From Alphaproteobacteria bacterium (GTDB lineage Bacteria; Pseudomonadota; Alphaproteobacteria; SHVV01): a stretch of DNA of 64,000 bases. Within the stretch, counting starts at the first letter, position 1, and each line of letters opens with the position of its first letter. The translations under genes and the position numbers were made by a program. Below the pieces are notes generated by a model, which was not told the DNA's origin, did not search any database, and worked only from the letters and a program-made list of their open reading frames with translations. Shown in pieces: positions 1-64,000 of this stretch. The DNA lies in assembly GCA_965261735.1 (NCBI GenBank), contig OZ253470.1, forward strand, positions 3,648,001 to 3,712,000, given 5' to 3'.

Positions 1-257
1 ATACCTGGACACTTACCGAAGTAGATGTTGAGTGGATCAATCTGATTGAGGCTAAGCACCCGGCTCTTTATCGGGTTTTGCTCGCAGCAATGACGGCCAG
101 CGACAAATCCTACTTGACATACATGGCGGCGCGATTGCTTGAGATGCGCCGAATTTTGAAGTCAGCCGGCTCAATATACCTGCACTGCGACCCAACCATG
201 AGCCATTACCTAAAATTGGTAATGGACTCGATCTTCGGGCGAAAGAATTTTAGGAAC
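1..257 (+). pseudogene. Site-specific DNA methyltransferase (N6/N4 type), internal fragment interrupted by IS256
   Basis: Frame open from the window edge: TWTL...[50 protein letters not shown], typical of N6_N4_Mtase proteins. The next codon (GAG, Glu) appears at 1512-1514, after the duplicated target site. Confidence 0.85.
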
Positions 258-1503
258 GATCGTGTCCCGGCGCGTGGTGTAAGAGCGTTGCGCTCTACGC
301 GGCTCCCGGCGGGTAGGGCCGGGACGTTATGGAGCCGTTCGATCGGGTTTGTGGAGTGCAATTTCTGGCGGTGCTCCTTGGGGAAAGTCATGTAGGCGAG
401 GACGTCGTGCTCGGCTTCGTCCATGAGAACTGCCAGCTTGGGCACCTTGGGCCTGAGCTGGTCAGCGACCTGACGCCACTGGGCCTTCGCGCTGTCGGCG
501 TCCTCCTGGGCGAAGGCGGAGACGACGCGCCGGCCCTGGCGGCCGGCATGGGCCAGCAGGTTGCGGGCGAAGTGCACGCGGCATCTTTGCCAGGTGGCGC
601 CGAGGATCCGGGTCGCGGCGGCCTTCAGACCCTTGTGGTCGTCGGAGATCAACAGCTTCACGCCACGCAGCCCGCGCCGGGCCAGCGAGCGCAGGAACTC
701 GGTCCAGAAGGCCTCGGCCTCAGACGCGCCGATCGCCATGCCCAGGACCTCGCGGCGGCCCTGGTCGTTGACGGCCACAGCCACGGTCACCGCGACCGAG
801 ACGATGCGCCCGGCCTCGCGCACCTTCACATAGGTTGCGTCGAGCCACAGATAGGGCCAGTCGCCCTCCAGCGATCGATCGAGGAAGCCGGTGACCTTAT
901 CGTCGATCTCGCCGCACAGCCTGGAGACCTGGCTCTTGGAGACGCCCGACATGCCCATGGCCTGCACCAGGTCGTCGACCGAGCGGGTCGACACGCCCTG
1001 GATGTAGGCCTCCTGGATCACCGCAGCCAGCGCCTTCTCGGCCATCCGCCGCGGCTCCAGGAAGCCCGGGAAGTAGCTCCCCTTCCTCAGCTTCGGGATC
1101 TTCAGCTCGACCGTGCCGGCCCGCGTCTCCCAGGACCGGTTGCGGTAGCCGTTGCGGTGGGTGATACGATCCGCCGAGCGCTCGCCGTGAGCGGCGCCGG
1201 TCAGGCCCTCAACCTCCAGTGCCATCAGCCGCTCGGCCGTGAAGCCGATCATCTCGCAAAGCAGATCGGCATCGGAGCTCTTCTCCAAAAGCGCGCGCAG
1301 GGTCATCATGTCCTGGGTCATCGTGGTTCTCCTTCGGGTCAGGTTGGTTTGCACTAGCCCAACCCTAAACCGGAACCGCGATGGCCTCCGCTGTGGATAG
1401 CCGGCTTGCCTACGCCAGACTCTCGGCGGTCGCTACGGCAAGCCGCCTACCCACAGCTACCAGAGGCTCCAACAACTCCTACACCACGTCCTGGGACACG
1501 ACC
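258..1503 (-). mobile_element. IS256-family insertion sequence, internally deleted
   Basis: Terminal IRs gatcgtgtcccggcgcgtggtgta and tacaccacgtcctgggacacgacc; 8-bp direct repeat ttaggaac at 250-257 and 1504-1511. Confidence 0.92.
328..1321 (-). pseudogene. IS256 transposase lacking its C-terminus
   Basis: Motifs [38 protein letters not shown]; the frame then runs straight into the element's non-coding end. The missing C-terminal end (RYMTLE...) is seen at 13205-13281. Confidence 0.88.
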
Positions 1504-1515
1504 TTAGGAACGAGC

Positions 1516-1710
1516 CTTGCCTATCCGGTTAACGCCCATGACCGCTACATGTAGGGTGCCGCCACTCTCCCGAGTAAAGCTCGGCATAGGTTGGAGCAGA
1601 GGTGTCGCCCGCGATGCCGAGCAATGAGCGGAAGGCGTTGAACGGGTAGAACCGCCTGTTGAAGCGGAAGGTGAACTCGTTGAGGTAGGCTTGTAGGTGC
1701 TGGTGGCTAA
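1516..1710 (-). mobile_element. IS1595-family (ISSod11-like) right-end fragment
   Basis: Reverse complement of the last ~195 bp of the element ending at 13204, including the terminus cttgcctatccgg; cut by IS1380. Confidence 0.92.
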
Positions 1711-3281
1711 CCTGACTTATTCATCGGAGGCAGAGTTTATCGGTTGATTTTGAGCGCGCGAAGGTTTGTGTTCGGCGCCTTGCGGTGCCGGGATTTGAGG
1801 TTGGCGGTGTCGGGGTTTGGGGTTGAATGGGCTCGGGTTGGCGGGGCACGGCGCCCCGGCGATCAGGGGCCCGCGGCGGCGAGGCGCCCGGCCAGCAGGC
1901 GGAACAGGGCGGCATCCGGACAGGCCGAAGCGAAGTGGATGCGGATGCGGGCGGCCTTTTCGACGACGCGGGCGCCGATCTTGAGCAGGCTTTTCCTGAG
2001 GGTCGCGAACTCGGCCCAGGCAAGCGGCATCCGGCGGGGCACGGCATCGCGCAGGGCGAGCATGAGCCAGTAGGCCGCGGTGTGCAGGACGAGGCGGAAC
2101 TGGTTAGCGAGCGGGCTCTGGCAGGAGGTCCGGTCGGAGGCGAGCTGGCCCTTGTGCAGCTTGATGAGGTTCTCGGGCTCGCCACCGAGCGAGGTGACGA
2201 TGTAGCGGGCGTCGAAGCCCCGCGCGGTCGCCTCCAGCCGGGCGACGACCCGGCGCTGGCGGCTCCAGGAGCGGGCGGCGTAGGCGAACGCGGCGAAGCC
2301 CCGCATCCTGTCCGCGCCGGCCTCGGCGCGGCGCACCCTGAGGTCGTCGGCCACCTCGTATGAGAGGCGGTGCAACACGCTGTTGCCGGCCAGGCCGAAG
2401 ATGTAGTCGACGCCGGTGTCCTCGCACCACGCCATGGCCTCGGTCCGTCCGTAGTGGGAATCTCCCCGGAAGGTGAGCCGGGTGCGCGGCCAGTGCCGGC
2501 GGATGCGGCGCACCAGGTGCTTGAGGAGGGTCCGGACCTCGGCGCCCGACGGCGTCTTGCCGGGGCGCAGGAGAACCGCCACCGGCTTGCCGCTCTCGAC
2601 GTGGTAGACGTGGACCGGCAGGAAGCAGCGGGTGTCGTAGTGGGCATGGAACAGCGACAGCTGCTGGTGGCCGTGCACCGGATCGCAGGTATCGTCGATG
2701 TCGAGCGTGATCGCCGCGGGAGGGGCGGGGAAGCTGCGGCAGAAGAGATCGACCAGCGCCGCCGTCATGCGCGCCACCTCGATGCGCGAGGGCGCGTTCT
2801 CCAGCCGGCTCATGGTCGGTTGCGAGCACAGCGCGCGGCCGCTCTCCGGCGCCCGGCCGACGGCCAGCTTGAACAGCGGATCGGTACGCAGGGCGTCGCA
2901 GTCGTCGGCATCCTCGTATCCGCAGGCGATCGCGAACATGCGGAAGCGCAGCATCGCCGGCAGCGTGTGCACCACCAGCGCCGGATCGCGCCACTCCCGG
3001 ATGCAGCCCGCCAGCGCCTCGGCCAGGCCAAGCCGGCGTTCGGCCCCGCGCAACAGGACCAGCCCGCCGTCCGACGAGATCAGCCCGCCCCCGAAATCGG
3101 CGGTCACCTTCTTGCGTTTGACGGCTGGAAGATCGAACGGGAGCTGGCTATCTTCGGTCATGGTGGGCGTGGCGCTTTCGTTGCCTGGGGAGAAGGACGC
3201 TGGACAACGACTTTCTACCCAATACCAACGACTTACGCCATGTCCGCCATCATAACATTGGGCCGCGCTGAATAAAGCGGG
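1711..3281 (-). mobile_element. IS1380-family insertion sequence
   Basis: Imperfect IRs cctgacttattca and tgaataaagcggg; flanks ctaa and ctag; contains the transposase at 1863-3161. Confidence 0.88.
1863..3161 (-). CDS. IS1380-family transposase, probably with a short in-frame deletion before ENLIK
   Basis: ADFGGGLISSDGGL, SQPTMSRLEN, TLDIDDT, RGDSHY, ENLIK...SDRTSC...ANQFRL; the usual LY..Y..RGQ segment before EN is absent. Confidence 0.88.
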   Translation of the reverse strand: MTEDSQLPFDLPAVKRKKVTADFGGGLISSDGGLVLLRGAERRLGLAEALAGCIREWRDPALVVHTLPAMLRFRMFAIACGYEDADDCDALRTDPLFKLAVGRAPESGRALCSQPTMSRLENAPSRIEVARMTAALVDLFCRSFPAPPAAITLDIDDTCDPVHGHQQLSLFHAHYDTRCFLPVHVYHVESGKPVAVLLRPGKTPSGAEVRTLLKHLVRRIRRHWPRTRLTFRGDSHYGRTEAMAWCEDTGVDYIFGLAGNSVLHRLSYEVADDLRVRRAEAGADRMRGFAAFAYAARSWSRQRRVVARLEATARGFDARYIVTSLGGEPENLIKLHKGQLASDRTSCQSPLANQFRLVLHTAAYWLMLALRDAVPRRMPLAWAEFATLRKSLLKIGARVVEKAARIRIHFASACPDAALFRLLAGRLAAAGP

Positions 3282-4364
3282 CTAGTGGATTGATTCCAAC
3301 GTTTGGAACCCTCTGTTTCGTGCGGCGATGATATGATCGGGGTCGGCTTTCCAGATGAAGGGTTTTGGGTTTGCGTCATTGTATTCGCGGACAAATCGGT
3401 TGATGGCGTCCTGAAGGTCGACGACGGATTGGAAGACGCCGTATTTGAGCCTGCGCCGCGTTAGTTTGGCGAAGAAGCCCTCGACGGCATTGAGCCACGA
3501 GCACGAGGTTGGCGTGAAGTGGAAGGTCCAGCGTGGATGGCGGGCGAGCCAGGCGCGGACCTTGTCCTTCTTGTGCGCGGCGTAGTTGTCGAGGATGACG
3601 TGGACGGCCTTGTCCGTCGGCACCTCGCGCTCGATGCGGTTGAGGAAGCGGATGAACTCCTGATGGCGGTGGCGCTGCATGTTCTGTGCGATGACCGTAC
3701 CGTCCAGCACGTTGAGCGCGGCGAACAGCGTCGTCGTGCCATGCCGTTTGTAATCATAGGTCATCGTACCGGCGCGGCCCTTCTTCATCGGCAAGCCGGG
3801 TTGGGTGCGGTCGAGCGCCTGGATCTGTGATTTCTCATCAACCGACAGCACCACGGCATGGGCCGGCGGATCGACATACAAGCCGACGATATCTGTGAGC
3901 TTCTCGGCGAAGGCGGGATCATTGGAGAGCTTGAAGTGCCGCCAGCGGTGCGGGCTGAGGCCATGGGCCTTCCAGATCGCTTGGACCGTCGACGCCGCGA
4001 CGCCAGCAACCTTCGCCATCGCGCGCAGCGTCCAGTGGGTCGCCTCGTGCGGCGGCGCTTGCTGGGTCAGGCGGACGATCTCGGCGACGCGCTCCGGCGG
4101 GATCGGCGCTTTGCCAGGCGGACGGGACCTGTCGCGAAGCAAGCCGTTGACACCCTCGTGCATGAACCGCTCCTGCCAGCGCCAGACACAGGTCTTGGAC
4201 TTGCCGGTCTCGGCCATGATCGACGAGTTCCCGAGCCCCTCGTCGCTCTTCAGGATGATCCGCGCCCGCCAGACATGTTTCTGCGAGCTCTTCGGGTCCG
4301 CGACGATAGCTTGCAATCGCTGACGGTCGCCAGACGTGACAGTAAAATGGATGCCGGTGCGCAT
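3282..4364 (-). CDS. IS630-family transposase
   Basis: WRARIIL, WRWQERF, SVDEKSQIQAL, DYKRHGTTTLFAAL, ILDNYAAHK, FTPTSCSWLNAVEGFF. Confidence 0.93.
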   Translation of the reverse strand: MRTGIHFTVTSGDRQRLQAIVADPKSSQKHVWRARIILKSDEGLGNSSIMAETGKSKTCVWRWQERFMHEGVNGLLRDRSRPPGKAPIPPERVAEIVRLTQQAPPHEATHWTLRAMAKVAGVAASTVQAIWKAHGLSPHRWRHFKLSNDPAFAEKLTDIVGLYVDPPAHAVVLSVDEKSQIQALDRTQPGLPMKKGRAGTMTYDYKRHGTTTLFAALNVLDGTVIAQNMQRHRHQEFIRFLNRIEREVPTDKAVHVILDNYAAHKKDKVRAWLARHPRWTFHFTPTSCSWLNAVEGFFAKLTRRRLKYGVFQSVVDLQDAINRFVREYNDANPKPFIWKADPDHIIAARNRGFQTLESIH

Positions 4365-4435
4365 AGCACAGACTCGCATGACACCGCACAATACGGAATC
4401 TCAAATCGGACTCTTTCGTTCCGATCAATCCACTA
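3283..4435 (-). mobile_element. IS630-family insertion sequence, complete copy
   Basis: IRs tagtggattgat and atcaatccacta, TA at both ends in a CTAG context. Confidence 0.92.
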
Positions 4436-5230
4436 GCGCCGACCGCGCGCCCGCTTTCCGGCGTGCGGGCGCTCGATCTCACCCATGTCATCGCGGGGCC
4501 GGTGTGCGGTCGCGCCCTGGCCGAGCACGGCGCTGAGGTGATGCGGATCGGCGCGCCAAACGGGTACTACAACGAGTCCTTCGTCATAGACACCGGGCAC
4601 GGCAAGCTCTCCGCCCACCTCGACCTGCGCACCGTTTCGGACCGCGGGCGATTGCTGTCGCCGGCTCGCGAGTGCGACGTGTTCATCCAGGGCTTTCGGC
4701 CCGGTGCACTCGCTAAGCTGGGATTGGCGCCGGAGGATCTTTGGGCGGTGCGCCCGGGACTGATCTACGTCACGCTCTCTGCCTTCGGCCACGCCGGCCC
4801 CTGGGTGCAGCGGCGCGGATTCGACAGTCTTCTCCAGTCGACGAGCGGTATTGCCCACGAAGGCGGCGACGGCACGGCCCCAAAACACTTGCCGGCGCAG
4901 GCGCTCGACTATGCCACGGGTTATCTCGCGGCCTTCGGTGCGCTCGTGGCCCTCGAACGCCGGGCCAGAGAGGGTGGCAGCTACATGGTCCGCGTTTCGC
5001 TGGCGCAGACGGGCCGCTGGATTCAGTCGCTGGGGCGGGCGGACTCGCACGACGTGGCGCTCGCCAGACTGCCGGCTCGCGAAGACCTGCAATCGTGGAT
5101 GACCGAGAGCGAGACGGCGTTCGGGTCGATCCGCCATGTTGCGCCGCTGCTCCGAATGTCTGAGACCCAACCTTATTGGGCGCGGCCCACCGCGCCTTAC
5201 GGTGCGCACCCCCCATCCTGGCCTGCGTAA
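4433..5230 (+). pseudogene. CoA-transferase family III (CaiB/BaiF), C-terminal part; 5' part removed at the IS630 insertion
   Basis: Frame reads LAPTARPLSGVRALDLTHVIAGPVCGRALAEHGAEV directly from the IS630 TA; also DVFIQGFRPG, RRGFDSLLQ, LPAQALD. Confidence 0.8.
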
Positions 5231-5299
5231 AGGGGGAGCGTGCCGCCAAGTTCTCGTAAGGCAGCGCCGGATGACCTCGGCCCCGCGCGCGGGAGTGGG

Positions 5300-5520
5300 G
5301 TGCGGCGACCGCTTCGACCCGGCGGTCGCGATGGCGGAGCTCGGCGCACGCTGGGAGATCGGCCGCAACTACTTCAAGCGCTTCGCATGCGTCCGCTACG
5401 CCCACGGGCTGTTGGATGCGCTCGAGCGCCTAGCGATGGTGCAGCCCGAGCATCGCCGCGAGGCGGCCGCGATCGTTGTTATCGAGGCGCGCGCGCACGC
5501 CCCCGTCGGCCGCCTGACCG
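5300..5520 (+). pseudogene. MmgE/PrpD-family internal fragment
   Basis: ELGARWEIGRNYFKRFACVRYAHGLLDAL resembles the LG..W.I...YFK.Y.CC...H..LDA segment of MmgE/PrpD; no start or end of the gene present. Confidence 0.6.
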
Positions 5521-5541
5521 AGGCTGACTCCGTCGCGTCCG

Positions 5542-7602
5542 CTACGAGAGCCCCACGTGAATGCGGATCTCGCCCAGCGATCCGATTTCAAACCGGTCGT
5601 TTGGGCCGATTAGCGTCGTCGAACTGTATTCCTCGATGATCGCGGGGCCTTCCGAATCAAAGCCGACGGGCAGGCGCGACCGCCGGAAGACCGCCGTGGA
5701 CAGGGCGGCATCCGGCTCCTTGAAGTAAACGGGCCGCGGCGCTGCGATCGCGGCACTCGCTGCCGTTCCCTCGCTATCTCCGATCATCTCGAGATCGGGT
5801 CGCGGGGTCGCGGCTCGGGCCGTTATCTGCAGCGTGACGAACTCGACCGGCACCTCGGAGTCGGCGTGCCCGTAGCGCCCGCGGTAGACGCCTTCGTACA
5901 CCCGCCCGATATCGTCCGCCGTTTGTCCAGCGAGAACGGGCGTCTTCACCGAGTGCGCTTGTCCGCGGTATCGCATCTCAGCGGCGCGCTCGAAAACGAT
6001 CGGGCTGTCGCCGGTTTCCCGGGCGAGTCGTTCCACGATCGTGGTTTCGAGGTGCGCGTAGAGCGCCTCCATGTCCGAGATCGCCTGCTCGCCGAGCGGC
6101 CGCAGGAAGGTCTCCGCATCGTCGAGGCGTATGTCGGCAAGGAGCATGCCGATCGCCGAGAAATTGCCGGGTTGGGGCGGCACGACGACAAGCGGAATCT
6201 GGAGCTCACGCGCGAGCGCCGAGGCATGGAGCGGTCCCCCGCCACCATACGCGAACAAGGCGAACTCCCGCGGATCGATGCCTCGCTCGACGGTGATCTT
6301 CTTGATCGAGGCGGCCATGGTCACGATGGCGATCGCGACGATGCCCTCGGCGACCACGAACAAGCCCGGCTCGTCCGGATACCCGAGCGGCTCGGCGACG
6401 CGGCCGAGAATCGCCCGCCGCGCCGCGTCCGCATCGAGGCTTAGGTCACCGCCGAGAAATGCCTGTGGGTCGAGCCGCCCGAGAACGACGTTGGCATCGG
6501 TCACGGTCGGCTCGGTACCGCCGAGGGAATAGGCGACGGGCCCCGGTTCGGAGCCGGCGGACCGCGGCCCAACGTGGAGCCGTTCCTGCTCGTCGAGCCA
6601 GGCGATCGAGCCACCGCCGGCGCCGACTTCGACGATGTCGACGACAGGGGCGCGAATCGGGAAGCCCTGCTCATAACCGCCGACATGGTATTCGGATTTC
6701 ACGTCAAAGCGGCCGGCCACGACCAGAGCGCTCTTTGCCGTGGTACCCCCCATATCGAAGGCGATAACGCGATCGAGTCCCAGGTGCTCGGCGTAGGCGA
6801 CGGCACCGATGCAACCGCCAACGGGCCCCGATTCGATGAGGAGCACGGGCTGCCGTGTGGCGCGGTCAATCGATAAAACGCCGCCGTTCGATCCCATGAG
6901 GAAGAACTCGCCGCTGAAACCGTCACCGCGCAGGGTCTGGTCGAGACGGTCGACATAGCTTGTCACCTGCGGGCCGACGAAGGCGTTGGCCGCAACGGTA
7001 GCCGTCCGCTCATACTCGTACCACTCGCGAGAAACGTCGGAGCCGCAGGTCAGATAAAGGTCAGGCAGGAGTTCTCTTAGCCACTCGGCCACCAGGCGCT
7101 CGCTCGCCGGATTGGCGTAGGCATTGAGGAACGAGATCGCGACCGCGTGGGCTTGGATCGTGGCAATCCGGGCCGCGAGCGTTTCGACCTCAGCCCGGTC
7201 CGGCGCGGTGACGACCTCCCCGGACGCGCTCATTCGCTCGCTGATCTCGAACCGGCGATCGCGTGGGATGAGCGGCGGATCGCGTCGGTACCGCAGATCG
7301 AACGGATCGGCCTTGTTGCCGCGCCCGATTTCGATGACGTCCCTGAATCCCCGGGTGACCACAAGGGCAACGTCCGCGCCGTTGCGCTGGATCAGCGTAT
7401 TGATGACGAGCGTCGTTCCGTGCTTGAAAAGCTTGGCTTCGCTGAGCGCGACGTTGGTTCGCTTCAGGCTGTCGGCGACGCCGCGCGTCAGGTCGTCATA
7501 GGTCGTCGAGTGCTTGGCGTAGACCAACCGCTCCGCCTGTCCGTCATAAACGGCAACGTCCGTGAAGGTCCCGCCGATATCGGCGGCGACGATCACGGTC
7601 AA
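5542..7602 (-). CDS. Hydantoinase A / 5-oxoprolinase-family ATP-dependent amidohydrolase subunit
   Basis: ADIGGTFTD, HGTTLVINTLIQR, EYERTAT, ESGPVGG, DMGGTT, GAGGGSIA, GPRSAGSEPGP, PTVTDA, GGGGPLH; start placed at TTG 7602. Confidence 0.92.
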   Translation of the reverse strand: MTVIVAADIGGTFTDVAVYDGQAERLVYAKHSTTYDDLTRGVADSLKRTNVALSEAKLFKHGTTLVINTLIQRNGADVALVVTRGFRDVIEIGRGNKADPFDLRYRRDPPLIPRDRRFEISERMSASGEVVTAPDRAEVETLAARIATIQAHAVAISFLNAYANPASERLVAEWLRELLPDLYLTCGSDVSREWYEYERTATVAANAFVGPQVTSYVDRLDQTLRGDGFSGEFFLMGSNGGVLSIDRATRQPVLLIESGPVGGCIGAVAYAEHLGLDRVIAFDMGGTTAKSALVVAGRFDVKSEYHVGGYEQGFPIRAPVVDIVEVGAGGGSIAWLDEQERLHVGPRSAGSEPGPVAYSLGGTEPTVTDANVVLGRLDPQAFLGGDLSLDADAARRAILGRVAEPLGYPDEPGLFVVAEGIVAIAIVTMAASIKKITVERGIDPREFALFAYGGGGPLHASALARELQIPLVVVPPQPGNFSAIGMLLADIRLDDAETFLRPLGEQAISDMEALYAHLETTIVERLARETGDSPIVFERAAEMRYRGQAHSVKTPVLAGQTADDIGRVYEGVYRGRYGHADSEVPVEFVTLQITARAATPRPDLEMIGDSEGTAASAAIAAPRPVYFKEPDAALSTAVFRRSRLPVGFDSEGPAIIEEYSSTTLIGPNDRFEIGSLGEIRIHVGLS

Positions 7603-7874
7603 GACGCGTTCAGCCGGGAACGGCCGCGCGCCGGGTCGGCGAAGGTCGAGGCCAAAACCACAACGAGAACTAAGGTGGCGCGGCAAAGACCGCACCACCC
7701 CGCTCGGCTTCGCTCGCCCTCACCGCTACTTCGACAGGTTGATGGCAACTCGTTCCATGGCAGTGCTCTTGATGTGCGCCGCCACCGAGCGGCGGAGGGT
7801 CGTGCATCGCAATCGAATCGGGTTCGCACCGACCGTGGCGCGGCGCACCGATCCCGCCGCGCCGTGCCACACGC

Positions 7875-8882
7875 TTACATGCCTGGGATGAACTCGTTGG
7901 TGTAGAAATCCTCTGCCTTCATGGACGCCGGCACGACGCCCGCGGCCTTCATGTTCTTGATACCGTCCGCCCAATCCGACGGCCCCATGTAGCCCAACGG
8001 CTTGTCCTTGGTCGCCTCGGTGACGTAAAGCGGGCGGTAGTTGGCGATCTGCCCACGGGCGACCGCGGCGTCCGCGTCGGCGTCGGGGCGTGCCTTCACC
8101 AGCGCGGCGATACCCTCTTCGACATGGCCGTTGATGACGTACTCGAAGGCACCCAGCGTGACCTTGACGAACTTGCGAATGTCATCAGGCCGGTCTGCGA
8201 TGGCCTTGTTGTTGGCGATGAGTCCGAGGCCCGGCATCTTGAGCCCGAACTGGGTAAAGGTGAACCCCTCCGAAGGCCTCGCACTGGCCATGTAAGGCAG
8301 GTCGTAGGCGGGGCCCGAGATCATCGCGTCGGCTTGCTTGTTGATGTAGGTCGACCACAAGTTGGCGGCCCCGACCCGGAGGATGCTCGCCTTCTTGATA
8401 TCGGTGCCTGCGTTGCGGAAGAACGCTTCGAGGAACGGCTGTTCAAAGCCGCCCGAGGTCGACACGATCTTCACGTTGTTGTCGACGAGGTCCTTGGGGC
8501 TCTTCCAACCCGACCCCTTCGGGACCACGACGCCGATGATCGACGTGCGGGCGAACGAGGCGATTGCCTTGACGGGAATACCTTTAACCATGCCGACGAT
8601 CGCCGGCGCATGGGTGGCGAGGCCGATCTCGTACTTGCCGGCTCCGACTAGCTGTGTGGTCACCACCGATCCGGTGCCATCCTCGAACGTGACGTCCAGG
8701 CCTTCATCCTTGTACCACCCCCTCTGGTCGGCCAGGTGGAACCAGGAATGGTGGACGTGGGCCAACCACTCGAAACGAACCTTGAGCGGCTCGGCGCCCG
8801 CCATGCTCGACAAACCAAGGATAGAAAGCAAGACAGCCGCGCCGAGCAAAGAAGCCGGCGCGAGCCCATTCAACCTTTTCAT
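7875..8882 (-). CDS. ABC transporter substrate-binding protein, NMT1/THI5-like
   Basis: Signal peptide, then VRFEW...H..F.LA..RGWYKDEGLDVTF.DGTGS, typical of NMT1/SsuA-like proteins. Confidence 0.85.
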   Translation of the reverse strand: MKRLNGLAPASLLGAAVLLSILGLSSMAGAEPLKVRFEWLAHVHHSWFHLADQRGWYKDEGLDVTFEDGTGSVVTTQLVGAGKYEIGLATHAPAIVGMVKGIPVKAIASFARTSIIGVVVPKGSGWKSPKDLVDNNVKIVSTSGGFEQPFLEAFFRNAGTDIKKASILRVGAANLWSTYINKQADAMISGPAYDLPYMASARPSEGFTFTQFGLKMPGLGLIANNKAIADRPDDIRKFVKVTLGAFEYVINGHVEEGIAALVKARPDADADAAVARGQIANYRPLYVTEATKDKPLGYMGPSDWADGIKNMKAAGVVPASMKAEDFYTNEFIPGM

Positions 8883-9026
8883 GGGATTATCCTCCATCTT
8901 GGTACCGCGCCCGCAACAGCTACCTGTAGGCCCGGCGAAGTTGATAATATAGCCCTTTGAGGAAGATGCGGCCAGCGAGTCATCCGGCACAATTCGGCGT
9001 CGGCGCTGGGAACCGGATGCGATACA

Positions 9027-10829
9027 TTGAACGATAGCGACCGAAACGGCGAAGAGCGCAAGGATGCCCGCGATCTCGATCCGGTAACGCTCGAGATCAT
9101 CCGCCACGGCCTCGGCTCGATCACCGAGCAGATCGAGACCAACATCATGCGCACCGCCTACAGTCCGCTCGTCTACGAGTACAAGGACTACGCCGTCGGC
9201 ATGGTCGACGTGGAGGGCCGACTCATTTCACAGTCGCGTGGCGGCATTCCTATTTTCGTAGCCAATGCGCTCGGCCGCGCCGTGCAGGACGGTATTCACG
9301 TCTACGGGCTCGACAACATCAACCGCGGCGACATCATCATCAGCAACCATGCCGCGACCCTCGGGCAGCACCTCAACAACATGGCCATGTACACTCCGGT
9401 CTTCGCCGACGAAGCCCGCGACGAGGTTGTCGCCTTCATAGGGGTGATCGTGCATCACATCGATGTCAGCGGGCGCTACGTCGGGTCCTGCCTCGGAAAC
9501 CGCAGCACCGACATCTTCCAAGAGGGCATCCAGTACCGCAGCGTCAAGCTCTACGCCGCGGGGCGGCGGGTCGAGGAGATCTACAGAATCATGCTCGACA
9601 ACACGCGCTTTCCGGCGATGTTCTCCGGCGACCTGGAGGCTCAACTCGGCGGCGTGCTGATGGGGCGCGATCTTTTCTCGGAGATGATCGCGCACTACGG
9701 CGCGGCGACGTTGCAGAGAGCGTTCCTGCGCATCTGGGAGCAATCCGAGCGCAAAGCGCGCGCGGCGGTGAGCGCCATCCCGGACGGCACCTACGGGGCA
9801 ACCGCGAGCCTCGATGACGACGGCATTTCGCTCGGTTCTCCCGTGCCGATCGACGTCAAAGTCGTCGTTTCGGGCGACGAGTTGACGGTCGATTTCAGCG
9901 ATCTCGCCCCGCAGATGGCCGGGCCCTTCAACTCCGGCCGCTACGGCGGCGGGATCACGGCCGCGCGCATGGCGCTCAAATACCTCACGACACCGCACGA
10001 GACGGCCAACGAGGGCTGTTTTCGGCCGCTTAAGGTCATCCTGCCGGATGGAATCTTTCTCAGCGCGGGCAAGGACGCGCCGATGGCGCTTTTCAGCGCG
10101 CCGATCGCCTCGGTGATCGACGTGATCATCCGTGCGCTCGAGGAACCCGCCCCCGGATTGGTGACCGGCGGCCACCACGCGACGTTCGGCATCCATCTTT
10201 TCCATGGCAAGGATCCCCGAACGGGTGAGCTCTACCAGCACTTCGACGCGGCCTCGGGCGGCTACGGGGCGAGCGCGCGCCAGGACGGCGGCGGGCCCTA
10301 CAAGACGATGATCGATGGCGACACCAAGGACATCCCGGTCGAGATTCAGGAGGCGCTGTATCCGCTGCGCGTCGAGTCCGTGGCCTACCGCGTCGATTCC
10401 GGCGGGCCGGGCAAGTTTCGCGGCGGGCTCGGGGTCGACAAGGTCTACCGCGCGATGGCGCCGATGAAATTCACGGCAAGCTTCGATCGCACGCTGACGC
10501 CGGCCTGGGGCGTCTGCGGCGGAAGGGACGGCGACCCGGGACGCGCCATCGTCGAGCGACCGGGTCGGCCGGCGCAGGTTGCGTTGAAAGAGGATGACAT
10601 CGAACTTGAGGCGGGTGACGTGGTTCGCATCCTGTCCGGCGGCGGCGGCGGCTTCGGCCCACCGCAGGAGCGCGACGTGGCCCAAGTGGCAGACGACGTG
10701 CGGCTCGGTTTCGTTACGCCGGAAGGAGCGCGCGCGGATTACGGGGTCGCATTGGACTCAGAGCTGCGCGTTCTCGCCGACGAGACCGCCGAGGAACGCC
10801 GACGTCGATCGAGCGCTCAAGCGGCTTGA
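9027..10829 (+). CDS. Hydantoinase B / oxoprolinase-family subunit
   Basis: DPVTLEII, RTAYSPLVYE.KD, HLNN, HHIDV.G, IFQEG, VDFS, DSGGPGKFRGGLG, GGGGFG. Confidence 0.92.
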   Translation: MNDSDRNGEERKDARDLDPVTLEIIRHGLGSITEQIETNIMRTAYSPLVYEYKDYAVGMVDVEGRLISQSRGGIPIFVANALGRAVQDGIHVYGLDNINRGDIIISNHAATLGQHLNNMAMYTPVFADEARDEVVAFIGVIVHHIDVSGRYVGSCLGNRSTDIFQEGIQYRSVKLYAAGRRVEEIYRIMLDNTRFPAMFSGDLEAQLGGVLMGRDLFSEMIAHYGAATLQRAFLRIWEQSERKARAAVSAIPDGTYGATASLDDDGISLGSPVPIDVKVVVSGDELTVDFSDLAPQMAGPFNSGRYGGGITAARMALKYLTTPHETANEGCFRPLKVILPDGIFLSAGKDAPMALFSAPIASVIDVIIRALEEPAPGLVTGGHHATFGIHLFHGKDPRTGELYQHFDAASGGYGASARQDGGGPYKTMIDGDTKDIPVEIQEALYPLRVESVAYRVDSGGPGKFRGGLGVDKVYRAMAPMKFTASFDRTLTPAWGVCGGRDGDPGRAIVERPGRPAQVALKEDDIELEAGDVVRILSGGGGGFGPPQERDVAQVADDVRLGFVTPEGARADYGVALDSELRVLADETAEERRRRSSAQAA

Positions 10830-10929
10830 GCGGAAGCGCCAACAGCGACGTCGCTATCGCCTCGCGGGCCCCGCCTACGGTTTGACCATGTAGCAAACGC
10901 CCGGCAAGCCGTGCATCAGGAGGACCGAC

Positions 10930-11156
10930 ATGGAACGCACCGCTATCAACCCGACGACGCTGGCCGAGCCGGTCGGCTACTTCTCACGCGCCGTCCGCAT
11001 CGGCGACACGCTCCACGTCTCCGGAACCTCGGCGATCACCGGCTTTACCGGCGACCTCAACGATCGCCGCATTCCGGGCGGCATAGAGGAGCAGACGCGC
11101 CTTACACGCTCGACAACACCGGGAAGGTCCTGGACGCCGCGGGCGCAAGAATGGCG
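10930..11156 (+). pseudogene. RidA/YjgF-family protein, frameshifted near 11103 and truncated by IS1595
   Basis: RBS aggagg; PVGYFSRAVRIGDTLHVSGT...GIEEQTRL, then a frame switch to TLDNTGKVLDAAGARMA. Confidence 0.8.
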
Positions 11157-11164
11157 CTTGCCTA

Positions 11165-12137
11165 AGTTTGGCGAAGAAGCCCTCGACGGCATTGAGCCAC
11201 GAGCACGAGGTTGGCGTGAAGTGGAAGGTCCAGCGTGGATGGCGGGCGAGCCAGGCGCGGACCTTGTCCTTCTTGTGCGCGGCGTAGTTGTCGAGGATGA
11301 CGTGGACGGCCTTGTCCGTCGGCACCTCGCGCTCGATGCGGTTGAGGAAGCGGATGAACTCCTGATGGCGGTGGCGCTGCATGTTCTGTGCGATGACCGT
11401 ACCGTCCAGCACGTTGAGCGCGGCGAACAGCGTCGTCGTGCCATGCCGTTTGTAATCATAGGTCATCGTACCGGCGCGGCCCTTCTTCATCGGCAAGCCG
11501 GGTTGGGTGCGGTCGAGCGCCTGGATCTGTGATTTCTCATCAACCGACAGCACCACGGCATGGGCCGGCGGATCGACATACAAGCCGACGATATCTGTGA
11601 GCTTCTCGGCGAAGGCGGGATCATTGGAGAGCTTGAAGTGCCGCCAGCGGTGCGGGCTGAGGCCATGGGCCTTCCAGATCGCTTGGACCGTCGACGCCGC
11701 GACGCCAGCAACCTTCGCCATCGCGCGCAGCGTCCAGTGGGTCGCCTCGTGCGGCGGCGCTTGCTGGGTCAGGCGGACGATCTCGGCGACGCGCTCCGGC
11801 GGGATCGGCGCTTTGCCAGGCGGACGGGACCTGTCGCGAAGCAAGCCGTTGACACCCTCGTGCATGAACCGCTCCTGCCAGCGCCAGACACAGGTCTTGG
11901 ACTTGCCGGTCTCGGCCATGATCGACGAGTTCCCGAGCCCCTCGTCGCTCTTCAGGATGATCCGCGCCCGCCAGACATGTTTCTGCGAGCTCTTCGGGTC
12001 CGCGACGATAGCTTGCAATCGCTGACGGTCGCCAGACGTGACAGTAAAATGGATGCCGGTGCGCATAGCACAGACTCGCATGACACCGCACAATACGGAA
12101 TCTCAAATCGGACTCTTTCGTTCCGATCAATCCACTA
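11165..12137 (-). mobile_element. IS630 copy, truncated (3' end of transposase and one IR missing)
   Basis: Matches 3463-4435; stops abruptly after EGFFAKL. Confidence 0.92.
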
Positions 12138-12171
12138 GAATGGGCGCAACCCGGATATAGGGGAGCGCGCC

Positions 12172-13191
12172 ATGGATGTTCTCGACCGCGCCGATCTCCC
12201 ATTCCCGCATTCGCTACCCGAGTTCCAGCGACTTTTCCCCGATGATGCGGCCTGCGCCGCCTACCTGGAGAAAGCCCGCTGGGGAGACGGCTTTGCCTGC
12301 CCGCACTGCGGCACGGCGGGAGAGCCGTTCCACTTTGAAAACCGCCCTGGCGTCCTGCGCTGCCGCAAGTGCCGCCAGAACACCGGGCTGACGGTGGGAA
12401 CAGTGATGGAGCGTAGCCACACTCCGCTGAACGTCTGGTTCTGGGCCGCTTATCTGGTCGCCAGTCAGACGCCCGGCATGTCCGCCGTGCAGTTTCAGCG
12501 GCAACTTGGTCTTTCGCGCTACGAGACGGCCTTTCAAATTCTCCACAAGCTCCGCTCGGGCATGGTGCGGCCCAACCAAGACAGGATCGGTGGACAGCCC
12601 AAGAACCATGTTGAGGTGGACGAAACCTGGGTTGGCGGGCGAACGCGTGGGGAAGGCCGTGGTGTTCACCACAAGGTTCCCGTCTCCTGTGCCATCGAGG
12701 TGCGTCATCGAAAGCCGGGCACCAAGCTCGACAACCGGAAAGACGGACGCTATGCCGGACGCGTTCGGCTCGCCGTCGTGCTCGACCGTAGCGCCGAGTC
12801 GCTCTGTGGGTTCGTCGAGAGCACCGTCGCGCCGGGATCGCTGATCGTTACTGACGATTGGAGCGGCTATGCTGGCCTCGGTAAGCGCGGCTATGAGCAC
12901 TTCGCTGTTGCCGAGTGTGGTGATCCAGAGGTTGCCGAGCAATACCTGCCGATCATCCATCTGGTTTTCGCCAACCTGAAGACGTGGCTGATCGATATCC
13001 ACCACGGCGTTAGCCACCAGCACCTACAAGCCTACCTCAACGAGTTCACCTTCCGCTTCAACAGGCGGTTCTACCCGTTCAACGCCTTCCGCTCATTGCT
13101 CGGCATCGCGGGCGACACCTCTGCTCCAACCTATGCCGAGCTTTACTCGGGAGAGTGGCGGCACCCTACATGTAGCGGTCATGGGCGTTAA
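12172..13191 (+). CDS. IS1595-family transposase (Zn ribbon + ISXO2-like catalytic domain)
   Basis: CPHCG...CRKC, VEVDET, VTDDW, IHLVFANLK, HHGVS..HLQAYLNEF.FRFNRR. Confidence 0.93.
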   Translation: MDVLDRADLPFPHSLPEFQRLFPDDAACAAYLEKARWGDGFACPHCGTAGEPFHFENRPGVLRCRKCRQNTGLTVGTVMERSHTPLNVWFWAAYLVASQTPGMSAVQFQRQLGLSRYETAFQILHKLRSGMVRPNQDRIGGQPKNHVEVDETWVGGRTRGEGRGVHHKVPVSCAIEVRHRKPGTKLDNRKDGRYAGRVRLAVVLDRSAESLCGFVESTVAPGSLIVTDDWSGYAGLGKRGYEHFAVAECGDPEVAEQYLPIIHLVFANLKTWLIDIHHGVSHQHLQAYLNEFTFRFNRRFYPFNAFRSLLGIAGDTSAPTYAELYSGEWRHPTCSGHGR

Positions 13192-13204
13192 CCGGATAGG
13201 CAAG

Positions 13205-13351
13205 GGAGATACATGACGCTGGAATCCATCGCTCCGCTGAGCGATGGTGTCCCCATCACGCTGCCCACCGTGGCAGCCTGAACGTCCCGGCCCTACCCGC
13301 CGGGAGCCGCGTAGAGCGCAACGCTCTTACACCACTCCGCGGGACACGATC
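13205..13351 (+). mobile_element. IS256 right-end remnant
   Basis: Encodes RYMTLESIAPLSDGVPITLPTVAA-stop, followed by sequence matching the reverse complement of 258-328 and ending gggacacgatc. Confidence 0.85.
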
Positions 13352-13407
13352 GATCGCCCGGGCCCCGAGGAGGAATCTGAGGCGGGGGAAATCAGTAAGA
13401 GGACCGA

Positions 13408-14091
13408 ATGCAGCAGCCAGTGCGCTTGTCTTTCCGGCTGTCCGACTTGCGGACAGCGGTCTGCGATTCTCCCAAATTGGTCGCGGCCGTGTTGTTGGCC
13501 GCATTGATACCGCTCGCCGGCTGTGGCACCGCATCGCCGCCGACACGACAGGCGGATATCTGCGAGGTGTTCCGGCAGTACCCCGACTGGTATGACTATG
13601 CCCGGAAGTCCGCAAGCCGCTGGGGAACACCGATCCACGTGCAGATGTCGTTCGTGCGCCACGAATCGAGTTATCGGGGCGACGCCCGGCCGCCGCGCCA
13701 ATGGCTCTGGTTCATACCGCTCGGCCGTCCGTCTTCTGCCAAGGGTTATGCGCAGGCACAGGATCCGGTCTGGAACGAATACCAAGCGGAGCGGGGACGT
13801 CTGTTCCGCAGCCGCGGCGACATGGAAGATGCCCTGGACTTCATCGGCTGGTACAACCACCGAACCAGACGTCAGCTCGGCATACCCCTCACCGACGCGC
13901 AGCGCCTCTACCTCGCCTACCACGAAGGGCAGGGCGGATATCGGCGGGGCACCTGGAGGGACAAGCCGAAGGTGCAGCGTGCCGCCCGGCGGGTCGCTGC
14001 GACCTCGGATCGTTATAGAGCGCAGCTTGTGCGCTGTGAATCCAGCTTTCGGTGCGACTCCTGGTATCAAGTCTGGCCGTTCTGCCGCTAA
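13408..14091 (+). CDS. Lytic transglycosylase-like (SLT_4-type) lipoprotein
   Basis: Lipobox LAGC; ICEVF..YPDWY, FVRHESSY...ARPP, SSAKGYAQA.D..W..Y, DALDFIGWY, LYLAYHEG.GGY. Confidence 0.8.
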   Translation: MQQPVRLSFRLSDLRTAVCDSPKLVAAVLLAALIPLAGCGTASPPTRQADICEVFRQYPDWYDYARKSASRWGTPIHVQMSFVRHESSYRGDARPPRQWLWFIPLGRPSSAKGYAQAQDPVWNEYQAERGRLFRSRGDMEDALDFIGWYNHRTRRQLGIPLTDAQRLYLAYHEGQGGYRRGTWRDKPKVQRAARRVAATSDRYRAQLVRCESSFRCDSWYQVWPFCR

Positions 14092-14227
14092 TCGCCGATC
14101 TGCACCCTCGCGATATGCGGGCGCACCAGCGCGTAAGAATCCGGAACCTGTCAACGACTTTGAGACACCGACGGTTTCTATTTACTGACTCGTTTCTCCT
14201 GTTGTGGAAGTGGCGGGTGGGTTGATC

Positions 14228-15257
14228 CTTGCCTATCCGGGTTACACCCACACCCACTAGGGCTAGAATGGGCGCAACCCGGATATAGGGGAGCGCGCCA
14301 TGGATGTTCTCGACCGCGCCGATCTCCCATTCCCGCATTCGCTACCCGAGTTCCAGCGACTTTTCCCCGATGATGCGGCCTGCGCCGCCTACCTGGAGAA
14401 AGCCCGCTGGGGAGACGGCTTTGCCTGCCCGCACTGCGGCACGGCGGGAGAGCCGTTCCACTTTGAAAACCGCCCTGGCGTCCTGCGCTGCCGCAAGTGC
14501 CGCCAGAACACCGGGCTGACGGTGGGAACAGTGATGGAGCGTAGCCACACTCCGCTGAACGTCTGGTTCTGGGCCGCTTATCTGGTCGCCAGTCAGACGC
14601 CCGGCATGTCCGCCGTGCAGTTTCAGCGGCAACTTGGTCTTTCGCGCTACGAGACGGCCTTTCAAATTCTCCACAAGCTCCGCTCGGGCATGGTGCGGCC
14701 CAACCAAGACAGGATCGGTGGACAGCCCAAGAACCATGTTGAGGTGGACGAAACCTGGGTTGGCGGGCGAACGCGTGGGGAAGGCCGTGGTGTTCACCAC
14801 AAGGTTCCCGTCTCCTGTGCCATCGACGTCGTGCTCGACCGTAGCGCCGAGTCGCTCTGTGGGTTCGTCGAGAGCACCGTCGCGCCGGGATCGCTGATCG
14901 TTACTGACGATTGGAGCGGCTATGCTGGCCTCGGTAAGCGCGGCTATGAGCACTTCGCTGTTGCCGAGTGTGGTGATCCAGAGGTTGCCGAGCAATACCT
15001 GCCGATCATCCATCTGGTTTTCGCCAACCTGAAGACGTGGCTGATCGGTATCCACCACGGCGTTAGCCACCAGCACCTACAAGCCTACCTCAACGAGTTC
15101 ACCTTCCGCTTCAACAGGCGGTTCTACCCGTTCAACGCCTTCCGCTCATTGCTCGGCATCGCGGGCGACACCTCTGCTCCAACCTATGCCGAGCTTTACT
15201 CGGGAGAGTGGCGGCACCCTACATGTAGCGGTCATGGGCGTTAACCGGATAGGCAAG
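14228..15257 (+). mobile_element. IS1595-family (ISSod11-like) copy with intact target duplication and a 75-bp internal deletion
   Basis: Termini cttgcctatccgg and ccggataggcaag; 8-bp TSD ggttgatc at 14220-14227 and 15258-15265. Confidence 0.95.
14300..15244 (+). CDS. IS1595 transposase, 25 aa shorter than sibling copies
   Basis: 314 aa versus 339 aa; CAIDVVLDR replaces CAIEVRHRK...RVRLAVVLDR. Confidence 0.9.
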   Translation: MDVLDRADLPFPHSLPEFQRLFPDDAACAAYLEKARWGDGFACPHCGTAGEPFHFENRPGVLRCRKCRQNTGLTVGTVMERSHTPLNVWFWAAYLVASQTPGMSAVQFQRQLGLSRYETAFQILHKLRSGMVRPNQDRIGGQPKNHVEVDETWVGGRTRGEGRGVHHKVPVSCAIDVVLDRSAESLCGFVESTVAPGSLIVTDDWSGYAGLGKRGYEHFAVAECGDPEVAEQYLPIIHLVFANLKTWLIGIHHGVSHQHLQAYLNEFTFRFNRRFYPFNAFRSLLGIAGDTSAPTYAELYSGEWRHPTCSGHGR

Positions 15258-16221
15258 GGTTGATCCAGACGGCTTCGGGAAGCGGGGCGGGTTTCGGGGT
15301 GCCGTGGACGAAGCGTTCGGGGTGAAGGGCCCAGGCGGCTTGCAGGGTACGTCCGCGCTGAGCCAGCACATCCGGTGCCCAGTGATGATGGACATCATCG
15401 GGGGTGAGCATCGCGATCCCGGCATGGCGGTGTTCGGTGTTGTACCAGGGGAAGAACGACCGGCAGAAGGCGATGGCGGCGGTAATGTCTTCGAAGCGCC
15501 CAGGGAAGCCGGGGTGATACTTCAGGGTCTTGAACTGCGCTTCGGAGAACGGGTTGTCATCGCTGACCTGGGGGCGGCTCAGAGAGCGGGTGACCCCGAG
15601 GTCGGCGAGGAGTTGGGCGGTACACTTGCTGGTCATCGGCGCGCCGCGGTCCGAATGCAGGGTGAGCACCTGGGGCTCGATGCCTTGCTTGAGACAGGTT
15701 TCCTCGATCAGCGTCGCGGCGAGCGCGGCGTTCTCCCGATCGGCAACCATCCAGCCCACGACGCAGCGGCTGAAGATGTCGAGCAAGACATAGAGGTAGA
15801 AGGACGTCCAGCGTTTGGGCCCCCGGAGCCGGGTGATATCCCAGGACCAGGTCTGGTTGGGGCCCGTGGCCACCAGCTCGGGCTTGGTGTAGCAGGGATG
15901 ACTGCGCTGATTGCGCCGCTCTCGCACCGGCTAGTTCGCGGCCAGGATCCGGTATATCGTGCGCTCGGCGCACAGATACTGGCCTTCATCGAGCAGCGTC
16001 GCGACGACCTCGGCCGGTGACCGGTCGACGAAGCGCGGGCTGGCGAGCACGTCGAGGACGTGCGCGCGTTCGGACGCACACAGGGCCCGGGCGGGCGTAG
16101 GACGGGGCTGCTGATGCCCGGGAGCGGGCCTCTGACGACGGTAGAAGGAAGCCCGTGGCACCCCCAGCGCTCGGCACGCCGGCGCCACGCCGACCTGCGA
16201 TGCGAGCGGCTGGACGGCCAT
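15258..16221 (-). pseudogene. IS3-family transposase OrfB (rve domain) with in-frame TAG at 15931-15933
   Basis: PELVATGPNQTWSWDIT, LLDIFSR, LHSDRG, SDDNPFSEAQFKTLKY; ILAAN*PVRERR stays in one frame across the stop. Confidence 0.88.
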
Positions 16222-16709
16222 CAGCAGTCCTTCCCGTGTTCGAGGCTGAATCCCAGCAGCCCGGCAACTTTTCCCTGGACGTCCAGGATCGTATGGGCGG
16301 TGTGCAGCTCCTTCTCCAGCCGAGCCACTTTCGCCTCGAGCTCGTGCACCTTCGCGCTGAGGGGGTTGCGCTCGGCGGGCTTCCGACCGCGTTTGCTCGG
16401 GGTCAGGCCTTGAAGCGACCCTTCACGCCGCGCCCTGCGCCATTCCGTCAGATGGGAGCTGTACAGCCCCTCGCGGCGAAGCAGCCGGCCCACCTCGCCG
16501 GGCTGCGTGCAGCTCTCTGCCTCCTCCAGAATCCGCAGTCGATACTGCGCGGTGAACTTGCGCCTCTTCGGCTTGGCCACGACCTCCGGGTCCGGCGTTG
16601 GCCGCGCGTGGCTGGCACCGGCCCCGGGGGCCTCGTCGCGACGCTCCTCGACCCCCAGGGCCGGAGCGTCCATCTCTTGCAATGTCATCGATTCTCTCTC
16701 TGCGGTCAT
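16221..16709 (-). CDS. IS3-family transposase OrfA
   Basis: PDPEV..KPKRRKFTAQYRLRIL, LLRREGLYSSHL.EWR, coiled coil, ILDVQGKV; stop overlaps the orfB start. Confidence 0.88.
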   Translation of the reverse strand: MTAERESMTLQEMDAPALGVEERRDEAPGAGASHARPTPDPEVVAKPKRRKFTAQYRLRILEEAESCTQPGEVGRLLRREGLYSSHLTEWRRARREGSLQGLTPSKRGRKPAERNPLSAKVHELEAKVARLEKELHTAHTILDVQGKVAGLLGFSLEHGKDC

Positions 16710-16892
16710 TGGTATTCACCTCCACCGCCCTACAGTAATTCCAAGGGGGGCCGGTGTCTCAGTGAGGTTGGCAGAGAGGGCTTCTCGCTCGCCAGGGTTC
16801 CTCCTCAAACGGAAACAAGCCTGTTATGATGTGGTGACAACGCTGTGCACAGAAACAGCGATCAAGAACGGCACATCAGTGGGGCAACAATC

Positions 16893-17138
16893 ATGGGGCA
16901 ATTAGCAGTGACTTGGATGAAGACGACCGTCGTCGCAATCATTGTGACCGGCGCGCTGGCCACCTCCGGGTGTTCGAGCGAAGGTTTCACATGGATCAAC
17001 GGTGATCGATACCGGTTCCTCGGTATCGAGTCCCGTTGCGCACCCGATGGCTCCCTTGTCCTGTGGCAGCGCGCTAACGATGCCGGTGACTTCGGCGCGG
17101 TCCAGGCCTCTTCGGCAAACTGCACCGGCGGGCCATAA
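16893..17138 (+). CDS. Small putative lipoprotein of unknown function
   Basis: Hydrophobic leader ending LATSGC; two further Cys. Confidence 0.5.
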   Translation: MGQLAVTWMKTTVVAIIVTGALATSGCSSEGFTWINGDRYRFLGIESRCAPDGSLVLWQRANDAGDFGAVQASSANCTGGP

Positions 17139-17370
17139 GGGCTAAAGCCGGCCCGATGGACACGTCCTTCGGCAATTGGCGCTCCGCGTAGCGCGGCGCC
17201 CGCCGGGGAAGTCCCGGGCGAGGATCGCGGGGGGACAGCATCGGAGAGCCTCGCGGCGAACTACCGGCGACCCATCCCAGCCAGCTGAAAGTGATGGCGC
17301 GAAGGATCTGCCGGGTGGCGGTACTGGGGGCGACCCCGATCCGGAACACGTCCCGGCCGAGGAATTCGCC

Positions 17371-17459
17371 TTAGATTCTGGAAATTCAGGATGTCATTGA
17401 CCCGGAACCACGACGGATCGTCCGCCGTTTCGTTCTTTGGCATCATTTTGAACAGAAAC
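17371..17459 (-). pseudogene. Possible DUF262 (GmrSD-type) protein fragment
   Basis: Short AT-richer stretch encoding FLFKMMPKNETADDPSWFRVNDILNFQNL, reminiscent of the F.F......WF.V.DIL segment that follows DUF262 domains. Confidence 0.35.
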
Positions 17460-17508
17460 GGGTGCGAGTCTCGCATGGCAGTGATGTCTGCGGCTTGGTT
17501 CGTTGAGT

Positions 17509-18882
17509 TCAGGCAGCGATTGCCATGGCTGCTGCACGTGGACTGATGTTGTCGTTGGCCGGTGTGTCGGTTGCGCTGATCAGGGCCTTCCATGCGCGCT
17601 CGAAGCGGCCGGATTTGATCAGGGCGCGGAAGGTCAGAACAGCCTGTCCGCCGACGATCCGCCAGCGCATGCCGGAGCGCTTCATGCGCTGTGTCACCAG
17701 GGATCTTGTTGGCAGCCTCGACCACGCCTGAGCCGATGGCGATGCCCTCTTCCTTCAGGGCGTGGTAGCGCATGCGATGGCGATGCTTGCGGAAGAAGGC
17801 GAGTTCCCGCTCGGTCTCGGCCCGGTCCGGCGCAGCGGCGGCATCGCGAAGGTGGCGCAGCGCCCGGATCACCTTGGCGACGCCACGGGGATCGTGACGG
17901 AGGATCTCGCGGTACTTCTCGAACCAGCCGGGCGCCACGGCATGGTCGGACGCGGTTTGCAGATGTTCGCAAGCATGCCAGAAGTCGATCACCTCGGTTT
18001 CGGGCGACAGGGTCTCCAGGAAGGTCCAGTTGTCGGCGGCGCCATCGGCGATAGCGACGATCCCGATCTCGGGGCGTGCTCGCCTGATGTGTGCGACTTC
18101 GCTTGCAAGCTGCGCCTTCAGCGTGAGCTTGCCGCTCTCCGGCATGGGGCCGAGATAGAGGGTCTTCAGGCGCTTGCCCTCGGCGTCGTGGAAGGAGACC
18201 GTGCCGCAGGCGGCCTCGCGCCAGGAGGCCTTGGCGCGACCGTCCTCGCCGGGTCTCAGCGGCACCATGACGCCGTCGAGGGAGACCGAGGCGGTGGTCG
18301 CGTCCTGCGGTATGCCCTCGGCCTCACGGATGCTGCCCAGCGTCTCCGGGCCGAGGCTCTCCCAGCATTCGTGCATGCTCAGGGTCAGGCGCTCACCGAC
18401 GGCGTCATGGCGCCGGTCTTCGCAAAGAACGCCGCCGCTTCCCGGGCCGTGCAGCGACCCATCATCAGCAGACCGAGCTCGGCCGCCGGCCGCGTCAGGT
18501 AATCGTCGACGAGGCCCAGGCTCTCGTCGACCGGCACCGGCGATGCCCCGCTCGCGCCGCTGCGGTAACGCGCTCGCCGGTAGGCGAGCGAGGTCATGAT
18601 CGTCTTCGGCGTCACCGCGACCCGGAACCAGCTCTGCCCGTCCCGCTCGATCCGGGAAGCGCCATCGTCCCGGTTCTCGATGACGGCGCCCATGACATCG
18701 CGAGCGAACTCGTTCGTGGCCTCACGCACCCGCAACTCGACCTCCTCGGGCACCTCGGGGCGCGGCTCGGAACGAAGCTCCTCGCGACACAGTGCGAGCA
18801 CCCGGGCGGCCGCCTCGACGACCCGAGGAGGCAGGCCGGAAAGATCGATGGACGAAGGCGCCGGAGGCGGGGATACTGCCAT
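17509..18882 (-). pseudogene. ISKra4/ISLre2-like transposase with frameshifts near 18385 and 17700
   Basis: Three consecutive ORF pieces: PVDESLGL / VSLDGVMV, IADGAADNW, IDFWHACEHL, IGSGVVEAANK / TQRMKRSGMRW. Confidence 0.85.
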
Positions 18883-19056
18883 GGGAATGCTCCCGATGTT
18901 GGGTTTCGAGACACGGCATCGTACCGCTTCTGGCGGTGCGGAGCGTTCCCACCTTCCCCTGCTCGACCCTGCCGTCGTGACAAAATCCTGCCTTGGAGCG
19001 GCCCATTGTCACGAATAGCCGTTTTCGGCCGTTCGTCTCGACACAAAAACGCACTA

Positions 19057-19069
19057 AATCAATGACTTA
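19057..19069 (+). promoter_or_regulatory. IHF consensus site inside the IS end
   Basis: aatcaatgactta matches WATCAANNNNTTR exactly, 25 bp from the element terminus. Confidence 0.55.
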
Positions 19070-19094
19070 GATTTTCCATACCAGACCCACACCC

Positions 19095-19582
19095 TCCATA
19101 ACTCCGGTCGCGCCATGGTATGGGAACAGACCCCTGCGTTTTTCCCGTTCGCGAGATGAGAGAGGAATTCTCTTACTATCGAGTAGTTCGACCACTTCCC
19201 CGACACCGACGGCAGCCCATCCTTCCGGTTTCCCGTCCTCATCCAGCTTGTCGGGAAACAGATCCCAAATTTCCGGTGCGAGGTAAGGATCGCGGCCCTC
19301 GATCTTGGCGCGGGTGGGTCCGAAATCCACGAACCAGTCCTTGAACAGCGCCCGCGCCATCGCCTCCAGCGTCTCGTTCATGCGCCGGTTCAGCTCGATC
19401 TTGTCGTCCAGCGTGCCGAGGATGTGAGCGATGGCACGTTGTTCGTTGACATCATCGGGGAACCAAACAGGAGCCTGATGCAAATGATTCCAGTTTAGCC
19501 CAGGCACCGCTGCTTTGTCTGAAAAGGGCAGAAAATCAATGCCTTTCAAGAAATAGCTGATAAACCGTGGATCATTATTTTT
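19095..19582 (-). pseudogene. hsdS: Type I restriction-modification specificity subunit, central fragment
   Basis: AAVPGLN.NHLH, EQRAIAHILGTLDDKIELNRRMNETLEAMARALFKDWFVDF, KPEGW, DSKRIPLSS; cut by IS elements on both sides. Confidence 0.9.
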
Positions 19583-20332
19583 GGGAATTGTATACAATTC
19601 TAGCCAATATCTCGACATATCATTGATTTCATTACACAAATAAGCGCTTGAACCTTCTGGCTCGTTTTCCCTATATTATTAGCCATAGGGAGATTACACA
19701 TGGCCAAACGCGACAAGATTGAAATCATGAGCGCCTGGGATTTCATGGCGCGATTTCCTACTGACAAGGATGCGCGAGGCCATATCGAGCGGATGCGCTG
19801 GGGCAATGAACCTTACTGCCCTCACTGCGGAAGCGTTCGGATCAGTCATATCACAAACGAGAAACCGCAACCTTATCGCTGCAAGGATTGCCGCAAGCAC
19901 TTCTCGGTCACGACAGGGACGGTGTTCCAGTCCGCCAAACTCTCACCACGCAAGTGCCTCTATGCGATCTATCTCATGGTCATTGCCAAGAAGTCCATTT
20001 CAAGCTGCCAGATGGCGCGGGAATTGGGCTGCACGCAAAAGACAGCGTGGTATCTCGCCCAGCGCATTCGTGAGACATGGCTCAACAAGTCCAGCATTGG
20101 CGACCCGATGGCTGGCGAGATTGAAATCGATGAAACCTATATAGGCGGGCTGGAGCGCAACAAGCACGCATCGAAAAAGTTGAAGGCCGGACGTGGCCCG
20201 GTCGGAAAGCAGCCGGTTATCGGGCTGCGGGAACGCGGATCGGGCCAAGTTAGGGCGCACCCAATTACCGGAACCGATGCGGCGCATCTACAAGGCGCAG
20301 TGCGTTCAGAGGTGGTGCCGGGATCAACTATC
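19583..20332 (+). mobile_element. Second IS1595-family type, left part only; transposase 19700-20332 truncated
   Basis: Probable terminus gggaattgtataca; RWGNEPYCPHCGS, YRCKDCRKHFSVTTGTVF, TQKTAWYL.QRIRE, EIDETYIGG; stops at PGSTI where the next IS begins. Confidence 0.85.
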
Positions 20333-21437
20333 CTTGCCTATCCGGGTTACACCCACACCCACTAGGGCTAGAATGGGCGCAACCCGGATATAGGGGAGCG
20401 CGCCATGGATGTTCTCGACCGCGCCGATCTCCCATTCCCGCATTCGCTACCCGAGTTCCAGCGACTTTTCCCCGATGATGCGGCCTGCGCCGCCTACCTG
20501 GAGAAAGCCCGCTGGGGAGACGGCTTTGCCTGCCCGCACTGCGGCACGGCGGGAGAGCCGTTCCACTTTGAAAACCGCCCTGGCGTCCTGCGCTGCCGCA
20601 AGTGCCGCCAGAACACCGGGCTGACGGTGGGAACAGTGATGGAGCGTAGCCACACTCCGCTGAACGTCTGGTTCTGGGCCGCTTATCTGGTCGCCAGTCA
20701 GACGCCCGGCATGTCCGCCGTGCAGTTTCAGCGGCAACTTGGTCTTTCGCGCTACGAGACGGCCTTTCAAATTCTCCACAAGCTCCGCTCGGGCATGGTG
20801 CGGCCCAACCAAGACAGGATCGGTGGACAGCCCAAGAACCATGTTGAGGTGGACGAAACCTGGGTTGGCGGGCGAACGCGTGGGGAAGGCCGTGGTGTTC
20901 ACCACAAGGTTCCCGTCTCCTGTGCCATCGAGGTGCGTCATCGAAAGCCGGGCACCAAGCTCGACAACCGGAAAGACGGACGCTATGCCGGACGCGTTCG
21001 GCTCGCCGTCGTGCTCGACCGTAGCGCCGAGTCGCTCTGTGGGTTCGTCGAGAGCACCGTCGCGCCGCGATCGCTGATCGTTACTGACGATTGGAGCGGC
21101 TATGCTGGCCTCGGTAAGCGCGGCTATGAGCACTTCGCTGTTGCCGAGTGTGGTGATCCAGAGGTTGCCGAGCAATACCTGCCGATCATCCATCTGGTTT
21201 TCGCCAACCTGAAGACGTGGCTGATCGGTATCCACCACGGCGTTAGCCACCAGCACCTACAAGCCTACCTCAACGAGTTCACCTTCCGCTTCAACAGGCG
21301 GTTCTACCCGTTCAACGCCTTCCGCTCATTGCTCGGCATCGCGGGCGACACCTCTGCTCCAACCTATGCCGAGCTTTACTCGGGAGAGTGGTGGCACCCT
21401 ACATGTAGCGGTCATGGGCGTTAACCGGATAGGCAAG
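20333..21437 (+). mobile_element. IS1595-family (ISSod11-like) full-length copy with non-matching flanks
   Basis: Both termini present; flanks caactatc and cttcgaag differ. Confidence 0.93.
20405..21424 (+). CDS. IS1595-family transposase
   Basis: 339 aa; differs from 12172-13191 at three residues. Confidence 0.93.
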   Translation: MDVLDRADLPFPHSLPEFQRLFPDDAACAAYLEKARWGDGFACPHCGTAGEPFHFENRPGVLRCRKCRQNTGLTVGTVMERSHTPLNVWFWAAYLVASQTPGMSAVQFQRQLGLSRYETAFQILHKLRSGMVRPNQDRIGGQPKNHVEVDETWVGGRTRGEGRGVHHKVPVSCAIEVRHRKPGTKLDNRKDGRYAGRVRLAVVLDRSAESLCGFVESTVAPRSLIVTDDWSGYAGLGKRGYEHFAVAECGDPEVAEQYLPIIHLVFANLKTWLIGIHHGVSHQHLQAYLNEFTFRFNRRFYPFNAFRSLLGIAGDTSAPTYAELYSGEWWHPTCSGHGR

Positions 21438-24400
21438 CTTCGAAGGACGGCGTCAGCGTGGCCCCGTCACCGCCGCCCAGCGCGAAGCGGCGCGAGCCCT
21501 CCATCCCGGTGCGCAGCAGCCACACATCGGCGTCCGACGCCTCCAGCCGGCCGCCCGACCTGCCGGACGCCGAGCCCGAAGAGGTCCGGGTGAACCGGCC
21601 GTCGCCCTTGACGGCCAGCGACAGGCCGCCTTCCTCCGCCGGCGTCAGCAGCTCGCTCCGGATCCCGGCCGCGCCCATGCTCATCGTGAGGTCCGCCGTC
21701 AGCGCCTCCTGGCCCTCCGGCGTCACCGTCACCTCGCCGGACCCGTAGCCCGCCGCCGTCCAGACCGAGAGCCGGTCGGTCAGCGTCAGCCCGGCATAGG
21801 GATAGACCCCGGTCAGCGTCGCATCGATGCCGCCCGCGCCCGCCTCAGAGCGGTAGCCGCCCGTGCCGCGCGAATCGCCCACCGCCAGGCCCGCCGTCCA
21901 GCGTCCTGCCCCGGACCCCGATCCGGGGTCCGACGCCCAGTCGGCGCCGATGAGGCCCGTGGTCACCTCGCCGTCCAGCGAGAGGCCACCCTCGCGGCCG
22001 TCGAAGCCGGTTATCGCGCCCCGGCCCCAGACCGAGGCGTACCCGCCGTCCCCGGCCGACCCGCCGGTCAGCGCGAACGAGGTGCCGGTGATGAAGTCGC
22101 GGCCCGTCAGCGCCCGCGATTCGGCTTCCCGCCCGGTTGCGGACGCGCCGTTTCGGGACGCGTCTCTCCCGTCCGGCCCGGCCTGCGCCAGCCACGCGCC
22201 GAGCGCCGCCATCGCGCCGCGGTCCTCGGCTCCCGCCGCCAGCGCCGCCCGGTCCCGGTCGGCCGCGTATCGGGGTGCCGCTTCGCCGCCTGTCCCGGAC
22301 CCCGATCCGGGGGTCCACGACGGCAGCGCCTGCCCGGCGAGGCTCGCCTCGATGCCCGGCGTGCGCGGCGCCTTGAGCCGCGCCTCGACCGCATCCAGCA
22401 CATGGCCCGTCACCGTGCGCCCGAAACGCGCCAGCCACGCCGCCGGCATCGCGTCGGTGTTGTCGATCGTCCCCGTCGCCGTGGCGTCGGCGATCGCCGC
22501 CCCGTACGGCGCCGAGAGCCTCAGCGTCATGGTCTCCGCGCCCTCGTCGTGCGCGTCGTCGAGCACCCGCACCGAGACCGTCCTCGACCTCTGGCCCGGC
22601 CCGAACCGCACCGCGCCCGAGGCTGCGACATAGTCCGCGCCCGCCGTCGCCGTGCCGTCCGAGGTCGCATAGCGCACCGAGACCGTCTCCGACGGCGCCG
22701 CAGCGAGCGTTACCGTGAACCGCAGCACCGCGCCCGCCGCCTCGCGCACCCGCGCGTCCGCGACCGACACGCCCGGCCCCGGCGCCGGCGCCTCCGCCGC
22801 CGCCGCCGCCGTGCGCACCAGGCGCACCGCGACCGTCTCGCCATCCTCCCAGTCGACGTCGACACCGTCCCAGGTGAAGCTCGCGTCCGAGCCATTCGCG
22901 TCGGCGAACGGCAGCGCCATGCCGCCCACGCGCAGGGTCAGGCCCCCGGTATCCCAGATCGGTGTCTTCAGCGCGAAGTAGATGCGCCGCTCCGGCGCGT
23001 AATGCCACAGCCACTGCACCCGCAGGCCGCCGCTGCCCCCGGTGTTCGTGAACAGGTCCGCGTCGTCGCTGCCGGTCGAGCCCCCGCCGAAATCGATCAC
23101 CTCCATGTCGGCCGACCACAGCACCGTCTCCGCCGGCGCCTCCGCCGGCGCGCGGTCGTTGTCGAACACGTCGACGCCCGCGGACGCCGCGGCCACCCGG
23201 TAGCCGTCGCCGGCCGCCACCGCCGCCGTCACCCGGCCGTCCGCCTCCGCCGTCGTGTCGTCCCCGGTCGCCACCGCGAGCACGGCCTCCGCCGCGCCCG
23301 CCTCGAACCGCACCGTCGACGGCGCCGCGCCGTCGAGCACCGCGCCCGCCGCGCGCACCGACACCGCGACCTCGAGCGCCGCCGCCGTATCGCCGGTGCG
23401 CCTGAGCGTGAACCGCGCCGCCGCGCCCTCCGTCACCGGCGAAGCGGCCGCCGCGATCGAGACCTCCGGCAGCGCCACCGAGACCGCCGCCGTCGCGCCC
23501 GCGATGTCCGCGTCCGTCTCGCCGTCGCTCGCGACCCACTGGTAGGCGAACCCGGCGTCATCGCGACCGTCCGCATCGGCGATCTCCGTCACCGAGGCCT
23601 CCAGCGTCTCGCCGACCCGCGCCGTCCCCGCGATCGCCGGAAGGCCCGTCGGCGCGGCATTCGCCGCCGCCACCGCTTCGGTCGCCTCGCTGACCAGCGT
23701 CTCCTGCGTCCCGCGCCCGTCGGTGAAGGTCACGCTCACCTTGACCGTCTTGCCCGCCTCGGCCGCGGTCAACGTGTAGCTCGCCGCCGTCGCGCCGGCG
23801 ATGTCCGTATCCGCGCTGCCGTCATCGGAGACCCACTGGTAGGCGAATGTGGCACCGCTCAGGCCGTCCGCATCGGCGATCCCCGAGACCGAGGCCTCCA
23901 GTGTCTCGCCGACCCGCGCCGTTCCGGCGATCGCCGGCAGGCCCGTCGGCGCGGCGTTCGCCGCCGCCACCGCGGCCGTCGCGGCGCTGAGGAGCGTCTC
24001 TCCGGTCCCGCCGTCGTCGGTGAAGGCGACCCGCACCTTCACCGTCTTGCCCGCCTCGGCCGCGGTCAGCGTGTAGCTCGCCGCCGTCGCGCCCGCGATG
24101 TCCGCGTCCGCGCTGCCGTCATTGGAAACCCACTGGTAGGCGAACGTCGCACCGCTCAGGCCGTCCGCGTCGGCGATCCCCGTCACCGAGGCGCCCAGCG
24201 TCTCGCCGACCCGCGCCGTCCCCGCGATCGTGGGCAGCCCCGTCGGCGCCGTGTTCGACACCGCCGCCTGCGCCACCGGCTCCACCGTGCCGGTCGCCGC
24301 GCTCACCAGCGTTTCTTCCGTCCCGCCGTCGTCGGTGAACGCGACCCACACCTTCACCGTCTTGCCCGTCTCGTCCGTGCTCAGCGTGTAGCTCGCCGCC

Positions 24401-27345
24401 GTCGCGCCCGCGATGTCCGCGTCCGCATCGCCGTCATTGGAAACCCACTGGTAGGCGAACACGGCGTTCCCGAGACCGTCCGCGTCGGCGATCTCCGTCA
24501 CCGAGGCCTCCAGCGTCTCGCCGACCCGCGCCGTCCCCGTGACCGCCGGCAGGCCCGTCGGCGCCGTGTTCGACACCGCCGTCCCGGCGCGAGCTACCGT
24601 CGCCACCGCCTGGCCGGGAAGCTTGCGCCCGTCCGCCGTGCAGATCGCCCCGGGCTCACCGCACGCCCCGTCGCCCGGCGACAGCGTCACCGTCACGGCC
24701 TCGTCCGACGACGGCGCCACCGTGATCTCCCACTCCGCGCTGCTCCCGTTCACCCGGTTGGCCTTGCGCACCGCGCCGTTGTCGGCCTGCACCGCCGTGT
24801 CGCGCAGCGTCCGGTAGCTCGAATTCACCGCCTCGCTGAAGCTCAGGCGCAGCACGAACGTCGTCCCCGCGCCCTCGTGCCCGGCCGCGAACGCCGCCGT
24901 CAGCGCCGCCGTCTCGCGCTCATCGGGCGCGGGCGCTGCCGCCCTCACGCTCCGGTAGTTCGACACCCCGCTCAGCTCGCGCCCCCGGATCGCCTTCACC
25001 CGGTAGACGTAGCGCACCCCTTCCTCGACATCGGTGTCCGTCCAGGCGGTATCGGCGCTCCCGGTGTCCTCGGCCACCGGCACAAGCGTGCGCTCGCCTT
25101 CCTCCGGCGCGCGGCGAAGCACCCGGTAGCCCGTCACCTCGTCGGCCGCCGCTTGCGGCGCCTGCCAGGCCAGCGCGTTGCCCGCCACCGTCGCCTCCGC
25201 GCTCAGGCCGCGCGGCCGGCGGCCCGCCGACAGGTCCTCCGTCCAGTCGTCCTTGGATTGTGTCGTTGGAGGGGTCAGGGAGTTCCACGGCAGACCCCCG
25301 CCGCCGGACTTGGTCGTGCGGACCAGGCACTCCGGCGCCGGTCCCTTCCACATCTTCTGCAGGCCGGCGCTGTCGTAGTACCGGTATGGGCCAGAGCCGC
25401 AGGGAAATTCGTCCACTATCTCCTGGAGCCTCGTCACCAGCGGCGTTGTCTCCGCCAGTTCCTGAGCGCTGACTTGTCCATCCGCCAGGATGTTCCGGCT
25501 CCTCGCCTGATATTCACAAGACGCTTCCAGGAGTTGTATCGCGGGAGGCTTGTTCCGGTCCCAATGGGACCTGCCGCAATCCGGGATGCCGGGCTCCGGG
25601 TCGGGGTCGGTGGCGGGGACGGAAACCGTCAGGGTGTAGGTGCCGAGGCCACCGTTACCACTAACCTGAACATACACGGCCCCCGTAACTTCGGCCGTCC
25701 AGATAAGGCGGGCGTTATAGCCGGTGCCCCCGTCATCATCATTTACAGCTGGCGAACCGACCGTAAATCCTTTCGTGACAAACGGATCGCTAAGCGTGCC
25801 CCTGCCTGTCGGCGACCCCTCCACATCAATCTGGTACGTAACGCCCGAGGTGAAGGAGAGACCGAAATAATCGACATCGTTAGCGGCTTGAATATTGCCG
25901 GTTACTGAGCTCCCCAGCGAAACGGTGCAGGTCGTGGTCGAATCGCCGGCGCAGTCGTCCGCCACGGGCGTGGCCGTCGCCTCGTTGGAGGCGTTGGCGT
26001 CGCCCTCGCTGTTCACCGCCCGCACCTGGAAGGTGTAGGCCGTGGCGTTCGTCAGGCCGGTGACGGTGTGGCTCAACGTCCGGGGGCTGTCGGAGATGTC
26101 CATCCAGGATCCGTAGGATCCGCTGGTCTTCTGGCGGTACTCTAACTTGGTGATGGTCGAGCCGCCGTCGTCGAACGCCGTCCACGACAGCGTTACCTGC
26201 GTGTTCCCCGGCGTCGCCGACAGGTCGGCTATGGCGTCGGGGACGGTGGCCGTGGCGCCTTGGTCGATGACGCTCACCGTGCCCGAACCGTCCGTCCCGA
26301 CCGTGTAGTCCGTGTTCGTCTGGATCGTCGCGGTGACCACGGAGTCGCTTTCCACCACGCCGTCGTCCACCGTCGGGACCGACAGCGTCGCGGTTGTGTC
26401 GCCCATGGCGAAGCTCACCGTCTTCGCCCCCTCCTCGGCGGACGCCACCATGTCTTCCGACTCCGAGACCGACACGCTGACGTTGAGCGGCCTCGACGAC
26501 AACAGCACCGGCTTCGACGCCGTCAGGATGAACTCCGCGTTGAAGCCCTCGTTCACGCCGCTGTCGCCGGCGATCGTCACCGTGGCGGGGCCGGTGGTGC
26601 CCGTGACCGCAGTGGACCACGGGCCCTTGCCGTTCCCGTTCACCGCGCGCACGTAGAGGTCGCGCTCGCCGTCGGCAAAGGGCCCTAACCCCGGCAACGT
26701 CGGGACGGGCACGAATGGACCGGCAGTGACGTCAAAGAGACCGATGTTAGCGACCGCCGTGTCCGGACTGGCCCCCGGCCCACGGATCGCTGCCTGATAC
26801 CCCGTGATCGGCGAGCCGCCGTTGTCCGCGGGCGCGGTCCAGTCCAGCTCCACCGCATGATGGCCCTCGGTGACGACGAGGCCGGTCGGGGCCCCGGGGA
26901 CGGTGGGGAGGAGCAGCCTGACCGTTATGGTATTGGTCTGCCAATCGTCTTCGTCATAGGTGTGACGGCTCTCGGCCCAATAGATTCCCACGTTGGTGCT
27001 GCTTACGACTGCGTTGGTCGCGTCACTTGCCTGCAGCGTCGTCGTGCTTCCGCCCACGGTGATTTCCAGGGTCACCCCGGTGTCCGTGAGCAAGTACAGC
27101 CGGTTATCAGAGCCTCCCCTAACCCCAAGCAGTTCAACGGTGTGGGTGGTCGTTTCGACGGTGAACGAGCCGGGACTCAGCGAACCGTGGGTCGTCGTGA
27201 GGTAGGCAGCGGCGGACGAGCCATAGCCGTCGTAAGTGTAGGCACCGACCGTCCAGCTATTGGCCGACGTCAAGGTGGCGTTCCACGCCACGGTTTGCGC
27301 GTGGGACGGTGCGCTCGGGAGAAGGAACATCAGCGCCGCAAGCAA
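21438..27345 (-). pseudogene. Large autotransporter adhesin (FN3, Calx-beta-like, PPC-like and Ig-like repeats) with C-terminal beta-barrel truncated by IS1595
   Basis: Signal-like LAALMFLLPSAPSHAQ; three FN3-like units (PGAP...LDWTAP.DNGGSPITGY); Calx-beta (VRYATSDGTATAGADY); AWLARFGRTV; barrel strands WGRGAITGFDGREG, GVYPYAG ending at LTPSFEA. True start uncertain. Confidence 0.88.
23485..24570 (-). repeat. Four tandem ~100-aa Ig-like repeats within the adhesin; the fourth is internally deleted
   Basis: N.APTGLP.I.GTARVGETL.ASV..IADADG.....AYQWV..DG..D.DIAGATAA occurs four times. Confidence 0.95.
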
Positions 27346-27691
27346 CGCGGCTGCGAGGCTACCCCCGAACCGCGCGGGGAAGCGCTTCGCTCGAAGGCGG
27401 GGACTCGGACGCGGCGGACGGCCGCCGGGTGCGTTACCAGAGCGAGAGGACGGAGAGGGTTGCGGTGCGTTGGATTGCGCCCGCCCGCCGGACGCACTAG
27501 CGGACGTGCTAACGTTGGCTTGGCCGCAGCGTCGAGCTTGATTTCATTGCAACGGGTTCGGCGATAGGTCAAGACGAAGCGCATTAGTCGTAGGATCCTA
27601 CGCGACGACTTGATCGTCGCCAGGATGCGCCGCCTTCACATCAAGCCATCACCAAGATTGAAGCCGATTCCGCCACCCGATGGCCGCAGCT

Positions 27692-27707
27692 TTAATTCTC
27701 CATTAAC
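27692..27707 (+). promoter_or_regulatory. CtrA-type binding site (TTAA-N7-TTAAC)
   Basis: ttaa ttctcca ttaac, ~35 bp upstream of the reconstructed ATG (27742) of the TPR-glycosyltransferase. Confidence 0.65.
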
Positions 27708-27829
27708 CACATCTTTGTAAAAAGGGGGGCCGGACAGAGGAATGACCCCCATCGAAAGGGGATTACAAAGAAAGGTTGACATTCTCAGGCTGACTCCCTA
27801 TCTTCAGAGTGTCGGAAGGGAGAGCGGAA

Positions 27830-28804
27830 ATGGCGAAGAAGGCACCCGGAAAAGCCCATCGCGAAGGGATGACCATCGTTGATTTGATGGACATGTTTCC
27901 GACCGAGGAAGCTGCGGCCGAGTGGTTCGAGACGATCATTTGGCCGGACGGTCGCCATTGCCCAAAATGCGGATCGGTCCGCACCCGCGAAGCCTCTCAT
28001 GCGAAGATGCCGTACTGGTGCACGGACTGCCGGTCGTACTTTTCGGTGAAGACGGGGACGGCGATGCAGCGGTCCAAGATCCCGCTGCGCAAGTGGGCCA
28101 TTGCGATCTACCTGTGCCTGACCAGCTTGAAATCGGTTTCGTCCATGAAGCTGCAACGCGATATCGGCGTGTCGCAGCCGACCGCATGGTTCATGCTTCA
28201 CCGTATCCGGGAAGCTTGGGCGGAAGATGACGACGACCAGTTCGATGGCCCCGTGGAAGTGGACGAGACCTATTTCGGCGGCGAGCGTCGGAACATGTCG
28301 AAGGCGAAGCGCAAGGCGATGAACAAGAGCCGTGGCCCAGTCGGCAAAACGGCGGTGGTCGGCGTCAAGGATCGTGATAGCAACGAGGTTCGGGCCGAGG
28401 TCGTGCGTCGGACGGACGGCGCGACGTTGCAAGGCTTTGTCCGCGAGCACACCGAGTCGGGCGCGACGGTCTACACAGATGACGCGGCGGCCTACCGAGG
28501 GATGCCGGAATTCGAGCATGAGGCCGTCAATCACTCGGTCTCCGAATATGTCCGGGGTCAGGCGCACACCAACGGCATCGAGTCCTTTTGGTCGATGCTT
28601 AAACGGGCGCATGCCGGCACGTTCCACAAGATGAGCCCGAAGCACCTTCAACGGTACGTCTCCGAGTTCGCCGGCAAGCACAACGTCCGCAACTCAGGAA
28701 CGCTTGCGCAGATGCGGGACACCGTCGCTCGCCTCATCGGGCGCAGCCTTCTCTACCGTGACCTGATCGCCGACAACGGGCTTCCTTCGGGTTCCGGGGC
28801 GTAA
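27830..28804 (+). CDS. IS1595-family transposase (third type, DDE)
   Basis: CPKCGS, YWCTDCRSYFSVKTGT, VEVDETYFGG, VYTDD, VNHS...YVRG.AHTNGIESFWSMLKR. Confidence 0.93.
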   Translation: MAKKAPGKAHREGMTIVDLMDMFPTEEAAAEWFETIIWPDGRHCPKCGSVRTREASHAKMPYWCTDCRSYFSVKTGTAMQRSKIPLRKWAIAIYLCLTSLKSVSSMKLQRDIGVSQPTAWFMLHRIREAWAEDDDDQFDGPVEVDETYFGGERRNMSKAKRKAMNKSRGPVGKTAVVGVKDRDSNEVRAEVVRRTDGATLQGFVREHTESGATVYTDDAAAYRGMPEFEHEAVNHSVSEYVRGQAHTNGIESFWSMLKRAHAGTFHKMSPKHLQRYVSEFAGKHNVRNSGTLAQMRDTVARLIGRSLLYRDLIADNGLPSGSGA

Positions 28805-28891
28805 GGGCTCCGTTCGGCGGAACAGCGCCTTGGCCAGCGCTTCCGGCGTGGCGCTAGCAAGGTCGCGGGCTGGGTCCAGCATTGGCTTCAT
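28694..28891 (-). CDS. Small hypothetical protein overlapping the transposase 3' end on the opposite strand
   Basis: 65 aa; its ATG overlaps the stop of the passenger gene (ATGA coupling). Confidence 0.4.
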   Translation of the reverse strand: MKPMLDPARDLASATPEALAKALFRRTEPLRPGTRRKPVVGDQVTVEKAAPDEASDGVPHLRKRS

Positions 28892-29478
28892 GTTCTATCT
28901 TTCTGCAAATCGTTAAATTCGTATTTCTCCGCTTGTTGGAGCACCGTTTTTAGTGTCGCCTTCGCATCCCGAAGAGCATAAACGCGCGATTGAGCGGCGA
29001 GAGATACGAGAAAAGAGTACCACAGAACGAGAACTCCAACGTTCTCGCTTGATCTGGCGAAGCTAGGTGGTCGATCAGGGCAGTCAACTTTCAGGCGCTT
29101 GAGCGACACCGAAAGCTCCCATAGCTTAGCGCTATAACGTAGAGAAGATCGAGCCGGCATATCGCCATCAATGACCGCGACCAAATTGTCTCTAAGTTCC
29201 ACTATTTCATTATATAGTCGATGAAAAACAACAGACTCTGAAGTCAAGAGGTCCCTTACCCATCTCCATTCGTAGATCCGGTTCCACCAGAAACCGACGA
29301 AGGCGAAGAACCCAATTGTGAGAAGCAAGACGCATGCCATTTCAATAAAAAACGGGTCTAATTCATGCTCGCCATACATCACTTTGCCTTGGATCCATTT
29401 GATCCTAGCCAGCCCGAAACCCCCGGTGACATGAACCCCGAGGCTGACGGCCCGAAGCAGTATGAGTCCCCAATGCAT
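28888..29478 (-). CDS. Passenger gene: hypothetical membrane protein
   Basis: 196-aa ORF inside the IRs, visibly lower GC than its surroundings, 2-3 hydrophobic segments. Confidence 0.65.
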   Translation of the reverse strand: MHWGLILLRAVSLGVHVTGGFGLARIKWIQGKVMYGEHELDPFFIEMACVLLLTIGFFAFVGFWWNRIYEWRWVRDLLTSESVVFHRLYNEIVELRDNLVAVIDGDMPARSSLRYSAKLWELSVSLKRLKVDCPDRPPSFARSSENVGVLVLWYSFLVSLAAQSRVYALRDAKATLKTVLQQAEKYEFNDLQKDRT

Positions 29479-32400
29479 CCGGTCATCATGCCCACCCCGC
29501 CCGTTGTGTCAACCTTTCTTTGTAATTCCCCATCGAAACCGCCTTCACTACCGCGGTGCGGCATCACAAGGCCGGCCGGACCGGTCCCGCGGCCGCGCTT
29601 TATCGCGAGATCTTGGCGGATCGACCGGATCATGTCGGTGCTTTGACCAACCTCGGCGCGGTCGCCGTCGCCGCTCAGCGCTTCGACGAGGCGCACACCT
29701 GTTATCGCCGCGTCATCGACCTCGCCCCCGACGACGATGCCGGGTGGGCCAACCTCGGGAACCTGTGTCTGACGCAGCATCGCTATCCCGAGGCCGAAGG
29801 CCACTATCGGCGGGCCCTCCAAATCAACCCGAGCTTGGCCTCGGCGCACGCAAACCTGGGCCATCTTTACGTCTCGCGGGGCCAGTTCGACGAGGCGCTC
29901 GCCCACTACGAGACCGCCGCGGCCGCGGACCCCATGCTGGCAGGTATTCACGTCAGCCGCGGCCTCATTCTCTATGCGCTCGACCGCAACGCCGCCGCGA
30001 AGGCCGCCCTTGTTGAGGCACTCGGGCTCGACCCCGACAACGCGGAAGCTCACCATACCCTGGGGCGGGTGCTGATCGAGCGGGGCGAGCCGGAGCCCGC
30101 GAGAGACCATATCCGCCGTGCCGCCGACCTCGACCCGAGCCCGGCGCAGGTATGGCGCAACCTGGCCAAGGTGCACGCGGCGCTCGGTGAGACCGACGAG
30201 GCAATCCGCTGCTTTCGCGAATGCGTGGATAGGGCGTCGGACGATCCGGACGCGCGCCGCGAGCTCGCGGCCGCCGAGATGCGTAGGGGCGACCTGGCCG
30301 CAGCGCGCCGAAACCTCGAGACCTGCCGGAAGCTCGAGCCCGACGACGTGGAGACCGAGTTCGAGCTCGGAAACCTGTGCCGATGCGAAAACCGGCACGA
30401 CGACGCGATCGCGCATTACCTGCGCGCTGCCGATCTCGGCCCGCAATATCCGGCGATCCGGGTCACCCTGGGTCTGACATTGGAGCTCGTAGGCCGCTAC
30501 GACGAGGCGATCGCGGCCAACCGTGCGGCGATCGCGCTCCGTGCCAGCGCTCCTGCCTTCAACAACCTGGGCAACTGCTACCTTGCGAAGGAAATGATCG
30601 AGGAAGCGGTCGACGCCTACCACTCGGCGATGGCACTCGAACCCGATGCCCTGACGGCTCACAATCTCGGCAATGCGATGCGCTCGCTGCTGCGCCTCGA
30701 GGACGCACGCCATTGGTTCGAGGAGACCATCCGCCTCGATCCGACCATGGCCGCCGGCCATAACGGGCTCGGCAATACCTATCTTGACCAGGGCGACTAC
30801 GCGAAGGCTCGGCGCGCCTACGAAGACGAGCTGGCCGGCCATCCGGACGATCGCGAGCTTTTGTACAATCTGGGTCTCGTGCTCGTCGAAACGGGCGCGC
30901 TCAAGGAAGCCATTTCGGTCGGAAAGCGCGGTGTAGCTTCTAATCCGACCTTTGCGCCGGCCCATTTCAGCCTGGCGCGGGCGTGCGCTGCGAGCGGCGA
31001 GCACCGCGAGGCCCTGAAGTGGGTGCGGGCGGGCCTCGATCTCGACCCCGATGACGTGGCTGGCCTGATGGCCCTCGCCGCCACGTGCGCCCAGCTATGG
31101 ATGCCCGAGCCCGAGATCGCTGCCTTGAAGCGCGTTCTCGACATCGACCCGGGCTGTGGGAGGGCGCTCGCGCTGCTCGTCAACGCGGTGCTCTCGCTGT
31201 GCGACTGGCAGAAGTACCGCGAGTTCAGCGCCAAGCTCATCGAACGCGTCGCGGACCCGGGACAGGACGACATTGCCAGCATCAGCGTGTTCAACCTACA
31301 GGCCCTACCGGTCCCCTATGCTTTCATCGCTGAAGGCGCCCGCGCCGCGGCGCAAGCCGTCACGCGCGAGATGGCACCGCTGGTAGCGTCGACCCGGCTC
31401 CAGCGGCGCGCGCGCGCGTGCAGGGTCGGCTGCGCATTGGCTATCTCCTGCCCTACACCTTCCGCCATAGCCTGCCGCACGTCCTCAAGACCGTTGTCGA
31501 GCACCACGACCGCGACCGCTTCGAGATCTTCGGCTACTCGATCTCGCCCCATGACGGCAGCGCTTTCAGCGCCGCCTACCGCGCGAGCTTCGACCGCTTC
31601 AGCGACGTCGGCGTCGCTTCCCCTGTCGGTGCCGCGCAACGGATCAGCGACGACGGCATCGACATCCTGGTCGACGTGGCCGGCCATACGCCGGTCAATT
31701 GCATGCCCGTCCTGGCCTTTCATCCGGCACCCGTTCAGGCCCATTTCCTCGGCTACTCGATCACGACAGGTGCCGACTTCATCGACTATCTCATCACCGA
31801 CCGAGTGTTCATGCCGGAGCACTGCGCGCGCCACAATCGGGAAAACCACGTGTTCCTGCCCGACACCTTCATGACCGCGCCGCCTGTGGTCATCGCCGAG
31901 GCGTCATCGGGCCGCGCCGAGCTCGACCTTCCGGCAGACGGCTTCGTGTTCGCCAACTTCAATCACCCATGCAAGTTCGAGCCAGAGATCTTCGCCGCGT
32001 GGATGCGCCTTCTCGAGCGTGTCCCGGGCAGTGTCCTCTGGCTCGGAAGGTGGATGGACGCGACTTGCGACAACCTACGCCGCGAGGCTGAAGCCGCGGG
32101 TATCGACCCGGAGCGGCTGGTGTTCTCCGAGATCGCCACACGCGAGGTTCACTGCGCGCGGCTAAGCCACGCCGATCTTGCGCTCGACAATCGCTATCAT
32201 GGGGGTGGCGTCACAACCATCGATGCGCTCGCCGCCGGCGTGCCCGTGTTGACCGTGACGGGCGACACGCCGGCCGGCCGCCTCGGGGCCACCCTGCTAA
32301 GCGCGGCCGGCATTCCGGAGATGATCACCGTGAGCCTCGCCGACTACGAGGCGCGGGCGCTTGATTTCGCACGCAACCCGGAGGCGCTCGAAGCCATCCG

Positions 32401-32544
32401 GCGCAAGCTGGGCGATGGCCTCGCTACCTGTGCGCTGTTCGATACGCGCCGCTATACCCGCCACCTCGAGCGCGGCTTCGAGCTGATATGGGAGAGGCAC
32501 GCGACCGGCAAGGCGCCTGCCGACATCGAGGTGCCGGCAAGTCG

Positions 32545-32707
32545 ATGAGCCGAGTCGTTCGTGGCACGCTTATCCGAGCGCATCCCACTCGGGCGCATGG
32601 CCGAGCCCGACGACTACATGGCCGCGGTGCAGTTCCTATGCAGTGGCGCGTCGCGCTATATGACGGGCCAGACCGTCGTCATCGACGGCGGCCGCACCAT
32701 CATCTGA
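32545..32707 (+). pseudogene. SDR oxidoreductase remnant (start joined to C-terminus)
   Basis: ATG overlaps the GT41 stop; [49 protein letters not shown]-stop is an SDR C-terminus. Confidence 0.8.
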
Positions 32708-32714
32708 GGCGCGC

Positions 32715-33320
32715 CTAGGAGTGCTCGTCTCGGCGTCTTAGTGGTAGCACCCGGTCTTTCTGCGGCGCACCGTCCCAGCGGCGCGCGAAGTCTGCAGCGA
32801 TCCCGAACTGGTCGAGGATCCGCGCGACGACCTGGTCGACGATGTCGCCGAGCGTCTCGGGGTGGCTATAGAAGGCCGGCATCGGTGGCAGCACCGTGAT
32901 CCCGAGCTGTGCGAGCTTGAGGAGGTTTTCGAGGTGAACCGCGCTGAGCGGGGTCTCGCGGGGAACGACGACGAGGCGGCGCTTCTCCTTGAGCGCCACC
33001 TCGGCGGCGCGGTGCAGGAGGTTGTCGCTCAGGCCGTGGGCGATGGCGGCCACGGTACGCATGGAACAGGGCACGACCGCCATGCCCTCGGTGACGAAGG
33101 AGCCCGACGCGACGGCGGCGCCGAGGTCGCCGGCCGCGTAGTGGTGGCTCGCCAGGGCCCGGACCGAGTCGAGTGTCCGCCCGGTCTCCTGCACGATCGT
33201 CTGCTGGCCCCAGCGGCTGATCACGAGATGCGTCTCGACGGCCTGCTCGCGGAGCGCCTCGAGAAGCCGGACCCCGAGGACGGCGCCGCTCGCACCACTG
33301 ATACCGACGATAAGCCTCAC
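32715..33320 (-). CDS. ubiX: Flavin prenyltransferase UbiX
   Basis: IVGISGASGA, ASGSF, PCSMRT, RAAEVALKEKR.LVVVPRETPL, PPMPAFY. Confidence 0.95.
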   Translation of the reverse strand: MRLIVGISGASGAVLGVRLLEALREQAVETHLVISRWGQQTIVQETGRTLDSVRALASHHYAAGDLGAAVASGSFVTEGMAVVPCSMRTVAAIAHGLSDNLLHRAAEVALKEKRRLVVVPRETPLSAVHLENLLKLAQLGITVLPPMPAFYSHPETLGDIVDQVVARILDQFGIAADFARRWDGAPQKDRVLPLRRRDEHS

Positions 33321-33492
33321 TTACTTTCCTCCAGGGCGCCGGGCCGCGCCCGCGGGCCATAATGATCGCGGCCGAAGTCGTGCGTCAATCGGCAGGTCGG
33401 TCCCGCGAAGAGGCCGCTGCCGACGGTTGGACGGCCCGGACGCCGCCGCTATAGTTCGCGGGCGCCGCGCGGGCGCAACAGGGGGGCCGGAG

Positions 33493-34662
33493 ATGCAGGT
33501 TCGTCGCGTTTTTCTTGCTGTGGGTTTGCTCGCGGCGGGTCTGTCGCCGGCCACGGCCGAGCCGGTGCGGGTCGGCGTGCTCCTACCCTATAGCGGTACC
33601 TTCGCCGCGCTCGGCGAGGAGATCACGCGCGGCCTCGAGCTCGGGTTCGACACGTTCGGCGCGGCGGTCGGGCGGCCGTTCGTCCTTGTGAAAGAGGACA
33701 CCGCGGCCACGCCCGCCACGGGCCTCGCCAAGGCACGCAAGCTTGTGCTCGCCGACGAGGTCGACCTCCTCACCGGCGTCGTCCACTCCGGCGTGCTTGG
33801 GGCGCTGCGCGACTTCGTGCACGGCGCGCACGTGCCGCTCGTCGTCGCCAATGCCGGCAACGTCACCATCACCGGGCCGCGCTGCAGCCCATGGATCGTG
33901 CGCGTCTCATTCTCCAACGATCAGATCGTGCGCGAGATGGGGCCGTGGATGCGCCGGCGCGGGTTCGAGCGCGTCTTTCTGATGGCGCTCGACTACGCGG
34001 CCGGCCACCAGATGATGGACTCGTTCCGGCGCGGCTTCGTCGCCGGCGGCGGCGCCATCGTCGGTGAGGAGTACCCGCCCTTCGGCACCATCACCGACTT
34101 CGCGCCCTATTTCGCCAAGGTGCAGGCGACCCGCCCCGATGCCCTGTTCGTGTTCTTCTCCGGCGGCACCGCGGTGCAGTTCGTCAAGGACTTCGATGCC
34201 TTCGGGCTCAAGGATCGGGTCACCCTGGCGGGCGCGGGGTGGCTCGTCTCGCCCTTGCACCTCGCCGCGCAGGGCTCGGCGGCGGCGGGCGTGCTCGGCA
34301 TCCTCAACTACGTACCGACCATCGATATGCCGGCCAACCGGCGCTTCCAGGACGCCTACCAGGCGCGGCACGGGCGTATTGGGTCGGAGTTCGCGGTGCA
34401 GGGGTACGATGCGGCCCGGCTTATCGTCGAAGCGCTGCACATAACCGGAGGCGACACCGACGACAAGGTGGCGCTCGCACGGGCGCTGCGCGGGGCGAGC
34501 TTCGAGGGACCGCGCGGCTTCACCCGAATCGATCCGGCCACCGGCAACGTCATCCAGAACATCTACGTGTTCGAAACGAAAAGTACGGGCGGCACCGTTG
34601 CGCCCACGGTCGTCGACGTCATCCCCGACGTACAAGACCCGCCCAACGGCTGCCGGCTGTAG
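33493..34662 (+). CDS. Liv-type ABC transporter substrate-binding protein (aromatic acid-binding subtype likely)
   Basis: Signal peptide, VGVLLPYSGTFAALG, GVVHSGV, DYAAG, QGYDAA, GPRG. Confidence 0.9.
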   Translation: MQVRRVFLAVGLLAAGLSPATAEPVRVGVLLPYSGTFAALGEEITRGLELGFDTFGAAVGRPFVLVKEDTAATPATGLAKARKLVLADEVDLLTGVVHSGVLGALRDFVHGAHVPLVVANAGNVTITGPRCSPWIVRVSFSNDQIVREMGPWMRRRGFERVFLMALDYAAGHQMMDSFRRGFVAGGGAIVGEEYPPFGTITDFAPYFAKVQATRPDALFVFFSGGTAVQFVKDFDAFGLKDRVTLAGAGWLVSPLHLAAQGSAAAGVLGILNYVPTIDMPANRRFQDAYQARHGRIGSEFAVQGYDAARLIVEALHITGGDTDDKVALARALRGASFEGPRGFTRIDPATGNVIQNIYVFETKSTGGTVAPTVVDVIPDVQDPPNGCRL

Positions 34663-34700
34663 GGCGCATGCGGCGGTCGGCCGCCCCGTGGACGCCATAG

Positions 34701-35579
34701 GTGCTGCTCGATCCCACCTTCGTTGCGATCCAGGTGCTGAACGGGCTGCAGCTCTCGATGCTGCTGTTTCTGCTGGCGGTCGGGCTGTCGGTCGTCTTCG
34801 GGCTGATGAACTTCGTCAACCTGGCGCATGGCGCGCTGTATGCGCTGGGCGCCTATCTCGGACTCAGTTGCGTACGCCTGACCGGCTCGGTCTGGCTCGC
34901 CTTTGCACTGGCGCCGCTCGGCGTCACGCTGATCGGCGTGGCGTTGTACGCCACCCTGCTACGCCGCCTCGTGAGCGAGAGTCCGATGACGCAGATCCTG
35001 GCCACCTTCGGGCTCATGCTCGTCGCCGTGGATGCGGTCCGAATGGCGTGGGGCAATCTCGAGCACTCGCTGCCATCGCCGGCCGGGCTCACAGGTAGCG
35101 TCGAGATTCTCGGTCAAGCCTACCCCGTCTATCGCCTCTTCATCATCGCCCTCGGCGGCCTCATCATGGCGGCCCTTTATGTGGGGCTGGAGCGAACCCG
35201 GTTCGGCGCCATCATCCGTGCCGGCGTCGACAACCGGGTCATGGCGGCGAGCCTCGGAATCGATGTCGGGCGCGCGTTCTTCTGGGCATTCTGCCTCGGC
35301 AGCTTTCTCGCTGGGCTGGCGGGCGTGGTGGCGGGCGCCGTGCTGCCGATGGCGCCGGGCATGGGCCTCGACATCCTGATCCTCACGCTCGTCGTCGTCG
35401 TGGTGGGCGGGCCCGGTAGCCTCAAGGGTACCGTTCTGGGCTCACTCCTGATCGGCATGGCCGCGACGTTCGGCCAGGTGCTGGCGCCGCAATATGCGAG
35501 CATCACCCTCTACGCGGTGATGGCCCTCGTCCTCGTGGTCCGGCCGCAGGGTCTTATGCCGGCCAGGGGTCGGAGCTGA
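34701..35579 (+). CDS. livH: Branched-chain amino acid ABC permease, LivH-like
   Basis: LNGL...LFL.AVGLSVVFGLM.FVNLAHG, GAIIRA, VVVVGGPGS. Confidence 0.9.
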   Translation: MLLDPTFVAIQVLNGLQLSMLLFLLAVGLSVVFGLMNFVNLAHGALYALGAYLGLSCVRLTGSVWLAFALAPLGVTLIGVALYATLLRRLVSESPMTQILATFGLMLVAVDAVRMAWGNLEHSLPSPAGLTGSVEILGQAYPVYRLFIIALGGLIMAALYVGLERTRFGAIIRAGVDNRVMAASLGIDVGRAFFWAFCLGSFLAGLAGVVAGAVLPMAPGMGLDILILTLVVVVVGGPGSLKGTVLGSLLIGMAATFGQVLAPQYASITLYAVMALVLVVRPQGLMPARGRS

Positions 35580-36529
35580 TGGCGGCGACGGACGCGGTGC
35601 GGCGTCCCTTCGCCGCCGCGCTCATAGCCGTGGCCCTTGTCGCTTGGTTCGCCTCTGGCGGGTTCGGCAAGGAGCTCCTGGCGGAGATCGCCATATTCGC
35701 GATTCTCGCGATGAGCCTCGATCTACTGGTCGGCACTACCGGCATGGTGTCGCTGGGACACGCGGCGTTCTTCGGCATCGGCGCCTATGCAACGGCGGGC
35801 TTGGTAGTGGGGTCGGGCTGGCCGCTCGGCCTCGCCATGCCCGCCGCGATCGCGATCAGCGCGCTGGCGGCAGCTCTGACCGGCGTCTTCATGGTGCGCC
35901 TCGGTGGCGTGTTCTTCATTATCGTGACCCTGGCCGTGGGCCAGATGGCGCACGCCTTCTTCTTCAAGAACCGCGCCTTCGGCGGCAGCGACGGCATGGC
36001 GGGAACGCCGCGTCTCGCGCTCGAGCCGCTCGGCATCGATCTTGGAGACCCCGCGATGTTCGCGCTGTTCGCCATGGGCGCCACGCTCATGGTGTACCTC
36101 GCGCTCGAGGTCGTGACGGCGTCGCCCTTTGGCCGCACGCTCGTCGGCATCCGCGAGAACGAGCAGCGCATGCGCGCGCTTGGCTGTCCGGTCACGGCCC
36201 ACAAGCTCGCCGCTTTCGTGCTCGCCGGCGCGCTGGCCGGCCTCGCGGGCTCGCTGACGGCGCAGCATACGGGTTTCGTATCACCCGAGCTCGCGTTCTG
36301 GACCGTATCGGGGGAAGTGCTGGTGATGGTCATTATCGGTGGCCAGGGACGGCTCGCCGGCGCCGTCGCCGGTGCCGCCGTCGTCATCCTGCTGCGCCAC
36401 GAGCTGTCGTCGCTAACCGAATACTGGACCTTCCTCATGGGGCTGTTCTTCATCGCCGTCGCGCTGTTCGCCCGCGGCGGCCTGTACGGCGCCGCCGCGC
36501 GGGCCTGGGCGTGGCGGCCGGCGCGATGA
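35579..36529 (+). CDS. livM: Branched-chain amino acid ABC permease, LivM-like
   Basis: SLDLLVG.TGMVSLGHAAFFGIGAY, GGSDG, SPFGR.LVGIRENE.R, MVIIGG. Confidence 0.9.
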   Translation: MAATDAVRRPFAAALIAVALVAWFASGGFGKELLAEIAIFAILAMSLDLLVGTTGMVSLGHAAFFGIGAYATAGLVVGSGWPLGLAMPAAIAISALAAALTGVFMVRLGGVFFIIVTLAVGQMAHAFFFKNRAFGGSDGMAGTPRLALEPLGIDLGDPAMFALFAMGATLMVYLALEVVTASPFGRTLVGIRENEQRMRALGCPVTAHKLAAFVLAGALAGLAGSLTAQHTGFVSPELAFWTVSGEVLVMVIIGGQGRLAGAVAGAAVVILLRHELSSLTEYWTFLMGLFFIAVALFARGGLYGAAARAWAWRPAR

Positions 36530-36536
36530 ACCGCTC

Positions 36537-37277
36537 ATGCTGAAGGCGTCGGGCTTGCACAAGGCGTTTGGCTCGCTCCGGGTCGCCGACGGCATCACGC
36601 TCGAGGTACCCAAGGGGCGACGCCACGCGATCATCGGTCCCAATGGCGCCGGCAAGACGACGTTGTTCGACCTGCTCGCCGGCGAGGTCAAGGCCGACGC
36701 CGGACGCGTCGTTATCGACGGCGTCGACATCAGCCATGCGCGCCCCGATGAGCGGGCCCGCGCCGGCCTCGCGCGCAGCTTTCAGCGCCCCAACCTGTTC
36801 CCGGCCATGAGCGTGCGCGACAACATCCTGACGGCGCTCGTCGTGCACCACCGGCTGGGCCACGTGGCCTGGCGGAGGCTGCGCCGCCTCGGGGTACTGG
36901 CCGACGAAGCGCTGGGCTGGGCCGTGCGCGTCGGGCTTGGCGGCGACGTCGACCGCCCGGCGCGGAACCTCGACCACGGCAATCAACGCCGCCTCGAAAT
37001 CGCGCTGGCCCTTGTGCTCGAGCCCAAGGTACTGCTGCTCGACGAGCCCACCGCCGGCATGAGCGCGCAGGAAACGGCGACGATGCGGGCGCTCATCGCC
37101 GACCTGCCCGCGACCCTGACGATCCTCATCGTCGAACACGACATGGAGGTCGTGTTCGGTCTCGCCGAGCGGATTACGGTGCTCGACTACGGCCGCGTCC
37201 TTCTCGAGGGCGCACCCGATGAGGTCCGCGGATCGGCCCTCGTGCGCGAACGCTACCTCGGAAGGGCCGCGCCATGA
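36537..37277 (+). CDS. livG: ABC ATP-binding protein, LivG-like
   Basis: GPNGAGKTT, GLARSFQ, LLLDEPTAG, VEHDM. Confidence 0.92.
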   Translation: MLKASGLHKAFGSLRVADGITLEVPKGRRHAIIGPNGAGKTTLFDLLAGEVKADAGRVVIDGVDISHARPDERARAGLARSFQRPNLFPAMSVRDNILTALVVHHRLGHVAWRRLRRLGVLADEALGWAVRVGLGGDVDRPARNLDHGNQRRLEIALALVLEPKVLLLDEPTAGMSAQETATMRALIADLPATLTILIVEHDMEVVFGLAERITVLDYGRVLLEGAPDEVRGSALVRERYLGRAAP

Positions 37278-37975
37278 CCGGCGCCCTGCTGCGCCTCGAC
37301 GACGTTCACGCCTATTACGCCGACAGCCACGTCCTCCAGGGCGTCTCGTTCGACGTGGGCGCCGGCGAGGTCGTGAGCTTGCTCGGGCGCAACGGCGCCG
37401 GCAAGACGACGACGCTGAAGTCGGTGATGGGCATCGTGCGCCCGCGGCGCGGCCGCGTGGTGCTCGGTGGACGCGAACTCGGGGGCTGGCCCATCCACCA
37501 GGTGGCGCGCGCCGGAGTGGCCTACGTCCCCGAAACGCGGGACGTATTCCCCTCGCTCAGCGTGCGCGAGAATCTGGCGCTCGGCACCGGCGGCGACGGT
37601 GAGTGGACGCTCGAGCGCGTCCTCGCCCTGTTCCCGCAGCTCGCCGGCCTGTTGTCGCGCCCGGGCGCCACGCTTTCCGGAGGCGAGCAACAAATGCTCG
37701 CTGTCGGCCGCGCGCTCGTCGGCAATCCACGCTGCCTACTGCTCGACGAGCCCATGGAAGGGCTGGCACCTCGGGTTGTCGATGATATTCGCGCGGTTCT
37801 CATGAGGCTCAAGTCGGTTGGCCTGGCGATGCTTGTGGTCGACCACGACATGGACTTCGCCGCATCGTATTCCGATCGCGTCGTCGTCCTCGGCAAGGGC
37901 CAGGTGCGCTGGCAGGGGAGCGGCCGCGATTTCGCACGCGCCGCGGAGGTCAAGCGGCTCTGGCTCGGGCTCTGA
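37274..37975 (+). CDS. livF: ABC ATP-binding protein, LivF-like
   Basis: GRNGAGKTT, LSGGEQQMLA, LLLDEP.EGLAP. Confidence 0.92.
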   Translation: MTGALLRLDDVHAYYADSHVLQGVSFDVGAGEVVSLLGRNGAGKTTTLKSVMGIVRPRRGRVVLGGRELGGWPIHQVARAGVAYVPETRDVFPSLSVRENLALGTGGDGEWTLERVLALFPQLAGLLSRPGATLSGGEQQMLAVGRALVGNPRCLLLDEPMEGLAPRVVDDIRAVLMRLKSVGLAMLVVDHDMDFAASYSDRVVVLGKGQVRWQGSGRDFARAAEVKRLWLGL

Positions 37976-37996
37976 GCCGGCGCAACCGTCGCGGCG

Positions 37997-38731
37997 CTAG
38001 AGCGATACCGCCGAAACCAGCCGCGCACCGCGCGAGGCCATGAAATAGAGTCCCATGTAGTGGGTCACGTTCTGGGGGTGGGCGTTGGTCTCGGGCAGGC
38101 CCACCGCGAGGGCCGCATCGCGCGGCAGGTCGAAGGTCGCGCAGCCCGCCTCGTAGACCAGGATATCCTCGACACTCGGCATCAAGCCGTGGTTGCGCGC
38201 GGACAGCATGGTGAGCACGAAGTCCATCACGCAGATGTCGGTACAGATGCCGACAACCAGAATCCGCCGGACGCGGTGGCGGTTGGCCCAGTCGACCACC
38301 TGGTTGCGCCCGTCCGCGGTGATGGCGCCGACGAAGCCGTTGATGCAGTCCTTGCGCACCAGGGTCGTGTGGGCATCGTCCTCGAGCCAGGCGAGCTCGG
38401 GCACCAGGTTCTCCTCGCCCGTGCCGATCTCGCAGTGGGGCGGATAGGGTGGCTCGGCCTTGCCGGGCTCATGGGTGTCGAGGAGCGCGAGCAGGGGCCA
38501 GCCGCGGGCCGAGAACGCGCGCGCCAGGCGGTCGGTCTCCGACACCATGCGACTAACCTGCGGGTTGTCGCCGGCTGGGGCGAGGTTGCCGTAGCCGACG
38601 GCGGCAAAGCCGTTGACTTCGTCGACGATCACGAGTCCCAGGGGCTCGTCGCCGAGCGCAAGCCGCTCTGTGGCAAGCGGCATGGCGCCGCGCAGGGATG
38701 TGTCGATATCGGCGAGGCTGGCGTCGGTCAC
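37997..38731 (-). CDS. Isochorismatase-family cysteine hydrolase, nicotinamidase-like
   Basis: VIVDEVNGF, DTH...PPHC, RKDCINGF, VGICTDICV (Asp-Lys-Cys triad). Confidence 0.88.
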   Translation of the reverse strand: MTDASLADIDTSLRGAMPLATERLALGDEPLGLVIVDEVNGFAAVGYGNLAPAGDNPQVSRMVSETDRLARAFSARGWPLLALLDTHEPGKAEPPYPPHCEIGTGEENLVPELAWLEDDAHTTLVRKDCINGFVGAITADGRNQVVDWANRHRVRRILVVGICTDICVMDFVLTMLSARNHGLMPSVEDILVYEAGCATFDLPRDAALAVGLPETNAHPQNVTHYMGLYFMASRGARLVSAVSL

Positions 38732-38776
38732 GACTCAGCTCCGTGGACGAGGCCTAGCAGGCTGCTGAAAAAGTCA

Positions 38777-38938
38777 TCATTGCCGGGCCTTGAACTCGGA
38801 TTCATCGCCGAAATGAAATGAGATTTCGTGTCTTAGGGTGAAACCGTCTTCAATCTCGACCGATCCGATGCCCTGGGCTTCGTCCAGTTCGATGATCTGC
38901 CACTTTGCGGTCAGCGGCGTGCCGGCATCGCCCGTCAT
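38777..38938 (-). pseudogene. Small passenger ORF inside IS5, probably internally deleted
   Basis: ATG overlaps the transposase stop; MTGDAGTPLTAKWQIIE|LDEAQGIGSVEIEDGFTLRHEISFHFGDESEFKARQ. Confidence 0.5.
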
Positions 38939-40056
38939 GTTGGCGCCTCCGCCAGCAGTCTGGGTAGTCGGACGAGGTTGTAGGCGGCCAAGGCCAGGGT
39001 GAACGAAGCGTCGACCCGGTGGCGGCCCCGGAATTTGGTCTTGCTCAATCCCGCGCTCGTCTTGACCCAGCCGAAGACCTCCTCGATGCGCTTGCGGCAA
39101 CGTTGGCTGACGCCGTAACCGGGATGGCGCGTCGTGCGCCCGTCTATCTTGGTCTTGCGCCGCTTGCCGGTCTTGGTGACGTGGTCCTGGACGGCGATAT
39201 GGGGGGTCACCTTGCGGTGCCGCAGTTCCTCGACAAAATCCGCGACGTCAAAACCCTTGTCCCCGCCCACCGTGATCCGACGCCGCCCGCCTCTACTCTC
39301 CACCGGGCGATGCCTGTCGATCAGATCAAGGGCGGCTTCGCGTTCCGCCGTGCCCGACGCAATGGTCACGCCGCCGCCGACTGCCAGACCATGGCGGTTC
39401 TCCGTCAGCGCATGGCCCATGTAACACAGCTTGCTTTCCCGGCCATTACCCTTGCGATAAAGCCGGGCGTCCGGATCAGTGGTGCTTGCATGGGTCGCGT
39501 TCGAGCGTTTCTCGCCATGAAAATCCCGCGCGGCGTTGCGCCCCGATCCCCCGTCGCCATCGTCCTCACCTTTGGGACGAAAGCTCTTCATCGACGCCCA
39601 GGCCTCGATCAATGTTCCGTCTACCGAAAAATGATCCCGGCTCAATAGTCCCCCTACCTTGTGGTGCTGGATAACCCCCGCAAGCAGCTGCCCCGAAACC
39701 TCCGCCTCCAGAAGACGGTCCCGGTTGTGGCAGAACGCGCTGGCGTCCCACACGCCATCGTCCAGCCCAAGCCCCACAAACCAGCAAAACAGCATGTTGA
39801 AGTTTAGCTGCTCCATCAGCTGACGCTCCGAGCAGATCGAATAAAACGCCTGCAACAGTAACGCTCGAAGAAGCTTCTCCGGCGGGATCGATGGGCGACC
39901 CATGTGGGAATAAAGCGTCTCGAACTCCGAAGATAGAGACCCCAATACGTCGTTCACGATCTCACGGATCAGACGCAGCGGATGATCATCCGGAACACGC
40001 TCTTCCAAGTCTACGTAGCTGAATAAATTGCCACTGCTTTGATCTCGACCCCGCAT
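38935..40056 (-). CDS. IS5-family transposase
   Basis: VPDDHPLR, GRPSIPPEKLLRA, HFSVDGTLIEAWAS, STTDPDARLY, GGDKGFD, RKRIEEVFGW. Confidence 0.93.
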   Translation of the reverse strand: MRGRDQSSGNLFSYVDLEERVPDDHPLRLIREIVNDVLGSLSSEFETLYSHMGRPSIPPEKLLRALLLQAFYSICSERQLMEQLNFNMLFCWFVGLGLDDGVWDASAFCHNRDRLLEAEVSGQLLAGVIQHHKVGGLLSRDHFSVDGTLIEAWASMKSFRPKGEDDGDGGSGRNAARDFHGEKRSNATHASTTDPDARLYRKGNGRESKLCYMGHALTENRHGLAVGGGVTIASGTAEREAALDLIDRHRPVESRGGRRRITVGGDKGFDVADFVEELRHRKVTPHIAVQDHVTKTGKRRKTKIDGRTTRHPGYGVSQRCRKRIEEVFGWVKTSAGLSKTKFRGRHRVDASFTLALAAYNLVRLPRLLAEAPT

Positions 40057-40130
40057 GCCATCCTCCATCACTCGAAGGAATCACAGAATCATGTCACAAC
40101 TGCAAAGGCGAGGACTTTTTCAGCAGCCTG

Positions 40131-40955
40131 CTAGAGGAGATTGAAGCGCATGTGCTCGCGGGCAACGACGGCGCCGCTCCACATTCGCGATGCCTCGCTC
40201 TCCAGCTCCTCCATGAACGGGTCCTCATGGTCGGGGTCGTGATGGAAAATCGCCAGCGTCTTGGCGCCGGCGGCTTGGCACAGGCGCACGCCCTCCTGCC
40301 AGGTCGAATGGCCCCAGCCCATGCGGCCGGGAAACTCGTCGTCGGTGTAGGTGCTGTCATAGATCACGAAGTCCGCGCCCTCGATAAGGCCGAGCACGGT
40401 TTCGTCGGGCGCCCCGATCACATGCTCCAGGTCCGTGACGTAGCACATGGCCTTGCCGCGGAACTCGATGCGGTAGCCCGTTGCGCCGCCAGGATGGTTG
40501 AGCGCCGCCGTCTTCACCGTGATCCCTTCGCCGAGTCCGAAGGTGTCACCCGGCTTGAAGTCGGCGAACTCCATCTTCGAGCCCATCTTTTCCAGTGGCA
40601 CCGGAAAGATGGGGCTCGACATCTGGTTGGCGAGGACCTTCTCGACGCCGCCGTGGTCGTGCAGGTGACCGGCCATCAGCACGAAGGAACGATCGGCGCG
40701 GAAGGAGGGCGCAAAAAACGGAAAGCCGTTGATGTGATCCCAGTGCGTGTGGCTCAGCAGCATCGTCGCGTGCTTCAGGTCCTTGCGCAGGAACCAGTGA
40801 CCGAGTTCGCGCAAGCCCGTGCCGGCGTCGAGAATCACGCGCTGTCCGCCGAGCGACACCTCGACGCAGCTCGTGTTCCCGCCGAAGCCGATGTGCTGCG
40901 CCGTGGGACAGGCGATGCTGCCGCGCACGCCCCAGAATTTGATCTTGAAGCTCAT
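40131..40955 (-). CDS. MBL-fold metallo-hydrolase (phosphodiesterase-like)
   Basis: FWGVRGS, GGNTSC, LDAGTG, SHTHWDHI.G, HPGG, TDLEH, WGHS, FHHDP. Confidence 0.92.
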   Translation of the reverse strand: MSFKIKFWGVRGSIACPTAQHIGFGGNTSCVEVSLGGQRVILDAGTGLRELGHWFLRKDLKHATMLLSHTHWDHINGFPFFAPSFRADRSFVLMAGHLHDHGGVEKVLANQMSSPIFPVPLEKMGSKMEFADFKPGDTFGLGEGITVKTAALNHPGGATGYRIEFRGKAMCYVTDLEHVIGAPDETVLGLIEGADFVIYDSTYTDDEFPGRMGWGHSTWQEGVRLCQAAGAKTLAIFHHDPDHEDPFMEELESEASRMWSGAVVAREHMRFNLL

Positions 40956-41130
40956 TTAGGGGCCAGAGGCGTCGTGTAGTGTCGATGCCGTCATCTCGGC
41001 AAGCGACCCTGGAATACCAAATGCCGGCGCTAAAATACAGCGCAACCGATGGGGTGGACGCCCCTCCCGACGGCATCGCGATGTGCCAGGTTGGCGGTGT
41101 TGTTAACGCCAAGCGAGGAAGGGGGCGTCC

Positions 41131-42153
41131 ATGGAACAGGTTCACATGATCGGGATCGATCTGGCGAAGAACAGCTTTCAGCTGCACGGTGCGCGGGCGG
41201 ATGGGTTGGTTGCGTTCCGCAAGAAGCTGAGCCGGGCGAAGCTGTTGGACTTTGTGGCTGCGCAGCCACGCTGCACGGTGGCGATGGAGGCGTGCGGCGG
41301 CGCGCACCATTGGGGCCGGGAGATCGGCAGTCTCGGCCATGCGGTGCGACTGGTCCCACCGATCTACGTCAAAGCGTACGTCAAGCGGCAAAAGAACGAC
41401 GCGTCGGATGCGGAGGCGATCTGCGAGGCGTCGTCGCGGCCGACCATGCGCTTTGTGGCTGTGAAGACGGAGGAACAGCAGGCTCGGGGCATGCTGTTCC
41501 GGACGCGCGATCTTCTGGTGCGCCAGCGCACCCAGACGATTAATGCGCTGCGCGGCCATCTGGCGGAGTTCGGTGTCATTGCCCCGCAGGGGCCGGCTCA
41601 TGTCGGCCGGCTGGCCTCGGCGCTTGAGGGACCGGCTTCGAGGTTGCCGGAAGCGGTCCGCGAGCTGGCCGGCCTTCTGCTTGAGCAGATCGCCGGCCTC
41701 GATGCGAAGATTGCGGGCCTGGAGAGGGAGGTCCACGTGAGAGCACGGCAGGATGAGGAGGCGAGGCGCCTGATGAGCGTGCCGGGGATCGGGCCGATCA
41801 GCGCGATGGCAATCCAGGCCTTCGCACCGCCGATGGAGAGTTTCCGGCGCGGCCGCGACTTCTCCGCTTGGCTCGGCCTCGTGCCGCGCCAGCACACGAC
41901 CGGCGGCAAGCCGAAGCTGGGCAAGATATCGAAGATGGGCCAGCGCGATCTGAGACGGCTGCTGATCACAGGCGCGATGACTGTGGTCCGCTGGGCGGTT
42001 CGGCGCGGCGTGACGACGGACCCCTGGCTGGCCGGGATGCTGGCGCGCAAGCCGAGGATGCTCGTCGCGGTGGCGCTGGCCAACAGGATGGCGCGCATCG
42101 TCTGGGCGCTACTGACGAAGAAGGAGAGCTACCGGGCTCCCGCCACCGCCTGA
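41131..42153 (+). CDS. IS110-family DEDD recombinase
   Basis: GIDLAK, MEACG, KNDASDAEAI, VPGIG, AWLGLVP.QHTTGGK..LG.ISKMG, VALANRMARI.WA. Confidence 0.95.
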   Translation: MEQVHMIGIDLAKNSFQLHGARADGLVAFRKKLSRAKLLDFVAAQPRCTVAMEACGGAHHWGREIGSLGHAVRLVPPIYVKAYVKRQKNDASDAEAICEASSRPTMRFVAVKTEEQQARGMLFRTRDLLVRQRTQTINALRGHLAEFGVIAPQGPAHVGRLASALEGPASRLPEAVRELAGLLLEQIAGLDAKIAGLEREVHVRARQDEEARRLMSVPGIGPISAMAIQAFAPPMESFRRGRDFSAWLGLVPRQHTTGGKPKLGKISKMGQRDLRRLLITGAMTVVRWAVRRGVTTDPWLAGMLARKPRMLVAVALANRMARIVWALLTKKESYRAPATA

Positions 42154-42395
42154 GAGAACGGCGAAGTGCGGGAAGCCGTCGGGGATGTGGGCACGACGGA
42201 GGACAGGTAAGGGCAAAGGTCAACGAGACCGGGTTGGGAAAACCAGCATCCGAACGGAGAGCTTTCAAGCTCGCGTAACCGATTTGGACCCAATCCGCGT
42301 ATCTCCATACGGGCCCGCGGCGTGTCATCTGCCGCATAGAGAGGCCGGACACACGACAGCACCTGACCGCATGCACCGAGCCGACCAAAAACTGC
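42154..42395 (+). ncRNA. Putative bridge RNA / seekRNA of the IS110 element
   Basis: Long non-coding right end with nested stems (gggttggg/cccaatcc, gagc/gctc, ggcc-gcggc/gccgc-ggcc) and segments matching the target flank and donor end. Boundaries approximate. Confidence 0.7.
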
Positions 42396-42423
42396 TTGCA
42401 TCAACGGGGGCGTCCACACACGA

Positions 42424-42790
42424 CAGGCCGGCCAGCGCCTCCTGCCCCTCGGGCAGCATCTTGAGGTAGGAAACGATCGGGGCAACGTAGAGATCAGCGA
42501 GCGAAAGGTCGGCACCCGCGAGATAGGGTGTGCCTCCGAGGGCCCGGTCGATCACCGACATGCAGTGTTTCACGTGTGGAATCGCATTCTTGATCTTCTC
42601 TTCGTCCGGCTCGCGGCCCCGGGACGGAGCTGCCAGGCGCTCGATCACCACGTCGTGGACCGCATATTGATACACGTAGTCGATGACGACACTGGTCCAT
42701 TGCATCATGAGCGCACGGCCTCTGGGCGCCGCTGGTTGCAGCTTCAGACCGTCGAACGCGAGGTCGGCATAGGTGGCGATCGCCAGCGTC
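42424..42790 (-). pseudogene. Glutathione S-transferase fragment
   Basis: TLAIATYADLAFDG.KLQP.....RA.MMQW, YLAGADLSLADL...PI; N-terminus deleted, C-terminus cut at IS110. Confidence 0.8.
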
Positions 42791-43240
42791 TTCGAGACAG
42801 GTCAACGAGCTCGACCATCCGTGCTCGTGGTTGTTGCACGACTCGCGGTCGGTGAAGAACTCGTGGACCAACAACATCTCGGTGCCGCCCCCCCTGTCGC
42901 GCAGCGTCAGCGTGACTTGGGTTTCATGGCCCGGAACGCCGTCCTCTTCCCAGGCCGAGGTGAACACCAGGCGCTCGTTCTCGGTCACCTCCTTGATAAC
43001 GCCGCCGACCCACAGCTGCGTGCCGTCGGGTCCGGTCATGCCGGTGCGGTAGCGGCCGCCGGGGCGCACGTCCAAGGCGTCCACGGTGGTCTCATATCCA
43101 TCCGGGCCCCACCACTTGGCGAGCTCGCCGGGGTCGGTCCAGGCTCTAAATACGGTCGAGGGCGGGGCCCTGAACACTCGCTCGAGCCGCAACGTGTTAG
43201 GGCTTTCCTTCTCCTGCGCGATCGCGCCGGGCGTCGTCAT
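42791..43240 (-). pseudogene. SRPBCC/AHA1-domain protein whose stop codon was lost by deletion
   Basis: LERVF.APP..VFRAWTDP.ELAKWWGP, DVRPGGRY, RLVFT, HEHGWSSSL; the frame then reads through out-of-frame GST sequence to 42494. Confidence 0.8.
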
Positions 43241-43584
43241 TTACCGGCATCCTCCTCGGTTAGATCATCGAGATATTGGGCGAGGCGATCGAGTTGCCCT
43301 TCCCAGAAGCGATGGTAGTCGGCAATCCAAACGGCGGCGTCACGGAGCGGCTCGGCCTCGAGCCGGCAGTGGTGGACCCGCCCATCCCTGCGGCGGCTGA
43401 TGAGGCCCGCCGCCTCCAGCGCCTTGAGGTGGCGCGACACGGCGGGCAGTGAGATTTCGAATGGGTCGGCGAGCTCGCCCACCGAGGCCTCGCCGAGCGC
43501 CAGTCGCGCCAGGATGGCGCGGCGCGTGGGATCGGAAAGCGCGGAAAAAGTGCGGTCGAGCCGCCGTGGCGAATAGTTAACCAC
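43237..43584 (-). CDS. ArsR/SmtB-family transcriptional regulator
   Basis: FSALSDPTRRAIL.RL, SLPAVSRHLK.LE.AGLI, RFWE..LDRL. Confidence 0.92.
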   Translation of the reverse strand: MVNYSPRRLDRTFSALSDPTRRAILARLALGEASVGELADPFEISLPAVSRHLKALEAAGLISRRRDGRVHHCRLEAEPLRDAAVWIADYHRFWEGQLDRLAQYLDDLTEEDAGK

Positions 43585-43619
43585 CTCATTAAATATAGAG
43601 GGCCACCAACGCCTGTCAA
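43573..43619 (-). promoter_or_regulatory. Sigma70-like promoter and palindromic operator overlapping the arsR start
   Basis: Minus strand TTGACA-N16-TATATT; imperfect palindrome ATATTTAA-N8-TTAACTAT spans the GTG start. Confidence 0.65.
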
Positions 43620-43662
43620 CCCGGCAGCAATGACTGGTGTGGATTGGGTCCGGCGTCGGCCT

Positions 43663-44352
43663 CTACCAGCCGAATCCCGGGCCGGTACCGAACAGCAGCC
43701 GATGGGCCAAGAGTAGGGCGGCATAGATCGCGAGCCCCAGGGCCACGGGGCGCCAGCCGATCTCGCTCCAGCTCAGCCGCGTCCGCCTGGCGATAACGGC
43801 GCCAAAGGGCAGGTAGGAGGTGACGGCGGCATAGTCCCGCCAGGTGTCGCGGTCGGCGTGCCGGCGCTTGGCATCGATCTGCAGGGGCCCGAACAGCGAG
43901 AGCACGAGCAGCCCGCCGAAAAAGATGAGGGCCGCGACATCGCCCCGTGCCACTAGGTGCGCCGCCGCCCACAGGGCCACCGCCCACATCATGGGGTGGC
44001 GCGTGATCCGGGCGATGCCGCGGGGCGGCTCGGCCAGCCTTTTCTCGCCTCCGATGCCCGTCGGACTGGGCGTCGTTCGGGCGGCCACGAGAGCAATGAG
44101 GGCGAACGGCATCACCGCATGGGGCACATGCGTGAACCAGCCGGCGGACCAAACGGGATCGTAGGGCGCGACCCGGTAGGCGGCCGCCATCCATACCAGA
44201 CCGGCGAGCGAAAAGAGCGCAAACAACCCGCGAAATGCGGCTTCGCCGACGATACCGACGAAGACGCCGCGAAGGGGCGAGCCGGAGACCAGGAAATGAA
44301 TGAGGACGAAAAAGGCCGTCGCGTAAGCGAGGTCCAGGTGGGTGCCGAACAT
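43663..44352 (-). CDS. nnrU: NnrU-family membrane protein
   Basis: F...H......LR, GIARITRHPMMW.VALWAAAHL...GD, IDAKR, TSYLPF.A. Confidence 0.85.
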   Translation of the reverse strand: MFGTHLDLAYATAFFVLIHFLVSGSPLRGVFVGIVGEAAFRGLFALFSLAGLVWMAAAYRVAPYDPVWSAGWFTHVPHAVMPFALIALVAARTTPSPTGIGGEKRLAEPPRGIARITRHPMMWAVALWAAAHLVARGDVAALIFFGGLLVLSLFGPLQIDAKRRHADRDTWRDYAAVTSYLPFGAVIARRTRLSWSEIGWRPVALGLAIYAALLLAHRLLFGTGPGFGW

Positions 44353-44363
44353 GCGCTCAGATA

Positions 44364-44657
44364 TCACGCGCGGGTGCGGCCCGGCAATCGCCAGGCATCG
44401 GCGCCGCTCGACGGCCGGCCTTCGCTGGCGGCACCCCCGGCGCGGCGCCCGGCGTCCGTCAACTTGCACACCAGCCAGTCGGGTTTGATCGGGTTGGCGA
44501 ACCAAGGCTCGGCCCAGCCCCCGCGAATGCACCCCCGAATCGTGTCTGGGCTGATCTGCCGGCCGTTGCTGTCGAACAGCGGGAGCTTGCCACCCGGCTG
44601 ACTGAGCCCGTGCCGAAGGTAGCGCAACTGCGCGGGCGTTGGCTTGCCGGTGGCCAT
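44364..44657 (-). CDS. Conserved hypothetical protein
   Basis: PT.AQ.RYL..GL.QPGGKLPLFD..G...C...GWAEPWFANPIKPDWLVCKLT.AG, recalled as a small conserved alphaproteobacterial protein. Confidence 0.75.
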   Translation of the reverse strand: MATGKPTPAQLRYLRHGLSQPGGKLPLFDSNGRQISPDTIRGCIRGGWAEPWFANPIKPDWLVCKLTDAGRRAGGAASEGRPSSGADAWRLPGRTRA

Positions 44658-44858
44658 GAGCGAAACCCTAGCGCGCCCGGCGCAGCCGCGCCAGCCGAGC
44701 AAGGCTCGCACGTCAGCCCTCCGCGGCCACGCCGTTGGCGCCCGCTGCGGCCCGACTTCGGCTCTCCTCGCGCCGGAAATCGAATTGTTCCGGGCCATGG
44801 TTTCGGGTAAATATGGCGCTACGGCTGCGGCCCCGCCGCAGGCCAAGAGGGATTTGCA

Positions 44859-45380
44859 ATGGCCGCGCCCAAGCGACGCGTGAGAGCGGTGCCGAGCGCG
44901 ACGGCGCGGCGCCCGGCGGCAAACGCGACGGCCGCTGAGGCCCCGTTCATCATGCGCCGGACCGTGCTATGGGGCGAGTGCGACCCGGCGCAGATGGTTT
45001 ACACGCCGCGCTTTCTCGACTACGTGGCCGAGGCCGTCGAGGGCTGGTTTCGCGCCGTGCTCGATACGGGGTGGTACGACATGATCGCCGAGCGCGGCAT
45101 TGCCTCACCGATCGTCCATGCCAGCATCGACTTCTTCAGCCGGCTCAACCCGGGGGATGCGTTCGAGATGGAGGTCCTGGTCGAAGAGGAGGGCCTGCGT
45201 TCGACGATCCCGTTTCGGGTCAAGGGACGCACTCAAGCCGGCGAGGACTGCTTTGGCGCCCGCTTGATCCTCTCGGTGGTGGACTGGAAGTCGTTTCGCT
45301 CGATCTCCGTCCCCACCGACTTTCGCGAGCGCATTGCCGTGTACCGCATGGCCTGCAACGCGGTCAAGGCCGTCGCCTGA
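44859..45380 (+). CDS. Acyl-CoA thioesterase (4HBT/hotdog fold)
   Basis: VLWGECDPAQMVYTPRF, PIVHASIDF..L.PGD. Confidence 0.85.
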   Translation: MAAPKRRVRAVPSATARRPAANATAAEAPFIMRRTVLWGECDPAQMVYTPRFLDYVAEAVEGWFRAVLDTGWYDMIAERGIASPIVHASIDFFSRLNPGDAFEMEVLVEEEGLRSTIPFRVKGRTQAGEDCFGARLILSVVDWKSFRSISVPTDFRERIAVYRMACNAVKAVA

Positions 45381-45440
45381 GGCGCCGCTGACGCCGGCGC
45401 ATGCCGCTCACCCGAGCGATCGGCGTACCGCGACAGACTC

Positions 45441-46364
45441 GTGAATCCGCGCACGCTCGAATCGAAATTCCTCGGCGCCATGATGGGCTGCGCCATCGGT
45501 GACGCCGTCGGCGAGCTTGCGACGATCCACGATGATCGCGACCGCCTCGTGGGCTGGCTCAACCAGACCGAGCGCCTGACCTACACCGACGAGACCGCCA
45601 TGATGATCGGGGTCGCGGAGGCCGTCCTCGCGGCCGGCGACGTCGACGCCCAGCACCTCGGTGACATTTTGCGCGCCGGCTACTCGCGTGGGCCCTGGCG
45701 CGGCTCCGACATGGGTACCCCACAAGTATTCGCCGAGGCCGGAAAGCGCGCTACCCCGTACGTCGAGGCGGCGCGCGCCCTTCACGACGGTCAGGGATCG
45801 AAGGGCAGCGGCGGCGCCGTCCGAGTCGCGCCGCTCGCGCTGCGCTTCCGCGATTCTCGGGACTTATGGGCCAAGGTGGCCGAGTCGGCCCGGGTGACGC
45901 ACGCGCATCCGGAGGGCATCGACGGTGCCGCGGTCCAGGCCTGGATGGTCGCCTACGCGACGGGCCTCGACCCGGCGGCGCGGTTCCCGATGGCCGACTT
46001 CCTGCGCGCGATGGTGCAGTTCTCGAGGACCGCGGACATTCGCGCACGCCTCGCGGAGGTCGTCGCGCTGCTCGCTCGCGAGGCGACCCCGGCCGAGGCG
46101 GCGAGCGAGCGCGGTGCAGGCGGGCACGTCGGCCCGTGCCTCCAGTTCACGCTCTATGCCTTCCTGAGCCACCTCGCGTCGTTCGAGGAGTGCCTCTTGT
46201 GTGCCGTGCTCAACGGCGGCGACGCGGATGCCCTCGGAGCCATGGCCGGCGCCGTCTCGGGCGCCTATCTCGGGATCGAGAAAATCCCCGCCGCCTGGCG
46301 CAACAAGCTCGAGAACGCAGACCGGATCACAGAGCTCGCGCGCATGCTGGCACGGGCGGAGTGA
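45441..46364 (+). CDS. ADP-ribosylglycohydrolase-family protein
   Basis: GAMMG.AIGDAVG, YTDET, VRVAPL, VTHAHP, GGDAD..GAMAGA.SGA.LG...IP..W. Confidence 0.88.
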   Translation: MNPRTLESKFLGAMMGCAIGDAVGELATIHDDRDRLVGWLNQTERLTYTDETAMMIGVAEAVLAAGDVDAQHLGDILRAGYSRGPWRGSDMGTPQVFAEAGKRATPYVEAARALHDGQGSKGSGGAVRVAPLALRFRDSRDLWAKVAESARVTHAHPEGIDGAAVQAWMVAYATGLDPAARFPMADFLRAMVQFSRTADIRARLAEVVALLAREATPAEAASERGAGGHVGPCLQFTLYAFLSHLASFEECLLCAVLNGGDADALGAMAGAVSGAYLGIEKIPAAWRNKLENADRITELARMLARAE

Positions 46365-46395
46365 CCGGCGGACCTGGCATCGCGCGCCACGCCCG

Positions 46396-46884
46396 TTAGC
46401 GCGCCGTCCTCAGGGTCCACTCGACGATGTGCTTGAGCACCTTGCCGAGGGCGTCGTCGAACGCGGCGATGACGGCCGACATACTCTCACCGGAGGCCCG
46501 CGCCTCGTGTTGGAAGGTCTCCGAGGCGATGATCTCGCGCCGCGGTTGGCGTATCACCTTGGCGTTGACCGTGACCCGGATCACGGGCACGTCGGCGCCG
46601 TCGAAATACTCGGCCTGGAACTCCCTCAGCTCGCTCTTGAGGTTGAAATCCGAGCGTAGGCCGATCGCCTGGCGCCCCACCGCTACGATCTTGCCGGTGT
46701 TCTCGAACGATTCGACCACAAGGGTCTGAACGAGGCTCGGCGCCGCCTCGGCCCAGCGCGCGTCGGCGAAGTATTGCAGCTCGATCGGATCGCTCTTAAG
46801 CGCGATCCGCGTCGTCTCGAGACCGCCCGCGGCGACCGGCACTTCAACGACGAGTTGCCAGTCGACCCGCGGCAAGTCCGGATC
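46396..46884 (-). pseudogene. ABC-type transport auxiliary lipoprotein (PqiC-like), N-terminus lost
   Basis: LPRVDWQLVVE.P, RIAL, YFADARW, LREFQAEY, AFDDALG; no lipoprotein signal because AT-rich foreign sequence begins at 46885. Confidence 0.8.
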
Positions 46885-46983
46885 GGATCTTCCACCTGAG
46901 AAATTACCACTTTGTGATCAATGACTTATGCCCCGATTTTGTCCAACTTCTCGGATCGGTTGGACAAGTTTGTTAGTTCTTTG
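46885..46983. mobile_element. Probable end of an unidentified IS
   Basis: AT-rich 99-bp stretch that truncates the lipoprotein gene; IHF-like gatcaatgactta and hairpin ttgtccaac...gttggacaa. Confidence 0.45.
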
Positions 46984-47332
46984 CTTGCCTATCCGGTTAA
47001 CACCCATGACCGCTACATGTAGGGTGCCGCCACTCTCCCGAGTAAAGCTCGGCATAGGTTGGAGCAGAGGTGTCGCCCGCGATGCCGAGCAATGAGCGGA
47101 AGGCGTTGAACGGGTAGAACCGCCTGTTGAAGCGGAAGGTGAACTCGTTGAGGTAGGCTTGTAGGTGCTGGTGGCTAACGCCGTGGTGGATACCGATCAG
47201 CCACGTCTTCAGGTTGGCGAAAACCAGATGGATGATCGGCAGGTATTGCTCGGCAACCTCTGGATCACCACACTCGGCAACAGCGAAGTGCTCATAGCCG
47301 CGCTTACCGAGGCCAGCATAGCCGCTCCAATC
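46984..47332 (-). mobile_element. IS1595-family (ISSod11-like) right-end fragment
   Basis: Near-identical reverse complement of the last ~350 bp of the copy ending at 15257. Confidence 0.93.
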
Positions 47333-47581
47333 CCAAAGGCGCTGACGTCAGACACCACCCAGCACCGACACTCATCTCTCGGTACCCGACGTCGATTCGA
47401 GCGCACGGCACGCCCCCGGGGCCGCACCATGGCATGGCGCCGAATCGCGATCAAGGAAGCGCGCCGTTCGCGGCAGAGGGGCTGCGGGCGAGGCCGCGAG
47501 GCGCAAGCGCGTCGGATTTGCAAATGCCCGTGCCCTGTATACACTTCGGGCCGCGATCCTCGGCATTAGGGGTGTTCGGCC

Positions 47582-48781
47582 ATGAGCGAGGCAGGCGCAG
47601 GAAGCTCTTCGCCGGACGGAACAGGAGCCGCGGGCAGCGGCTCGAGCGGTCCCGCGACGCCGCGCGAGCCTCGGCGCGGGCTGTTCCAGCCGGTCGCGTT
47701 CGGCGTCCTGTTCGGCCTCACCGCCGGCGTCCTGATCGCCGTCGGTGCGATCGCGCCGACACGCCCGCCGGCGCCCACACCCGCGACCGCCACACCGGCG
47801 GAGCCGAGCGCGCCGGGTGAGCCCGTGCGCTGGCGCATGGCGAGCGCTTTTCCGGGCACGCTCGTCCAGCTCGGGACCGGCGGCCAGCGGCTCGTGGCGA
47901 CCCTCGCGCGCATCTCGGCCGGTACCATCGAACTCGGTTTTGCCGAGCCGGGAACGGCGGCGGACGCCTCCGACGTTTTCACCGCCGTCAAATCCGGTAC
48001 GGTCGAGGCAGGCTGGTCACTGGCGGCCTACTGGAGTGACGAGATTCCGGCTGCCGCCTTCTTTGCGGCCGTGCCCTTCGGTCCCGGCGCGGCCGAGTAT
48101 CTGGCCTGGATGCGCTTTGGCGGCGGCCAGGAGATTCACGACCGCATCTATGAGCGACACGGCGTCAAGGGCATCGTGTGCGCGGTTGCCGCGCCCGAGG
48201 CCTCGGGCTGGTTCCGCAAAGAGATCGGTTCGGTGGCCGACCTCGCCGGCCTCAAGATGCGCTTCTACGGCCTCGGCGGCCGGGTCATGCGCAAGCTAGG
48301 CGTGACCACGCGCCTGCCCGCGGGCGACGTGTTCCCGGCGCTTCAGGAGGGCACCCTCGACGCCCTCGAATACTCGATGCCGGCGATCGACGTCGCGCTC
48401 GGATTCGATGCGGTCGCCAAGCACTACTACTTCCCCGGCTGGCATCAACAGTCGACCATCGTCGAGCTCATCATCAACCTGGAGAAATGGAACGGCCTCG
48501 CGGACCTTCAGCGGGCGTGGATCGAGGCCGCCTGCGGCGACAACGTCCAGCACACCCTGGCCGAGGGCGAGGCGATCCAGCACGCGGCGCTCGCCGACCT
48601 GAGCGCGCGCGGGGTGCAGATTCATCGCTGGCCCGCCCCCATGCTGGCGGCGTTCAAGGCGGCGTGGGCCGAGGTCGCCGACGAGGTCGCCGCGAAAGAC
48701 GCGGACTTCCGGCAGGCGCGGCAGTCGCTGCGGGCGTTCCGTGATGCCGGCGCGGCGTGGCGCCGACTCGGCTACTTGTAA
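47582..48781 (+). CDS. dctP: TRAP transporter substrate-binding protein (DctP/TakP-like)
   Basis: VRWRMASAF, AVPFG, EASGWFRKEI, GLKMRF.GLG, YYFPGWHQ. Confidence 0.88.
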   Translation: MSEAGAGSSSPDGTGAAGSGSSGPATPREPRRGLFQPVAFGVLFGLTAGVLIAVGAIAPTRPPAPTPATATPAEPSAPGEPVRWRMASAFPGTLVQLGTGGQRLVATLARISAGTIELGFAEPGTAADASDVFTAVKSGTVEAGWSLAAYWSDEIPAAAFFAAVPFGPGAAEYLAWMRFGGGQEIHDRIYERHGVKGIVCAVAAPEASGWFRKEIGSVADLAGLKMRFYGLGGRVMRKLGVTTRLPAGDVFPALQEGTLDALEYSMPAIDVALGFDAVAKHYYFPGWHQQSTIVELIINLEKWNGLADLQRAWIEAACGDNVQHTLAEGEAIQHAALADLSARGVQIHRWPAPMLAAFKAAWAEVADEVAAKDADFRQARQSLRAFRDAGAAWRRLGYL

Positions 48782-48800
48782 CAGGGGCTAGGAGAGGACC

Positions 48801-49215
48801 ATGGCGGCACGGTGGATGTGGGCGTTGGCGATCGCGAGCGGAATGGCTCTGGCCAGCGGCGCCAGCCTTGCCGCCGGCGATGCCGCCAACGGTGAAAAGG
48901 TGTTCAAGAAGTGCAAGGCCTGTCGCACCATCGTCGCCGGCAAGAACAAGGTCGGTCCCAGCCTGTACGGCGTCGTCGGCCGCCCCGCCGGCACCATCGC
49001 AAAGTTCAAATATTCCAAGGCGATGAAAGACGCGGGCGCCAAGGGCCTGGTGTGGAGCGAGGACCAGATCGTCGAGTGCGTCGCCGATCCCAAGGCCTTC
49101 CTCAAGGCCTTCCTGAGGTCGCAAGACGGTCAAGAACAAGATGGTCTTCAAGCTCAAGGGCCTCGAGCAGCGCCGCGAAGTGGTCTCTTACCTCAAGGGC
49201 GTCCCCGGCTCCTAG
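48801..49215 (+). pseudogene. Cytochrome c2-like protein, haem motif altered and frameshifted
   Basis: GDAANGEKVFKKCKACRT (CxxCH changed to CxxCR), KVGPSL.GVVGR; the C-terminus KNKMVFKLK...VVSYLK lies in another frame after ~49120. Confidence 0.85.
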
Positions 49216-49270
49216 CCCCGGCTTACAAGCCGAGGCCTTACCCTGAGCGGAGGGCCGCGAACCTGGCCTC

Positions 49271-49696
49271 CTAGCGGACGACGAGCACCGAAATGGCGGC
49301 GTGACGCACCACGCGCGACGCATTGGGGCCGAGCAGGTAGTCGCTGAACTCCGGTCGATGCGACCCCATGATAATGAGGTCGGCGCCGATCTCCTCGGCC
49401 GTCGTGAGGATCTCGTTGTAAGGCGTACCGTGCCGGACGAGGGCCGTCGCCGCGACCTCTTCGGGCACCTGTTCGGCGATAAATCCGGCGAGCTTCTCGC
49501 TCACCTCGGCGCTCATCTTCTCGATGTCACCGTTGGGGAAATACTGCGCGACATAAGAAAGGCCGTAGTCGGGAATGACGGTGAGGACGTGGAGCTCGGC
49601 CGCAAACGCCTGACACCATTGGATCGCGACCGACAGGGCCTTCACCTGCACGTCCTGGTTGCTGAGATCGACGGGAAACAGGATCTTCCGATACAT
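49271..49696 (-). CDS. Universal stress protein associated with the TRAP operon
   Basis: MYRKILFPVDL, ADLIIMGSH, LLGPNASRVVRHA..SVLVVR. Confidence 0.92.
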   Translation of the reverse strand: MYRKILFPVDLSNQDVQVKALSVAIQWCQAFAAELHVLTVIPDYGLSYVAQYFPNGDIEKMSAEVSEKLAGFIAEQVPEEVAATALVRHGTPYNEILTTAEEIGADLIIMGSHRPEFSDYLLGPNASRVVRHAAISVLVVR

Positions 49697-49732
49697 CGGC
49701 GCGCTCCCCTCGTGCGCTGACACAAGCCGCCC

Positions 49733-52147
49733 CTACGGCGCCGACTCGGCCACCGCCGCCACGCGCCGCCGACGCAGCATCTGCATCCACACAACGAGAC
49801 CGAGGATCGCCAAGGCCGGCAGGTAGACCAACTCCTTGGCCGGCCGGCCGAGCTGCTCGATATCGACGTCGGTCACGTAGTCGCCAAAGTCGATCCCCGC
49901 GCCTTCCGCGAGGCCGTCGAAGGTGAGAGCGGTGACCGCGTGGCGACCTTCGTCGGCGGGCTCGATCGTGATGCCGTAGGCCTCGCCTCCGGCGGCACCG
50001 TCGGCCGGCGTCTCGAGCACGAACAGCTTGAAGCGATCGCCGTAGTTGGTCTCCCGGACGACGTGAATGCGAATCTTTCGTCCCGGCTCGATACCAACGT
50101 CGCCGGCGGCGAACTCGGCGAGCGCTACCGGCGCGAAGGCCGGGTAGACCTGATTGAGCATGAAATCGGGCCGGAAGAGCGCCAGCACCACGACCGCCAG
50201 CAGCACGCCCTCGTAAAGCTTGAGCTTGACGATCATCCAGCCTTGGGTCATCGAGGCGAAGCCGAGGATGGCCAACAGCGACATCGCGAACACGAGCAAG
50301 CCGTGCCAAAGGCTTTCGACGCCGATCAACAATAATTCCGGATTGAAAATGAAAACGAACGGGAGGATCGCGGTACGGATGTCGTAGGCGAACCCCTGGA
50401 TCCCTGTCTTGATGGGGTCGGCCCGTGATATGGCCGCGGCCGCGAATGCGGCGAGGCAGACGGGGGGCGTATCGTCCGCAAGGATGCCGAAGTAGAAGAC
50501 GAAGAGATGGACCGCTATGAGCGGCAGGACGATTCCAGAGGCGCCCCCGAGCTCGACCATCACGCCAGCCATCAGCGATGCGACAACGATGTAGTTCGCC
50601 GTCGTCGGTAGGCCCATTCCCAAGATGAGACACAGGACGGCGGTGAGCCCCAAGAGAATGTAAATGTTGCCGCCCGAGACCGCCTCGACGACGCCGATCA
50701 TCGCGTTGCTGAGGCCGGTCGAGGACACCGAGCCGACGATGACGCCGGCGGCGGCCACGGCAACGGCGATGCTGATCATGTTGCGGGCGCCGGCCACCAA
50801 ACCAACATAGATGGCGGCGAAGCCGCCCGCTAGCGCCAGCCAGATCGGCGTGCCGCCGCTCCGCAACGCGGCCGCAACGTGCTGAGCGAGAATGATAATC
50901 ATCATGACGATGATCGAGTAGAAGACCGAGCTGCTGGCGGTCCAGCGCTGGACCATCAGCAGGTAGATCAAGACGGCAATGGGGATCAAGAAATGGACGC
51001 CACCCACGAAGGTCCGGCGCAGCCGCGGAATATCCGCACGCGGCAAACCTCTCAGCCCCAGCTTCAGCGCCTCCAGGTGCGAGATGTACAAGAGCGCCAA
51101 ATAGCTGATGACGGCGGGAATGGCGGCGGCCACGATCACGTCGAAATACGGGATGCCAATGAACTCGGCGATGATGAAGGCCGCCGCGCCCATGATCGGT
51201 GGCATGAGCTGACCGTTGGTCGAGGCCGCGACCTCGATCGCCCCGGCCTTCACCGCTGGCATGCCCATCCGCTTCATCACCGGAATCGTAAACGTGCCGG
51301 TAGTCACCACGTTGGCGATCGACGAGCCGGAAATCGCCCCGGTCATGCCCGAGGCCAGGATCGCCGCCTTGGCGGGCCCACCGCGGAACCTGCCGACCAT
51401 GGCGAAGGCCAAGTCGAGGAAATACTTGCCGGCGCCGGCCTTGTCCAAGAGCGCCCCGAACAGCACGAACAGGAAGACGAAGCTCACCGAAACGTCGATC
51501 GGAATGCCGAAGATCGACTCGCCGCCGAGCCACTGATAGCCGATCAGCCGGTTCAGCGACACGCCCTTGTGGGAGATGAGGTCCGGCATGGACTGCCCGA
51601 AGACCGAGTAAACAAGAAACACGCTGGCGACGATCACCAGAGGCAGGCCGATGCTGCGCCGCACCGCCTCGAGCAACAGGACGATGCCGATGCCGCCGAG
51701 AATGGCTTCGACGGGAAGCCTGAAGTCGACACCGAGGAACGAGAGGTCGTAGACGAGAAGCGTGCCGGCCCGCACGGTCAGTCCGGTGTAGCCGAAATAC
51801 ATGTACAGCGCGCAGCCGGCTCCGAGGAGCGCGATGGCGACGTCGTGGAGGGGCAGCGCCCGCGTCGCCAGGCGCTTGGCCGCCGGGAACATCAGAAAAC
51901 ACAACACCAGTCCGAAGGCGAGGTGGATGCCGCGCGCCGGGACGCCGACGATGATTGCGAAGTCGAAGAGGAACGGAAGCGGCGAAGCGATCCACAGCTG
52001 GAACAGCGACCAGGCGAGCGCGATCAGGCTGACGACGACGGCAAGCCGTGGCCCCAGGTTACGGCCCGAATACTCGATCTCCTCGAGGAGCTGCTCGGGA
52101 TCGGCGGGCGCCTTGGGCGCGAGGCCGCCTGCGTCGGCCGTGGCCAT
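49733..52147 (-). CDS. TAXI-type TRAP transporter fused permease
   Basis: 804-aa polytopic protein; RGGPAKAA, SGSSIANVVTTG, GQLMPPIMGAAAF, LGMGLPTTANY, ADDTPPV. Confidence 0.93.
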   Translation of the reverse strand: MATADAGGLAPKAPADPEQLLEEIEYSGRNLGPRLAVVVSLIALAWSLFQLWIASPLPFLFDFAIIVGVPARGIHLAFGLVLCFLMFPAAKRLATRALPLHDVAIALLGAGCALYMYFGYTGLTVRAGTLLVYDLSFLGVDFRLPVEAILGGIGIVLLLEAVRRSIGLPLVIVASVFLVYSVFGQSMPDLISHKGVSLNRLIGYQWLGGESIFGIPIDVSVSFVFLFVLFGALLDKAGAGKYFLDLAFAMVGRFRGGPAKAAILASGMTGAISGSSIANVVTTGTFTIPVMKRMGMPAVKAGAIEVAASTNGQLMPPIMGAAAFIIAEFIGIPYFDVIVAAAIPAVISYLALLYISHLEALKLGLRGLPRADIPRLRRTFVGGVHFLIPIAVLIYLLMVQRWTASSSVFYSIIVMMIIILAQHVAAALRSGGTPIWLALAGGFAAIYVGLVAGARNMISIAVAVAAAGVIVGSVSSTGLSNAMIGVVEAVSGGNIYILLGLTAVLCLILGMGLPTTANYIVVASLMAGVMVELGGASGIVLPLIAVHLFVFYFGILADDTPPVCLAAFAAAAISRADPIKTGIQGFAYDIRTAILPFVFIFNPELLLIGVESLWHGLLVFAMSLLAILGFASMTQGWMIVKLKLYEGVLLAVVVLALFRPDFMLNQVYPAFAPVALAEFAAGDVGIEPGRKIRIHVVRETNYGDRFKLFVLETPADGAAGGEAYGITIEPADEGRHAVTALTFDGLAEGAGIDFGDYVTDVDIEQLGRPAKELVYLPALAILGLVVWMQMLRRRRVAAVAESAP

Positions 52148-52170
52148 GCCGCTACCTAGTATTCAAGAAG

Positions 52171-52205
52171 AAAGGCCGGCGCCCTGTCGGGAGCGCCGGC
52201 CTTTT
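52171..52205. terminator. GC-rich hairpin with T/A tails between TAXI binding protein and permease
   Basis: aaaggccggcgc-loop-gcgccggccttt. Confidence 0.7.
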
Positions 52206-52215
52206 CGGGTCCGGG

Positions 52216-53220
52216 CTACATCCAGCCCTTTTCCTTGTAGTACTTGGCGGCGCCGTCGTGGATCGGTGCCGACAACCCGTTTTTGATCATCAGCTTGGGA
52301 TCGAGGTTCCTGAACGCGGGGTGCAGGTTCCTGAAGTCGTCAAGATTCTCGAACACCGCCCGCGTCACCTCATAAACGACGTCCGCCGGGACGTCGGTGC
52401 TGCTCACGAACGTGGCCATCACGCCAAACGTGGTCACGTCCTTGTCGGTCGTCTTGTAGGTACCACTGGGAATGGTCGCCCAGGCGTAGTACGGCCGCGC
52501 ATCGACCAAACCCTTCGCGACCGAGGTCGTGAAGTCGACGATTTTGGCGCCGCAGCCGTCGGTGGCCACGGAGACGCCGGCATTGGGCACGCCGACGGTG
52601 TAGATATAAGCGTCGATCTTGCCGTCGCACAGCGCCTTCGACTGCTCCGTCGAGGTGAGTTCGGTCGCGAGCTTGAAGTAGCTCTTGTCGACCCCGTGCT
52701 CCTGCAGCAGGAAGTCGGTGGTGCCGCGTTGCCCGGAGCCGGGGTTGCCGATATTGACCCGTTTACCCTTGAGGTCGTCCCACCCCATGATGCCCGTCTT
52801 GTCACCGACGATGATGTGCAGGGGCTCGGGGTGAATCGAGAAGACCGCGCGCAGCTTGTCGAACTTGTTGCCCTCGTATTTGCTAGAGCCGTTGAAGGCG
52901 TGAAACTGCCAGTCCGACTGGGCGACGCCAAAATCGAACTCGCCCTCCTTGATATTATTGATGTTGTAAGTCGAACCCGCGGTCGACGGGGCCGAGCAGC
53001 GGATGCCGTGCTTGCGGCCCTTGCTGCGTCCTTCCGTGGCTTCCTTGTGGACCATGCGGCAGATCGAGTTGCCGACCACGAAGTAGACGCCCGTCGGCCC
53101 ACCCGTGCCGATGGAAATGAAGCGCTTGCCCTGCGCCTGAGCCGCATCGGGCCACGACAGCAAGGCGCCCACGGCAACCGCCAGGGCCATCGAGAAAACA
53201 GAACTCACTATGCGTTTCAT
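52216..53220 (-). CDS. TAXI-family TRAP solute-binding protein
   Basis: ISIGTGG.TGVY, ST.GS..N, AQSDWQ, GKRVNIGNPGSG.R, PIH.GA..YYKE.G. Confidence 0.94.
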   Translation of the reverse strand: MKRIVSSVFSMALAVAVGALLSWPDAAQAQGKRFISIGTGGPTGVYFVVGNSICRMVHKEATEGRSKGRKHGIRCSAPSTAGSTYNINNIKEGEFDFGVAQSDWQFHAFNGSSKYEGNKFDKLRAVFSIHPEPLHIIVGDKTGIMGWDDLKGKRVNIGNPGSGQRGTTDFLLQEHGVDKSYFKLATELTSTEQSKALCDGKIDAYIYTVGVPNAGVSVATDGCGAKIVDFTTSVAKGLVDARPYYAWATIPSGTYKTTDKDVTTFGVMATFVSSTDVPADVVYEVTRAVFENLDDFRNLHPAFRNLDPKLMIKNGLSAPIHDGAAKYYKEKGWM

Positions 53221-53347
53221 GAAGGTAATCCCTCCCTTTGATCCTCGGCGGTGCAGTCCGCCCAGGCGTTCCGCGTCGGGGCGCGCGAGAAACGAGATGC
53301 GCCGCGATTAGAACGGACTATAGGCGGTTTTTACGCGCCGGGCGACC

Positions 53348-54175
53348 TCATCCAGCCGACAGGGTCTCGCGCGCTTGCGCCGCCGTCGCGACCGGGCGTC
53401 CGATCAGCTCTGCACCCCGGCGCACCTGATCCACGAGCGCCGCGTTGTCGGTCGCCAGCGAGCCGTCGGCTAGATGTAGGTTGTTCTCGAAGCCCACGCG
53501 CACGTGTCCGCCGAGTGTCGCGGCCGCGAGCGCGCAAGCGCCTTCGCGCGCCCCGAAGGCGCACACCGTCCAGGTGCCCGGCGGCGGCGACAGCCCGCTC
53601 GTCGTGGCGAGAAACGGTAGCAAATCGGTGGGCACCGACTGGCCGTCTCTGCTGTAGCGCCCAAGCACGAAAAGCACCGCGTGATGGGCCCCTGGGATCA
53701 CGCCGCGCCGGCACAAATCGTCGTAGCGCTCCATCTCCTCGGGCGCGAACAGGATGTACTGGGCAAGAACGCGCTCACGTTCTAGCCAAGCGAGGAAACC
53801 GGCCGCATCCGCCTCCCCGGCTTCATCGGGGATGATCTCGCGCAGCGCGAGCGAGACCGCTTCGGGCCGCAGCGCCCGGACCGCGACCATCTGCTCCGCC
53901 GCCGTATAGCGCCCGACCGATTCGCTGGTGACCTGGATGATAAGGTCCTCGCCCACGGCGCGCCGCACCGCCGCGATCGCTTCGCCGTAGGTGCCCGGAT
54001 CGAGCGTGTGGCCGCCGTCGCGATCGCGGACGTGTAGATGCAACAGCGCCGCGCCGGCCTCACGACACGCAGCGGCGGTCGTGGCGATTTCAGCCGGCGA
54101 AAGCGGCAGCGCCGGATGATCGGCCTTGGTCCTGCGCGCGCCGTTGGGCGCAACGCCGATGATCAGGGGTGTCAA
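53348..54175 (-). CDS. 3-keto-5-aminohexanoate cleavage enzyme family (BKACE/DUF849)
   Basis: IIGVAPNGARRTKADHPALP, GAALLHLHVRD, GGHVRVGFENN; TTG start overlaps the upstream stop. Confidence 0.9.
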   Translation of the reverse strand: MTPLIIGVAPNGARRTKADHPALPLSPAEIATTAAACREAGAALLHLHVRDRDGGHTLDPGTYGEAIAAVRRAVGEDLIIQVTSESVGRYTAAEQMVAVRALRPEAVSLALREIIPDEAGEADAAGFLAWLERERVLAQYILFAPEEMERYDDLCRRGVIPGAHHAVLFVLGRYSRDGQSVPTDLLPFLATTSGLSPPPGTWTVCAFGAREGACALAAATLGGHVRVGFENNLHLADGSLATDNAALVDQVRRGAELIGRPVATAAQARETLSAG

Positions 54176-55506
54176 GCGGGCAGCCCGGCGACCGCGGCAT
54201 CGACGGCCTCGCCGAGCCGCGCGACGATATCGGCGACATCGGCCTCCTCGACGATGAAGGGTGGCGCGATGAGCACGTGATCGCCGCGCTCGCCGTCGAT
54301 GGTGCCGCCGCCCGGGTAGCAGATGAGGCCGCGCGCCATGCCCTCCGCCTTGATCCGCGCGTGGAGCCGCAGCGCCGGATCGAAGGGCGCGTCGCCGCCG
54401 CGCTCGGCGACCAGCTCGATGGCGCGGAACAGGCCGCGCCCACGAATGTCGCCGATGTGCGGGTGGTTGCCGAAGCGCTCGAGGAGCGCATCGGCGAGGA
54501 CCTCGCCCTGCCGTCGTACATTGGCGAGCAGGTCGCGCTCGCGCAGCACCCTCTGAACAGCGAGCGCCGCGGCGCAGGCGGTGGCGTGACCGATGTAGGT
54601 GTGGCCGTGCTGGAAGAACCCGGAGCCCTCGCGGATGGCGGCGAAGAGGGGCGCGGCCACGAGCATCGCGCCGATGGGCTGGTAGCCGGCGCCGAGCCCT
54701 TTGGCGAGGACCAGGAGATCGGGGCTGACGCCCTCCTGGGTGCAGGCGTGCAGGGTACCGGTACGGCCGGCGCCGCACATGACCTCGTCGAGGATGAGGA
54801 GAACGTCGTAGCGGTCGCAGATCTCGCGGATGCGCTGGAAGTAGCCGGGCACGGCGGTGACCGCGCCGCTGGTGGCGCCAACCACGGGCTCGGCAATGAA
54901 CGCGGCCACGGTGTCCGGCCCGAGCTCGTGAATCGCCGCCTCCAGCTCGCCCGCCGCACGGAGCGCGTAGGCCTCGTCGCTCTCGCCCGCGTCGCGGTAG
55001 CGGTACGCGAAGCAGGGCGCGATGTGCCTCACCTCCATGAGCAGCGGCAGGAAGGGCTGGCGCCGGGCCGCGTTGCCGCCGACGGCGAGCGCGCCGAGCG
55101 TGTTGCCGTGATAGCTCTGGCGGCGGGCGATGAAGCGGCAGCGCTCGGGCCGGCCGGTCTCGACGTAGTACTGGCGCGCGAGCTTGAGCGCGGCCTCGAT
55201 GCCCTCCGAGCCGCCGGAGGTGAAGTAGACGCGATCGAGCCCGTCGGGCGCGTCGGCGACGAGGGTGTCGGCGAGCTCCTCGGCGACCTCGGTAGTGAAG
55301 AACGCCGTGTGCGCGAACGCGAGCTGGTCGACCTGCCGCTTGATGGCCCGGCGCACGTCCGCGTCACTGTGCCCGAGCGTCGACACCGCGGCACCGCCGG
55401 AAGCGTCGATGTAGCGGTGGCCGTCACGGTCGATGACGTAGAGGCCCTCGCCCGCGACGGCCACGGGAAGCGCGTCGTCGCAATGGCGGTGAAAGACGTG
55501 ATCCAT
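54172..55506 (-). CDS. Class III PLP-dependent aminotransferase
   Basis: YIDASGGAAV, SGGSE, SYHGNT, FIAEPVVG, LILDEVMCG.GRTG, AKGLG.GY, HGHTY. Confidence 0.93.
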   Translation of the reverse strand: MDHVFHRHCDDALPVAVAGEGLYVIDRDGHRYIDASGGAAVSTLGHSDADVRRAIKRQVDQLAFAHTAFFTTEVAEELADTLVADAPDGLDRVYFTSGGSEGIEAALKLARQYYVETGRPERCRFIARRQSYHGNTLGALAVGGNAARRQPFLPLLMEVRHIAPCFAYRYRDAGESDEAYALRAAGELEAAIHELGPDTVAAFIAEPVVGATSGAVTAVPGYFQRIREICDRYDVLLILDEVMCGAGRTGTLHACTQEGVSPDLLVLAKGLGAGYQPIGAMLVAAPLFAAIREGSGFFQHGHTYIGHATACAAALAVQRVLRERDLLANVRRQGEVLADALLERFGNHPHIGDIRGRGLFRAIELVAERGGDAPFDPALRLHARIKAEGMARGLICYPGGGTIDGERGDHVLIAPPFIVEEADVADIVARLGEAVDAAVAGLPA

Positions 55507-55688
55507 GGGCCTGCTGTCGTCGACGCGCCGCCACACGCATGGGCCGAGCCCGCGCGGCTGCTCCCATGCCTAAAGGTGTTTGCTGCGTCGCGCAATACGA
55601 GCGTTGCCAGCGCGTCGGCGGCAAACCCGGGCGCAGGCTGGCGCGGCTTCCGCTCCCTTCGCAGCGCCCACCGGGGTATACTCTGGCG

Positions 55689-57841
55689 ATGAAACGCTTG
55701 CGCAACTGGCTCCACTATTTGGTACCGCTCGCGGTGCTGGCTCTGGCGCTCGGGGTGCGGGTCCTGGTGCCCGCGGTCGAGGAGGTCCAGCTCAAGATCT
55801 TCGACACCTTCCAGCGCATCAAGCCGCGCACCTACGAGCCGACGCCGGTCAAGTTCGTCGACCTCGACGACGAGTCGCTGGAGAGGATCGGCCAGTGGCC
55901 GTGGCCACGCACCTACGTCGCCGACATGACCGCGCGCCTCGCGAACATGGGCGCCGCCGCCATCGTCTTCGACATCGTGTTCGCCGAGCCCGACCGCACC
56001 TCGCCCGACAACGTCCTGCCTCTGTGGCCGGCGACGCCCGAGCTCGAGGCGCTACGGGGCGCCACCGACAAGCTCCCGGACCACGACCGGGTGCTGGGCG
56101 AAGTGTTCGCCCAGGCCAACGTCGTGACCGGCTTCGTCTTGACCAATACGGGCAGCGACCGGCTGCCGGTCACGAAAGGAACCTTCGCCTTTGTGGGCGA
56201 CGACCCCAAGCCGTTCGTGCCCGCCTTTCGTGGCGCCATCGTCAACCTGCCGCCCCTGCAGGAGGCCGCGAGCGGCAACGGCAGCTTCAATCTCGTGCCG
56301 GAGACCGACGGCATCGTGCGGCGGGTGCCGCTCCTGTTCACCATCGGTGACACCCTGTACCCCTCGCTTGTGACGGAGGCCCTGCGCGTCGCCCAAGGCG
56401 CACGCACCAACATCGTCAAGTCGTCGGGCGCCAGCGGAGAGACCGCGTACGGCGAGCAGACCGGCGTCAATCATATCAAGATCGGCGCCATCGAGGTGCC
56501 GACCGACGGCGCCGGGCGCATCTGGCTGCACGACACCGGCAGCATCCCCGAGCGCCGGATTCCGGCGTGGCGGCTCTTCAGCGATGATTTCGATCCGGCG
56601 GAAATCGAGGGCCAGATCGTCTTCGTCGGCACCAGCGCGGCCGGCCTGTTCGATTTGCGCACGACGCCGCTGGCGCCGGTGATCCCTGGCGTCGAGATCC
56701 ACATCCAGGCGGTTGAACAGATACTGCTCGGCCACTTCCTGGAGCGCCCCGACTGGGCGACGGGAGTCGAGATCGTCTACCTCCTCGCGCTCGGCCTGGT
56801 GCTCATCTTCCTCATACCGCGCTTCGGCGCATTCTGGGTCGCCATCCTGGGTGGGGTGAGTGTCGCGGCCGTTGTCGGCGGCTCGTGGTTCCTTTACGCC
56901 GAGCGGCTATGGCTGCTCGATCCGGTCCTACCGTCGGTCTCCGCCCTGGCCATCTATCTCGTCGGCTCGCTCATCAACTTCCTCAAGACCGAGGCCTCGC
57001 GGCGCCAGGTGCGGGGCGCCTTCAGCCGCTACATGTCGCCGGCACTGGTCGAGCAGCTGGCGCGCAACCCCGACCGCCTGGTCCTCGACAGCGAGCTCCG
57101 CGACATGACGCTGCTATTCGCGGACATCCGCGGCTTCACCACGATCTCCGAGCAGTTCAAGGGCGATCCCAAGGGTCTCACGAAACTGATCAACCAGTTC
57201 CTCACGCCGATGACAAACATGATCCTGGAGCGCAGCGGCACCATCGACAAGTACATGGGCGATTGCATCATGGCGTTCTGGAACGCGCCGCTCGACGACG
57301 AGGAACACGCCGCAAACGCTTGCGATTCGGCACTCGCGATGTTCACCGCGCTCGAGGAGGTCAACTCGAACATCAAGGCGGATTGCGAGGCGGACGGCCG
57401 CGACTATCACAGGCTCAATATCGGCATCGGGCTCAATTCGGGGCCGGTCTACGTCGGCAACATGGGCTCGGAGCAGCGCTTCGACTACTCGGTGCTGGGC
57501 GATGCGGTGAACCTCGCCGCCCGCCTCGAGGGCCAGTCCAAGAATTACGGCGTCGGCATCGTCATCGGCGAGGAGACGTCCACGCGGGCGGCCGATTACG
57601 CCGTGCTCGAGCTGACCTTATCGCTGTCAAGGGCAAGAACCTCGCCGGCCATCACGCCGTCATGCTCGCCGCGTACCGCCAGCAGGACTGGCAAACGGCG
57701 CGCGAGGAACTGGCGCAATGCCGCGCGCTCGACGGCTCGCTCGGCGAGCTCTACGACCTTTACGAGGAACGGCTCGGCAACTACGAGGCCAACCCGCCGG
57801 GCCCCGAGTGGGACGGCGTGTACGTCGCGACCAGCAAGTAG
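55689..57841 (+). pseudogene. CHASE2-domain adenylate/guanylate cyclase with frameshift near 57615
   Basis: GQWPWPR, FDIVFAEPDR, PGVEIH, LFADIRGFT, DKYMGDCIMAFW, GDAVNLAARLE; the IAVKGK...WDGVYVATSK tail is in a different frame. Confidence 0.88.
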
Positions 57842-57889
57842 GCCGTAGCGCCGCCAGATCGCTCGCACGACGACCGCGCCCGATTGCCG

Positions 57890-57919
57890 TTGACATCGGA
57901 AGGCGTGCCCCCCAATAAT
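57890..57919 (+). promoter_or_regulatory. Sigma70-like promoter of the peptide ABC operon
   Basis: TTGACA followed 17-18 bp later by (C)AATAAT. Confidence 0.5.
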
Positions 57920-58081
57920 TTGTCAACCGGCGTCCATACGGTGCGGCACGTCCCAGGGGTCTGATAGGCCCCATGGCAATCCAAAAAACATGAAATGTCG
58001 TGGGCCAAGCAATTTGCCCGATCAGCCGAGTTCCATTTATCCGGCAACAACCGAGATGCAGGAAACCAGGGAGAGTGAACG

Positions 58082-59770
58082 ATGGGTCGAATGACGAAAC
58101 GCAAGCGACATCCGTATATCCCGGAGCTCAAGGAGCAGCTCCGCAAGGGCGAGATCGACCGCCGCGAATTCCTGCGCACCGCAACCCTGCTCGGGGTTTC
58201 CGCGGCCTCGGCGTACGCGATGGCGGGCGCGGTCGGCCGCGGCCGGGCCTTCGCCGCAACCCCCAAAACAAGCGGCACACTACGGGTCGGCATGAACGTG
58301 ATGGAGATTACCGATCCGGCGAAATTCGACTGGACGGAGAAGGGCAACGGCGCCCGCCACATCACCGAGTCCTTCGTTCGCGTCGGCAACGACAACATTT
58401 CGCGGCCGTACCTGGCCGAGGACTGGGAGACGTCAAAGGATCTAAAGACCTGGACCTTCAAAGTGCGCAAGGGCGTCAAATGGTCGAACGGCGATGATTT
58501 CAATGCCGATGACGTCATCTTCAACGTGTCGCGCTGGCTCGATCCCGCAACGGGAACGCCTCTCCAATCTCGGCTCTCGGCGATGACGACGACCGTCGAT
58601 ACGGGCCAGAAGGACGACAAGGGCAAAGCGGTCATGAGAACCGCGATGACCGAAGGTGCCATCGAACGGATCGACGACCATACGGTGCGCTTCCATTTGA
58701 ACAGGCCGGACCTTGGCGTGCCCGAGGTCTTTGGCGACTATCCGGCACTGCTCGTTCACCGGCGATTTTCGGACGACGGTGGGGACCTCCGCGCCAATCC
58801 TGTCGGCACCGGTCCGTACCGGTTGGCGGAGCACTCGGTCGGCCAGCGGATGACGCTCGAAAGGCGCGCTCCGGGCGAGTACTGGGGCGACGGCTTCCCG
58901 CTCGAAAAAATTGTCTACGTCGACCTCGGCGACGATCCGTCGGCGAAGTTGGCGGCGCTGGTGTCGGGGCAGGTCGACATAATCCATCAGTTCGGCATCG
59001 AACTAGCCGACTCAGTAAAGAAGGTTCCCCATCTCCGGTTGAACGTGATTGATACGGCGGCGACGGGAGTAGCGCGTATGCGATTGGCTGAAAAGCCTTT
59101 TGACGACGCACGACTACGTGAGGCGTTACGGCGAACGATCGACCATGATCGAATTGTCGATATCGTGTTCAACGGGAGAGGGTTGCCAGCGGAGGATCAC
59201 CACGTAGCGCCGATCCATCCGGAGTACGCGAAGATCGGTGAGGAGAAGCAGGACCACGAGCGTGCGCGCCAGCTCCTCAAGGATGCAGGGTACGGTAATG
59301 GCATTGATCTCGAGATCAACTGCGTGGCCAACCCGACATGGGAGCAGAACGCCTGCCAAACCCTAGCGGAAATGGCCAAGCCCGCTGGTATCAACGTCAA
59401 GGTGAACGTGCTTCCGGGAAGCGCCTACTGGCCCAACTGGATGACGTGGCCGTTCAGTTTCACGTCTTGGGGCCATCGCCCGCTCGGCGTCATCAACCTA
59501 CAGCTGGCTTACCGAACCGGCGGCAAGTGGAACGAAAGCGGGCACAGCAACCCGGAGTTTGACCGCCTGCTCGACGAGGCGAGCGGCATCTTGGACCCGA
59601 AGCAGCGCAGCGTTGTCATGGCGAAGGTCGAAAAAACCCTCCGCGACCAAAGCGTGTTCTCTCAGTCCTTGTGGCGGCCCGTGCTCAACGCGCATCATCA
59701 GCGCGTGAAAGGGTACGAGCTCAACAACGCTTTCGAGCATCACTTCAACAATGTGTGGGTCGAGGCGTAA
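58082..59770 (+). CDS. Peptide/nickel ABC substrate-binding protein (family 5) with Tat signal
   Basis: IDRREFLR, PYLAE.W, WTF..RKGVKWSNG.DFNADDV, GTGPY. Confidence 0.93.
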   Translation: MGRMTKRKRHPYIPELKEQLRKGEIDRREFLRTATLLGVSAASAYAMAGAVGRGRAFAATPKTSGTLRVGMNVMEITDPAKFDWTEKGNGARHITESFVRVGNDNISRPYLAEDWETSKDLKTWTFKVRKGVKWSNGDDFNADDVIFNVSRWLDPATGTPLQSRLSAMTTTVDTGQKDDKGKAVMRTAMTEGAIERIDDHTVRFHLNRPDLGVPEVFGDYPALLVHRRFSDDGGDLRANPVGTGPYRLAEHSVGQRMTLERRAPGEYWGDGFPLEKIVYVDLGDDPSAKLAALVSGQVDIIHQFGIELADSVKKVPHLRLNVIDTAATGVARMRLAEKPFDDARLREALRRTIDHDRIVDIVFNGRGLPAEDHHVAPIHPEYAKIGEEKQDHERARQLLKDAGYGNGIDLEINCVANPTWEQNACQTLAEMAKPAGINVKVNVLPGSAYWPNWMTWPFSFTSWGHRPLGVINLQLAYRTGGKWNESGHSNPEFDRLLDEASGILDPKQRSVVMAKVEKTLRDQSVFSQSLWRPVLNAHHQRVKGYELNNAFEHHFNNVWVEA

Positions 59771-59888
59771 GGAACTTGGGCCGGCCGACACTCCGTCGCG
59801 CCGGCCCCTTTCCTGCCGGTGGTGATGCCGATGCAACCGCCGGGATCATCCGCTTAGGCAAACCAGAAGCGGACCGCAGGGTGGAGCC

Positions 59889-60821
59889 TTGACGCTATTT
59901 TTGCTAAGGCGTTTGGGCTACCTCGTCCTGACAATGCTGACCGTGTCGTTTCTTGTATTCCTTGTACTTGAGCTGTCGCCAGGCACTGTTGCCGACAAAG
60001 TACTCGGCCCCTACTCCACAGACGAGCAACGCCAGCTTTGGCTCGAGGCGCACGGGTATCTAGAGCCGTTCTGGGCTCGCTACCTCGACTGGCTCGGACG
60101 CTTCGCGGTCGGTGATTTTGGTGACTCAATCCGATTTCGGGTGCCGGTCGGCGAGGTGCTCTGGCCGCGCCTTCTAAACACGGCTATCCTCGGACTAACG
60201 GCGATGGCTATCATCGCACCGCTGTCGTCTCTGCTCGGCGTGCTCGCCGGCATGCGCGAGGGATCGGCGCTCGATCGGTCGATCTCGTTGCTTAGCGTCG
60301 GCACGACCTCCGTGCCCGAGTTCGCCTCCGCGGTTTTCATCTCCGCGATCTTCGTCTTCTGGCTCGGTTGGTTACCGGGCACGAGCGGCATGATCGATGG
60401 CTGGGACCCGGCCCAACTCGTCCTTCCGGTGTTGGTGCTCGTCCTCTATGACTTCGGCTACGTCGCCCGCATGACGCGGGCATCGATGGCAGAAATCATG
60501 ACGACGCCCTATATCCGCACGGCCGTGCTCAAGGGCCTGCCCTACTCACGTGTCATCGTTCGCCACGCTCTTCGTAATGCCCTGATCGCGCCCTTCACGG
60601 TGATCATGCTGCAGTTCAACTGGCTGCTGTCGGGCGTGATCGTGGTCGAGTTTTTCTTCGCCTACAAAGGCTTCGGGGCGCTGCTGCTGGAGGCCTCGCT
60701 CAACCAGGATGTCTACGTCATCGAAGCGTGCACGATGGTGGCGGTATCGGTCGCTGTGGTAACGCAAACCCTGGCTGATATCGGCTACACCTTCCTCAAT
60801 CCCCGCATCCGGTTCGGCTAG
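59889..60821 (+). CDS. Peptide ABC permease, DppB-like
   Basis: GDFG.S, SVPEF, YIRTA.LKGL, RHALRNAL, YTFLNPRIR. Confidence 0.92.
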   Translation: MTLFLLRRLGYLVLTMLTVSFLVFLVLELSPGTVADKVLGPYSTDEQRQLWLEAHGYLEPFWARYLDWLGRFAVGDFGDSIRFRVPVGEVLWPRLLNTAILGLTAMAIIAPLSSLLGVLAGMREGSALDRSISLLSVGTTSVPEFASAVFISAIFVFWLGWLPGTSGMIDGWDPAQLVLPVLVLVLYDFGYVARMTRASMAEIMTTPYIRTAVLKGLPYSRVIVRHALRNALIAPFTVIMLQFNWLLSGVIVVEFFFAYKGFGALLLEASLNQDVYVIEACTMVAVSVAVVTQTLADIGYTFLNPRIRFG

Positions 60822-60841
60822 CGGATGAGCGGGCAGACCGA

Positions 60842-61723
60842 ATGAACTACATCTCGAGCAACACGCGGGCGCCAACAACCGTTGCTCGCGCGGCTCGATC
60901 CCTGGGTCTGTTGCGTGAGAGCCCGGTCGGGATGGTAGGCGCGGGGATTGTCGTCTTTTGGATCGTCGTTGCACTGACAGCGCCCTTGCTCGCGCCCTTT
61001 CCGCCCAACGCACAAATCCAGCCGATGACGGCGCCGTTTGCGGCCGCACCCGGGGGCGGCACATTCTGGTTCGGCACCGACAATCTTGGCCGCGACATCT
61101 TGAGCCGGGTTATGTGGGGCGCGCGCACGGTTCTCTTCTATGCCCCGCTGGCAACGTTGAGCGCATACGTCTTGGGTATCCTGATGGGGCTCGCGGCAGG
61201 GTACTGGCGCGGCTGGCTCGACGAGATCCTGTCGCGCGTGAGCGATATCATCCTGTCGTTCCCGGTACTGGTGCTCTACATCATCATTATCGCGACCGTC
61301 GGCGCTTCGGGCGTCAATATCGTACTTGCGGTGACGTTCGCCTCGGCACCCGGAATCATGCGCATCGTCCGAGGACTCGTGCTCGACCTGCGCAACCGCG
61401 ATTACGTAGCGGCGGCGCAAACGCGCGGCGAGAAGCCGTGGCACATCATGCTCGTAGAAATCCTGCCCAACGCCCGCGGGCCGATCATCGTCGACGCCTG
61501 CCTCAGGCTCGGCTACGTGACCATCACGATCGGCGTCCTCGGCTTCCTCGGACTTGGCCTGCCGCCGCCCGACCCCGATTGGGGCAGCATGGTCAACCAA
61601 GGACGCCCCATGGCCCTGGTCTTCCCGCACATGGTGCTGTTCCCCTGTGCAGCCATCTCGTCCCTGGTCCTCGGCTTCAACCTGCTGGCGGACGGGTTGC
61701 GCGAGATATCGCTGCGCGACTAG
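60842..61723 (+). CDS. Peptide ABC permease, DppC-like
   Basis: FGTDNLGRDILSR..WGAR, YVAAA..RGE, ILPN, FLGLG..PP.PDWG, NLLADGLR. Confidence 0.93.
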   Translation: MNYISSNTRAPTTVARAARSLGLLRESPVGMVGAGIVVFWIVVALTAPLLAPFPPNAQIQPMTAPFAAAPGGGTFWFGTDNLGRDILSRVMWGARTVLFYAPLATLSAYVLGILMGLAAGYWRGWLDEILSRVSDIILSFPVLVLYIIIIATVGASGVNIVLAVTFASAPGIMRIVRGLVLDLRNRDYVAAAQTRGEKPWHIMLVEILPNARGPIIVDACLRLGYVTITIGVLGFLGLGLPPPDPDWGSMVNQGRPMALVFPHMVLFPCAAISSLVLGFNLLADGLREISLRD

Positions 61724-61734
61724 GGAGGTCCAGC

Positions 61735-63786
61735 GTGCCCCTGCTCGAGATCGAGAACCTGTGCCTCTCCTACTACACGCGCGCCGGCGAGATACCGGCC
61801 GTCGCCGATTTCTCGCTCGCGATGGAGGCGGGCGAGAGCGTCGGCCTGGTCGGCGAATCCGGGTGCGGCAAATCGACCGTCGCCATGGGCATCATGCAGT
61901 ACATGGGCAACAACGGCGGTATCGTCGGCGGATCCATCAAGTTCAAGGGGCGTGACCTCGCGGAACTCAACCGCAACGAGCTGCGCCGGTTGCGCGGTGC
62001 TGAGATCTCGATGATCTACCAGGAGCCGATGGCGGCGCTCAATCCGAGCCTCACCGTCGGCGCCCAGCTCATGGAGGTGCCGCTCATCCACGACAGGGTC
62101 GGCAAGTCCGAGGCGCGCGAACGGGCGCTGGCGCTTTTGGACGACGTGCGCCTGCCCGACCCCGACCGGGTCATGGCCGCCTATCCGCACCAGCTCTCGG
62201 GCGGACAGCAGCAGCGTGTCGTCATCGCCATGGCCTTGCTGTCGAGCCCGTCGCTGTTGCTGCTCGACGAGCCGACGACGGCGCTCGATGTCACCGTGGA
62301 GGCCGGGATCGTCGGCCTGATCGGCGACATCAGCCGGAAGTACGGCACGGCTCTGCTCTACATCTCGCACAATCTCGGCTTGATCCGCGACGTCTGCGAC
62401 CGCGTCTGTGTGATGTACTCGGGCGAAGCCGTCGAGACGGGCACGGTCGAGGAGGTCTTCGGAACACCGCGCCATCCCTACACCCGCGGCCTGTTCGCGT
62501 GCATCCCGCTACCGAGCGCCGACAGGCGCGGACGGCCGCTGGTGCCGATCCGGGGACAGCTGCCCTTGCCGCACGAGCGCCCCGAGGGCTGCAACTTCGG
62601 ACCGCGCTGCGACCAATTCAGCGCCGGATTGTGCGATGCCGGCACGCTGCCGCTCGAAGAGGTGAGCGCCACCGCCGGGGTCCGCTGTGTGCGCTGGAGC
62701 GAGATCGGCGGCATCGAGCCGCGAGCGGCCGCGCGTGAGGAGTCGGTAGCGAGTGGCGAGGAAGTCCTGCGCGTCGAGGACATGCAAAAACACTATCCCG
62801 TCTACGACCGCTCGATCGGCGCCCTCGTCTCGGGCGGCGGCGTCCGCTACGTGAAAGCCAACGAGACCCTTACCTTTTCGGCCCGGCGGCACGAGACGGT
62901 GGCGATCGTTGGCGAATCGGGTTGCGGCAAGTCGACGCTCGCCAAGGTCGTCATGGGCCTCGAGACGGCGACGGCGGGCAGGGTCCGTTTTGGCGACGAC
63001 GACATCGGCCAGACGCCTGTCGGGAAGCGCTCCGCGGACCAGATCGGCGCTCTGCAAATGGTGTTCCAGAACCCGAACGATACGTTGAACCCGAGCCATA
63101 CCGTCGGTGCCCAGATCGGGCGCGCGATCCGAAAATTCGGCACCGACGTAACCGCCGACATGGTGCGCGAGCGCGTCCACCGGCTGCTCGATCTCGTCAA
63201 GATGCCGCGCGAGTTTGCCGGGCGCCGGCCGCGGCAGCTCTCGGGCGGGCAGAAGCAGCGTGTCGGCATTGCCCGCGCGCTGGCGGCCAACCCGTCGATC
63301 GTGGTCGCCGACGAGCCGGTGTCGGCGCTCGACGTCTCGGTACAGGCGGCCGTCACCGAGCTCCTGATGGACGTTCAGCGCGAGTTCGGCACCACCATGC
63401 TGTTCATCAGCCACGATCTCGGCGTCGTGCGCTACCTCGCCGATCGCGTCGTCGTCATGTATCTCGGCCAGATCATGGAGATCGGCACGACCGAGGAGAT
63501 CTTCTCGCCTCCCTATCACCCCTACACCGAAGCGCTCCTGGCCGCGGTACCGATCGCCGACTCGCGGGTCACCAAGCGGCACATCGTCCTCGAAGGGCCA
63601 CCGCCGAGCGTGCTCAATCCGCCGAGCGGATGCCCGTTCCATACCCGGTGCCCGAGGAAGCTCGGATCGATCTGCGAAACGACGCCGCCGCCGCACCACG
63701 AAGGCGCCGACGGTCACCGAATCGCGTGCCACATTCCGCTGGCGGAGCTCGAGGCCGCCGGCCCGGTTTTCGAGACCGTAGCCTGA
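61735..63786 (+). CDS. Fused dual-domain peptide ABC ATP-binding protein
   Basis: Two GESGCGKST motifs, two LSGGQ signatures, two HPYT...C.F..RC tails; RBS ggagg before GTG 61735. Confidence 0.93.
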   Translation: MPLLEIENLCLSYYTRAGEIPAVADFSLAMEAGESVGLVGESGCGKSTVAMGIMQYMGNNGGIVGGSIKFKGRDLAELNRNELRRLRGAEISMIYQEPMAALNPSLTVGAQLMEVPLIHDRVGKSEARERALALLDDVRLPDPDRVMAAYPHQLSGGQQQRVVIAMALLSSPSLLLLDEPTTALDVTVEAGIVGLIGDISRKYGTALLYISHNLGLIRDVCDRVCVMYSGEAVETGTVEEVFGTPRHPYTRGLFACIPLPSADRRGRPLVPIRGQLPLPHERPEGCNFGPRCDQFSAGLCDAGTLPLEEVSATAGVRCVRWSEIGGIEPRAAAREESVASGEEVLRVEDMQKHYPVYDRSIGALVSGGGVRYVKANETLTFSARRHETVAIVGESGCGKSTLAKVVMGLETATAGRVRFGDDDIGQTPVGKRSADQIGALQMVFQNPNDTLNPSHTVGAQIGRAIRKFGTDVTADMVRERVHRLLDLVKMPREFAGRRPRQLSGGQKQRVGIARALAANPSIVVADEPVSALDVSVQAAVTELLMDVQREFGTTMLFISHDLGVVRYLADRVVVMYLGQIMEIGTTEEIFSPPYHPYTEALLAAVPIADSRVTKRHIVLEGPPPSVLNPPSGCPFHTRCPRKLGSICETTPPPHHEGADGHRIACHIPLAELEAAGPVFETVA

Positions 63787-63867
63787 CGACCGCACGCTAC
63801 ACGTAACCGTGATGGCACATCGGCGGCCATTGAGGTAGCGTTGGCTTGGACCCTGAGGAAACGCGCC

Positions 63868-64000
63868 ATGCCCTTCAAGCCATCGCTTACGGCTTTCATG
63901 GTTGCCGTTATCGTTGCGGTCGGCACTGCGCCGGCACACTTGGCGCGTGCGGCCGGGAACGATCCGATTTCCGCCATCGTCCGGCTGACGGCGGAGGTGC
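63868..64000 (+). CDS. Secreted protein, partial at the window edge; possibly an S1C serine protease
   Basis: RBS gagg; MPFKPSLTAFMVAVIVAVGTAPAHLARAAGNDPISAIVRLTAEV runs open to the edge. Confidence 0.45.
   Translation, partial: MPFKPSLTAFMVAVIVAVGTAPAHLARAAGNDPISAIVRLTAEV

Follow-up and report, generated by a model that had tools for sequence, protein, structure and literature searches.

A predicted two-loop bridge RNA in an IS1111-group insertion sequence of an alphaproteobacterium

Within the window, i.e. the whole stretch of 64,000 nucleotides analysed here, positions 41049-42422 very probably constitute an active-looking element of the IS1111 group, which encodes a DEDD recombinase and a predicted structured RNA of ~220 nt with a target and a donor loop. 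RNA-guided IS110/IS1111 recombinases have been described since 2024, and for this reason the finding itself is unsurprising. The element would be a further member of the described class and might already be included in the lists of Durrant et al. or Siddiquee et al. The analysis provides a predicted annotation of an IS1111-type bridge RNA, comprising its ends, the core, both target guides, the donor guide and the closing helix (Table 1). Furthermore, the scaffold of the family is almost invariant, yet at least 41-42 natural target loops were observed in genomes labelled as several phyla. This target-loop diversity represents a ready natural reprogramming series for the IS1111 type, which is less studied than IS621.

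Table 1. Features of the element and of its insertion site, in coordinates of the window.
Feature	Position	Strand	Remarks
Left target and core of the window copy	41040..41048	+	GCGCAAC-CG; 4 of 5 guide positions and core match
IS1111-group (IS110 family) insertion sequence	41049..42422	+	99-100% identical across its 14 genomic copies
Left subterminal inverted repeat GTGGACGCCCC	41054..41064	+	11 nt, 100% complementary to 42407-42417
Left-end hairpin	41055..41131	+	41055-64 with 41122-31, 10 nt, 100% complementary
Transposase/recombinase gene, 340 aa	41131..42153	+	Pfam, NCBIfam and PDB sequence matches
Predicted bridge/long seekRNA body, ends inferred	42184..42402	+	closed by helix P1 (42184-92 with 42394-402)
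Target-binding loop module	42231..42296	+	outer stem 42231-38/42289-96, CC/GG 42243-44/42286-87, inner hairpin 42259-62/42269-72
Right-target guide	42250..42256	+	CCGAA and CG core complement, 5' of the hairpin; pairs with top-strand CG-TTCGG
Left-target guide	42275..42283	+	GTAAC and core CG (42275-81), then AT (42282-83), handshake-like
Donor-binding loop module	42297..42363	+	stem GGCC 42312-15/42343-46, hairpin GCGGC 42317-21/GCCGC 42331-35
Candidate left-end guide CUCCAU	42303..42308	+	against ATGGGG (41049-41054), one G-U; read directly
Donor guide ACACACG	42349..42355	+	equals the final 7 nt of the element, core included (42416-22)
Right subterminal inverted repeat GGGGCGTCCAC	42407..42417	+	columns invariant in alignment A1
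GST-like gene remnant interrupted by the element	42423..42792	-	frame resumes at 41046 leftwards

Ends, copies and recombinase gene of the element

The limits of the element were set by comparing the ends of the copies in the genome, which carries 14 near-identical ones, 13 of them with 1,374 bp (one CG core counted, 42421-22) and one with 1,373 bp. All 14 start with ATGGGGTGGACG after ...CG and finish with ...GTCCACACACG. They show a CG dinucleotide at each junction (41047-48 and 42421-22 in the window copy), a conserved flank motif and a single orientation, and a target-site duplication was not found in them beyond the shared CG core. The original prediction had placed the element at 41040-42426; the element is real, but the copy ends confine it to 41049-42422, with 41040-41048 being flank. 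Identical target-loop modules were counted 16 times in the genome, compared to the 14 full copies. In the plasmid collection, the top full-length match (70.1% identity) was located on a Microvirga lotononidis plasmid; a close named relative was not found in this collection, and the listed annotations read just 'IS110 family transposase'.

The perfect subterminal repeats of 11 bp are set 5 nt and 5 nt (core included) inside the element ends, and the left one is kept in the homologues. Members of the IS1111 group are reported to carry subterminal inverted repeats that measure 7-17 bp and leave short extensions at the termini (PMC11208160). The non-coding DNA comprises 82 bp upstream of the gene (41049-41130) compared to 269 bp downstream of it (42154-42422), the latter being in agreement with the predicted non-coding right end of ~270 bp.

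The transposase consists of an N-terminal DEDD (RuvC-like) domain and a C-terminal PF02371 domain, which were matched in Pfam with E-values of 5.9e-15 (DEDD_Tnp_IS110, PF01548) and 4e-22 (Transposase_20, PF02371). The NCBIfam model NF033542 ('IS110 family RNA-guided transposase') gave 319.5 bits at a cut-off of 140, and sequence matches in the PDB were obtained for ISCro4 (9t56, E 7.6e-13) and IS621 (8wt6, E 7.1e-10). As reported by Siddiquee et al. (PMC11187229), IS1111 transposases comprise 330-350 aa and carry a GL-P----S(t)G motif; the translation comprises 340 aa and contains GLVPRQHTTG, which aligns with GLTPRRYESG of IS621. In the transposase cluster of 163 members, a named entry was absent among the 40 inspected. 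Altogether, it is supported that the element belongs to the IS1111 group of the IS110 family and contains a 3' non-coding region with target and donor loops.

At the left end, the hairpin spans the ribosome-binding region and the ATG at 41131, and the MFE fold of 41049-41145 includes its helix (z -1.94). The left end (41054-41074) is also complementary to both flanks of the bridge RNA, i.e. to 42175-84 and 42407-17. For the pairing of 41066-74 with 42175-83, 377 of 441 cells were paired, while shuffles averaged 367.3 and reached 374 at most; since both segments are conserved, this support is real but thin. Such complementarity could couple the structure of the mRNA to the release or control of the RNA.

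By analogy to the family, the element would be excised as a circle, a promoter made at the joined ends would drive recombinase and RNA, and the complex of both would exchange strands at the CG core. The first internal loop of the RNA, the target loop, would read the target, while the second, the donor loop, would read the element's own ends as joined in the circle. The circle junction would read ...CACACACG-ATGGGG..., and inspection by eye suggests that joining the ends would create TTGCAT (42396-42401), 17 nt and then CACG+AT; in the linear element, a sigma-70-like promoter was not found. RNA-library contigs from two studies cover 42081-42422, although RNA libraries can contain DNA. In these contigs, the element ends at 42422 and TTCGG follows, in line with the right-target guide. 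In the 4 runs compared with the window, joints for the circle junction or the empty site were not found among such contigs, and the flanks 40900-41013 and 42439-42600 had zero cover in all 4. The higher X1/X2 figures over 42211-42381 were not taken as evidence of expression, because the depth per contig cannot rank parts of the element.

Structure of the predicted RNA and its guide segments

The consensus fold, calculated with RNAalifold from 49 distinct homologues, comprises 36 pairs with 96.9% of cells paired, 13 of these pairs showing changes on both sides. In helix P1, changes on both sides were observed for 4 of 8 pairs, with 92.3% of cells paired. None of 500 shuffles reached a consensus pairing as high and slid partners gave 27-41% of cells paired, whereby the shuffle controls overstate independence, because the homologous loci are related to each other. 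The helices on the + strand hold many G-U pairs (for example 14, 21 and 27 cells), and since the opposite strand would have A-C mismatches in their place, the fold was assigned to the + strand. The single-sequence fold of the non-coding region was unremarkable (z -1.54), and a scan of 40000-44000 against Rfam 15 with E up to 1 gave no family match.

From the homologous loci, 80 were fetched and 71 parsed, with 15 records skipped, resulting in 42 target-loop classes and 63 distinct sites. Across these 71 loci, which all lie in other genomes, the flanks and termini covary with both target guides and with the donor guide. In 14 of the 71, the core is altered from CG to TG jointly in all three guide segments.

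In the target loop, the predicted outer stem gggttggg/cccaatcc and the inner hairpin gagc/gctc were both recovered in the consensus. The outer stem showed compensatory changes in 5 of 8 pairs at 99% of cells paired, and the middle pair of the hairpin occurs as AU (17), GC (17), UA (6) and CG (1). The left guide had been noticed from gcgtaaccgat at 42273-42283, which is indeed identical to gcgcaaccgat at 41040-41050 in 10 of 11 positions. The proposed covariation of this loop with the left target is present in the 71 loci: for positions LT1-5, guide and flank match in 79-97% of 75 cognate sites compared to 25-31% of non-cognate pairs. Consequently, GTAAC-CG can be retained from the left target GCGTAAC-CGA suggested before, whereas LT6-7 gave no signal in the 75 cognate sites and the final A is the first base of the element. 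Among the left flanks of the 14 copies, 11 end with AACCG, including 5 with GTAACCG. The AT after the left guide (42282-83) equals the first two element bases and is handshake-like. The idea that right flanks starting with AT are a read-through of this extension was rejected, as the two bases after the core are identical to the extension in 1 of 20 sites with a poor match and in 1 of 46 sites with a good one.

Contrary to the original prediction, which had found no guide for the right flank, CCGAACG (42250-56) fits the right flank of 9 of the 14 copies, the window copy with its unmatched flank being excluded from these. The right flanks showed TTCG in 6 copies, GTTC/GTTG with an offset of 1 nt in 3, and unrelated sequences in 5. 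In the homologues, the longest common run between right guide and flank averages 6.56 for cognate and 3.24 for non-cognate pairs. Scored by position, the right-flank match amounts to just 47-77%, and the 5'-stem anchor did worse than the hairpin anchor; since the register differs between classes, the register-free longest common run is the figure to trust. Runs of at least 7 between a guide and its own flank were determined for 43 (left) and 31 (right) of 63 distinct sites, compared to 74 (left) and 17 (right) among 3,828 non-cognate pairs. The top-strand match lies 5' of the bottom-strand match, as reported for IS1111 seekRNAs (PMC11187229). Taken together, the left and right guides of the target loop point to a preferred site of about GTAAC-CG-TTCGG.

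The helices of the donor loop are flanked by CTCCAT (42303-08) and GGACACACGACAG and give little covariation evidence, because they are nearly invariant. An outer stem for this loop was not found between columns 196-207 and 262-299 of A1. An alternative long-range helix GGUCA/UGACC (42218-22/42364-68) is 95.5% paired and almost invariant, with a local GUC/GAC hairpin as its rival. The donor 7-mer is identical to the right terminus of its own locus in 67 of 70 homologous loci with 8 terminus variants. The 11-mer acacacgacag is located at 42349-42359 and 42416-42426 as predicted, but only 42416-42422 correspond to terminus and core; acag at 42423-42426 is flank of the window copy, and the other 13 copies differ there. 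The segments ctccat and atgggg were likewise found at their predicted positions. Only CCAU/ATGG is constant among the homologues and positions 5-6 show no covariation, and CUCCAU may pair with the left terminus. Altogether, the proposal of two guide loops, with a left target guide and a right-end donor guide, is upheld by the 14 copies and the covariation in the 71 loci.

Other readings of the guide segments differ in their weight. Chance matches between non-coding region and flanks in GC-rich DNA could be suspected from the 64-kb window, in which GCGTAACCGAT at up to 1 mismatch occurs 4 times compared to 1.17 expected; as 7 of 100 shuffles reach this count, the single 11-mer coincidence is not decisive. 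In addition, CCGAACGG was found 3 times, compared to 6.4 expected. Unlike this lone coincidence, the comparative data are, at the level of sequence, decisive for the guides, since cognate and non-cognate pairs contrast across 63-75 sites, and core and terminus switch together. As far as the comparative statistics hold, the chance reading is refuted, and its probability is practically nil. It is slightly less remote, though still highly improbable, that the guide-like segments work not as RNA but as single-stranded DNA (compare the DNA guides of the IS200/IS605 type) or as protein-binding sites. While the linear element without a promoter-like site would fit this reading, the guide of the family is experimentally an RNA, which is recovered together with the purified transposase and is sensitive to RNase (PMC11187229). 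Furthermore, the + strand helices accept many G-U pairs, the region is covered by RNA-library contigs, and NCBIfam calls the protein family 'RNA-guided'.

More weight, although it is likewise unlikely, can be given to the reading that only the target loop works, as a short seekRNA, and that the ACACACG module is a processing or regulatory part or a copy of the end at the DNA level. For ISEc11, a short seekRNA of 82 nt alone gave 42% transposition, with the role of the long form left open in the cited account (PMC11187229), and the donor-loop half is therefore possibly unneeded for insertion. In line with this, the donor-loop stems are invariant here, the left-end guide CUCCAU lacks covariation, and the subterminal repeats could allow a protein-based recognition of the ends. 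In two other genomes, tandem duplications of the DNA (131 nt x 4.1 in L092 and 70 nt x 2.1 in L098) extend from the ACACACG module up to the right end, which shows that the internal copy of the terminus is used for recombination of the DNA itself. Nonetheless, the donor 7-mer follows its own right terminus through all 8 variants, including the change of the core from CG to TG, and this agreement is hard to keep without selection for matching. Donor-complementary loops in IS1111 members are also described by Durrant et al. (PMC11208160). An RNA in which both loops function is thus the preferred reading.

Insertion site of the window copy

The window copy is located at GCGCAAC-CG-ACAGGCC, where the left guide and the core find a match and the right guide finds none. 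It therefore looks like a natural half-match insertion via the left arm only. The interrupted gene is GST-like (Pfam GST_C, E 3.1e-7) and contains the element in its 3' portion, and since 1,374 equals 3 x 458, both flanks share one frame. With the GST of the same-family genome G001 as tblastn query, the alignment covered aa 65-192 in the window as it is and aa 65-201 after an in-silico excision with one CG kept, while E improved from 3.0e-37 to 8.7e-40. As the excision rejoins the GST-like frame, a left-half-match insertion is likely; this evidence is good but not conclusive, because the extension is short (9 residues and a 5-residue gap). Under a simple insertion, the uninterrupted GST-like allele would be expected to contain GCGCAACCGACAGGCC.

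Alternatively, the window copy could have entered a full GTAAC-CG-TTCGG site, with its right flank exchanged afterwards through a deletion or rearrangement. A rearranged right flank had been suspected originally; it would explain that ACAGGCC is unmatched by the right guide, and the neighbourhood is decayed, with the GST-like gene missing its first ~64 residues, whereas G001 carries a full 217-aa GST and an extra 163-aa ORF between an MBL-fold gene and an ArsR-like gene. However, the precise excision gives a continuous GST-like frame, with the G001 alignment crossing the junction and reaching aa 201 instead of aa 192, which does not support a rearrangement. Homologous recombination between copies would just bring another flank that once matched the guide, and a right-flank match is missing in four further copies as well. 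The later replacement of the flank is thus considered distinctly unlikely, and the half-match insertion is preferred.

Perfect target sites may be nearly exhausted in the genome: GTAACCGTTCGG was found with 0 exact sites and 3 sites with one mismatch, compared to 15.5 expected. About a third of the copies, among them the window copy, would be half-match insertions. Uninterrupted sites of the 82%-related family were also sought in the genome, and none was found when up to 3 mismatches in 28 were allowed. For insertion in vivo, the left guide (5 nt and the core) may be sufficient in this IS1111-type lineage, and natural half-match insertions bear on the off-target behaviour of bridge recombinases.

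A handshake role is conceivable for the donor-guide bases after the core (ACAG, 42356-59), which may have helped to choose the right flank ACAG (42423-26) of the window copy. Donor guide and flank share the first base after the core in 22 of 74 cognate sites, compared to a fraction of 0.197 for non-cognate pairs. Three-base matches were determined for 8 of 74 sites compared to 0.013, with 6 of the 8 originating from one guide family, and four-base matches for two, one of them (L098) being the 70-nt tandem duplication. Since one guide family dominates and L098 is a duplication, the 4-nt match of the window copy possibly results from chance, and with about 1/256 per site and 5 mismatched sites in the genome it may indeed do so. 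The joint reading, in which the left guide alone licenses insertion in vivo, the ACAG handshake operates and the left end is coupled to the RNA, is conceivable but rather doubtful.

Comparison with known systems

The predicted RNA of ~220 nt is the counterpart of what Durrant et al. call the bridge RNA and Siddiquee et al. the long seekRNA. ISEc11, ISPa11, ISKpn4 and ISPst6 were compared by their published description (PMC11187229). As far as that description goes, they share with it a transposase of ~340 aa with the GL-P----(S/T)G motif, subterminal inverted repeats, a long non-coding region downstream of the gene and the absence of an internal promoter. The same holds true for the order of the matches in the RNA, predicted in the present case, with the top-strand match 5' of the bottom-strand match and an overlap at the insertion point, and for guides and targets that vary between relatives as a natural reprogramming. 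The predicted P1-closed RNA of ~220 nt differs from the long forms of 145-172 nt in the ISEc11 group (PMC11187229). Moreover, the donor-end guide is backed by covariation here, a point left open in the cited account.

IS621 (Durrant et al. 2024, PMC11208160; Hiraizumi et al. 2024, PMC11208158; PDB 8wt6) likewise possesses a target and a donor loop, each of which is described to pair with both strands, with an overlap at a core of 2 nt that the guides read as well. The bases following the core are similar to its handshake guides, and the C-terminal domains of the recombinases can be aligned (E 7.1e-10). According to the same descriptions, the RNA lies in the left end of IS621 but in the right end here, the strand order within the loops is reversed, with the 5' side reading the top strand here, and the core is CT compared to CG here and TG in relatives. 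Long subterminal repeats distinguish the present element from IS621, and a Thr is aligned with the Ser of the SG motif of IS621, which is the catalytic S241 in the numbering of the IS621 paper.

For the IS110-family element ISPpu9 with Ssr9 (NAR 2025, PMC12288879), a small RNA encoded behind the transposase gene is reported, together with additional solo copies of the RNA in the genome. This resembles the arrangement described here, where 16 identical target-loop modules were counted for 14 full copies. For half matches of IS621, Xie et al. (bioRxiv 10.64898/2026.08.31.748434) report that the core and one arm are enough for insertion. This resembles the window copy, which fits the left arm and the core, and the 5 of 14 copies without a right-arm match. 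While the data cited from Xie et al. are in vitro results and a re-analysis of E. coli data for the IS110 group, the copies observed here are natural ones of the IS1111 group.

Ends, copies and features of the element

The whole-genome DNA search yielded 14 copies of the element with 99-100% identity, in addition to five copies of relatives with 80-82% identity and fragments. Copy boundaries were set by anchoring on the element ends: all 14 copies start with ATGGGGTGGACG immediately 3' of ...CG and end with ...GTCCACACACG, at a length of 1,374 bp in 13 of them and 1,373 bp in one. These common starts and ends define the element as listed in the table. From its presence at both junctions, we read the CG dinucleotide as the core common to donor and target. 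Of the 14 left flanks, 11 end in AACCG and five in GTAACCG. Since one left flank, CATGGAGCCG, is common to three copies over at least 50 bp, these three do not represent independent events. The right flanks begin with TTCG in six copies and with GTTC or GTTG in three, which is this motif shifted by one base; those of five copies are unrelated (ATAA, GGCG, ATGT, ATGG and the ACAG of the window copy).

Features of the element and of the predicted RNA (window coordinates)
Feature	Position	Strand	Remark
Element	41049-42422	+	1,374 bp
CG at the junctions	41047-48; 42421-22		putative core
Subterminal inverted repeat	41054-64 / 42407-17		perfect, 11 bp
Transposase ORF	41131-42153	+	340 aa
Closing helix P1	42184-92 / 42394-402		4 of 8 pairs compensatory
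Target-loop stem	42231-38 / 42289-96		5 of 8 pairs compensatory
CC/GG	42243-44 / 42286-87		invariant
Right guide, CCGAACG(G)	42250-57		5' side of internal loop
Target-loop hairpin	42259-62 / 42269-72		one pair AU 17, GC 17, UA 6, CG 1
Left guide, gcgtaaccgat	42273-83		3' side of the same loop
Donor-loop stem GGCC	42312-15 / 42343-46		nearly invariant
Donor-loop hairpin	42317-21 / 42331-35		nearly invariant
Donor guide, ACACACG	42349-55		second module

Three copies just upstream of the window (L008, L012 and L014; G000:C1 3602209-3635949, G000 being the genome containing the window) comprise an identical left flank over at least 50 bp, GGAGC-CG, with no match to the left guide. Two of them have the right flank TTCGATCGG in common and the third shows ATGGCC, which suggests that this IS-rich stretch underwent segmental duplication and a rearrangement. 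Three 5'-truncated copies kept the right end (G000:C1 4279546, 3363439 and 239041); two of these contain an intact target-loop module, which brings the identical modules to 16, compared to 14 full copies, among 24 modules in six guide classes genome-wide. Four copies of an 82%-related element (L015-L018; G000:C1 440657, 4174428, 4347524 and 3422067) have at least 40-60 bp of flank in common on both sides, and no uninterrupted version of this site was found in the genome. Either they sit in an always-occupied repeated unit or they were copied along with it.

Guide segments and their covariation with the flanks

All strings quoted in the original prediction were present at their quoted positions. 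The left guide is oriented like the left flank plus core and, as RNA, would pair with the bottom strand. For the right flank no guide had been recognized, but the same internal loop does contain a right-target guide: CCGAACG(G) is reverse-complementary to (C)CGTTCGG, the core plus consensus right flank.

Two related families inside the genome already change guides and flanks jointly. In one of them, the guides GCAAAAATG and CGTGGTACA occur with the flanks GCAAAAA-TG and TG-TACCACG, and the donor guide ACAGATG equals the terminus ACAGATG. A homologue scan with one genome per species gave 80 loci with a product identity of 66-99%, the record titles naming Alphaproteobacteria, Binatia, Longimicrobiales, Gemmatimonadetes, Acidobacteria, Nitrospinota, Chloroflexota and others. 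Together with the window and five related-family copies in its genome, 86 records were available, of which 71 were parsed by anchors and 15 skipped. The parsed records showed variable loop sides on a near-constant scaffold, with 42 loop classes and 63 distinct sites. As a register-free score, the longest common run of guide and flank was determined. On the left, the mean was 6.86 for cognate compared to 3.66 for non-cognate pairs, with runs of at least 7 in 43/63 and 74/3,828, respectively, which bears out the covariation of left guide and left target proposed as a check in the original prediction. On the right, the means were 6.56 and 3.24, with such runs in 31/63 and 17/3,828.

Matching per position was determined for 75 sites, copies in the genome included. 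Left positions 1-5 were matched in 79-97% compared to 25-31% in non-cognate pairs, while positions 6-7 showed no signal. The working left guide therefore comprises 5 nt plus core and is shorter than the GCGTAAC proposed before. Right positions 1-6 were matched in 47-77% compared to 23-38%, an underestimate since the register varies between classes. The core is TG in 14 of 71 loci, and left, right and donor guides all switch with it.

The donor guide equals the 7 nt at the right end of the element, core included. Of the 11-mer terminus match reported previously, these 7 nt hold, whereas the last four (acag) belong to the flank of this copy. In 67 of 70 loci, covering eight terminus variants, the donor 7-mer was identical to the right terminus of that same locus. 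For the proposed left-end guide CUCCAU, the constant part is CCAU/ATGG alone and the next two positions do not track the left end, as can be seen for the CACCAT class, which occurs with ATGGGG as well as ATGGAG left ends.

The ACAG following the core in the donor guide (42356-42359) equals the right flank of the window copy (42423-42426), and in one related guide family ACC at the same positions matches the usual right flank ACCCC; these matches may reflect handshake-like pairing or chance. In two loci of other genomes, DNA from the donor loop to the right end is repeated in tandem at 100% identity (L092 1869-2402, 131 nt x 4.1; L098 1924-2070, 70 nt x 2.1), which is suggestive of recombination between the right end and the internal copy of its sequence.

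Insertion site of the window copy

The right flank is part of a minus-strand GST-like remnant (Pfam GST_C, E 3.1e-7). In the same-family genome G001, homologues of the window's two neighbouring genes enclose a 217-aa GST. With this GST as tblastn query, residues 65-192 were matched in the intact window (E 3.0e-37) and residues 65-201 after in-silico excision with one CG kept (E 8.7e-40). Since the length of the element is divisible by three, both flanks are in frame. The extension of the match across the excised junction, from residue 192 to 201, argues against the rearranged right flank considered in the original prediction. The simplest reading is a clean insertion at GCGCAAC-CG-ACAGGCC, where four of five left-guide positions and the core match and the right guide is unmatched. 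Similar 'half-match' insertions have recently been reported for IS621 (bioRxiv 10.64898/2026.08.31.748434). Free full target sites are scarce in the genome, as far as small numbers allow: GTAACCGTTCGG, with at most one mismatch on both strands, occurred three times compared to 74 times for the reversed-pattern control and an order-3 Markov expectation of 15.5. Observed over expected was thus 0.19, lower than the 5% quantile of 0.30 determined from 200 composition-matched patterns.

The GST-like gene in 42423-43584 lacks about 64 N-terminal residues, and a 163-aa ORF located between the GST and an SRPBCC-like gene in G001 is missing from this region; this loss of DNA is independent of the insertion. 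About 1 kb left of the element, a 378-aa ORF (38935-40071, minus strand) resembles a DDE-type transposase. A perfect 12-nt inverted repeat, GCTGGCCGGCCT / AGGCCGGCCAGC, connects the transposase gene (41664-41675) and the right flank (42425-42436), probably by chance in GC-rich DNA.

Predicted RNA, transcription and family assignment

The RNAalifold consensus of 49 aligned distinct non-coding regions, scored with one added candidate helix, comprises 36 pairs, 13 of them changed on both sides, and 96.9% of the cells are paired. None of 500 shuffles was as high on all five measures, a control inflated by the relatedness of the sequences, and sliding the partners by 1-3 columns left 27-41% of cells paired. 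Since G-U pairs are frequent on the plus strand, the fold was assigned to this strand; P1 suggests a predicted RNA of about 220 nt.

The left repeat (41055-41064) is perfectly complementary to 41122-41131, comprising the ribosome-binding region and the transposase ATG (41131). This leader helix of 10-12 bp is kept in related families with matching changes (CCCC/GGGG to CCTCC/GGAGG) and could mask translation in read-through transcripts. Furthermore, 41065-41074 is complementary to 42175-42184, just 5' of P1, and 41054-64 to 42407-17, the right repeat just 3' of P1, so that in a full-length transcript both flanks of the predicted RNA could be bound by a single leader segment. The pairing with 42175-42184 reached 377 of 441 cells compared to a shuffle maximum of 374, with a small number of compensatory changes (A-T to G-C in six, G-C to A-T in three) and many G-U pairs.

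Contigs of four sequencing runs were mapped, which carry no ends, strand or level. RNA-library contigs from two studies cover the element including 42081-42422, although such libraries may hold DNA. Beyond the element end at 42422, contigs of runs X2 and X5 continue with TTCGG..., the flank expected from the right guide, and an X1 contig enters it via ...GT before AACCG. No joints were reported in the contigs of the four runs, and hence neither a circle junction nor an empty site was seen. The linear element showed no sigma-70-like promoter, which is consistent with IS1111 members, whose sole promoter is the one made when the ends join, according to PMC11187229. By eye, TTGCAT (42396-42401), 17 nt and CACG+AT would form a candidate promoter at the joined ends.

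The transposase matched Pfam DEDD_Tnp_IS110 (E 5.9e-15) and Transposase_20 (E 4e-22), as well as NCBIfam NF033542 'IS110 family RNA-guided transposase' with 319.5 bits (cut-off 140). Among solved recombinases, sequence search matched ISCro4 (9t56, E 7.6e-13) and IS621 (8wt6, E 7.1e-10); in the alignment to 8wt6, GLTPRRYESG of IS621 lies opposite GLVPRQHTTG. The closest match in the plasmid collection was 70.1% identical, and none of the transposase-cluster members listed bears a name. Every defining feature tested for the IS1111 group was found, as were those tested for a bridge/seekRNA, apart from the left-end donor guide, RNA production and binding, and the circle and its promoter, of which the circle and its promoter were looked for in the contigs and the linear element and not seen. 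The element is a further member of the already known IS1111/bridge-RNA class. In its guide order, the top-strand match comes first, as described for IS1111-family seekRNAs, where it lies 5' of the bottom-strand match, and the reverse of IS110-type RNAs (PMC11187229; PMC11208160).
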